A program made the translations under genes and the position numbers. A model generated the notes under the pieces. The model was not told where the DNA came from, searched no databases, and saw only the letters and a list, made by a program, of their open reading frames with translations. This document shows, piece after piece, positions 1-32,000 of a stretch of 32,000 nucleotides of DNA. Position 1 is the stretch's first letter, and each line of letters starts with the position of its first letter. The stretch covers positions 61,452 to 93,451 of the forward strand of contig NJBF01000010.1 of NCBI GenBank assembly GCA_003144275.1. The letters run 5' to 3'. The DNA is from Candidatus Heimdallarchaeota archaeon B3_Heim (GTDB lineage: Archaea > Asgardarchaeota > Heimdallarchaeia > Hodarchaeales > Hodarchaeaceae).

Positions 1-1
1 A

Positions 2-973
2 GGATCATATTCACAATTAAAAACTGCTTATTGTATCGTCAATGGAATATTGACAAGAAAGAGCGTACCTCCTGGCTTATATCGGATTGGGAATCCACGA
101 AGAAATTCACCAGTTCTGGTAACTGCAAATTACTATTGGACGGTAGATTCTGTATTTAAACTTCTTCACAAGGAGACTATTGATTGCTTTCTATTAATAG
201 TAGATTCAAATGGAATAAATGTGTGGTGTGCTGCAGGGGGAGGCCATTTTACACATACACAAATATTAGACGCAATTAGGTTATTTGATGTCAAAGAAAT
301 GATTGATCATTCTACCATAATATTACCTCAATTATCAGCAACAGGAGTAGATCGAAAGGAATTGTCTAAAGCAGGTTGGAAACCAGTTTTTGGCCCCGTA
401 GATATCAAAAATGTTAATACATTTCTAGAATCATTCACAAAAAAATCTAAAACAGCGATGGTTGAGTTTAACTTAGCATTTAGAACTCTAATGGGAATAC
501 AACATGCGTTCTTTATTAGTTGTGTTCTTTTCCTCCCTTTGTTACTGATTCTTGGTATTTTAGCGGCTATAGAGATTCCATTGACATCTTTTTGGTTTTC
601 TGTTGTATTTCAGCTGTTTATCCTCGGTTGGATTATTAATATGCTATTTATTTGGGGTTACCCAATTTTTAACTTCACATCTTCTTTCTTTAAAAAGGGC
701 CTTTCAGTAGCAATAATCAACTCAATTGTGGTTTTATTTTATCTGATAACTCAGATAAAGATCATATCTTTGTATAGCTTAATTTTCTGGGTCGCTTTGG
801 TTACTGTAGTGAGTTTATTCATAATTCTAGATCTTGCTGGGAACACCCCTTTTACTAATCACTTAGATGTTGAAAGCGATCTGACTCTGTTCATGGTACC
901 GGCATTGATTCTTTGCCTTATTGCGATATTTATTCCGTTGGTTAGTTCAGATATTAAACACTTATTATTTTGA
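2..973 (+). CDS. hgcA: HgcA-like corrinoid protein (CdhD/CFeSP-like corrinoid domain plus C-terminal transmembrane domain); probably 5'-truncated by the window edge
   Basis: Motifs VPPGLY, SPVLVTANY, GINVWCAAGGG (cap helix; Cys codon TGT 227-229), IILPQLSATG, W(K)PVFGPV, then about 5 hydrophobic helices and a GNTPFT motif like the HgcA GSTxFTS. The frame is open from position 2 (GSYSQLKTAYCIVNGI-) into the ORF-track TTG at 50, so the true start is probably upstream of the window. Confidence 0.8.
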   Translation, partial: GSYSQLKTAYCIVNGILTRKSVPPGLYRIGNPRRNSPVLVTANYYWTVDSVFKLLHKETIDCFLLIVDSNGINVWCAAGGGHFTHTQILDAIRLFDVKEMIDHSTIILPQLSATGVDRKELSKAGWKPVFGPVDIKNVNTFLESFTKKSKTAMVEFNLAFRTLMGIQHAFFISCVLFLPLLLILGILAAIEIPLTSFWFSVVFQLFILGWIINMLFIWGYPIFNFTSSFFKKGLSVAIINSIVVLFYLITQIKIISLYSLIFWVALVTVVSLFIILDLAGNTPFTNHLDVESDLTLFMVPALILCLIAIFIPLVSSDIKHLLF

Positions 974-985
974 AATGTGATAGAG

Positions 986-1252
986 ATGGTAGCTGTTATA
1001 TTTATTGAGAGGTGTAATGGATGTGCTTGGTGTCTAGATGTCTGTCCACATCAAATAATAATTTTAACTAATGATAAAAAGGCTGAGATCGTTAATGAAG
1101 AACGATGTATAGAATGTGGGGCATGTGCATTACAATGTCCAAGAGATGCAATACTAGCTCATCCACTTGGATGTGGTTGTGTTTCTAGTGTGGTACGGAA
1201 GAAGGTTCGTAAATTGCTACATCTACCTGAGAAGTCCAAGCAGTGCTGTTAG
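986..1252 (+). CDS. hgcB: HgcB-like 2x[4Fe-4S] ferredoxin
   Basis: CNGCAWCLDVCP and CIECGACALQCP cluster motifs, an extra GCGC, and a terminal CC. It lies 12 bp after the hgcA-like stop. ATG 986 is preferred over the ORF-track GTG 977. Confidence 0.8.
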   Translation: MVAVIFIERCNGCAWCLDVCPHQIIILTNDKKAEIVNEERCIECGACALQCPRDAILAHPLGCGCVSSVVRKKVRKLLHLPEKSKQCC

Positions 1253-1327
1253 TGTTTCGAATTATCAAGCTTTAAATTCGTAATTCTAATGAAATTCTTC
1301 TTAAAAAACTAAATTCTCTTAATAATC

Positions 1328-1864
1328 ATGCTGCGTAGCGAATTTCCTTTCAAAATTTCAGTAGTAAGTTCCCCTGATAAACTAGCAGAGTCTATGTTGC
1401 AAAACTACAGAGAATTAAAACCTAGCGATGATACATCGCCTCCTAGTTATGAGATAAAGATGGATGTCAGCGGCATTTCCGTTCGTCTCCATATTAAGCA
1501 AATCCAGTTAGGAAACAAAATTCCGACCTCTCGTATGAAAGAATTTCAAGGATCCATAGGAATGATATATATTTTTGAAAATAAAGATTTAACTTTGTTC
1601 AATGAAGTTAAAACTGATTATTATACCTTCGAACATCTTTATAAGACTGTGAATATACAACCTGTATTTCTAGGGGTGGGAAATAAACAAGATTCAAACG
1701 TAATGAAACACATCCACCAGACACTAAAAGAAATGAATCATAAGCTAGATGAGCTTGAACAGAACAGAAATAATTCTTTCACTCAACTTATTCGATCTGT
1801 TATCATTAAGTCTAAATCTTTTCAATCTACAACTCAAGGATCGTGTGATATTAATTTAGAATAA
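1328..1864 (+). CDS. Degenerate Rab/Ras-like small GTPase (pseudo-GTPase)
   Basis: Small-GTPase scaffold: FKISVV (beta1), DVSGISVRLHI (beta2/3), FQGSIGMIYIFE (beta4), VFLGVGNKQD (G4 intact), NNSFTQLIRSVI (alpha5). The P-loop and DxxG motifs are absent. Confidence 0.6.
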   Translation: MLRSEFPFKISVVSSPDKLAESMLQNYRELKPSDDTSPPSYEIKMDVSGISVRLHIKQIQLGNKIPTSRMKEFQGSIGMIYIFENKDLTLFNEVKTDYYTFEHLYKTVNIQPVFLGVGNKQDSNVMKHIHQTLKEMNHKLDELEQNRNNSFTQLIRSVIIKSKSFQSTTQGSCDINLE

Positions 1865-1899
1865 TTATACAGTTAAAATAACGATACGGTAGAGGAATA

Positions 1900-3039
1900 T
1901 CATAAATCTGATAAAAGCCTTCCCCAGACTCTTAATAATTGATTAATTTGCTCTTCCCGTATAAGTTCTGAATCTTCTTCATCATCACCAAAGGAAAACT
2001 TCATTGTTTCTGTTGTTTCACCAATATAAAGATCGAGTAATGCCTCAGCTGAGAATAATCTGAGTTTCGCCTCACTATGTTGTGCAATCTCTTCAATGAT
2101 TAGATCTTTGAGCCCAATGGCGATATCCTTTATTACGGAATAACCTGTTTCAAAGAACTGTTTCTGAAATTTTCGTGTTAGAAGAAGATCAAGCATGAAA
2201 GATTTATCGATTGCCATAAAAAACTCGTTACCATAGATAAAACGGAGTTTCCTTATACTAGAAGTACCAAATACAAGAAATCGAGGCTTAGAGTTAAATA
2301 ATGTTGAAAGTAATCCAATTATTGCCGCAAAATATCCTCCAAGAAGTACATCATCCTCAACATCATAAGAAAAGGGAATATCTCCCCCATCTTGATGAGA
2401 GATTAAACACCAACTCGTTGGAGAAATATAATCAGCTTTTTCTGCCTTTTTTCTTAAATAATAATGAAATAACAAACATTCCTCTAAGGATAGAACTCCA
2501 AAATTTGATCCTGATCTTCCAACAATTACTTCAACTTGGTTATTTTCAATGTAAGATGGATTGATATCAAGGATGATATTTTGGAGCTGCTTGGTTATTT
2601 TTTCTTGATCTTGCTGGTTTGCGTCTTCAATACTCGTGGCATAAAGAATTGATGCTTGACCAACTAGTACAGCGGTCATGATTTCCTTAATATTGAACGG
2701 AATCCCCTCTTTTGCTGAGATTAACATAAGAGTTGTCGCTGGATTACTAATGATGAAATAAAAATGATTATGTAGCGAGACAATAAAAATTTCTGCCGTT
2801 TTTGTTCCTGAGTACTGCGGAAGATCGAAAGTTATACTTGCAATGCCTTCACCAAATAACTCCTCTCCGAATGTGCCAAGACCTTTTAGAAAATCTACAA
2901 CAATTTGTTGAAATTCGTCTCTCGGTTCGCCGAATGTCCACTTTACTTCCTCTCCCTCAACAAAGATTGCCCAGTGTTCATGTTCTGTCATTTGCAATAT
3001 AATCCTTAATTCTGGAAAAGGAGTATCAGGCTTCTCCAA
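1900..3039 (-). CDS. Hypothetical protein with two longin/roadblock-like domains
   Basis: Two beta-beta-alpha-beta-beta-beta-alpha patterns: HWAIFV..VDFLKGLGTFGEELFGEGIASITF..FYFIISN and WCLISHQDGGDIPFSY..VLLGGYFAAIIGLLSTLFNSKPRFLVFG..FFMAID. Fold read by eye. Confidence 0.55.
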   Translation of the reverse strand: MEKPDTPFPELRIILQMTEHEHWAIFVEGEEVKWTFGEPRDEFQQIVVDFLKGLGTFGEELFGEGIASITFDLPQYSGTKTAEIFIVSLHNHFYFIISNPATTLMLISAKEGIPFNIKEIMTAVLVGQASILYATSIEDANQQDQEKITKQLQNIILDINPSYIENNQVEVIVGRSGSNFGVLSLEECLLFHYYLRKKAEKADYISPTSWCLISHQDGGDIPFSYDVEDDVLLGGYFAAIIGLLSTLFNSKPRFLVFGTSSIRKLRFIYGNEFFMAIDKSFMLDLLLTRKFQKQFFETGYSVIKDIAIGLKDLIIEEIAQHSEAKLRLFSAEALLDLYIGETTETMKFSFGDDEEDSELIREEQINQLLRVWGRLLSDL

Positions 3040-3574
3040 GCTTCGCTGTTGAGATCATTAGATTTTCTACATTATTAGGTGTAAAAAAGCCATCAAAATC
3101 TCCAAATCGTTGAATATATTCAACAATATGATTGGTTGTTCCTATTGGCATCGTGAAAATTTGTTTAATTCCTTCTGATTCACTTCCAATTACTCCATCA
3201 GATGTAAATTGCACACCACGAGATTTTTGGATTTCCACAACCTTAACTATGTCTTTCACGAGGTATGCCAGATGATGCACGCGAGAATCATATTTTTGAC
3301 AATATTTCTCTACAATAGAATCTTCATTTAACCCCTCAGAAATGACTATTACAGGCGAAGTGTCATGAAGTTTGATACATGTGGTAATGGCATTCGCTCT
3401 GAGGATTTTAAAGTTCTTAAATTCACGATAGGGTAATAAATTCATCATAGCTCGCATTGTTGGTATTCGTTCTCCCATTTTCACCCTGTAGGCAACATGA
3501 TCCAATTTAACAATCAATTTATTTAATCCTGATTCATTAAAGTTCTCTATTACCTGTTTGAGGTCATTTGACAT
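3026..3574 (-). CDS. VOC/glyoxalase-family metalloprotein, resembling the HPPD C-terminal domain
   Basis: LDHVAYRV, VHHLAYLVKDI, KQIFT and EYIQR..FDGFF.PNN give a His/His/Glu metal-ligand pattern. A purine-rich AGGAAAGG precedes the start. Confidence 0.75.
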   Translation of the reverse strand: MSNDLKQVIENFNESGLNKLIVKLDHVAYRVKMGERIPTMRAMMNLLPYREFKNFKILRANAITTCIKLHDTSPVIVISEGLNEDSIVEKYCQKYDSRVHHLAYLVKDIVKVVEIQKSRGVQFTSDGVIGSESEGIKQIFTMPIGTTNHIVEYIQRFGDFDGFFTPNNVENLMISTAKLGEA

Positions 3575-3752
3575 GATATTTCCTTTCCTAATTCTAAAGC
3601 TTCATTAGAACTTCTGAATAGAAGGTGTTTATATCTTTAATAATAGGTACGATTAACAGTTTATTAATAATTATCTATTTAATAATTTCTGGATATTTTG
3701 ATATAGTGGTTTATTGAAAAATGATAGACTAGTTTATTCACGTGGTTAAACA

Positions 3753-5486
3753 TCAGGAGTCGTTACTAATCCACCAAAGTTTTTCATAGGGTGATTCTTT
3801 GTAGGTGTTATCGATTACCGAGAATTCCGTACCGATAAACTTCATCATTGTTTTTTTGACTTCGTTGGGATTAAACGTTAAAAGAAGATTTGACTCATAC
3901 AATTTCTTGTATAAAAAAGGATCAAGTTGATTTTGGAGTTGATTATAAGGCAGTGGTTTTCCTTCTGCGATAAGAATATTCTTGACAATATCTATTATCC
4001 ATTCTTCCAACTCTTCGCTTGTAATTGGGCGGTAAATCCTTTTTTCTTCTTTTAATGGCTTTTTGAAGATGAAAAAATAGTCCCCTTGCTGAGAGCCCTC
4101 AGGTTGAAATAAACTTTTAGCCGATGCACGAGCTGGAGGATGATAAACTACTCTTTCAAACAAAAAACCTGTTTGAATTACGGATCGGTATAGGATATTA
4201 CGAATTGACAAACTTGGATTATGGAATGTTACCGTACAGTATTTTTCCCGTTTTAATATTGAATATATTTTGTGAAAAGCCTGTCTGAGAAGCTGCTCGT
4301 AAATTGCAAGGTCTTTGTTCTGTCTGGAATTAGCGATTATTTCATTACGTAAGATATCATCATACCCCTCTAGGATGTTTATCCAGGCCCCCCAAAGGTA
4401 TAATAGTTCCCCATACTGAATGGAATGTCCATATGGAGGATCAGTAATAATAAAATCTACTGAATTTTGAGGAATGAGCTCTAATTGAGTGATGTTGGAA
4501 TTTATTAAGAAAAAACTTGGTAGAGTTGCTTCGTGGAGCTCTTCAATACTGTTTACTTCTTTTATATGTTTTATCTTCAGTTTCAAGTCCTTTTTAGCCC
4601 GATATAATCCTTGCTTTCCCATAACTGCACGTTCGAATAATTGCCAAACATTTGATTCCATATAATGGGGGCAGTACCAATAGCTAGGTTGAATCCAAGA
4701 CGAACTAAAGGGGCGGGATGGCCGCACGGGGGTCATCTTTGAGGCTAAGTGAACCAAACTAGAAAAAGCAAAAAGAAATGATTCTCTAAGGTCGGATTCA
4801 CAGATCTTTTTAATCCGATCAAGTAATTTAGCAAGTGCAATCAGGTTTCTATATGTATAAAGATCATCAATGTTGTCATACCGCTCTTTTTTAAGGAAGG
4901 CTTTCCCACCTGAATAATAAAGAGGGTTTTCAGGAAACCAATAGTTCAAGAGCCCTTTAGAATTAAAAAAACTGTCTATGGAATGATTTTGTATTTCATT
5001 ATACCTATCGCGATCAAATGACTGTACCTTTTCTACTTTTTTTCCGTCTTGAGGACAGACATAACGCCTGTCGAATAACTTTGAATCTTGCCAAGAAAAA
5101 CAGGTTGCAGGTATAATATTTCCACATTTTGGACAATTTGTTGAATAAAGATTCGAAATATCATTTTTTACATCCGCTTCTATAGCTCTAAATTCTTTTA
5201 CTATTCTCATATGTGAGATATAGCGCAATGTGTTTCTCGTGACAAATATTGAAACAGGATTAATGTCAATCCCAATAGCTTTTCTTCCTAAATGCAAGGC
5301 TTCTCCAATAGTAACTCCACTTCCACAAAATGGATCTAAAACGATCTCTCCTGAATCATGAGTGTAGTGTTTGATATATTCTTGTATGAGTCGTTCTTGT
5401 TTTCGTCCAAAAAATTTGTGCATTACATACATTGACGAATGACCTTGAGAGGGAACTACTTTCTCAATAGGTGAAGAATTAGTCAT
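3753..5486 (-). CDS. Amino-group (N6-A/N4-C) DNA methyltransferase with Cys-containing insertion; no partner nuclease in the window
   Basis: HKFFGRK; SAM-binding motif I VLDPFCGSG near the N-terminus; CPKC...CP; catalytic motif IV ITDPPY in the C-terminal half. Confidence 0.88.
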   Translation of the reverse strand: MTNSSPIEKVVPSQGHSSMYVMHKFFGRKQERLIQEYIKHYTHDSGEIVLDPFCGSGVTIGEALHLGRKAIGIDINPVSIFVTRNTLRYISHMRIVKEFRAIEADVKNDISNLYSTNCPKCGNIIPATCFSWQDSKLFDRRYVCPQDGKKVEKVQSFDRDRYNEIQNHSIDSFFNSKGLLNYWFPENPLYYSGGKAFLKKERYDNIDDLYTYRNLIALAKLLDRIKKICESDLRESFLFAFSSLVHLASKMTPVRPSRPFSSSWIQPSYWYCPHYMESNVWQLFERAVMGKQGLYRAKKDLKLKIKHIKEVNSIEELHEATLPSFFLINSNITQLELIPQNSVDFIITDPPYGHSIQYGELLYLWGAWINILEGYDDILRNEIIANSRQNKDLAIYEQLLRQAFHKIYSILKREKYCTVTFHNPSLSIRNILYRSVIQTGFLFERVVYHPPARASAKSLFQPEGSQQGDYFFIFKKPLKEEKRIYRPITSEELEEWIIDIVKNILIAEGKPLPYNQLQNQLDPFLYKKLYESNLLLTFNPNEVKKTMMKFIGTEFSVIDNTYKESPYEKLWWISNDS

Positions 5487-5603
5487 TATTACATCCAGCT
5501 TAGAACGAGCTACTTTGAATGTTTCTTTTATTTATCGCTAAGAAGTACCTTACAAAACTTTATAATAAACCAATTAACGATGCTCAAACCAGTTGAGTTA
5601 ATC

Positions 5604-7028
5604 ATGGCTAATATTACAGCTCCTATAAATAAACGTTCAACCCGCGGGAACATATTATTATGGTCTATGTATGATTTGGCCAATACAGTGTTTTCTATGG
5701 GGATAGTTTCCCTAACAGTGATTAAATTTTTTACTTTACTTGGTATGCAGCAAGGATTAAGCTGGAGTGAATCAAATTTCCTTGCTGGATTGGCTGGTTC
5801 AATATCTACGATATTTGTGGCTTTAACAATACCTTTTATGGGAGCTATAAGCGACAAAAGTGGAGAACGAAAAAGCAAAGTTGTCCTTTTAGGGGTTCTT
5901 TGTATACTATCTACAGGAATTGTTTATTTCTTTGTTAATTTTTGGATTGCTTTTTTCCTATTTATCATCGCTAATATTACTTATCAGTGGGGGAACCTAT
6001 TCTATGATGCCATGATTCCTCATATTTGTGCCGAAGATGAAATTGGTAAAGTTTCAGCAACTGGAGTGGCTATTGGATATGTAGGATCATTTATTGCTAT
6101 TGCAATTCTATTTATATTGCCATTTGTCGGAATACTAGATCATACTCCATTACGAGAGGATGGAGTCCCATTAAGCGCTCCAATTGAAGAAGGAGGAATA
6201 CCTATTTCCTTTGACCAGATTGTTTTAGGTGAGTTTCAGTGGATGTGGTTAATTTGCGCACTTGCTTTTCTTATTACAGCAATACCTTTTCTCTGGGTAA
6301 CTGAAAGAACGAAGAAAGAAACTCACTCCACTAGTAGTGTAGTAAAGAGTGCGTTTTCTGAACTAAAAATAACGACCAGAGAAGTAGTTACTTATCGCGA
6401 TATGTTATTTTTCATGATTGGTTGGATTTTAACGGTAGATGTAGTTAATACAATTATTGCATACATGCTACCTGCAGCAGAGGATGCTTGGGGACTCTCA
6501 GGTACAATGCCCCTTATACTAATTTTCGTAGGGGTTATCGGAGCCAGCGTATTGACCTTAGCAATTGGTCCAGTATCTGATAAACAGGGGCCTAAAATGG
6601 CATTCCTTATAGTAGGAGTAGGATACTTATTCACCCTTGTAATAGCGGTTTTAGCTGATACAAATGATCCTAGCTTAGGTGGAGTTTGGCTTGTTTTACT
6701 ATTTATTGCAGCATTAATTATTGGTGGAGCTCAAGGTTCAACTTGGGTCGCCAATAGACAGATGGTAATTGAATTAGCCCCTGAAGATAAAGTGGGACAA
6801 TACTTCGGGTTTAGCAAATTAGTCAGTAAAGGTGGCAGTGCTATAGGTATGTCCATTTTTGCAGCAGTATTATCAATTACTCAGGAGATAACTGGAAGTA
6901 TACCAACTTCGTATCGTGTAGGATTCATCGTTCTTGGTGTAATATATATTATTGGACTGTTTTTCTTAATGTTAGTTAAGGATCATCACAAAGACTATTT
7001 AGCTGGTAAAAGAGCTCCCTTTGACTGA
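5604..7028 (+). CDS. MFS transporter, UMF1/Atg22-like family
   Basis: WSMYDLANTVF signature, GAISDKSGERK loop motif, second-half GPVSDKQG, about 12 TM helices. ATG 5604 is preferred over 5580. Confidence 0.88.
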   Translation: MANITAPINKRSTRGNILLWSMYDLANTVFSMGIVSLTVIKFFTLLGMQQGLSWSESNFLAGLAGSISTIFVALTIPFMGAISDKSGERKSKVVLLGVLCILSTGIVYFFVNFWIAFFLFIIANITYQWGNLFYDAMIPHICAEDEIGKVSATGVAIGYVGSFIAIAILFILPFVGILDHTPLREDGVPLSAPIEEGGIPISFDQIVLGEFQWMWLICALAFLITAIPFLWVTERTKKETHSTSSVVKSAFSELKITTREVVTYRDMLFFMIGWILTVDVVNTIIAYMLPAAEDAWGLSGTMPLILIFVGVIGASVLTLAIGPVSDKQGPKMAFLIVGVGYLFTLVIAVLADTNDPSLGGVWLVLLFIAALIIGGAQGSTWVANRQMVIELAPEDKVGQYFGFSKLVSKGGSAIGMSIFAAVLSITQEITGSIPTSYRVGFIVLGVIYIIGLFFLMLVKDHHKDYLAGKRAPFD

Positions 7029-7057
7029 ATCACTTATGAAAATTGTTTTAGATTCCA

Positions 7058-7699
7058 ATGAAGCAAATAATCCTTTCGGATTTCGATGGAACTATTATCC
7101 TCAAAGATAGTGCTCTATACATTTTAGAACGATATGGTTCTGGAAATTGGAGAAAATATGACGATCAGCTGTTAAAAGGGGAAATTTCTTTAGAGGAGTG
7201 CCTTTCTAAGCAGTTTTCGTCAATAAATGTCACACAAGCTGATATTATACATGTGCTTGATGGAAAGATCGCTTTCAGACCGAATTTTAAAAATTTCGTG
7301 CTTTCTTGTGAAAAATTTCAAATTCCACTGGTTATTGTGTCAGCTGGACTAGATTTTGTTATTGACCATTTTTTAAGTAAAATTGATATCAGCTATCCCA
7401 TTCCAATTATTTCTGGTGTTCCTAAATATAATTTAAAGGGACTTTCGTTTGACTTTCCAAAATTGAAGCACAAATATTCTAAAAATTTTAAAGAAGATCT
7501 TGTGATCCAATATCAAGTGAAAGGTTATTCTGTTATTTACATTGGGGATGGAAGTGGGGATTTTCACGCAGCTAAAAGAGCCGATATTGTATATGCTGTA
7601 AAGGACTCCGCTTTAGCAAGGATCTGCAGTGAGAATGAAATTAGTTTTCACTCATTTCTAGATTTTGCATCAATTATACAATATCTAAGAACACCTTGA
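7058..7699 (+). CDS. MtnX-like HAD-superfamily phosphatase
   Basis: DFDGTI motif I, VIVSAG motif II, K, and YIGDGSGD motif IV. It starts 29 bp after the MFS gene. The substrate cannot be determined from sequence. Confidence 0.8.
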   Translation: MKQIILSDFDGTIILKDSALYILERYGSGNWRKYDDQLLKGEISLEECLSKQFSSINVTQADIIHVLDGKIAFRPNFKNFVLSCEKFQIPLVIVSAGLDFVIDHFLSKIDISYPIPIISGVPKYNLKGLSFDFPKLKHKYSKNFKEDLVIQYQVKGYSVIYIGDGSGDFHAAKRADIVYAVKDSALARICSENEISFHSFLDFASIIQYLRTP

Positions 7700-7798
7700 G
7701 ATCTTATGATCTAAAACAAATTTCATCTTTGTTCCGAATTAGTATTGCTTATTAATTACTAGTAATGAGAATCAGATACAACCAATATTGAGTATGAA

Positions 7799-8536
7799 TT
7801 GAGTGAAAAAATCATGTTAAGAGATAAAGACAAATCATTTCTTAAATACGAAGTGACTGGTGCCCCAGCGTTCGCAGTGGTACGAATTACGATAGATAAT
7901 CCAGGTCAAAAAGTTCGAGCCGAAGGTGGATCCATGGTATACATGGATGGACATGTTAACATGGAAACTAAATCAGCTGGTGGAGTTATGCGTGGTTTGA
8001 AGAGGAAATTTTCTGGCGAATCAATGTTCCAAAACTTTTTTTCGATTCCTGATGGTTCTCCACCAGGAATGGTAGCTTTTGCTCATGGAGCTCCAGGGGA
8101 TATTGTTCACCTTCATTTAGCACAAGGAGAAGAATGGATTCTTAGTCGAGACGCATATATCTGTGGAACAACTAGTGTCGCAGTAACGTCGAAATTTGGA
8201 GGATTCAAGGGAGTTTTGGGTGGTGAAGGTCTAATGCTGACCAAAATCATGGCTGAAGCTGACGGGGATGTGTGGATAGGGGGGTATGGATATGTTGAAC
8301 GACATGAATTAGAACCAGATCAGGAGTTTGTCGTGGATAACGGAGTTATGATGGCATATCAAGCAGGCATGCAACATAAAGTTTCAAAAGTAGGTGGTCG
8401 GAAGAGTTTTATGCTCGGTGGAGAAGGAGTGGTGATTCGTTATACTGGTCCCGGTGTTGTGTATACACAGAATCGTGAGATTGGATTATTAGCTTCCTTA
8501 CTTCTCCCATATCTCCCAGTGGGTCGTAGTAGCTAA
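7799..8536 (+). CDS. AIM24/TIGR00266 (DUF124) family protein
   Basis: RAEGGSMVYM, GESMFQNFF, GGEGL, VVDNG..MAY and GGEGVV..YTGPGVVYTQNR are characteristic of the family. Confidence 0.92.
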   Translation: MSEKIMLRDKDKSFLKYEVTGAPAFAVVRITIDNPGQKVRAEGGSMVYMDGHVNMETKSAGGVMRGLKRKFSGESMFQNFFSIPDGSPPGMVAFAHGAPGDIVHLHLAQGEEWILSRDAYICGTTSVAVTSKFGGFKGVLGGEGLMLTKIMAEADGDVWIGGYGYVERHELEPDQEFVVDNGVMMAYQAGMQHKVSKVGGRKSFMLGGEGVVIRYTGPGVVYTQNREIGLLASLLLPYLPVGRSS

Positions 8537-8623
8537 CTTACCCCTTTATCTCCCTTCATTCCCTTTTTTCTATTTCTAAAAAAGATAAAATCTCCCTTTT
8601 ACATGTTGCAGATGGTGCCCATA

Positions 8624-9874
8624 ATGCCATCAGATGTTCTAGAACGCTTTTTAAAATACGTTACAATCCACACAACTAGTAAGGAGGATGAGGAAACTAT
8701 TCCAAGTACTAAACGGCAGTTTGACCTTGCAAATTTACTTGTTCAGGAGCTCAAAGAACTTGGAATAGTGGATGCCACTGTATCCGATGAATGTTATGTC
8801 ATTGCAACTCTACCATCAAATTTAACACCCGAGATTACCAAGATTGTACCTGTAGTTTGCTTTTTTGCTCATATGGATACTTCTCCAGAAGAAGCAGGAG
8901 ATAATATCAAACCCCAAAATGTTAATAACTATCAAGGAGGTGACATACAACTTCCTGGAAATCTAGACCTTGTAATATCACCTAAAGAAACACCCGCGCT
9001 GCTGAAATTCGTTGGTAGTGATATAATAACATCTGATGGGACTACATTGTTAGGAGGAGATGATAAAGCCGGAGTGGCTGCAATTATGGCTGCTTTAACA
9101 AAATTGAAGGCCGATCCTAAATTAAAACACGGAACTATCAAAATTGTGTTTACTCCAGATGAAGAGGTAGGTCGTGGTGTTGATGGACTTGATGTTGACT
9201 CCTTAATGGCAGATTTTGGATATACGATTGATGGGGATGAAATGGGAGTTTTAGAATCTGAAACATTTAATGCCGCAGGAGGGGATATACAGATAACGGG
9301 TTTTAACTGTCATCCAGGGTATGCTAAAGGTAAAATGATAAATGCTATCAGAATTCTAGCTGATATTATTCAAAATTTCCCTATAGATGAGTCACCTGAA
9401 ACAACAGAAAAGAAAAAAGGTTATTATCATCCATATGAATCTTCAGCTTCTGTTAATGAGGCAAAGTTAAAGTTTATTATTAGAGATTTTGATTTTGAAC
9501 AGCTTAAACAAAAGATTCGGAATGTAGAAGAGTTTACAAATCATATTCAACAAAAATATCCTTCTTCCCACATCAATTTAACTATCAAAGAATCGTACAA
9601 AAACATGAAATATAAGATAGATGAAGTCCCTGAAGTTATGATGAATGCCGAGGAAGCAATCAAACGAACAGGCATTCCTGTTATCAAGAAAGCTATACGT
9701 GGAGGAACAGATGGCGCTCATTTAAGTTATCGTGGTCTACCAACTCCGAATATATTTTCTGGAGCGATGAATTTTCATAGTAAAAAGGAATTTGTTCCCG
9801 TTATCGCCTTGGAGAAATCAGTTGAAACAATTATAAATCTAGTGCAAATTTACGTTGAGAGAGCTTCTGAATGA
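8624..9874 (+). CDS. pepT: Peptidase T (M20B tripeptide aminopeptidase)
   Basis: ERFLKYV, AHMDTS, DGTTLLGGDDKAG, FTPDEEVGRG, ETFNAA, HPGYAKGKMINA, IRGGTDG, HSKKEF. ATG 8624 is preferred over 8603. Confidence 0.95.
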   Translation: MPSDVLERFLKYVTIHTTSKEDEETIPSTKRQFDLANLLVQELKELGIVDATVSDECYVIATLPSNLTPEITKIVPVVCFFAHMDTSPEEAGDNIKPQNVNNYQGGDIQLPGNLDLVISPKETPALLKFVGSDIITSDGTTLLGGDDKAGVAAIMAALTKLKADPKLKHGTIKIVFTPDEEVGRGVDGLDVDSLMADFGYTIDGDEMGVLESETFNAAGGDIQITGFNCHPGYAKGKMINAIRILADIIQNFPIDESPETTEKKKGYYHPYESSASVNEAKLKFIIRDFDFEQLKQKIRNVEEFTNHIQQKYPSSHINLTIKESYKNMKYKIDEVPEVMMNAEEAIKRTGIPVIKKAIRGGTDGAHLSYRGLPTPNIFSGAMNFHSKKEFVPVIALEKSVETIINLVQIYVERASE

Positions 9875-9920
9875 TCACCAATGGAAGAATTTTGTTAATA
9901 CAGTCCACCTTAACACTCAC

Positions 9921-9944
9921 CTGTATAGAAACAAACCTATACAG
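9921..9944. promoter_or_regulatory. Perfect 8-bp inverted repeat upstream of the 1865-aa gene
   Basis: CTGTATAG (9921-9928), loop AAACAAAC, CTATACAG (9937-9944). It could be an operator or an RNA hairpin. Confidence 0.35.
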
Positions 9945-10023
9945 ATATTAGCCTTGTTTAGAATTAGAAAATCTTTTAGAAGATACAATATATCATTTAT
10001 CTACATAGGATGAACGAGTAATT

Positions 10024-13000
10024 ATGGCAACCCGAAACGAAAAACTGGTTCGGATAGAGCTTCCCTCTACTTCTGGGGTAGAAGTTGAGATTAGAGAAAG
10101 CAGAGATCGGTACGTACTGAATTTTTTCCAGAATGATAGACAAATAAATACCGCTTCTCTCTCTCAAAACAAGCTTAATCAGGATAGGCTAGTGGATCTC
10201 TTAAGTGAGGCCGGAGTGGAATTTTTTAGTTTTTCTGCAATATTTGAAATCGCTGATCTACTTGTGAATACAATTAAAGATGAATTTCAAGCTTTTTCCA
10301 TAGAAGATGAACCTGCTTCAACTCCAATAACGCATGATGTTAATGATGTGACTGAAAAGTTCGGTATACTAACTGAAGATGTACTAGAAGAGGAGGATGA
10401 GATTGTTGAAGATACAGTCTCAGCAACATCAAGTAAGATTCTGACAATTCCTCCTGGAGATAAAGAACTAAAAAAGATCAAAATGCTACACTCGAAATCA
10501 GGATTTGCCACAATATATTATACTCCCGAAGGAAAATTTGCTATAGTCTTATCTCGCAATGATGAATTGTTACTGAGAAAAGTCTATTCTAAAGACGATG
10601 TAAATCAAGACAAGGTTGTAGAATTAATCAGTGAATCAGGAATTGATTTTCTTTCCTTTTCTGCAATATATGATTCTGCAGAGCAAATTGAATCACTAAT
10701 CTTAAATCCAGAGAAATTTGAATCAGAAGATACTGTCTCAATTCCTCAAATGGACACTATAGTTGATGTCGCTGATCCTTCACCTATTTTAAAGTCGAAA
10801 TCAGCAGCTACCTCAGAACAAGATGAAGTGACACTCGTTGATTTATCCGATTTTGATACGTCTGAATTCAATAAGGCTGATGATTTTGATAAATTTATCA
10901 ACAAGGTTAAAGAAGTCGTAGAAGTAGGACAACCTCTTCCTGTTAAGGAAGTGGAGATTGCTCATTCGGGTGGAGTGGATTGTATTATCCTCAGAAAATT
11001 TGATGATTGGTTTTTACGTTTTCGCAAGTCTGATGGTTCAATATCTGCCCCTACAGAAATAAAAATTGATCAGGATGAAATCGCTCGTCTGATAAATCAG
11101 GAAATCCCCCAAATTTCTTTTAGTTACTTGTATGATGCTTCAGAATTGATTTTTCAAACTATTGGTGGTTTAGCAACAAAGCCAATGGACCAAATCATCA
11201 TTAATGTGGCTGTTGGTCACTTCTTAAGAATTATTGAACAGAATGAAGCAAAGGGGAATCTTAAAGCCGCATCGAAAATCACTGAGGTTTTGCTTAAGCG
11301 TTTTCGTAAAGAAAACAATTCTAAGGGTATTCTACGATTTGGGAGAAAACTTGTAAAGTCTCTGATAGATCAAGGAAAAGATTCCAAAGTTGTGAAGCTC
11401 CAATCTGAATTGATCTCAGATCTACTCAAAATTGATTTGGAATCATCTGTTGAATTCGTATTTGAATCTATAGAGATGCTGGCCGATCAAAATAAACATC
11501 TTAATGCAGCTAATTTATGTGATTTAGTTTTGGATTACTACTTGTCTGAAAAAATAGTACCTGATTCAATATCAACAATCTTACTCTTAGCTAAAAAACA
11601 AGCGGAGTATTATAAGCATGCTCGACTACCAGTAGTAATGTGGGAGAATGCTCTTCGTTATGCCCACTTTGCCCTAAAAGAGATAGGAGCAAGTGGGGAC
11701 ACATTCTCAAAGGAACAAAGAGATGGATTCTTGGAGGACATTATTTTCTTAGTTGACTCTGCACTGGGAGTACAAGAAGAACGTAAAGCTAATTTTGAAA
11801 TTCTGAGCACGCTTGAAGAGACAACACAATTATTAAAAGAGATTCAAGAAAAATCCCATTATCAAAGATACGTTAATCGATTAATCCTCACCTTGGAGAC
11901 TCAGGGAAAGAAGGAAAAAGCTTTAGAAATCACATTGGAAGCTTCAAAAGCACTAATGAATTCAGAAACATATGTAAAAGCGTGTGAACTTAGTAATCAA
12001 GCAATAAAATTGTTTTATGAATTGAAAAAGGTTGAAGAAGCTGTTGATTTTAGTCTTGGAGTAGTGAGGGGACTCACTGAATTAGAAGAAATAGAGGCTG
12101 CAAAAAATTATTTGCAGTTTGTTGAAGATCTCATTAGTAAAGCATACAAAGATAGTGATTCTCGTCGAATAGAAAAACAGCTCGCAATGGGCGATTTACT
12201 GGGGAAATTAGGGATGAAAGATCGCGCTAAATCCTTTATTCAGACCGCTCTTCAAACAATTGCAGATCCTAAGAAAAGGGAGAAAATTGTTCTGAAATAT
12301 GTAGATGAAATGCATGTGAGTCATGCTTTTCTTACCGCTCAAGAGATGATTAATTTAGAATTATCTCGGTTGTTGGAAACAAAGAAAATAAAGGATGTAA
12401 TAAAATTTTGTTGCCAATTTATAGACAAATTAAGAGAGTATGGCCAAAGCGATATGATTTTCGAATATATTCGGTACATCTCTAGTTTAATGTTACAGTC
12501 AGATCATAGTGATTATAATTTACTGCAGAAGTTCATAAAAGATCTATTGACAACGAATGAGGTTGATAGAGCGGCGTTAATCTTGGATCAGCTAGTAATC
12601 CTCCAAGGTAAACAAAGTGATTATACGAGAGCAATTGATTCAATAAGTCGTTTTGTTGACCATCTTTTGGAAAGTACTCAAAGAGTCGATCTTGTCCAAA
12701 AATACGTTTTTGAGATTGCTGAAGCTTATAGACGGATGGGAGACGATCAAGGAGCGCTCGAAGTGTTGGTAAAATATCAGGAAGTCCTACTTGATTATTC
12801 AGTTGAATTATCACAGAAAATTACTGACATCATACTAAAAGAATATGAGGCAAAAGAAGAGTATAAGAAATGTATAGAAATTGTGACTAACATCATTGAT
12901 AGGCAATTAGAACAGAACATGTTTCAAGACGCATACATTTTTAGTGTTCAAAATGCTCGTTATATAGAGAGCTCTGGCAGCATTCCTGATGTCATCAAAT

Positions 13001-15621
13001 ATCTCGGAAAAATGAGAAATAGATTTTTAGAATTTGACAGGTTTGAAGACGCAGCTAAAATGACCGATTTAATATTTAGATTCGGTAAAACTCATCAACA
13101 ATACAAGATCGCCATCCAATCAATAAAAGAATATGCAAAAATTACTCTAGATAACGAAGACTATTTATCTGCTATCAAATTCGCTCTTAATGTCGCAAAT
13201 CTCTTTGAGGAAGACAATAAACCAGATAAAGCACTTGAATTTCTTCATATGATATTCAATATTACTTTTAAACATATCAAAGAGCCTTCTCTTCAAGTAT
13301 TTCGCAAGATAATAGAAATTCATCGCGAGAAAGATGACTTCAAGAAAATCACAAAGAAAGTCGTTGATCCGTTATTAACAAAATATCCAGATGTCGCGCT
13401 ACTTACGGTCGTGAATGAGGTTCTTTCTCCTCCACTCGGGGATTACATTAAGTATTCTGAAAAGTTCTTTGATCAACTAATTGAATCTTCTTCATTAACC
13501 TTTGACAGTGCAGATGGTATAATTTCATTAGTTAACCTTGTGTATGGAAGTGCGTTTGTAGATCTAGGAGATAGGTTGGTATATAAATACACAAATAAAC
13601 TGACAGAGTTCGGTTTTGCTGTTGAGGCAATGAAATTAATGTCAATATTGTCAGAAAGATCAAGTTTACCATTTTCGGATCTTTTAAATAAATCTCTGGA
13701 CTTCGTTCAAAATTTAGTTCAAAAAACTAACATTGAAAAAGCAAGAGAGTTTACAGATAAGTTGATTCAACATATTACAACTAACCCTGAACTATCTGCA
13801 GAGAAAAATCACCTAGGAGCAAAAGTCAGTGATAAATTTGCACAAATGGTAGCGTTTGAGAATCCTGATCTAGCCTCAGAGTATGCTTATCTTGCTGCAG
13901 ATTATCTACGAGGAGCAAATGACTTTGATGGAGTAGTTACTATCTATAATAATCTCGCAACTCAATATTCATCCTCAAAAAGAGCCATTCGTACATTTGA
14001 GAGAGGAATATACATTTGTAGTAAATTTAAGGCCAAAAAACACGAAGCACAACTACTAGTTTTACTCACAAAATACCTTTGCACTATTTCAGACGACTCT
14101 GTTTTAGCAGCTTTTCAACAAACAATAGAAAAACTGGAAGAATTGGAGGATCTGGATGAACTCTTCAGAAATTGTTGTGAGATAATTACCGTGGCAATTT
14201 CAACTGATAATCTTAATCTCGTATCAAGATATCTAGAATATATGAGTAAATTAGCCAATATGATAAACCGTTCAGAGGATATAGGTGGAATTCTGGTTTT
14301 CATGTTAAATTACGTTACTGACATAAACGATACTGAGAAAGCAAAGAAAATTAGAAATAATATTGAGGAATTGGGTATACAGCCCAAGAAATTTAAGAAG
14401 GACTTTAAACGCCTTTCAGAAGAACGTAGCAACTTTTTGAAGTCAAAATCAGTAAAAGACAGACAATTAATCGAAGTTGAAGCAGTAACTCCAACTTTGG
14501 TTAACACAGAGGAAATAATTACACCGATTGAAGAACCCCTTTTAGATAAAGTCATTGAGCCCGATACCGAAGAAGAAGATAAAGAGATTGTCGATTTCAT
14601 TAAAGGAATCAAATCAGAATCACCACTACCAGAACAAATGGAAACTCCACAGGTAATTCAAGAACCAGAACCTCAAATCTCTCAATTATTGGAAGATAAA
14701 CCATCTTTGAAGGGGCAACCGCAAATAAGCGGTGAAGTTTTGGAAATCCCTCCGAAAGAGGATGGGACCGAAGTATCCACCATACTGAGTGATGATGAAG
14801 TTTCGAGCTTATTTTCACTTGATCCTTCCCCTGAAGAGGTTTCACAAGTGTCATCATCAATTGAAGAAGAATTATTCCCTGAAGTTGGCCAACATGGCAA
14901 AGAAGGTGTAACACTATCCGATAATGAAGTAACCACACTGTTTAGCGCTCGAGAAGATTCCAAAATGAGGGGAGCTGATGTGTTACGATCACTGTCTGAA
15001 CAAGAACCCTCTGCTAGTGAGGAAGAATGGGAAGTCGATACATTTGGGCGTTTATTGAAAAAAGAAGCAACAACTCCTTCACCAGATAAAATCAGTGAAC
15101 CTAAACCAGTAATATCTCCTACTATTGTTGAAGATACGTCTGGAACTCCAGATATAAGTACTCTAGAATCATCCTATAAACCCAAAGAAGAAGTAGTAAA
15201 ACCCACCCAATTAAAGTCGCTTCAATTAGAACCTGATTTGGAAAGTGAGAAAAAGAAACAGCTTCAAAGTCTACCTGATCTTGAAGAATTAGAAATGGCG
15301 CTAGTAGATACAGAGAGCGTGTTACCTCCTAGACACGAACCAGAACCAACTGAAGAAACGAAAAGTCTGTTCGATAAAGACATAACCAGTTCTTTAGACT
15401 CTGTTGTGGATGCCCTTGTTGAAGACGAATCTGGTGACACACAAGATATCTTTGGAATTCCAGAAGTGTCCTACGAGGAAATCTCCGAACCACAAACTTC
15501 AAAACCAGCTGAAGTGAAACCACCTGATTTAATAGATTTATTTTCAGACGCGTTATCTGAATTAGGATCAATAACTGGGGAATCTGGAAAGAAAGGCAAG
15601 GAAAAGAAGAAAAAGAAGTAG
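10024..15621 (+). CDS. Giant hypothetical protein: three N-terminal repeats, TPR/SNAP-like alpha-solenoid, acidic disordered tail, poly-Lys C-terminus
   Basis: Uninterrupted 1865-aa ORF. It has a thrice-repeated QD..(FS)FSxxYD/FE domain, a long helical region with A-x-x-(Y/F) repeat periodicity, a Glu/Pro/Ser/Asp-rich region after about 14450, and ends GKKGKEKKKKK. Confidence 0.75.
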   Translation: MATRNEKLVRIELPSTSGVEVEIRESRDRYVLNFFQNDRQINTASLSQNKLNQDRLVDLLSEAGVEFFSFSAIFEIADLLVNTIKDEFQAFSIEDEPASTPITHDVNDVTEKFGILTEDVLEEEDEIVEDTVSATSSKILTIPPGDKELKKIKMLHSKSGFATIYYTPEGKFAIVLSRNDELLLRKVYSKDDVNQDKVVELISESGIDFLSFSAIYDSAEQIESLILNPEKFESEDTVSIPQMDTIVDVADPSPILKSKSAATSEQDEVTLVDLSDFDTSEFNKADDFDKFINKVKEVVEVGQPLPVKEVEIAHSGGVDCIILRKFDDWFLRFRKSDGSISAPTEIKIDQDEIARLINQEIPQISFSYLYDASELIFQTIGGLATKPMDQIIINVAVGHFLRIIEQNEAKGNLKAASKITEVLLKRFRKENNSKGILRFGRKLVKSLIDQGKDSKVVKLQSELISDLLKIDLESSVEFVFESIEMLADQNKHLNAANLCDLVLDYYLSEKIVPDSISTILLLAKKQAEYYKHARLPVVMWENALRYAHFALKEIGASGDTFSKEQRDGFLEDIIFLVDSALGVQEERKANFEILSTLEETTQLLKEIQEKSHYQRYVNRLILTLETQGKKEKALEITLEASKALMNSETYVKACELSNQAIKLFYELKKVEEAVDFSLGVVRGLTELEEIEAAKNYLQFVEDLISKAYKDSDSRRIEKQLAMGDLLGKLGMKDRAKSFIQTALQTIADPKKREKIVLKYVDEMHVSHAFLTAQEMINLELSRLLETKKIKDVIKFCCQFIDKLREYGQSDMIFEYIRYISSLMLQSDHSDYNLLQKFIKDLLTTNEVDRAALILDQLVILQGKQSDYTRAIDSISRFVDHLLESTQRVDLVQKYVFEIAEAYRRMGDDQGALEVLVKYQEVLLDYSVELSQKITDIILKEYEAKEEYKKCIEIVTNIIDRQLEQNMFQDAYIFSVQNARYIESSGSIPDVIKYLGKMRNRFLEFDRFEDAAKMTDLIFRFGKTHQQYKIAIQSIKEYAKITLDNEDYLSAIKFALNVANLFEEDNKPDKALEFLHMIFNITFKHIKEPSLQVFRKIIEIHREKDDFKKITKKVVDPLLTKYPDVALLTVVNEVLSPPLGDYIKYSEKFFDQLIESSSLTFDSADGIISLVNLVYGSAFVDLGDRLVYKYTNKLTEFGFAVEAMKLMSILSERSSLPFSDLLNKSLDFVQNLVQKTNIEKAREFTDKLIQHITTNPELSAEKNHLGAKVSDKFAQMVAFENPDLASEYAYLAADYLRGANDFDGVVTIYNNLATQYSSSKRAIRTFERGIYICSKFKAKKHEAQLLVLLTKYLCTISDDSVLAAFQQTIEKLEELEDLDELFRNCCEIITVAISTDNLNLVSRYLEYMSKLANMINRSEDIGGILVFMLNYVTDINDTEKAKKIRNNIEELGIQPKKFKKDFKRLSEERSNFLKSKSVKDRQLIEVEAVTPTLVNTEEIITPIEEPLLDKVIEPDTEEEDKEIVDFIKGIKSESPLPEQMETPQVIQEPEPQISQLLEDKPSLKGQPQISGEVLEIPPKEDGTEVSTILSDDEVSSLFSLDPSPEEVSQVSSSIEEELFPEVGQHGKEGVTLSDNEVTTLFSAREDSKMRGADVLRSLSEQEPSASEEEWEVDTFGRLLKKEATTPSPDKISEPKPVISPTIVEDTSGTPDISTLESSYKPKEEVVKPTQLKSLQLEPDLESEKKKQLQSLPDLEELEMALVDTESVLPPRHEPEPTEETKSLFDKDITSSLDSVVDALVEDESGDTQDIFGIPEVSYEEISEPQTSKPAEVKPPDLIDLFSDALSELGSITGESGKKGKEKKKKK

Positions 15622-15624
15622 TGC

Positions 15625-16773
15625 TTAATCTTTCCTTGATTTTCCATACATATCAGGATCATAAAGAGGATATTTCTGTATTTTTACTTCATGCATCTTA
15701 TTTCTGACTTGGAATTGTATAATTTCATTTTCAATATTGTACTCTGGTAGTATGTAACCCATCCCAATACCAATGTTTAAAATGGGAGAAAAACCTCCAG
15801 ATGAAATGACACCTATTTCTTTTTCCCCTTGGAACAATTTTAATCCTGAACGGGGGCTAGGCCCTCTTTTCATAGAAATTAAGCCTACTCGAATCTTTTG
15901 GAGAGGTTTTTCTTTCAATATTTCAAGTTGGGGCTTACCTATAAAGGAAGATTTGTTTATATGAATAAACGGAGGAAAAAATAAGTCCGCTTCAAGTGGA
16001 TTAATACTTTCTGATATATCATTTCCATAGAGATGATAACCAGCTTCCAATCTTAGAGAATCGCGTGCTCCCAACCCACAGGGTTTTATGTTAAATTGCT
16101 TACCTTCCACAAGTAATTTCATCCAGACATTGACCGCATTTGTATTTTCTTCATTTGATGTATTAAATACAATAATTTCATAGCCTGACTCTCCAGTATA
16201 CCCTGTACCTGAGACAATTACATCACAGCTTCCAATTGTTGTTTGTAAAATATTCCAAGAAGAAGGAGGGGATGCATTCTCTGGTATAACTCGTTTTAAC
16301 ACAGCTTCTGCCTTCGGACCTTGTAAGGCATACATCGCAGATGAAGGTGAAATATTAATTATTTCGATTTCCAATTTGGAAAAGTCATTAATCAAGACTG
16401 ATAATAATTTAATCCAGTGTAGGATCTTTTCATAATTTCCTGCATTCCAAACCAGCAACCACTTATTTTCTTCGATACGTTCAAAGACTAAATCATCTCG
16501 AAAGCCTCCAAGTTCATTGAGCATGAAAGTATATGATGCTCTTCCTATATTAGTTTTCGAAAGGTCTCTTGGCACCAGAGCGTTGAGAAATTTTTCAGAA
16601 TCCTTTCCTTGAATCCACATTCGTCCCATATGAGAAACATCAAACAAACCAACAGCATTCCTAACCGCCATATGTTCCTCAATAATGGATGTATACATTA
16701 CAGGCATTTGAAAGCCTGCAAAATCTACGATATCGCCATTTTCTGCATGCCAAGCATATAATTGTGTTTGCAT
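15625..16773 (-). CDS. gcvT: Glycine cleavage system T protein (aminomethyltransferase)
   Basis: DFAGFQMPVMY, EEHMAVRNAVGLFDVSHMG, ALQGP, GYTGESGYE, GLGARDSLRLEAG. Confidence 0.97.
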   Translation of the reverse strand: MQTQLYAWHAENGDIVDFAGFQMPVMYTSIIEEHMAVRNAVGLFDVSHMGRMWIQGKDSEKFLNALVPRDLSKTNIGRASYTFMLNELGGFRDDLVFERIEENKWLLVWNAGNYEKILHWIKLLSVLINDFSKLEIEIINISPSSAMYALQGPKAEAVLKRVIPENASPPSSWNILQTTIGSCDVIVSGTGYTGESGYEIIVFNTSNEENTNAVNVWMKLLVEGKQFNIKPCGLGARDSLRLEAGYHLYGNDISESINPLEADLFFPPFIHINKSSFIGKPQLEILKEKPLQKIRVGLISMKRGPSPRSGLKLFQGEKEIGVISSGGFSPILNIGIGMGYILPEYNIENEIIQFQVRNKMHEVKIQKYPLYDPDMYGKSRKD

Positions 16774-16953
16774 TTGTTTTCACAACATTTTTTGAATTTT
16801 TCTACGTTTCAAGCCTAAATTTGGCTATAAAAGGAGAATAATTATCTGAAAACAGGTTATTATTTATGAATTAATGAACTTTGTAATAAAGAAAAGAAGG
16901 ATAAGAAATTTTTTTTAAAACTATTGTCAATTTAATTTTATAAACAGTAGAAT

Positions 16954-18300
16954 GTGTGTGGAATTAATTTGACCGATGATCCAACATTTAAAAAAATCCG
17001 AGGTATTCTTAAAGCTCATCATGAGTATTGGAATAATGCTATCCCCTTAATTGCTTCAGAAAATTTAACAAGCCCTGCAGTAAGAGAAGTAGCGATTTCT
17101 GATTTAGCACATAGGTATGCAGAAGGATGGATAGGGGAACGAGTCTATCCAGGTAATGAATATTTCGATGATATGGAAGAACTAACTTTAAAACTCTTGA
17201 AACAACTATATAAGGCTCCTTTTATAGATGCCCGTCCTATATCAGGTGTTGTAGCCAACCTAACTGTCTATACTGCTTTTACAAAAGCTCACGATAAAAT
17301 GATGGCAATTTCAATACCTGTAGGAGGGCATATCAGCTCTGGCCCTCTTTCTGCGAAGTCAGGTTCATTTATTGGAGGAACAGCAGGTGCCGTTTCAAGG
17401 TTAGATGTTGAATATATACCTTTTGATCGATATGGATTAAATATTGATGTTGATGCGGCAATAACAGCATTCCGTGAAAAAGAACCAAAGCTTGTTCAGT
17501 TTGGCGCAAGTGTTTTCCTCTTTCCTCATCCGCTTGAGGAACTTATTCCTGTTGCTCATGAAATAGGAGCTCATGTGAATTACGATGCAGCCCATGTAGC
17601 AGGATTGATAGCGGGAAAACAATTCCAAGACCCCATAAAGGAAGGAACAGATACAATGACCATGTCAACACATAAAACTTTTCCTGGTCCTCAGAAAGGA
17701 ATTGTAATAGCATCTAAAGATGAACTTGCAGAAAGGATCAAATCTGCTGCATTTCCTGGAATGACATCAAATCATCATTTAATGCATGTGGCTGGTCTTG
17801 CGGTAGCAGCTGCGGAATTTTTAAAATATGGTGAAGCATATGCAAAGCAAATTATTCTTAACGCAAAGGCCTTAGGACAAGCACTATATGAGCGTGGATT
17901 TAAGGTAGTATGTCCTGATAAAGGGTTCACCGAATCACACACATTGTTAGTTGATATCACCAATTTCCAAGATGCAATCGGTTTGGGGGCGGATGTTGAA
18001 CAAAGGTTAGAAAAGGCTCATATTGTTGCGAATAGAAATTTATTGCCTTGGGACATCTTAGAAAAACGTAATTATTTAAATCCCGGAGGGATTCGAATCG
18101 GATCTCAAGAAATTACTAGGCTTGGAATGAAAGAACCAGATATGATCACAATTGCAGATTTCTTTAAGTCTGTAATTGTGGACAGAAAGGATCCGCTTAT
18201 TGTTGCACAGGAAGTATCAGAATTCAGAAAAGAATTCCAGAATATTCACTACGGATTTGAGACCACAATAAAGGCTTATGAATATATAAAAATAGTTTAG
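16954..18300 (+). CDS. glyA: Serine hydroxymethyltransferase, archaeal type
   Basis: LIASEN, RYAEG, GGHIS, YDAAHVAGL, PLP-Lys motif STHKTFPGPQ, GIRIGSQE. The start may be TTG 16969. Confidence 0.97.
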   Translation: MCGINLTDDPTFKKIRGILKAHHEYWNNAIPLIASENLTSPAVREVAISDLAHRYAEGWIGERVYPGNEYFDDMEELTLKLLKQLYKAPFIDARPISGVVANLTVYTAFTKAHDKMMAISIPVGGHISSGPLSAKSGSFIGGTAGAVSRLDVEYIPFDRYGLNIDVDAAITAFREKEPKLVQFGASVFLFPHPLEELIPVAHEIGAHVNYDAAHVAGLIAGKQFQDPIKEGTDTMTMSTHKTFPGPQKGIVIASKDELAERIKSAAFPGMTSNHHLMHVAGLAVAAAEFLKYGEAYAKQIILNAKALGQALYERGFKVVCPDKGFTESHTLLVDITNFQDAIGLGADVEQRLEKAHIVANRNLLPWDILEKRNYLNPGGIRIGSQEITRLGMKEPDMITIADFFKSVIVDRKDPLIVAQEVSEFRKEFQNIHYGFETTIKAYEYIKIV

Positions 18301-18331
18301 AATGGTAAAACCTAATTTTTACCTTTCTTTT

Positions 18332-18658
18332 TTATTTCCAATCGTTGGTTGACAACCATTCCTCTACTGTTCCCCTGAGAATCTCCCATGGTTTGCTTGA
18401 ATTAAGATTGAACGACTTTGCTTGTGCCCAATAACTTGACATTTTCCCTTCTGCTTCAGGATCCGCTTTATTCCTTTTTTGCCATCTTTGAATGACAACT
18501 ATCCGTTTTTCCGCGTCATCAACAGATTGTACTAATAAAACGGCCGTCCACCAACGTCCACGACGTGATATTGTTTTTCCTTTAATTAAATGATAATAAT
18601 CAGAACGATAAGGGAAACTTTCTTTTGTTTTTTCATCTACCATTAGTAACACTCCCAT
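18332..18658 (-). CDS. Small hypothetical protein, possible PC4-like beta4-alpha nucleic-acid-binding fold
   Basis: Compact 108-aa ORF, Trp- and Arg/Lys-rich, with the pattern RIVVIQRWQK...W..KSFNL..KPWEILRGTVEEW. Confidence 0.4.
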   Translation of the reverse strand: MGVLLMVDEKTKESFPYRSDYYHLIKGKTISRRGRWWTAVLLVQSVDDAEKRIVVIQRWQKRNKADPEAEGKMSSYWAQAKSFNLNSSKPWEILRGTVEEWLSTNDWK

Positions 18659-18725
18659 TTTGTCTACTTAGGGCACATTTAAAACCAAAATAAAAAACTG
18701 GCTAGTCATACACAATTCGGGATAG

Positions 18726-18748
18726 CTCTTAAGATATATTTTTAAGAG
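18726..18748. promoter_or_regulatory. 7-bp inverted repeat flanking a TATA-like core in a divergent intergenic region
   Basis: CTCTTAA (18726-18732), GATATATTT, TTAAGAG (18742-18748). Confidence 0.3.
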
Positions 18749-18801
18749 GTGTCATTCAATTATTCTAGCATGAGTGGCTGTAAGTTAGAGTTGGTGTTTT
18801 T

Positions 18802-19824
18802 TTGAGCGAGTACGAAAGCTATATTCATTATGGGCGATTGGTAGTCCTTTTACAGTTTATTTTGATCCCTATTTACTTCTATTTGTTATCTTTTATTTTT
18901 GTAGGGGGTGTAATCTGGTTTTTAAAAACCCCAGATCTAGTTTTTCTTTCCGATTTCATTGTTTACGGAATTGGACCTCTCGTAATGGCTGTGCCTTTCT
19001 TTTTTTGGACGTACGGAAAGAAATATCAAATTGGTGATGCATATGAAACCTTTGGACGCGAAGTATGGCGTTTACCGACAACAATTAAAGCTTTTTATGG
19101 ATTTAATTTTCTACTAGGCATTATTTTTTTGTTTCCGTTGCTGGTGCCTGTTGTTTCCTTATTTGGAGGGTATTTCATTGCAGTGTATCTTTTTGGGTGG
19201 CGAGAGGAAGATAAAAAAATTTCCAACCAAAGGAAGACGCGGCTACTAACTCTATTATATTTTCCTTTACCATTGTTAGTTGTAATCGGATTTTATTTTG
19301 GATATGATCTATTAGGTACGCAATCAGGAATTTTTTCATTCTTCATCCAACTTATTGAATACTGGACATCACAAGTTGACCTCTTATATACATCTGCACT
19401 CATTTTAGCTGATTCAGCAACAATCGGAGGGGCTATTTATTTGATATATGAGGGAGCACAACAGGTTGATCGTGAGGTAGAAATTCCTGAAATTTTAATA
19501 ACTCTAATTTCATTAGTTTGTTTTATAATACTGGAAACACTCTTTTTATTCTTCTCCGATAGTTTTGAAGGATTTCTTGTATGGATTCATATTGTAGTCG
19601 TTATACTTGGAGTTTTATTACTCATAATCAGGTATTGGAAAGGATTGTTGACAAGTCGCGATACAAGTATCATTGGTTGGTTGACACTACTAATCTTTCA
19701 GCTTGTGAACTTTGCCACTGGAGCGTTAGAAACCATTAGCCGTTCTAGTGCAATTTTTATTGCATTTGCTATCTTCTTGTTCCTCTTTTGGGTGGCTTAT
19801 CAACGTGCAGGAAAACGTTATTGA
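18802..19824 (+). CDS. Polytopic membrane protein of unknown function
   Basis: 340 aa with about 9-10 hydrophobic segments and no family motif I recognise. Confidence 0.7.
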   Translation: MSEYESYIHYGRLVVLLQFILIPIYFYLLSFIFVGGVIWFLKTPDLVFLSDFIVYGIGPLVMAVPFFFWTYGKKYQIGDAYETFGREVWRLPTTIKAFYGFNFLLGIIFLFPLLVPVVSLFGGYFIAVYLFGWREEDKKISNQRKTRLLTLLYFPLPLLVVIGFYFGYDLLGTQSGIFSFFIQLIEYWTSQVDLLYTSALILADSATIGGAIYLIYEGAQQVDREVEIPEILITLISLVCFIILETLFLFFSDSFEGFLVWIHIVVVILGVLLLIIRYWKGLLTSRDTSIIGWLTLLIFQLVNFATGALETISRSSAIFIAFAIFLFLFWVAYQRAGKRY

Positions 19825-19869
19825 TGGAGGTAATTGTTTTATTAGCTCCTCAACCCCTTTGCTAGTAGT

Positions 19870-20901
19870 ATGAGCTCTCACCAGAAGATTCCCCCAACCC
19901 AACAATTCCAATTTCGTTTAACTATTGAAGAATGGATGGCTAATGAGTTTGAAAGAGTAACTTTACAGTACTCTGCATTGTTGGATGTCATTGAACAGGT
20001 TCGATTTTATGGTATTAATGGATTGATACAACTAGAGAATCAGAAAATCAGTCCCTTTTATTTTCATTTATCCGAAGAGCATGATGAAAAGTTTTTAATT
20101 ATCATTTTCTCTATTCCTGTTTTTCAGTCTTTAGATTCGAATGCCCTAACGACAGGGATGGAGTATTTCTCTGCTATTCTAAAAAATATCTTCTGTGAAA
20201 ATAAATCAGTGTCAGAATCGGAAATAATGGCATTTAACGATATTAAAAATCTGCCTTTAATTAGATCTCAGGATCAAGATATTATTCCTTATGAGGACTA
20301 CGCAGAAAAAATTGAATTACAATTACGTATGAAAGTGCGAACTGGTATCCAGATCTTTCCTGTTGCTAAATTAATTGAAGATATTTCTACCAAATCTATG
20401 CAACATTTGAAAGAATTAAGAAAAGCTAAGGCAGCTCTTGTCACCATTCAATCAAATCTTCGAGAATATTCTGCCAGGATTGCCAACAAATATCGTATAT
20501 CGGTCAAACCATACTTGTTTAGAACTGCATTAGAAAATCGATTTGAACCATCTTTTATTTCAGTATTTTCTTTAGATGCAACAAGTCAAGTAAAAGATGA
20601 TTTTTCCGTTCTAGTATTTACTACTGAGGTAATAAAGAGAATTAGTAAAAATGAACTGAAAATATTAATTGCTTATGAAATTATATATGATTTGTTAAAG
20701 GATAAATTCTCAAGGGGTTTAGTAGAACGAGAAATCTATCAAATTCTGTCAAATGGGAAAAAAAATGATCCGAATTTCTTCATTGTAAATGAACTGAAAA
20801 AATTTTTTACAGAGGAAGAAATTTCAAATGCTCAAAATGCAATTAAACAGACAATAGAGGATCTTCTAGAAGAAAAATATCCCATTATGAGACTTGATTG
20901 A
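19870..20901 (+). CDS. Hypothetical protein with a degenerate zincin (M48-like) region, YExxY in place of HExxH
   Basis: SVLVFTTEVIKRISKNELKILIAYEIIYDLL follows the M48 spacing vt.gll..L..eEl.aVlaHExxH. Confidence 0.45.
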   Translation: MSSHQKIPPTQQFQFRLTIEEWMANEFERVTLQYSALLDVIEQVRFYGINGLIQLENQKISPFYFHLSEEHDEKFLIIIFSIPVFQSLDSNALTTGMEYFSAILKNIFCENKSVSESEIMAFNDIKNLPLIRSQDQDIIPYEDYAEKIELQLRMKVRTGIQIFPVAKLIEDISTKSMQHLKELRKAKAALVTIQSNLREYSARIANKYRISVKPYLFRTALENRFEPSFISVFSLDATSQVKDDFSVLVFTTEVIKRISKNELKILIAYEIIYDLLKDKFSRGLVEREIYQILSNGKKNDPNFFIVNELKKFFTEEEISNAQNAIKQTIEDLLEEKYPIMRLD

Positions 20902-20938
20902 AGTCGAAAGTGAGATAATAGGTAGAGGAAAAAGAGTT

Positions 20939-21571
20939 ATGTCAGATATTCAACAATTAGAGCAAGAAATCCTTCAGGACGCACAAAATAATGCGGAAAA
21001 CATACTAAAAAAAGCAAAGAAGGAAGCTGATGAGATATTAAGCCAAGCGAAAAGTAAAAATAAAGAGCTAATGCAAAAGATGGAGAAAGAACAACTCGAA
21101 AGACAAGAAATCGAAGTACAGCGGGAACTTTCACGAATTAGGATCAAGAATAAAATTGAAATCGAGAATCTAAAAGAATCTCTTGTACAAGAGATATTTG
21201 ATGATAGCATAAATAAAATCAAACAGATGCGCGAACAAAAAGACAAAAGATACCTGAATGCTCTTTCTGATCTTATAATTTTAAGTGGAACGATCTTAGA
21301 AGGCGGAGAAATGAGTATCACTTTACACCCTAGTGATGCACAAACCATCGAAGAAAATTCCTTGGAAGCTGAAATCGCAAAAAAAACTGGAACCAGCACC
21401 AAAATCAATGTATCTTCCAAGGAGCAAGATCTTATAAATGGCGGTGTGATTTTCCAAAAAGGATCTTTAATTGTTAATAACACTTTTAATGCTATTTTTG
21501 ATCGGAGAAAAGAAGCAATAAGAAATAAATTGAATTCTGTCGTTTTCAACAAGGGGAGTAAAGGAGAATAA
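20939..21571 (+). CDS. atpE: A/V-type ATP synthase subunit E (peripheral stalk), isolated copy
   Basis: N-terminal coiled coil (EQEILQDAQNNAENILKKAKKEADEIL), then a globular domain with ITLHPSD and GGVIFQKGSLIVNNTFNAIF. ATG 20939 is preferred over TTG 20894. The symbol follows archaeal nomenclature. Confidence 0.85.
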   Translation: MSDIQQLEQEILQDAQNNAENILKKAKKEADEILSQAKSKNKELMQKMEKEQLERQEIEVQRELSRIRIKNKIEIENLKESLVQEIFDDSINKIKQMREQKDKRYLNALSDLIILSGTILEGGEMSITLHPSDAQTIEENSLEAEIAKKTGTSTKINVSSKEQDLINGGVIFQKGSLIVNNTFNAIFDRRKEAIRNKLNSVVFNKGSKGE

Positions 21572-21669
21572 AAGTGCATAAAAGATATAGACAGTATCAA
21601 AAAAAGAAAATTTCAGTCTTAACGACACAAAAAGATTCTCTTCATAGAGTATATGGATCGGTACGCCCC

Positions 21670-22386
21670 ATGATACGTAAAATCATTCGACCAAGCATCA
21701 TCGTGTTTGTGATAATGCTTTCTTTAGGTATTTTGCCTTCTACCCAGCCCAAGATGATTCAACTGCATATTGCAAAAGCACAATCCATATCTCCACTATT
21801 AGAAATTCAACAAGTGAATCTTGAAGTCGAAAAAAACGGCAAATATCAACTTCTGGAAGAATTAGTACTTGACGAACCTACTACAGGTAAAGAAACATTG
21901 ATACCACAGCTCGTTAATAACTCTAAACTTCGAGTCAATGCTTCCTATTCAACAATTATTGGAAATCCAGAATCAATTGTTATTCACATCTTTGCGGTAA
22001 AGGTATACGAAGTCCTAACAGGACAAAGTGCCAACCTCACATGGGACAGTCACATGGGACAATCAAGATACAGTGAAGATAATCCTGAAGAATTAATATT
22101 ACCTCCGAATTCTTCGAAATCAGAAGTTATAATTATTCCATACCTTGCATTACCGACATATGGGAATTATAAATTCGTATTTACTGTTCAATATCATGTT
22201 TATGGGGGAGAAACGGTAGCTACAGAAGTTTATTTTGCTAAAAATATGTCTTTCGAGTTCGTTGAGAGTTTACCCGAGCCTCCGTATATTTTGTACTTCC
22301 TTTTTTACAGTGTATTACTTGTTTTAATTGCATTTGTCACTTTGGGAGTATATGGAACTCGTAAATATAAGGATTTAGAGATATAA
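21670..22386 (+). CDS. Predicted secreted, C-terminally membrane-anchored protein
   Basis: From ATG 21670: MIRKIIRPSIIVFVIMLSLGILPS (signal-like), a beta-rich ectodomain, TM YILYFLFYSVLLVLIAFVTLGVYG, and a basic stop-transfer TRKYK. Confidence 0.65.
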   Translation: MIRKIIRPSIIVFVIMLSLGILPSTQPKMIQLHIAKAQSISPLLEIQQVNLEVEKNGKYQLLEELVLDEPTTGKETLIPQLVNNSKLRVNASYSTIIGNPESIVIHIFAVKVYEVLTGQSANLTWDSHMGQSRYSEDNPEELILPPNSSKSEVIIIPYLALPTYGNYKFVFTVQYHVYGGETVATEVYFAKNMSFEFVESLPEPPYILYFLFYSVLLVLIAFVTLGVYGTRKYKDLEI

Positions 22387-22390
22387 TTAT

Positions 22391-23287
22391 TTATTCTTGA
22401 GTCTTGACTTCAAATCCCAAAACTGGCGAATCTAAATATTTTTGATTATAATCAGTAATTCTCATATTGATTAGCTGTAAAAATATTCGATTTCTATTAT
22501 TTGCAACAAGTGAAAAAACCGCCAATGTCCCAGAATCTAACGATTCATGAAAGTATTCCGATTTTTCCACAAAATCTTGCGTATGACTCGTGGATGCGTT
22601 GTAAATTTTGACTTTGTAAGTAACTCGGAAGAATTGAGGGTGAGGCATTTTTAAGACGAGTTTTAACAGGAAAGGTTCGTCCAGATGGGCATGCGATGGG
22701 CCCTCTAATGATAACGTAATATCTTTCCACGATACTGTGTTTTCGGCTGTTAATTCTGGTAATATTTCCGGTATCTCGAATAGTTCTCGTGTGAGTTGCT
22801 CATGAACAGAAAGAAAGTCAAATTCTTCATTAAATAGATAATCAACGGTATATGGATGAGATGTGTAAGAATCTACTCTGTAGATATTGAAACCTGGTGA
22901 TTGAGAGTTAATCTTAGTTGGATCTAATACAAGTCCAAAGGATTGGGAATGCATACTCTGATATGTTCGCTGGGTTTCTATATCTGTACCTGAAAAAAAC
23001 AAGCCTAATCCAGGATGAGTGTGAGCCCAACCTACGATTACCTCTCCTTGGTCAATTCGTTCAAAAGAAATTAAAGAAAAAACCTTTTCATAATCACTTA
23101 TATCTACAAAGACAGATGAACCGGCACCAATGGGGATAATATCAGTTACAATTATCGATTCATCGTTAATTCGACCCAAGATTAATCCAATACATTCTCT
23201 CCAATAACGTGACCTTTCTAGAGGATTAGCATTCTCGAGTGCGAACTTTAGAAATTTTTTGTAGACTTCCTTTGGAATTTGGATCAT
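22391..23287 (-). CDS. JAB1/MPN+ (JAMM) metallo-isopeptidase, Rpn11/CSN5-like, with beta-rich C-terminal domain
   Basis: ECIGLILG (catalytic Glu31) and VGWAHTHPGLGLFFSGTDIETQ (H89, H91, S99, D102), followed by FGLVLDP. Confidence 0.9.
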   Translation of the reverse strand: MIQIPKEVYKKFLKFALENANPLERSRYWRECIGLILGRINDESIIVTDIIPIGAGSSVFVDISDYEKVFSLISFERIDQGEVIVGWAHTHPGLGLFFSGTDIETQRTYQSMHSQSFGLVLDPTKINSQSPGFNIYRVDSYTSHPYTVDYLFNEEFDFLSVHEQLTRELFEIPEILPELTAENTVSWKDITLSLEGPSHAHLDEPFLLKLVLKMPHPQFFRVTYKVKIYNASTSHTQDFVEKSEYFHESLDSGTLAVFSLVANNRNRIFLQLINMRITDYNQKYLDSPVLGFEVKTQE

Positions 23288-23302
23288 ATAGGCATCCCAA
23301 TG

Positions 23303-24082
23303 CTAGGAAAGAATTTTAATTGCGTGAATAAGGATTCCAGAGTAAACAATTGAACGAAATTTAGGCCGCATTATATGTTTTTTTGGGTTAACATTGAAAT
23401 CTCTACGAGTAATCTCAAATACTTGCTGTAATTCAAAAGCCGAATTTTGATTGATTTTCTCAACAGTTTGTTCTACTTGTCCCCAATTAGGTACAAAGCA
23501 GATTAAATGCCCACCACCAATTAAAGTTGGAGCAATGGAATCAATTGCCTCGAAAGGGGTTGAAAAATCTAAAAAAAATGCATCAAGAAGTGGAACATTA
23601 AAAGATTCACGTATATCTTGAACTTGGAATGTAATGTTGTTTTGCAATCCAGTCATTTGGATATTTTGCTCTGCGTTGCGTAGATGCTTCTCGTTTACAT
23701 CAAAAGAGTATACATGTCCATCAGGAGCTACTGCCCAAGCAAGAAATGTAGTTAAGGCCCCCGATCCAGTACCTGCTTCCCCAACGTTCATACCATTCCC
23801 TACTCCTGCTACGCTACAAGCTACAGCACAATCGTCCGCATACAATATTTGTGTTTTTAAGGTAAAAGAACGGAGGAAGTCTCTAGGTGAAGGTTTCAAC
23901 AGCACTATTTGCCCCTTCGTTACTGAAATCACCTGTCCATATTTCAATCCGATAATCTTGTCATGATCTATTCGGCCAAGATGGGTTGATTTTTCTCCCT
24001 CGTTCTCTAGCCTGAAGATCCAAGATTTAGGTTTCCTCTCTGTGATTTCAACTGCTCTGACAATACACCCTTCTTTGAGCAT
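23303..24082 (-). CDS. trmI: tRNA (adenine-57/58-N1) methyltransferase
   Basis: TQILYADD, EAGTGSGALT, AVAPDGHVYSFD, FFLDFSTP, ICFVPNWGQV. Confidence 0.9.
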   Translation of the reverse strand: MLKEGCIVRAVEITERKPKSWIFRLENEGEKSTHLGRIDHDKIIGLKYGQVISVTKGQIVLLKPSPRDFLRSFTLKTQILYADDCAVACSVAGVGNGMNVGEAGTGSGALTTFLAWAVAPDGHVYSFDVNEKHLRNAEQNIQMTGLQNNITFQVQDIRESFNVPLLDAFFLDFSTPFEAIDSIAPTLIGGGHLICFVPNWGQVEQTVEKINQNSAFELQQVFEITRRDFNVNPKKHIMRPKFRSIVYSGILIHAIKILS

Positions 24083-24091
24083 TTTATCCTC

Positions 24092-24478
24092 TCATGCTAA
24101 ATTGGTAAAAATTGTGGGAGGTGATTTAAGATTGATAATTGGAATAAATCGAATTAAACCAGTGTGGGCGTTTTCTAAGTCTTGCTCTTTTAGAAATTGA
24201 AGAAATGTAATTTGGTTAACAGATTTTTGTAAATCATATCGGACTAATGATTGCCCTTCTTCTTCAAGCTCGGACTCTGTAGTAATAAAAAAGAGTACAG
24301 GTAATGCTCGGTAATCGAAATATCCAGGAAAAATAGCAAAAGAACTGTAAAAATATTTTTCTCCCTCTATCTTCCATTTAAAAATGGTAGAAGGTCTATC
24401 TGGACTAGAACTTGTAATTAAGCGTACAAGATCTACAAAGCTCGATAATTCAATTCCATAGGCACTCGGTAATTCCAT
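24092..24478 (-). CDS. Hypothetical protein
   Basis: 128-aa ORF tightly packed in the operon (14-bp and 9-bp gaps). No family recognised. Confidence 0.65.
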   Translation of the reverse strand: MELPSAYGIELSSFVDLVRLITSSSPDRPSTIFKWKIEGEKYFYSSFAIFPGYFDYRALPVLFFITTESELEEEGQSLVRYDLQKSVNQITFLQFLKEQDLENAHTGLIRFIPIINLKSPPTIFTNLA

Positions 24479-24492
24479 TAATCTAACCCTCT

Positions 24493-25224
24493 CTAAGTGG
24501 TCCTCTTCAGCCCAAAGAAGTTAAGCAATTGCTCTATCTCTTCCTCTGAGTCAACAATTCGTTTGTTGAATCCACGTCGATATTCTTTCTCATTTAAAGT
24601 ATCAATCATTATACTTACATTTCTTTTTCGAACAGGTGATAAATGCTGATCATATAAAACGAAAAGAGTTTTCTTCTCGAGATCAGCAACGACGTAGGCA
24701 TCCGATGGGATCATAACTGGGTCTATATGTTCTATCAATTTGTCTTTAGATACACGATAGATTCGTATAGGATTTGTACTAATTAAAGCAGTTAAGCGGG
24801 AATCTATTTCTTTCATTTTATCTTGAATAAAGTCCTCCTCTGTCTTGAATATATCAGGAGTAACATTCGATAGATATGAGAGAATAAGACCATGTGCATG
24901 TGATATAATACGTTTAAGCTGTCTCTTGAAAATAACACAGATAACTGAAGGCCTCTTATTCAGACGAGGATCTATTGTAAACATTGCATTAACAAAGAAT
25001 GCATAAGCTAAACAAAGAAATTCTTCATTTGAAGGAACAGGTAATGGTCCAAAGATATCTCCGCTAATTTCTTCCCCGATTAGTGTCATTATACGGATTG
25101 ACAGATTGAAGGCTTGATCTTCTGACACATGTTTTTCAGCGGAGTTGAAGATCACTTGAGGTCCTGCATCGGTGAAAATGCTTATTATTATTCCGACTAC
25201 TGGACTCTCTGTTTTTACGGTCAT
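24493..25224 (-). CDS. uDENN/longin-like domain fused to a gelsolin-like domain
   Basis: N-half: GIIISIFTDAGPQVIF, IFGPLPVP, LAYAFFV..IDPR..SVICVIF. C-half: IRIYRV..SDAYVVAD..LFVLY..SPVRKR..RIVDSEEE..LLNFFG. ATG 25224 is preferred over 25260. Confidence 0.55.
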   Translation of the reverse strand: MTVKTESPVVGIIISIFTDAGPQVIFNSAEKHVSEDQAFNLSIRIMTLIGEEISGDIFGPLPVPSNEEFLCLAYAFFVNAMFTIDPRLNKRPSVICVIFKRQLKRIISHAHGLILSYLSNVTPDIFKTEEDFIQDKMKEIDSRLTALISTNPIRIYRVSKDKLIEHIDPVMIPSDAYVVADLEKKTLFVLYDQHLSPVRKRNVSIMIDTLNEKEYRRGFNKRIVDSEEEIEQLLNFFGLKRTT

Positions 25225-25312
25225 CTTGAATCGCCGTTGATTAAATATTAGGATTCTCACTTAAAAATACAGCTAGACAATATCCTCAATCATCAGATTC
25301 AATTTTTATATG

Positions 25313-26392
25313 CTAAGGAATTACGTTTGTTTGGGTTGCCAGAGTCTTTGCTGCTTTTTTTGATAATCCTGTTTCGCCTAGAATCGTATAAATTGAATCC
25401 ACTTTATGAGCCTTTCGTAATGCGCTTATGATTGATTCTGAATCTACTTCTTCTTCTAAATCATCTATGTTTGTAGGACAACCCGCTGATTCTAATATTT
25501 TTATTATTTGTTCATAATCTTGACCCTGTAATTTTGCCATTAGAATTGTCCCAAGGGCGACTCGCTCTCCATGAAGAATATCAATTCCTGTTGTTTCTGA
25601 ATGTAAAGCTTGAGAAAATAAATGTTCTGAACCATACCCTACTCTTATATCATTAGAAGTTCCCATAAGGACTCCTGCGATAAGTAAAGCTTTCAATACC
25701 ACTTTTATTGCATGTTCTTGATCTAATAATGCTTCTGAAACTTGATGTTGAAATAAGGAATCTGCACTTTGTAAAACTCCCCCAACAAATCTTGAGAATT
25801 TGACAGATTTTATCCTATGAGCATACCTCCAATCCCAGATAGCAGTCATTTTTCCAACGGTGTCACCAACCCCTGCCGCTAAATATCTAGGTAAGTCAGG
25901 ATGTTGGATAATTTTATCAATATCTGCAACGATAGCAACTGGAGGCCGACTTTCTCCGATATATGTCTCTGTAGGATCATTTAAAAAGATAAAAGGAGAA
26001 GCTATTCCATCATGAGAGGTTGTGGTAGGTACAGAGATCAATTCTGTCTTTTGGTTGGCCTTAAATGAACAATATTTTCCAACATCAATTACTTTTCCTC
26101 CTCCCGCACAAATCATGATATTAGATCCAGTATCTTTCACTCTATCTTGATAGGTTATGGCCGCTTCAAGGGAAGCCTCTTCCACAATCAAGGTGTCAAA
26201 GGGGATATCTTTATCTTCTAAAATTGCATAGACTTCCTCCCCTACAATCTGACGTGTTTTGGTACCTGAAAGAACCATCACTTTAGGTTTGAATCTCAAA
26301 GAATCAATTATTTGCGGGATTTTATCAAGAATCGAATTACCAATAATGATAGATCTTGGTACGATCGATTCTAGAATCTCTGATCCCGGCAT
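25313..26392 (-). CDS. egsA: sn-glycerol-1-phosphate dehydrogenase (archaeal ether-lipid backbone)
   Basis: GGGKVIDVGK, PTTTSHDGIASP, AGVGD..KMTA..DW, GSEH, LHGERVALG. Confidence 0.92.
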   Translation of the reverse strand: MPGSEILESIVPRSIIIGNSILDKIPQIIDSLRFKPKVMVLSGTKTRQIVGEEVYAILEDKDIPFDTLIVEEASLEAAITYQDRVKDTGSNIMICAGGGKVIDVGKYCSFKANQKTELISVPTTTSHDGIASPFIFLNDPTETYIGESRPPVAIVADIDKIIQHPDLPRYLAAGVGDTVGKMTAIWDWRYAHRIKSVKFSRFVGGVLQSADSLFQHQVSEALLDQEHAIKVVLKALLIAGVLMGTSNDIRVGYGSEHLFSQALHSETTGIDILHGERVALGTILMAKLQGQDYEQIIKILESAGCPTNIDDLEEEVDSESIISALRKAHKVDSIYTILGETGLSKKAAKTLATQTNVIP

Positions 26393-26910
26393 TGTGAATC
26401 TATCCCTTAATCTTACCTTTATAAGATTAATGACGCAATCCTTAAAAACTCCTGTGTGCGGGGGAGAGAACAGAGGAATTTAAAGCGAAGAATCACATTT
26501 CTCTTCGGGGAATTATGCTAAATCTTGTAATGGTTTCTTGTATCCATTCTAATATCTCCTAAATTTGTATCTTACTTATAAGGTATTAAATTAATACTGG
26601 ATCGGATTATACTCTTCAATTATAATATTGAGCAAAAAAAGAAAATATATAATTCCCTTTTCCCTTATTATATTAAGGCTCCCCCAATCATTCAGAATAT
26701 TACCAAAAAATATGAGGACAGGAATAATTTAACCCTCTTATGCTAAGAAATTTAATTTCTAAATTATCAACCAAACTTAGAAATTTAGATATGTTACTTG
26801 TAGCAGGCTGAATCTTTATTCAAGAGTGGATAATTAAATTAATCTTTACAGTATTGGGCAAAACTACGGATAAAAACCGCAAAGAAACAATTTAAAGGAT
26901 AGAAACATGA

Positions 26911-28839
26911 ATGGACAATAAACATCCCATGTACAGTCGCGAATTAGCCATTGATCATTTAAAAGCTGATTTGATTAATGCTCTTCCCCCAAATGCACAG
27001 ATATCTAATGTTGAATTCGAAGGACCATTTGTTGTACTCTATTCTTTGAATCCGACAGTACTTATGGAAAATGGGGATGTCGTCAAAAGCTTAGCTAAGA
27101 CTCTTCGTAAACGTATAGTTATACGTTCTGATGTGTCTGTAAGAAGAGAAAAGGAAGAGGCTAAGGCCAGAATCCGTGAAATTGTACCAGAAAATGCTGA
27201 AATAACAAACATTATCTTTGATGATGAATTGGGAGAAGTTGTAATTGAGGCAAAGAAACCAGGCGCTGTAATTGGGAGAAGTGGAACAACTCTTCGTGAA
27301 ATTGCCAGAGAGATATCTTGGAGACCTAAAGTGGTTAGATCTCCTCCTATTCAATCACAACTTATTAATACTATTCGCTACACTCTCACTAAGGATTCAG
27401 ATAAACGTAAAAATGCTTTACTTAATATTGGTAAACGTATACATCGCCCACGAGTAATTAGAGATAATTTTATCCGTTTAACAGGTTTAGGAGGTTTCTC
27501 AGAAGTAGGACGATCGTGTATGCTCTTGGAAACAGCAGAAACAAAAATTTTAATTGATACTGGTTTAAATGTGGGTGCTCGGGATCCCGGAGAAATGTTT
27601 CCTTATTTCAGTGCACCTGAATTCGACATAGCTCAATTGGATGCTGTTGTTATAACACATGCACATCTAGATCACAGTGGATTGGTTCCGTACCTGTATA
27701 AATGGGGATATCGTGGGCCTGTTTATGTGAATGATGCAACACTCTCCTTAATGACTCTCTTACAAAAGGATTACATAGAAGTGGCTGAAAGAGAGAATAA
27801 ACTTGTTCCATATAGTCAGAAAAACATAAGGGACATGATTCTACACACAATAACAAGAAGATATGGAGAAGTAACGGATCTTAGTGATGATGTTAGATTA
27901 ACAATGACACCTGCAGGGCATATTTTGGGATCGTCCATCTTACATCTTCATATCGGGGATGGGAAGTATAATCTTGCAGTTGCGAATGACTTCAAAGGAA
28001 AACGGTCACGATTACTAGACCGTGCAAATACTCGATTTCCACGATTAGAGACAATAATTATGGAATCAACTTATGGAGGGCCTCGTGATGTTATGCCTCG
28101 AAGAGAAGATGCGGAAATACAGCTCGTAAAAATAATTAATCAAACAATAAGGCGTGGTGGCAAGGTTCTTATTCCAACCTTAGCTGTAGGGAGAGCACAA
28201 GAACTCATGATTGTATTAGCTCATTATTATAAACGTAGACAGCTAGTAAAGGTTCCTATTTATTTGGATGGACTTATTGCGGAAGCAGTAGCTATCCATT
28301 CATGTCATCCTGAATATTTATCTTCTTATTTACAAGACCAGATATTCAATGAGGGTCAAAATCCCTTCCTTGCAGAAATTTTCCATCCTGTAAAACAAAA
28401 CGAAAGAACTGGACTCCTACGAGGTGAACCTGCCGTAATTTTAGCCACTTCTGGGATGTTAACAGGAGGAAATTCAGTAGATTATTTCAAAAGGATGGCT
28501 GAAGATGCACGAAACTCCATAGTGTTTGTCAGTTATCAAGCTGAAGGAACACTGGGTCGACGTATTGCCTCTGGAGTGAAAGAAATTCGTAGCATTGAAG
28601 ATGGAAGGATGAAGATGATGAGAGTTAATATGGATATCCACCAAATTGATGGTTTTAGTGGTCATTCAGACAGAGGAGAAATTATGAATTTCTTCCGTGA
28701 ATTGAATCCTAAACCAGAACAAGTAATATTGATGCATGGTCTTAGAAATAAATCCCAATCATTGGCTCAATCTCTTTCTAAACGGTATCATGTCAAGGTT
28801 AAGGTACCTTATAATCTTGAAACTTTACGATTCAAATAG
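26911..28839 (+). CDS. fttA: aCPSF1/FttA beta-CASP ribonuclease and transcription termination factor with N-terminal KH domains
   Basis: EFEGP, KPGAVIGRSG (KH), GGFSEVGRS, THAHLDHSG, AGHILGS, MESTYGG, GRAQE, GFSGHSD. Confidence 0.97.
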   Translation: MDNKHPMYSRELAIDHLKADLINALPPNAQISNVEFEGPFVVLYSLNPTVLMENGDVVKSLAKTLRKRIVIRSDVSVRREKEEAKARIREIVPENAEITNIIFDDELGEVVIEAKKPGAVIGRSGTTLREIAREISWRPKVVRSPPIQSQLINTIRYTLTKDSDKRKNALLNIGKRIHRPRVIRDNFIRLTGLGGFSEVGRSCMLLETAETKILIDTGLNVGARDPGEMFPYFSAPEFDIAQLDAVVITHAHLDHSGLVPYLYKWGYRGPVYVNDATLSLMTLLQKDYIEVAERENKLVPYSQKNIRDMILHTITRRYGEVTDLSDDVRLTMTPAGHILGSSILHLHIGDGKYNLAVANDFKGKRSRLLDRANTRFPRLETIIMESTYGGPRDVMPRREDAEIQLVKIINQTIRRGGKVLIPTLAVGRAQELMIVLAHYYKRRQLVKVPIYLDGLIAEAVAIHSCHPEYLSSYLQDQIFNEGQNPFLAEIFHPVKQNERTGLLRGEPAVILATSGMLTGGNSVDYFKRMAEDARNSIVFVSYQAEGTLGRRIASGVKEIRSIEDGRMKMMRVNMDIHQIDGFSGHSDRGEIMNFFRELNPKPEQVILMHGLRNKSQSLAQSLSKRYHVKVKVPYNLETLRFK

Positions 28840-28855
28840 TTTGAAACATTAGAGA

Positions 28856-29344
28856 GTGAAAATGTCATTTAGAAAAGAATTAGGGTCGAAACAAAGGAAA
28901 GACATCATTTCTGCGATCATAGCACCTGGAATTTCACCAAACGTGTTGAAGAATAATGTTCAGTTTGTTCTGCGTGATGAGAAGAAATTAATGAACTATT
29001 TATTCGACAAAGAACAGCAAATTTCTTTTTTTTCTTTTGAAAATATGTATCTACCCACCTTGAAATTTGTTCGTAAGCATGCAGAACTTGACTTCCCTTC
29101 TGTACAGGTCGATGAAGGTGCTGTGAAATTTGTGATTAATGGTGCGGATATATTTTCTCAAGGAATTGTGAAATTTAACAAAGATTTTTCTGAAAATACC
29201 ATTGTTACAATCATCAATCCACAGGATTCTGTATTAAGTATAGGAAAATGCCTGTTTTCTTCTAGAGATCTTTTAACCGCGAAAGGAAAGAGCATTATCA
29301 ATCTCCATTATCTAGGAGATAAAATTTGGGAAGAAGACGTATGA
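28856..29344 (+). CDS. PUA-domain RNA-binding protein (DUF1947/MCT-1-like)
   Basis: YLPTL, PSVQVDEGAVKFVINGADIFSQGI, NLHYLGDKIW. Confidence 0.9.
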   Translation: MKMSFRKELGSKQRKDIISAIIAPGISPNVLKNNVQFVLRDEKKLMNYLFDKEQQISFFSFENMYLPTLKFVRKHAELDFPSVQVDEGAVKFVINGADIFSQGIVKFNKDFSENTIVTIINPQDSVLSIGKCLFSSRDLLTAKGKSIINLHYLGDKIWEEDV

Positions 29345-29462
29345 GAATGTTCGGTAGTTAATGAAAAAATGACTAACATTTTCTAATAACAGATAAATAA
29401 TCTCAATATTTCTCTCGACGCGGATTACTTTCTCAATGATTTGACGGAAAGGTCGTATTTAC

Positions 29463-29852
29463 ATGTCTTACAAGGTTTTACCAGAGTTAAAATATTTACC
29501 AGAGCATGATTGGGCAAAGCGTGACGGAGAATACGTGTTAGTAGGAGTAACAGATTTTGCTCAAAAAACACTTAAAGATTTAGTCTATATTGAACTACCT
29601 GAAGTAGGAGAGACATTTAATTTCAAAGATGTAATAGGGTCGATTGAAAGTGTAAAAGCTGTCTCTGATTTAGTCTGTCCAATAAGTGGTGAAATAATTG
29701 AGATTAATGAAGCAGTGGTAGATGCTCCCGAAAAGGTTAATCAAGATCCATATTCAGAATGGCTTGTAAAAATAAAACCATCGGATCTGGAAACTGATTG
29801 GAGTAAATTGATGACCCCCGAAGAATATACCATCCAAATTTCTGAAGATTGA
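29463..29852 (+). CDS. gcvH: Glycine cleavage system H protein
   Basis: HDW, VGVTDFAQ, lipoyl-Lys motif IESVKAVSD, PISGEIIEIN, NQDPY. Confidence 0.97.
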   Translation: MSYKVLPELKYLPEHDWAKRDGEYVLVGVTDFAQKTLKDLVYIELPEVGETFNFKDVIGSIESVKAVSDLVCPISGEIIEINEAVVDAPEKVNQDPYSEWLVKIKPSDLETDWSKLMTPEEYTIQISED

Positions 29853-29894
29853 ATGAACAATCCCTCTACATTCTGTATTATTAGATGAATTCTC

Positions 29895-30695
29895 TTGGTT
29901 ATCCCCAGAACAAATATTTATTTCATTGGAATGGGACTTTGTGGACTAAAGAGCTGCTCATTGCAAGCTCTTAAAATCCTCAAAATAGCGGATATTATTT
30001 TTGTGGAAACATACACAAATTTCATCTCTGAAGGTAAACCTGAATTTTGGAACGAAATAAAACAAAAATTAGAACCACTATCAAGAAAGGATTTAGAGGA
30101 AAACGACCATCTATTCTTAGAAAAAATAGAGGGAAAAATAATTGCCCTTCTCATACCTGGAGATCCGTTCATCGCAACAACTCACAATTCTATACGGATT
30201 GCTGCCACCAAAAAAGGCTACAAATGCAGGTTAATTCATAATTCCTCAATAATTTCAGCTGCTTCGTCTATTTCTGGACTATCCTCGTACAGTTTTGGTC
30301 GAACTGTAACCTGTCCCTTTCGAAATAATAAAAGTGAGTTTCCTTACAGGATAATACAACAGAATAAATCTATTAATGCTCACACATTAGTTCTTCTTGA
30401 TATAAATTTAGTAGATGATGAATTTCTATCAGTAGATGAAGCTATTTCAATTTTATCAGATCTTGAGATGGAAATTCACGAAAATGTATTTAAAAAATCT
30501 AGTATAGTAATTGGCTTAGCTAAAATTGGGTATAATGATGAATTCATTAGTGCTGGTTCAATGGATAAAGTTGCTAATTCATTTAACTGGAGAAAAATTG
30601 GCCCTCCTCAAGCATTAATCGTCTGTGCAGATACTTTTCATTTTGCTGAGAAAGAAGCGCTTTCAGTTTTATGGGGAGTAAATACACAAAAATAA
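29895..30695 (+). CDS. dph5: Diphthine methyl ester synthase
   Basis: FIGMGL, ETYT, GDPFIATTH, IHNSSI, YSFGRTVT, HTLVLLD, GPPQALIV. Confidence 0.93.
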   Translation: MVIPRTNIYFIGMGLCGLKSCSLQALKILKIADIIFVETYTNFISEGKPEFWNEIKQKLEPLSRKDLEENDHLFLEKIEGKIIALLIPGDPFIATTHNSIRIAATKKGYKCRLIHNSSIISAASSISGLSSYSFGRTVTCPFRNNKSEFPYRIIQQNKSINAHTLVLLDINLVDDEFLSVDEAISILSDLEMEIHENVFKKSSIVIGLAKIGYNDEFISAGSMDKVANSFNWRKIGPPQALIVCADTFHFAEKEALSVLWGVNTQK

Positions 30696-30774
30696 CTTCA
30701 ATGAGGTACGTAATTAAATTCGAATACCAGTATCATTCTTTGATTAAATAAAACAGAATGTAGGTGAAAATATA

Positions 30775-31419
30775 TTGAATAACGGAACAAAAGAAGGAAC
30801 CTTGTTTCAATCCTTATTAAAAGAGTTTTTGAGAGTAGCTTACTTGTTAACTATTAATAAAGATTCATTTACTGTTGAAGACTTCTCATCTAAACTTGAT
30901 CGTACTATAGAGGAGGGAAAAGCATTAATTTCAGTTTTAACTAGCATGAATCTAATTAAAAGATTAGTAAATCCTCCAGACCACTTTAAGATTACTCAAG
31001 GGGGAAAAAATAACTTGAAAATTGTTTTAACTGGAGGTGTGTTTGATATAATACATATGGGGCATATAGAAACCTTAAAAACGGCTAAAGAGGGAGGAAA
31101 TATTCTTATAGTAGTTGTTGCTTCTGATAAAATGGTTGAATCGACGAAAGGAAGACTACCTTTGAATTCACAAGCTAATAGAATGAAAATTTTAGAAGAA
31201 TTAACAATCGTAGATGTTACAGCTAAAGGAAGCCCTGATCCATCAAAATTCTTGGAAACTGTAGTTGAATATGAACCCGATGTGATTGTTCTAGGTTACG
31301 ATCAATCTTCAACCGAAAAAATGTTAATAGACCAATTAGAGAAGGTTGATCTTAACGACATTGAAATTAGAAAATTGAATTTGTATAATAAATTTAGTAT
31401 GAATAAGACATTTGTTTAA
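30775..31419 (+). CDS. Cytidylyltransferase-family protein, FAD synthetase (RibL)-like, with N-terminal winged helix; C-terminus atypical
   Basis: TGGVFDIIHMGH (HIGH motif), LIVVVASD, PDVIVLGYDQ. The first approximately 80 aa look like a wHTH (FTVEDFSSKL..EGKALISVL..LIKR..FKIT..G). Confidence 0.75.
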   Translation: MNNGTKEGTLFQSLLKEFLRVAYLLTINKDSFTVEDFSSKLDRTIEEGKALISVLTSMNLIKRLVNPPDHFKITQGGKNNLKIVLTGGVFDIIHMGHIETLKTAKEGGNILIVVVASDKMVESTKGRLPLNSQANRMKILEELTIVDVTAKGSPDPSKFLETVVEYEPDVIVLGYDQSSTEKMLIDQLEKVDLNDIEIRKLNLYNKFSMNKTFV

Positions 31420-31503
31420 ATTTGGGATAGTTTTGGTGATAAATTAGAGAAAAAGATTTAAAGAACTACGATAATATTATAATTAGGAAATCGCTATGGG
31501 ATA

Positions 31504-31749
31504 GTGAATTTTGCGGGGGGTAAGAACATTACGGAAGATAGCGGTAGGCGGTTAACAAAGGAGGAGCTTTTGTTTTTACATCTATTAAATTATAGACATA
31601 ATCATGATGATTATGCAGTAACGGATATGGTTACGCAAGAGAAGATCAGTAGTGCTCTGGATTGTGATATCGGGTATGTGTCACGTTTATTAAAGAAAAA
31701 TATTAAAAAGAAATAAATTGTGTAAAAAAAGGTGCGTTTGTGTTTGTGA
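31504..31749 (+). pseudogene. Decayed winged-helix (MarR-like) regulator fragment
   Basis: LTKEELLFLHLL..VTQEKISSALDCDIGYVSRLLKK is an HTH. The wing region continues in frame as K-K-*-I-V-*-K-K-V-R, with stops at 31714-31716 and 31723-31725. Confidence 0.55.
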
Positions 31750-31830
31750 ATCATGATGGTTCTTAAATATGTATCTACAATTGAAAGCTCAAAGTACATA
31801 ATATTGTTACAGATTTTGTATCTGTTAGAC

Positions 31831-32000
31831 CGCATGGATCCAGAGGATGTCCGGAGGGACCTCGGAGGAGGTCGGGTCAGAAGAATAGAGGTCCTTAGGG
31901 ATCTGGGAAGCAATAAACAGGGCACACCAATGTAGGTGCAGGGAGTACCCCAGCACAGGTGTGGAGTACCGGGCTCAGGTGCAGATAATCACTGAGCAGG
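31831..32000. repeat. GC-rich segment with short degenerate repeats at the window edge
   Basis: Hand count: 97/170 G+C (57%) versus 17/60 (28%) in the preceding 60 bp. (C/T)AGGTG occurs at 31933, 31956 and 31976, and GGAGTACC at 31942 and 31963. Confidence 0.5.

Follow-up and report, generated by a model that had tools for sequence, protein, structure and literature searches.

The locus considered here, in which a membrane corrinoid protein is encoded just upstream of a small ferredoxin, raises the question of whether an archaeon carries a mercury methylase of the HgcAB type that standard screens miss or a related corrinoid methyltransferase with another acceptor. Both alternatives had been put forward in a first-pass annotation of the window, that is, of the whole 32,000-nucleotide (nt) stretch of DNA analyzed, which reported a corrinoid protein with a transmembrane (TM) C terminus followed by a separate di-cluster ferredoxin, in the same layout as hgcAB, in a probable Asgard archaeon. 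The source genome is a metagenome-assembled genome (MAG) of 103 contigs, 94% complete and with 3.9% estimated contamination. Its Asgard origin was supported by the nearest record, a Candidatus Heimdallarchaeota MAG at 89% identity, and by further relatives, which are Hodarchaeales or Promethearchaeota MAGs. The corrinoid protein with its TM C terminus and the separate ferredoxin were indeed both found, and the features of the locus are as follows (window positions).

1..973, + strand: 3′ 973 nt of the methyltransferase::HgcA-like gene (residues 232-554), from the open reading frame and its translation
62..424, + strand: corrinoid-binding domain of the CdhD/CFeSP type, residues 252-372, from a PF03599 match
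218..241, + strand: cap helix NVWCAAGG (AAT GTG TGG TGT GCT GCA GGG GGA), from the sequence
473..943, + strand: membrane domain of five helices (residues 389-420, 426-449, 460-482, 488-512, and 518-545), from the AlphaFold2 model
977..1252, + strand: HgcB-like 2x[4Fe-4S] ferredoxin, 91 aa from a GTG start (88 aa from the ATG at 986); best family NF040864 HgcB
1172..1180, + strand: GCGC motif (Cys66, Cys68), counterpart of HgcB Cys73, aligned with GVGC of canonical HgcB
1244..1249, + strand: C-terminal Cys-Cys (Cys90, Cys91), as HgcB Cys94/Cys95, from the sequence and alignments

The first gene is truncated by the window edge. On the contig it occupies positions 60760-62424 and forms a single unbroken frame of 554 codons, encoding a 554-aa protein whose start lies 691 nt upstream of window position 1; an alternative start at Met6, where the closest homologues begin, would lie 676 nt upstream and yield 549 aa. 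Within the window, frame 2 is open from position 2 up to the TGA at 971-973. Retrieval of the upstream sequence, which the first-pass annotation had recommended for finding the true N terminus, revealed a putative class I SAM methyltransferase domain of ~210 residues (residues ~1-213, encoded upstream of the window) that the annotation had missed. One frame carries Methyltransf_25, PF03599, and five TM helices, and the layout is not that of hgcAB, since a SAM methyltransferase domain is fused at the N terminus. What had been described as an unfused pair is rather a methyltransferase::HgcA-like fusion followed by an HgcB-like gene (the three components are called M, A, and B below). The A and B parts reside on separate polypeptides (stop at 971-973; ferredoxin start at 977 or 986), the ferredoxin gene beginning 3 nt past the stop of the fusion gene; this separation is kept in all orthologues, and the same ferredoxin gene is conserved downstream of every one of them.

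The M domain was recognized by a Methyltransf_25 match (residues 44-143 of the fusion protein, E 1.9e-17). The best NCBIfam match was NF043040, CpaM ("corrinoid protein-associated methyltransferase"), with 124.4 bits over residues 2-191 and the runner-up family at 47 bits; the alignment covers model positions 1-191 of 216, and the score falls below the curated cut-off of 180 bits. The SAM motif reads VLEIGSGTG, and G48, G50, G52, and D69 are invariant across 75 fusion homologues. In the AlphaFold2 model of the fusion protein (mean pLDDT 92.7, pTM 0.88), the predicted M domain shows the Rossmann order of strands and helices, and small-molecule methyltransferases were its nearest folds in a fold search. 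On these features, the first ~210 residues were assigned to the class I SAM-dependent methyltransferases. The pLDDT and pTM values predict a defined packing of the three domains.

As for the A part, the corrinoid domain was matched by PF03599 (E 1.5e-16 for the window translation; residues 252-372 in the full protein), and in a search of solved structures the same residues also matched the CFeSP large-subunit structures 2h9a and 4c1n. That sequence search returned only CFeSP and generic methyltransferases, and no HgcA was found among the solved structures. By fold, the best match of the domain was the HgcAB integrative model 9a0b_A, the sole HgcAB entry found in this way being the 2020 integrative model. 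Five C-terminal TM helices, as in HgcA, were predicted within residues 389-545. In the cap helix, the first-pass annotation had correctly read a Cys (TGT at 227-229), which is Cys307, the presumed cobalt ligand, and a Gly (GGA at 239-241) in place of the Lys of canonical HgcA. NVWCAAGG has the Asn, Trp, and Cys of the HgcA motif N(V/I)WC(A/S)(A/G/S)GK and does not match it at the Lys; N304, W306, and C307 are invariant in the 75 fusion homologues. Most unfused HgcA-type matches have cap helices ending in GK (NVWCAAGK in 87 of 117, plus a few other ..GK forms), and the endings ..GG, ..RG, ..AG, and ..TG mark M-A and A-B fusions, which agrees with the earlier description of the helix as paralogue type. 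The accompanying premise that hgcA survey filters generally demand the basic residue also holds, as every one of the high-stringency survey motifs ends in GK (PMC10087281).

The ferredoxin matches Fer4 families and carries two CxxCxxCxxxCP motifs (C13/16/19/23 and C44/47/50/54), with four Cys ligands per cluster. With the HgcB model NF040864 it scored 66 bits against a cut-off of 99, the alignment reaching the last residue of the model. In HgcB, Cys73 lies ~12 residues past the second cluster motif and is essential by mutagenesis, and mutagenesis of the C-terminal Cys94/Cys95 has also been reported (PMC7305189). The corresponding set is present in the ferredoxin, in which GCGC sits 12-14 residues past the second cluster motif, the chain ends in Cys-Cys, and the whole aligns with bona fide HgcB; the protein was rightly called a canonical-looking HgcB. 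GCGC is kept in the ferredoxins of subtypes 1 and 2 and is missing in subtype 3 of the same archaeal order, in which the cysteine tail has been wholly lost; many A-B fusions are without the tail as well.

When the complex of the fusion protein and the ferredoxin was predicted, it scored 0.72 versus 0.00 for the best of 3 controls, although the score may partly reflect likeness to the 2020 HgcAB integrative model. In the benchmark, 58 of 80 solved complexes reached this mark, as did 2 of 110 mismatched pairs. The runs agreed in at least 65% of contacts, and the partner pLDDT was at least 69. The predicted complex agrees with the published HgcAB model (PMC7305189) in that the tail helix of the ferredoxin rests against the TM4-TM5 region. 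These predictions support binding of the ferredoxin to the HgcA-like part.

Profile scores and trees were then used to place the locus. With the HgcAB-like fusion model NF043039, the A part scored 216.1 bits (model positions 15-280; curated cut-off, 285) and the ferredoxin 52.4 bits (model positions 299-349). The HgcA model NF040863 gave 173.6 bits against a curated cut-off of 275, below the NF043039 score of the same protein. Since the M, A, and ferredoxin scores all lie below the curated cut-offs, the locus is a divergent relative rather than a certified member of these families. A reading as a CdhD/E-type CFeSP was rejected, because the CdhE/AcsC model NF003195 scored 84.3 bits against a cut-off of 306, matching only its C-terminal 126 positions, and no CdhD/E was found in the genome. 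In the maximum-likelihood (ML) tree rooted with CdhE, canonical HgcA forms a 49-row clade (support 100/99) that does not include the locus, which is found instead among 47 rows (99/97) that include every A-B and M-A-B fusion. This tree was built on 321 columns; an earlier, domain-only tree (148 columns) did not resolve the deepest branches of the family. At the base of the paralogue clade stand P0044 and subtype 2, and P0158 branches as the sister of canonical HgcA, such that layouts of an M-A fusion plus an HgcB-like protein occur near the base of both clades. Asgard sequences had already been placed in the fused-paralogue subtree by Lin et al.

The phylogenetic check proposed in the first-pass annotation thus spoke against Hg methylation in so far as the best tree puts the locus with the fused paralogues, but the AU test did not reject a grouping of the locus subtype with canonical HgcA (p 0.30), which makes the exact position of the subtype a provisional one. 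Of the two alternatives in that annotation, the second, a related membrane corrinoid methyltransferase with another acceptor, has the better support. Judged by these scores and trees, the locus is a rearranged member of the catalogued sister family of CpaM and HgcAB-like proteins (NF043039/NF043040).

The rearrangement recurs widely. M-A fusions with a separate B were found in ~60 protein clusters from independent assemblies, and, of the 201 Asgard genomes sampled, at least 40 carry such fusions. Besides the present locus, the M-A plus B form is seen in 13 loci of the same order among those examined and in three other lineages. Separate, adjacent M, A, and B genes also exist in the same archaeal order; in bacteria, M accompanies an A-B fusion, the free CpaM genes overlapping or abutting the fused genes, and M-A-B triple fusions are found as well. 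These data showed that the three components are linked in split, pairwise fused, and triply fused forms. In the literature on CpaM, HgcAB-like proteins, and hgcA-methyltransferase fusions, we found no description of the methyltransferase association or of an M-A fusion, and the fusion of M to the N terminus of an HgcA-like protein, with a free HgcB-like gene, is an arrangement not previously described.

What would such a protein do? We lean toward a three-part methyl relay running from SAM through the M domain and a Cys-ligated cob(I)amide to a thiophilic acceptor. The M-A fusion and the HgcB-like ferredoxin genes would be translationally coupled, with the two [4Fe-4S] clusters of the ferredoxin serving to reduce the cobamide to Co(I). 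With SAM bound to it, the fused class I domain would methylate Co(I), giving a CH3-Co(III) held by the thiolate of the cap-helix Cys307. From there the methyl group would pass, as the equivalent of a carbanion or a radical, to a thiophilic electrophile that the cysteine tail of the ferredoxin (GCGC ... CC) would present at the membrane face. For purified canonical HgcAB, SAM is the experimentally shown methyl donor, and it is by analogy with this system that the direction of methyl flow is inferred (PMC11588087). Since no separate methyltransferase is involved when purified HgcAB uses SAM, the fused domain might serve some purpose other than loading cobalt. As the acceptor, a soft metal(loid) is our best guess; Hg(II) is possible, though we do not favor it.

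The genome and the neighborhoods were inspected for further clues. Neither CdhD/E, a second hgcA, nor any other PF03599 domain was found in the genome; with CdhD/E and other PF03599 domains lacking, the Wood-Ljungdahl pathway is not available as a methyl source. Cobamide use is indicated by B12-binding domains, of which at least 7 score above the cut-off, and CobS was not found in this genome of 94% completeness. MerB had no match in the genome, nor in any control genome, which makes that search uninformative. Among sequencing runs searched for the locus, none contained half or more of the sampled words (the best had 0.27 of them and the others small shares) and no RNA run was listed, a result likewise uninformative about expression or habitat. 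The neighbors of the Asgard locus are a Tag glycosylase, an arginase, an LDH/MDH, and unknowns, with no metal-related gene among them and no adjacent ArsR/TetR regulator. Conservation past the close relatives (at least 67% identity) is limited to the two-gene module itself, and the upstream Tag glycosylase, common to close relatives only, was rejected as a part of the system.

Relatives elsewhere have other neighbors. ArsR-type regulators lie upstream of both bacterial operons of CpaM and HgcAB-like genes examined (2/2), one of which is followed by a MerC-family gene, and one triple fusion adjoins MerB, a CsoR-type repressor, and a pyridine-nucleotide-disulfide oxidoreductase. The ArsR, MerC, MerB, and CsoR neighbors hint at a possible link to metals. 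In two independent contigs, a radical SAM gene precedes triple-fusion relatives, an association as compatible with a role in biosynthesis as with one in metal chemistry.

A biosynthetic role is the strongest competitor of the methyl relay to a soft metal(loid), with a probability that we consider low but appreciable. The enzyme would methylate an organic substrate, such as a peptide, a lipid, or another membrane-associated metabolite; a nucleophile-poor carbon or heteroatom would receive the methyl group from the corrinoid, and the ferredoxin would act in reductive activation only. The radical SAM genes just described would suit this role, as would the small-molecule methyltransferase folds nearest to the M domain, the absence of the cysteine tail from subtype 3 ferredoxins and many A-B fusions, and a membrane domain that could accommodate a lipophilic substrate. 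However, it is not obvious what the GCGC ... CC tail conserved in the subtype of the locus would do in organic methylation, the Asgard loci have no conserved biosynthetic genes beside them, and other relatives adjoin ArsR, MerC, or MerB genes.

That the locus encodes a genuine mercury methylase equal to HgcAB, with SAM loading hard-wired by the fusion and with its genes missed by filters that require the Lys, appears unlikely. In its favor, the ferredoxin has every residue known to matter in HgcB (the Cys73 equivalent and the terminal CC), the cap helix retains its Cys ligand, Trp, and Asn, and the predicted A-B interface resembles that of the HgcAB model; SAM is the proven donor of HgcAB (PMC11588087), and the AU test allows a sister relation to canonical HgcA (p 0.30). 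The best tree nevertheless puts the locus outside the canonical clade and with the fused paralogues, its HgcA score is 173.6 bits against 275, and the loss of the cysteine tail in subtype 3 argues that the core function of the clade does not need the tail. As the first-pass annotation had assumed, the fused A-B forms of the paralogue clade tested in vivo yielded no MeHg (PMC4646819; PMC10087281), although Podar et al. cautioned that the negative Pyrococcus furiosus result is no proof that the fused protein cannot catalyze the reaction (PMC4646819).

It is very improbable that the fusion is incidental (domains acting independently, an assembly or annotation artifact, or a decaying relic): the genome is a MAG of 103 contigs with 3.9% estimated contamination, and no RNA data were found, but the same unbroken fusion recurs in the ~60 clusters from independent assemblies and in at least 40 of the 201 Asgard genomes, catalytic motifs are invariant, split forms keep their genes adjacent, and the model is predicted to pack the domains together (pTM 0.88).

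The fusion bears on how the family obtains its methyl group. Zheng et al. (2024) showed that purified HgcAB draws its methyl group from SAM, a result that overturned the methyl-tetrahydrofolate paradigm (PMC11588087). The M-A fusion, together with its split, pairwise, and triply fused relatives, adds independent "Rosetta stone" evidence, from comparative genomics, for SAM loading of the corrinoid proteins of this family, and it offers a simpler, self-contained protein for study of the SAM-loading step. The only name that the M-A fusion genes bear in annotation is "methyltransferase domain-containing protein," and they do not pass the cap-helix filter; consequently, hgcA surveys and genome annotation both miss a module that is common in Asgard genomes. 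Should the acceptor be a metal(loid), the module would have a bearing on trace-element cycling in the habitats of these archaea. We think it quite improbable that a SAM-loading methyltransferase was ancestral to the whole HgcA family and that the Asgard subtype is active on Hg or another soft metal(loid); if true, Asgard archaea would be an unrecognized source of methylated metal(loid)s, excluded by hgcA screens by design. On present sequence evidence, the locus is better seen as an interesting variant than as a proven hidden mercury methylator.

Several known systems can be set beside it. Reactivation of MetH is another SAM-to-cobalamin methyl relay. The TsrM-type cobalamin-dependent radical SAM enzymes cited by Zheng et al. 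(PMC11588087), in which SAM methylates cob(I)alamin and the methyl group is passed on, resemble the proposed relay in concept only. The folds of TsrM and MetH are unrelated to those of the locus, which combines a predicted class I Rossmann methyltransferase with a CFeSP-type corrinoid domain; the locus has no radical SAM cluster, each ferredoxin cluster having four Cys ligands. The CFeSP large subunit AcsC/CdhE of the Wood-Ljungdahl pathway has a homologous corrinoid domain (PF03599; PDB 2h9a, 4c1n, and 4djd), but the locus lacks its N-terminal [4Fe-4S] and TIM-barrel parts and a CdhD partner and has instead a Cys ligand and a membrane domain.

HgcA/HgcB (Parks 2013; Cooper 2020 model; Zheng 2024) is closer. 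The two systems share a corrinoid domain with a Cys-on cap helix, a 5-TM domain, a dicluster ferredoxin that is encoded separately downstream and has the Cys73 equivalent and the terminal CC, a predicted A-B interface, and, as proposed here, SAM as the donor. The locus differs from HgcA/HgcB in its extra N-terminal M domain, in a cap helix ending in GG rather than GK, in its position outside the canonical clade, and in scores below the HgcA and HgcB cut-offs; no methyltransferase gene occurs in the canonical hgcAB operons examined.

The same three components make up the CpaM plus HgcAB-like module (NF043040/NF043039; the "fused HgcAB" of Podar 2015, Gilmour 2018, and Lin 2023), which also shares with the locus the best-scoring HMMs for M and A, a cap helix without Lys, and the same ML clade. 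Partnering with a CpaM-type SAM methyltransferase, a trait of the HgcAB-like family, is found here as an in-frame fusion. The locus departs from the named family in scoring below its curated cut-offs and in having no adjacent ArsR/TetR gene. Moreover, the fusion joins M to A and leaves B free, whereas that of the named family joins A to B and leaves M free, and the free ferredoxin of the locus keeps the full HgcB cysteine set that is missing in many A-B fusions.

Reading frame 2 runs open from position 2 of the window to a TGA at 971-973, and its translation, which contains GINVWCAAGGGHF, bears out the cap-helix codons read in the first-pass annotation, a Cys codon (TGT, 227-229) and a Gly codon (GGA, 239-241). 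This part of an HgcA-like corrinoid and membrane protein (A) matched PF03599, the CdhD/CFeSP corrinoid domain, with an E value of 1.5e-16. The gene crosses the left edge of the window (contig positions 61452-93451), and the contig frame is open for 691 nt further upstream; retrieval of that sequence, as had been proposed, placed the true gene start outside the window and recovered the full ORF, encoding 554 residues (549 if Met6 is the start, as in the closest homologues). Residues 44-143 matched Methyltransf_25 (E = 1.9e-17), along with several other class I SAM-methyltransferase families, and the N-terminal 235 residues, compared with NCBIfam, scored 124.4 bits (residues 2-191) on NF043040, the CpaM family of corrinoid protein-associated methyltransferases, with the second-best family at only 47 bits. 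The ferredoxin ORF (B) lies 3 nt past the A-frame stop, at 977-1252, with a GTG start and 91 codons (an ATG at 986 would give 88 residues), and carries two CxxCxxCxxxCP motifs. The best NCBIfam families were NF043039 (HgcAB-like fusion protein; 216.1 bits versus 173.6 for NF040863, HgcA, and 84 for CdhE) for the A part and NF040864 (HgcB, 66 bits) for the ferredoxin, all of these scores being under the curated cut-offs. As sequence matches, the PF03599 and ferredoxin-motif hits are far beyond chance. Because the upstream frame encodes a CpaM-type domain and HgcAB-like and HgcB are the best families for A and B, the locus reads as an M-A gene, in which a methyltransferase is fused to the HgcA-like protein, with a separate HgcB-like gene downstream. 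Thus, of the unfused hgcAB layout first described, the separate ferredoxin gene stood, but the plain A gene did not, a Methyltransf_25/CpaM domain being fused at its N terminus.

An AlphaFold2 model of the M-A protein, built on a 75-sequence alignment, had a mean pLDDT of 92.7 and a pTM of 0.88, which suggests that the three modelled domains are packed in a defined way:

Residues to about 213: strands and helices of a Rossmann-type methyltransferase
Between methyltransferase and corrinoid domain: short linker
Residues 305-310: cap helix of the corrinoid domain
Residues 389-545: five long helices

The top fold match was 9a0b_A, an integrative HgcAB model, and the methyltransferase domain was close in fold to generic small-molecule class I enzymes; a sequence search of solved structures returned no experimental HgcA structure. 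Invariant across the alignment are G48, G50, G52, and D69 (SAM motif I and the ribose-binding acid), as are N304, W306, and C307.

The description of the ferredoxin as a canonical-looking HgcB held up, since it can be aligned with a canonical HgcB column for column. Its cysteines are arranged as follows:

C13/16/19/23 and C44/47/50/54: cluster ligands
C66 and C68: 12-14 residues beyond the second cluster motif
C90-C91: last residues of the protein

At the sequence level, the match to the cysteine pattern by which HgcB is defined is exact; Cys73 is indispensable to HgcB, which also needs at least one cysteine of the Cys94/95 pair (PMC7305189). The predicted A-B complex scored 0.72, compared with 0.00 for the best of three controls; 58 of 80 solved complexes and 2 of 110 mismatched pairs reach this mark, a calibration that is only rough as custom alignments were fed to the predictor. 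At least 65% of contacts agreed between runs, and partner pLDDT was at least 69. In the predicted complex, the cluster loops touch the conserved P340-Q-L-x-A-x-G346 loop of the corrinoid domain, and the tail helix (residues 62-77) lies against residues 514-527 in the TM4-TM5 region, where the published HgcAB model (PMC7305189) likewise places it. Part of this result may stem from likeness to the HgcAB model itself, because that model sits in the structure library. Binding of the ferredoxin to the M-A protein is therefore supported by the prediction, not shown.

Phylogenetic analysis was performed on two alignments. A tree of the corrinoid domain only (148 columns, 156 rows, rooted with Asgard CdhE) did not resolve the family base. 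A tree of the corrinoid and membrane domains (321 columns, 109 rows, LG+C20 PMSF, careful search) split the family into a 49-row canonical clade (support, 100/99), including both NCBI-named HgcA proteins, and another clade of 57 rows (93/81) comprising all A-B and M-A-B fusions and nearly all M-A forms. Within the latter, the window's protein fell in a 47-row set (99/97) with all A-B and M-A-B fusions; subtype 2 of the same GTDB order (described below) and another M-A lineage branch below this set, and one M-A protein, P0158, is the sister of the canonical clade (95/71). In this tree, the window's protein is thus well supported as lying outside canonical HgcA. The grouping with fused paralogues, which the first-pass annotation had proposed to examine, is the likeliest placement but not an assured one, because an AU test did not reject a tree in which the canonical clade was kept together with subtype 1, to which this locus belongs (delta lnL, 14.4; p = 0.30). 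In agreement with our tree, Lin et al. (2023; PMC10083202) recovered Asgard sequences in a 'fused HgcAB' subtree; the first 327 columns of their alignment were trimmed as poorly aligned, and we suspect that these held the M domains.

The cap helix conforms to this placement. N-(V/I/A)-W-C was kept in all 268 HgcA-family sequences collected. Most unfused canonical-type proteins end in GK (NVWCAAGK in 87 of 117, another ..GK in a few more), whereas M-A, A-B, and M-A-B motifs end in GG, RG, AG, TG, or CG, so that the Gly that had been flagged is the normal state of the paralogue clade. High-stringency hgcA filters in print, as had been assumed, admit only ...GK motifs (PMC10087281) and therefore exclude M-A-type genes by design.

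A word-indexed search returned about 60 clusters at 90% identity with the M-A architecture (510-600 residues), mainly from Asgard MAGs (Promethearchaeota, Hodarchaeales, Heimdall-, Odin-, Hermod-, and Thorarchaeota) and a few from bacteria, e.g., Anaerolineae, none with an annotation more specific than 'methyltransferase domain-containing protein' or UbiE-like; M-A-B triple fusions (590-640 residues) were also among the matches. An exhaustive search at E <= 1e-30 gave 62 representative clusters. The closest public record is a Candidatus Heimdallarchaeota MAG protein (89% identity), further close relatives being labelled Hodarchaeales/Hodarchaeota and Promethearchaeota. A full-length, stop-free M-A fusion occurs in at least 40 of 201 sampled Asgard genomes, and the M-A plus small ferredoxin layout recurs in three further deep lineages. 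Several M-A matches of ~590-650 residues in other Asgard genomes carry one to three in-frame stops (TAA, TAG, TGA; e.g., G048:C74, G052:C9, G105:C53, G137:C681, and G190:C23, as genome:contig) and may represent broken genes, recoding, or read-through into the neighbouring ferredoxin ORF; some hgcA/hgcB homologues are possibly selenoproteins (PMC11588087). Of 24 genomes from the GTDB order to which the window belongs, 19 gave a match, in three subtypes:

Subtype 1 (this locus): M-A fusion; NVWCAAGG; ferredoxin of 87-92 residues with P-x-GC-G/R-C, a basic helix, and terminal C or CC
Subtype 2: M-A fusion; N(V/I)WC(A/S)ARG; ferredoxin of 111-176 residues as called (starts uncertain), same cysteine features as subtype 1
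Subtype 3: separate adjacent M, A, and B genes; mostly NVWCSAAG, NVWCAATG in one locus (L029); ferredoxin of 72 residues lacking the cysteine tail

Among bacteria, two A-B fusions each overlap or abut an upstream 212-residue methyltransferase gene and also have an ArsR-type (HTH_5) regulator upstream, one also having a MerC-family gene downstream. A radical SAM gene precedes two M-A-B fusions, one of which adjoins MerB, a CsoR-type repressor, and a pyridine-nucleotide-disulfide oxidoreductase. M, A, and B thus stay linked whether split, fused in pairs, or fused all three, with every possible arrangement represented, a classic hallmark of components that function as a unit. In one bacterial A-B subclade (e.g., P0064-P0077), the proteins terminate in a conserved NNFRxGxCSCPTC motif, to which an acidic tail containing CC is often added; this different Cys-rich tail has the same position as the GCGC motif (C66, C68) here, and the subclade's loci carry ArsR-type regulators and MerC.

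The source assembly (3.95 Mb, 36% G+C, 103 contigs, estimated completeness 94%) contains a single PF03599 domain, at this locus, and thus neither CdhD/E nor a second hgcA. CdhE-grade matches were absent from seven sampled genomes of the same class and present in 34 of 61 sampled phylum-wide; in two loci of other Asgard genomes, L033 (G030:C56) and L037 (G046:C1), ~600-residue CdhE-type ORFs have a tandem double C-terminal corrinoid-binding domain (e.g., residues 350-471 and 476-598) and could be CdhE fused with a second PF03599 domain. At least seven B12-binding domains exceed the Pfam cut-off in the source genome, indicating that cobamides are in use; with no CobS (cobalamin synthase) match in an assembly this complete, cobamide salvage seems likelier for the organism than completion of the synthesis. 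The neighbouring genes are as follows:

L001:10066-10647 (locus extract; 804-1385 nt upstream of window position 1), + strand: DNA-3-methyladenine glycosylase I (Tag; PF03352, E = 8e-83)
Window 1328-1864, + strand: 178-residue ORF with no Pfam family
Window 1900-3039, - strand (convergent): 379-residue ORF, marginal LanC-like match (23.8 bits versus a cut-off of 23.2)
Window 3753-5486, - strand: 577-residue DNA methylase with N6/N4 DNA methylase (PF01555) and RMKL-like methyltransferase signatures

The last looks like a stand-alone DNA methyltransferase. Arginase-family, LDH/MDH, and DUF4037 genes also lie upstream, and a glyoxalase-fold protein downstream. Tag, 112 nt upstream of the M-A gene on the same strand, is kept in the loci of the four closest relatives (at least 67% identity; L012-L015). 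The placement of a gene for alkylation repair beside a methyl-transfer module is suggestive, though its conservation is shallow. None of the flanking genes is conserved past close relatives, and we therefore assigned none to the system.

In purified HgcAB, the HgcB clusters reduce the cobamide to Co(I), SAM yields a Cys-ligated CH3-Co(III), and the methyl group passes to Hg (Zheng et al., PMC11588087); that report mentions no methyltransferase fusion. Given a genome lacking a CFeSP/Wood-Ljungdahl methyl source and a SAM-binding domain within the corrinoid protein itself, the most economical reading is a similar relay, in which the ferredoxin would reduce the cobamide to Co(I), the fused domain would bind SAM and supply the methyl group of CH3-Co(III)-S(Cys307), and this group would be passed to a thiophilic acceptor held at the membrane face by the ferredoxin cysteine tail. 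Co(I) reduction and SAM loading are proposed from architecture, conservation, and analogy with HgcAB, and we infer the thiophilic nature of the acceptor. Two features, the ArsR, MerC, and MerB neighbours of bacterial relatives and the conservation of the Cys tail, suggest a soft metal(loid) as the acceptor; for at least part of the clade, the radical SAM neighbours of other relatives, together with subtypes that have no tail, suggest organic substrates. Mercury is a possible but disfavoured acceptor, as clade membership counts against it and, as the first-pass annotation had stated, fused forms made no MeHg in published tests.

NCBIfam already lists the CpaM/HgcAB-like module, whose 'fused HgcAB' component has been in the literature from 2015 on. 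A canonical Desulfosporosinus operon is HTH_5-hgcA-hgcB and, unlike the locus described here, includes no methyltransferase. Our literature searches found no published description of an M-A fusion with a free ferredoxin, its frequency in Asgard archaea, or its link to SAM. What is new relative to the known systems is thus the M-A fusion with a free, fully HgcB-like ferredoxin, its high frequency in Asgard archaea, and its link to the 2024 SAM finding.

Follow-up and report, generated by a model that had tools for sequence, protein, structure and literature searches.

A longin-gelsolin fusion family of Heimdallarchaeia, predicted from models and alignments, that may tie small GTPases to actin

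The gene and its two-domain product

Rag and Arf GTPases at the lysosome are under the control of longin-domain GAPs (folliculin, GATOR1, and C9orf72-SMCR8), and actin is under that of gelsolins; both groups are hallmarks of eukaryotic cell organization with forerunners in the Asgard archaea. A short gene, P0001, in the window studied here (a stretch of 32,000 nucleotides from Candidatus Heimdallarchaeota archaeon B3_Heim) raises the question of whether one small protein brings the two together, and we predict that its product may tie small-GTPase signaling to actin. The open reading frame is intact, with an ATG start and a TAG stop, and encodes 243 amino acids.

24493..25224, minus strand: P0001, longin-gelsolin gene, complete (ORF and homologues; TAG at 24493-24495)

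An in-frame GTG upstream at 25260 would give a 255-residue frame; because the homologues begin at the equivalent of the ATG, the 243-residue form is the likely product, and its numbering is used below. The homologues of P0001 comprise 47 close relatives and 54 representatives reaching ~25% identity, and orthologues are present in Hodarchaeales MAGs. The alignments used hold 30 orthologues, 38 family members, and 41 diverse homologues (N-terminal domain), with one further alignment of 12 rows. Mean pairwise identity within the orthologue clade is 70% for the N-terminal and 61% for the C-terminal domain, and the alignments point to clear purifying selection on the family.

The AF2 model of P0001 (pLDDT 86.6) contains two domains. 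The initial annotation had placed them at residues 20-160 and 164-250, limits that hold although their numbering does not: the residues had been counted from the GTG at 25260, in the 255-residue frame, and correspond to 8-148 and 152-238 in the 243-residue protein, where they coincide almost exactly with the two domains of the model. Examined domain by domain through structure prediction, Foldseek, and profile alignment, both halves adopt in the AF2 model the folds that had been proposed for them, and P0001 as modeled joins a GAP-type longin to a single, stripped-down gelsolin domain. We favor, at about an even balance of probability, the reading that P0001 is a small-GTPase regulator, probably the arginine-finger subunit of a longin-dimer GAP, in which the gelsolin fold would be a targeting or partner module.

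The longin half and its conserved motifs

In the model, the N-terminal half is built from strands 9-18 and 21-27, helix 35-49, and strands 57-63, 66-79, and 90-100, followed by helices, which is the longin topology of beta-beta-alpha-beta-beta-beta and then three helices. The domain and its most conserved sites are located as follows.

24775..25203, minus strand: longin domain, residues 8-150, of the FLCN/NPRL2/SMCR8/C9orf72 "GAP longin" type (AF2 model, VIA-align, Foldseek, and ESM Atlas)
25159..25164, minus strand: G21-P22 "GP motif," immediately before beta2 and preceded by D19 (conservation in 41 homologues and the definition in PMC12290439)
24964..24972, minus strand: D85-P86-R87 in the beta4-beta5 loop, R87 being a candidate arginine finger (41-homologue alignment and loop position in the AF2 model)
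24952..24954, minus strand: R91, a second conserved arginine at the start of beta5 (alignments)

The best structural match of this half by VIA-align is the longin of a Lokiarchaeota Roadblock-Longin protein (8yqg_B; Z 13.9 over 141 residues), in which the longin is fused to roadblock rather than to a gelsolin domain. The next matches are 7o2w_A (Z 12.0), 6nzd_H (11.8), 4zy8_C (11.2), and 8fw5_B (10.6), and C9orf72-SMCR8, FLCN-FNIP2, Lst4, and NPRL2 are among these nearest structures (Z 10.6-12.0). Foldseek gave an E value of 2.6e-5 for the longin half, and the ESM Atlas neighbors of P0001 are clusters carrying NPR2, C9orf72, Folliculin, and SMCR8. As modeled, then, the N-terminal half belongs with the FLCN/NPRL2/SMCR8/C9orf72 longins and is not a full DENN module. 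The uDENN/longin call of the initial annotation survives in its longin part (Z 10.6-13.9 to solved longins) but not as a full DENN, the DENN and dDENN domains being absent. A DENN-domain protein with the order uDENN-DENN-dDENN was considered and rejected, as DENND1A aligns over the longin part only (Z 7.8) and the remainder of P0001 has the gelsolin fold.

Sequence comparison was less informative. A phmmer search with P0001 gave no match among PDB sequences, and a profile of the 41 N-terminal domains found only coiled-coil noise and no longin there, so that the longin assignment rests on predicted structure and motifs. The Pfam models for Folliculin (PF11704), NPR2 (PF06218), and C9orf72-like (PF15019) did not match P0001 at E ≤1, and against the 41 N-terminal domains they yielded one Folliculin match at E 0.15, which is noise. 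Scans of P0001, the 38 family members, and the 41 N-domain homologues with Pfam and NCBIfam returned no meaningful family.

The motifs quoted in the initial annotation are all found: F17-x3-G21-P22, F58-G59-P60-L61-P62, D85-P86-R87, and S93-V-I-C-V97, a pattern that is invariant or nearly so in the 30 orthologues. Among the 41 diverse homologues, G21 and D85 are kept in all 41 and P22 and R87 in 39 each. R91 is arginine in 36 of the same 41, in 12 of 12 rows of the 12-row alignment, and in 29 of 30 orthologues. The G21-P22 pair sits at the start of the second modeled strand, and what all paralogue clades have kept is precisely the GP motif together with the loop arginine. FLCN (with FNIP), NPRL2 (in GATOR1), and SMCR8/C9orf72 (in CSW) have in common with P0001 the longin fold, the GP motif before beta2, and a conserved arginine in a loop of the longin domain; P0001 differs from FLCN, NPRL2, and SMCR8 in belonging to neither Pfam Folliculin nor NPR2, in carrying a gelsolin fold (152-243) in place of the DENN/winged-helix part, and in having only 243 residues. 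R87 is the putative equivalent of FLCN R164, NPRL2 R78, or SMCR8 R147. Set against the FLCN and NPRL2 sequences, the DxR...R loop looked favorable, which we take as a lead only and do not count as evidence. A GP motif placed where the beta1-beta2 loop ends or beta2 starts is specific to GAP-type longins, and the motif and arginine have already been noted in Heimdall longins (PMC12290439). The Asgard "FLCN/SMCR8-type" longins of that article share with P0001 the GP motif, the arginine, and the phylum, and are prominent in Heimdallarchaeia; the word gelsolin has 0 occurrences in its text (PMC12290439).

The gelsolin-fold half

The C-terminal domain is modeled as four strands, a long helix, a strand, and a short helix.

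24505..24771, minus strand: gelsolin/cofilin-fold domain, residues 152-240, ProGel-like (VIA-align, profile, and hhalign)
24580..24636, minus strand: long helix of the gelsolin fold, residues 197-215 (AF2 model and alignments)

Its nearest structure by VIA-align is Thorarchaeota ProGel (7c2f_D), with Z 10.1 and an r.m.s.d. of 2.7 Å over 85/88 residues; fragmin, villin, the Loki and Heimdall 2DGel proteins, adseverin (9.5), and gelsolin (8.7) match at Z 7.9-9.5, and Foldseek gave an E value of 1.6e-3. The relationship to gelsolin domains at the level of sequence profiles is moderate, not strong. A profile of the 38-member alignment picked out ProGel (E 3.1e-4) and villin (E 0.11) among PDB sequences, and hhalign against 49 Pfam-positive Heimdall gelsolin domains gave a probability of 83.6% (P 8.2e-6), with all controls (20 column shuffles, the reversed alignment, and the N-terminal domain) at ≤0.3% probability. 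None of the 38 family members matches Pfam Gelsolin (PF00626) at E ≤0.1; the source genome has five canonical PF00626 matches at four other loci. The C-domain profile also finds a stand-alone, ProGel-like ORF of 102 residues in another Asgard family. Because separate and complete domains score Z 13.9 and 10.1, with the Foldseek, profile, and hhalign values in addition, the resemblance of the two halves to longin and gelsolin goes beyond chance.

Gelsolin-repeat spacing lacking the Trp-x-Gly, as first read from the letters alone, is real in the alignments and belongs to a gelsolin/cofilin fold in the model. In the hhalign register the Trp-x-Gly position is occupied by L-Y-D or I-F-E in the P0001 family, ahead of the long helix. 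Of the acidic pair that makes up the type-2 Ca2+ site, the strand aspartate is retained as D181, whereas V-R-K takes the place of the one at the helix start, with basic residues standing where canonical gelsolins have the acidic residue at the start of the long helix. With Trp-x-Gly and this acidic residue both lost, the domain would not be calcium-regulated. The long helix itself, which begins with a conserved S196-P197-x3-R201, is the actin-contacting element in gelsolin G1 and ProGel (PMC7444086).

With ProGel (PDB 7c2f) the domain shares its status as a single gelsolin/cofilin domain of ~90 residues and the order strand, long helix, strand, short helix. It differs from ProGel, 1DGelX, and 2DGel (PMC7444086) in lying C-terminal to a longin, in lacking Trp-x-Gly and the helix-start acidic residue, and in being invisible to PF00626. 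Those three are the Asgard gelsolin architectures listed by Akil et al. (PMC7444086), and a longin fusion is not among them. As the initial annotation had supposed, no description of a longin-gelsolin fusion was found in the literature searched, PMC12290439, with its 15 Asgard longins, being covered through its text.

We predict actin as a partner of the gelsolin-fold domain only tentatively, with the chances somewhat against it. Actin binding is absent from gelsolin-like domains of the kind found in Sec23. ProGel shows little or no measurable actin binding, with a Kd of about 337 μM (PMC7444086), which counts against the actin link. The source genome encodes actin (441 bits).

An alternative, somewhat unlikely in our estimate, is that P0001 is a GTPase regulator whose gelsolin-fold domain no longer touches actin and works as an adaptor within a complex, binding a subunit or the GTPase, as the gelsolin-like domain of the Sar1 GAP Sec23 or the domains that follow the longin in NPRL2/NPRL3 are likened to do. 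The loss of Trp-x-Gly and the acidic residue fits such a role, as does the failure of any member to score on Pfam Gelsolin. NPRL2 has the order longin, middle domain, winged helix, and paralogues of 340 residues carry a third, winged-helix-like module at the C terminus (weak PCI match, E 0.003). Atlas alignments of P0001 to NPR2 clusters span 169-177 residues, past the end of the longin; the rigid-body VIA-align alignment to NPRL2, however, is limited to the longin (model 8-150). The gelsolin-like domain of Sec23 also matches structurally (Z 7.5), but it is clearly beaten by ProGel and the true gelsolins, and the profile support is theirs alone. In addition, in six genomes of the genus a longin-only paralogue is the immediate upstream neighbor of a canonical two-gelsolin gene of 411 residues, and this conserved adjacency supports the gelsolin link and argues for a connection between longins and actin regulators.

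A COPII identity, Sec23/24, was rejected, since only the gelsolin-like part aligns (model 151-239) and the protein has 243 residues. Sec23 likewise pairs a GAP, acting on the Arf-family GTPase Sar1, with a gelsolin-fold domain; it has zinc-finger, trunk, beta-barrel, and helical domains in ~750 residues and no longin, whereas P0001 has none of those domains and shows no sequence signal to it. The resemblance to Sec23/24 offered as an alternative in the initial annotation is thus a poorer fit than that to ProGel.

Gene neighborhoods and predicted function

At this locus P0001 is followed by three co-directional genes and preceded by a dehydrogenase gene.

25313..26392, minus strand: Fe-ADH_2-family dehydrogenase, upstream (Pfam PF13685, E 2.8e-26)
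25241..25270, minus strand: two A/T-rich TATA-like boxes (taatatttaa and gtatttttaa), read in the 88-nt gap after the dehydrogenase gene
24092..24478, minus strand: P0002, a 128-residue gene 14 nt past the P0001 stop, with a GAGAGGG Shine-Dalgarno-like motif ahead
23303..24082, minus strand: TrmI/GCD14 tRNA (m1A) methyltransferase, 9 nt downstream of P0002 (Pfam PF08704, E 2.2e-31)
22391..23287, minus strand: JAB/MPN protein with a C-terminal extension, last of the co-directional block (Pfam PF01398, E 4.2e-14)

The dehydrogenase is putatively of the glycerol-1-phosphate dehydrogenase (EgsA) type, a name that follows from its membership of PF13685, and its gene is syntenic at all orthologue loci. 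Six genomes of the genus, reaching down to 54% identity, have the order EgsA, P0001, P0002, TrmI, JAB, and the locus of an orthologue of 42% identity shows the same order without P0002. Spacers of 9-15 nt suggest that the genes from P0001 to JAB are co-transcribed, possibly from a promoter at the TATA-like boxes. The four neighbors look like housekeeping genes; as P0001 is the paralogue kept in this block, its expression is probably constitutive. Members of the P0002 family occur in 48 of 121 Asgard genomes regardless of the presence of P0001. P0002 itself has unnamed archaeal proteins as Atlas neighbors and matches no meaningful family in Pfam and NCBIfam scans. P0002 was also considered as a longin or roadblock partner and rejected: the best match of its AF2 model (pLDDT 76.6) is one half of a glyoxalase fold, at Z 5.9. 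A paralogue of P0001 may instead be the dimer partner. The 10 kb around P0001 contain no GTPase gene.

A search for the same architecture elsewhere among the Asgard archaea gave full-length matches in all 27 of the sampled genomes of the same class, the Heimdallarchaeia, with several paralogues per genome, and places P0001, by sequence, in one orthologous clade of a two-domain family found across them. The paralogues keep different company. The source genome has three full-length ones, on contigs C11, C49, and C87. The C49 copy is convergent with a Gtr1/RagA GTPase gene (E 7.8e-37), and the C87 copy is flanked by two Gtr1/RagA genes, one weak and the other strong (strong, E 4.4e-32), a pairing that recurs in genome G025, from another family. 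In a further relative, P0095, the same longin is fused to a Gtr1/RagA domain. Because paralogues adjoin Gtr1/RagA genes and P0095 is such a fusion, the link to GTPases is supported, and this genomic association is one more point of likeness to the eukaryotic longin GAP subunits. The N-terminal domain acts as a mobile module that also occurs in fusions with Rag, PAS/GAF, or TPR domains; an N-domain profile search for longer fused forms returned only three proteins, none of them new.

That P0001 is no GTPase regulator, and that its longin is a generic platform for dimerization or adaptor function (as in SNARE longins, sigma-adaptins, and SRX) with a housekeeping role shared with its neighbors in lipid synthesis, tRNA modification, or JAB-dependent protein processing, is quite unlikely. 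The conserved gene order, the short spacers, and the lack of a nearby GTPase gene would fit it, but members of one genus may simply inherit the order of housekeeping genes that have no function in common, and P0002 occurs across numerous Asgard families whether or not P0001 is there. The residues conserved across paralogues are moreover those of GAP longins and not a generic longin surface (PMC12290439), and in sister clades Rag GTPases appear as linked genes or as fusion partners. It is scarcely credible that the two-domain reading is an artefact of chance motifs or of an unrelated alpha/beta protein modeled by AF2 with too much confidence: the protein has no curated family match and its longin half no sequence-level link to solved longins, but matches that cover each domain in full and lie well above background come from two independent structure aligners, the gelsolin profile evidence is independent of the model and its controls are clean, the motifs fit the definition in the literature, the N-terminal domain is mobile, and purifying selection is clear.

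We return to the preferred reading, in which P0001 is a GAP subunit. A longin of the FLCN/NPRL2/SMCR8 catalytic type would supply the GP motif and, in the beta4-beta5 loop, R87, making P0001 the putative arginine-finger subunit of a longin-dimer GAP for a Rag/Gtr1- or Arf-like small GTPase, with the gelsolin-fold domain serving to target it or to bind a partner. Eukaryotic longin GAPs function in heterodimers that include sizeable DENN or winged-helix parts. The absence of these parts from P0001 was counted against the GAP reading, as were the lack of a GTPase near P0001, the housekeeping look of its neighbors, and the lack of a Pfam or NCBIfam match. The full combination, with an arginine-finger GAP acting on a Rag/Arf-like GTPase in the longin half and binding of actin filaments or monomers by the gelsolin half, we consider distinctly unlikely.

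The P0001 family offers a small, soluble, easily expressed candidate for asking whether longin GAP chemistry, the GP motif with its arginine finger, predates eukaryotes and whether it was tied to actin. If both the GAP and the actin readings are true, one small protein family of Heimdallarchaeia would join the actin cytoskeleton physically to a nutrient or membrane switch of the Rag type, a wiring of Rag to actin that has no described eukaryotic equivalent and could represent an ancestral state of lysosome/Rag signaling.

The two domains of P0001

P0001, the longin-gelsolin protein (LG), is encoded by an intact ORF:

24493-25224 (-): P0001, 243 aa, ATG start at 25224, TAG stop at 24493-24495

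An alternative in-frame GTG start at 25260 would give 255 aa, but the ATG is favored because 30 of 30 aligned orthologues begin within a few residues of its equivalent. The initial annotation had counted from the GTG, and its two domain ranges become 8-148 and 152-238 in the 243-aa numbering. We modeled P0001 with AF2 from a 38-sequence alignment (pLDDT 86.6, pTM 0.70) and searched both domains against 48,161 PDB representatives with VIA-align. Residues 9-150 of the model follow a beta-beta-alpha-beta-beta-beta order and then helices, which is longin topology, and residues 152-240 have gelsolin topology, in which four strands lead to a long helix, one more strand and a short helix. The uDENN/longin domain and gelsolin repeat originally proposed from sequence patterns are thus both recovered, the former with Z scores of 10.1-13.9 to its six best chains, and Foldseek returned the same two match sets, longins and gelsolins.

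Table. Structural matches of the two P0001 domains (VIA-align)
N-domain: 8yqg_B, longin domain of a Lokiarchaeota Roadblock-Longin protein; Z 13.9, 141 residues aligned
N-domain: 7o2w_A, C9orf72-SMCR8; Z 12.0
N-domain: 6nzd_H, FLCN-FNIP2; Z 11.8
N-domain: 4zy8_C, Lst4; Z 11.2
N-domain: 8fw5_B, NPRL2; Z 10.6
N-domain: 8adl_S, SEA complex chain; Z 10.1
N-domain: generic longins (sedlin, VAMP7, sigma and zeta adaptins); Z 8-9
N-domain: roadblock domains; Z ~7
C-domain: 7c2f_D, Thorarchaeota ProGel; Z 10.1, r.m.s.d. 2.7 Å, 85/88 residues
C-domain: adseverin; Z 9.5
C-domain: gelsolin; Z 8.7
C-domain: fragmin, villin, Loki and Heimdall 2DGel proteins; Z ~8
C-domain: Sec23 gelsolin-like domain; Z 7.5

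In the ESM Atlas the whole model fell next to Asgard longin-GTPase proteins and to eukaryotic clusters of NPR2, C9orf72, Folliculin and SMCR8. No sequence-level link of the longin half to solved longins or Pfam models was found, so the longin assignment rests on the AF2 model and the motifs. Among 41 diverse N-domains, some of them from fusion proteins, G21 and D85 are invariant, G59 is present in 40, P22, P62 and R87 in 39 each, D19 in 38 and R91 in 36. In the model G21-P22 lies at the start of beta2, and D85-x-R87 and R91 lie in the beta4-beta5 loop. A 2025 paper defined a "GP motif" at the very place of G21-P22, specific to the GAP-type longins FLCN, NPRL2, SMCR8 and C9orf72, absent from non-GAP longins and adjoining the arginine finger; Heimdallarchaeial "FLCN/SMCR8-type" longins carry both elements (PMC12290439). 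The longin half of P0001 carries these GAP-longin motifs, with R87 as a candidate counterpart of the known arginine fingers.

The gelsolin half has sequence evidence that is independent of the structural model. When the family profile was searched against 177,635 PDB sequences, its positions 154-245 matched ProGel (E 3.1e-4); villin gave E 0.11. When the C-domain profile was compared with one built from 49 Pfam-positive Heimdallarchaeia gelsolin domains, 77 columns aligned in the expected register with a probability of 83.6% (P 8.2e-6), and all controls (the N-domain profile, the reversed alignment and 20 versions with shuffled columns) gave ≤0.3%. In this register the strand Asp is retained as D181, the Trp-x-Gly motif that the initial annotation had noted as lacking is indeed replaced, and the long helix begins with basic residues where canonical gelsolins have an acidic one. 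Given these changes, the type-2 calcium site is expected to be absent. The gelsolin relationship of the C-domain is degenerate but real.

Gene block and family distribution

P0001 is the second gene of a co-directional block, EgsA-LG-P0002-TrmI-JAB, in a window of ~35% G+C:

25313-26392: Fe-ADH_2 dehydrogenase, read as EgsA type, first gene of the block
24092-24478 (-): P0002, 128 aa, directly downstream of P0001
22391-23287 (-): JAB/MPN protein, 298 aa, with ~180 residues past the JAB domain that have no family match

The 88-nt gap between the EgsA-type gene and P0001 contains two A/T-rich TATA-like boxes, and the spacers that follow are 14 nt to P0002, 9 nt to TrmI/GCD14 and 15 nt to the JAB/MPN gene. 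This order is conserved in six genomes of the genus, with LG identity down to 54%, and the locus of P0049, a 42%-identical orthologue, has the same order minus P0002. The JAB/MPN gene comes last in every case. Other neighbors encode GcvT, SHMT, a V-ATPase-E-like protein, a PUA protein, GcvH and a 642-aa beta-CASP/KH-like protein (named from sequence only); there is no small-GTPase gene within 10 kb of P0001. The block looks like a housekeeping neighborhood and the P0002 family occurs independently of the P0001 gene, in 48 of 121 Asgard genomes with mostly one match each, so the block says little about P0001 function. P0002 itself is highly conserved (mean column identity 71%, 28 homologues) and has no Pfam match. 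We rejected it as a longin or roadblock domain (model pLDDT 76.6, best Z 5.9, no clear solved relative); its predicted shape is similar to unnamed Bathyarchaeota/Nitrososphaerota proteins of about 220-234 aa (TM 0.70 and 0.61).

No Pfam or NCBIfam model matched P0001. A word-indexed search gave 47 homologues of 53-95% identity, labeled, where the source names them, mostly as Hodarchaeales and in some cases as Hodarchaeota, Promethearchaeota or Heimdallarchaeota. HMMER, run exhaustively on 1.84 billion cluster representatives, added 54 remoter relatives, many of them full-length two-domain proteins at 24-42% identity. Conservation in the orthologue set extends to both halves, with pairwise identity averaging 70% over residues 8-150 and 61% over residues 152-240. 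The search for this architecture that the initial annotation had suggested, run with the family profile on 151 Asgard genomes, found full-length matches in 27 of 27 same-class genomes (families f1 to f6), usually as several paralogues, and also in families f8 (two genomes) and f21 (one genome). The family is thus spread across the class as sampled. Matches elsewhere in these genomes were longin-only, for example embedded in proteins of ~490 aa in family f13, the sole exception being a stand-alone 102-aa ProGel-like ORF in genome G010, of another Asgard family, which the C-domain profile also matched.

Paralogues, their neighbors and fusions

Four full-length paralogues are encoded in the window's own genome, on contigs C10 (P0001), C11, C49 and C87, alongside longin-only relatives on C63, C48 and C76. 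In a maximum-likelihood tree, P0001, its orthologues and P0049 form a well-supported clade (100/99), separate from a clade whose ~340-aa members (C11 and C49) have an additional module at the C-terminus, and from one holding the C87 copy. In the 340-aa paralogues (C11, L007 1219-2259 (-); C49, L008 1228-2247 (-)) a third domain of ~90 aa follows the gelsolin-like domain and looks like a winged helix, with a weak PCI match (E 0.003). NPRL2 and NPRL3 have the same arrangement of longin, middle domain and winged helix.

Next to the C49 copy, in convergent orientation, lies a Gtr1/RagA GTPase gene (Pfam E 7.8e-37), and the C87 copy is flanked by a weak Gtr1/RagA gene and a strong one (E 4.4e-32). 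Upstream of the C87 copy lie a 122-aa protein without a Pfam match (L009 153-521 (+)) and a 314-aa protein of weak Gtr1/RagA similarity (E 3.2e-5; L009 532-1476 (+)), which may be a degenerate GTPase. A C87-type copy in genome G025, of another family, again precedes a Rag-like GTPase. The cluster there (contig C4, L054) comprises a Rab-like GTPase (1149-1817 (-)), the longin-gelsolin protein (2383-3165 (+)), the Rag-like GTPase (3450-4409 (+)) and a 330-aa protein (4467-5459 (-)) whose C-terminal part carries a D-x-x-E-G-P longin-like motif again.

Among the relatives found by sequence search, the longin is fused to a Gtr1/RagA domain (P0095), to PAS and two GAF domains (P0092), to PAS alone (P0096) or to a long TPR array (P0098), and it behaves as a mobile signaling module. 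The PAS/GAF fusions fit the NPRL2-like longin asCOGs fused to two-component signaling domains that were noted by Liu et al. (preprint 10.1101/2020.10.19.343400).

Immediately downstream of the longin-only paralogue on C48 comes a canonical gene of 411 aa with two gelsolin domains, and the pair is found in six genomes of the genus. Fusion in the P0001 family and conserved adjacency of this pair link longin and gelsolin twice. In the C48 paralogue (307 aa; L011 1192-2115 (+)) a GP-motif longin stands between an N-terminal extension and a coiled-coil tail, and the 411-aa protein (L001 1081-2316 (+)) has, besides its two gelsolin domains, a long linker rich in Pro and an unassigned domain at the C-terminus. 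The genome has one actin gene (441 bits). In a 246-aa protein on C15 (L003 1453-2193 (+)) a Pfam-positive gelsolin domain at the N-terminus is followed by a long low-complexity stretch rich in Lys, Thr and Pro and by a zinc-ribbon-like CPxC...CxxC end, an architecture that differs from ProGel, 1DGelX and 2DGel.

Novelty and possible function

Asgard gelsolins (PMC7444086) and GAP-type longins (PMC12290439; 10.1101/2020.10.19.343400) are both known. Akil et al. list only the ProGel, 1DGelX and 2DGel architectures (PMC7444086), a list from which the longin-gelsolin fusion of P0001 is absent, and the GAP-longin paper makes no mention of gelsolin (PMC12290439). We found no paper describing such a fusion, and we rate P0001 as a new domain architecture built from known Asgard domain types.

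P0001 joins these two folds in one gene, and its sister paralogues have Rag and gelsolin neighbors. We consider the chances about even that the P0001 longin would at least regulate a Rag/Arf-like GTPase, if not serve as the arginine-finger subunit of its GAP. The gelsolin domain is a putative actin binder, a more tentative proposal that we think less likely than not to hold. Its lost canonical motifs, the negligible actin affinity of ProGel itself (Kd about 337 μM; PMC7444086) and the precedent of Sec23 favor the main rival explanation, in which P0001 is a GTPase regulator whose gelsolin fold serves as a non-actin adaptor. A housekeeping role unconnected with GTPases would suit the appearance of the block and is improbable; that the two-domain reading is an artefact is very improbable indeed. 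The paralogue clade represented in the window is the housekeeping-block copy, not the GTPase-cluster copy.
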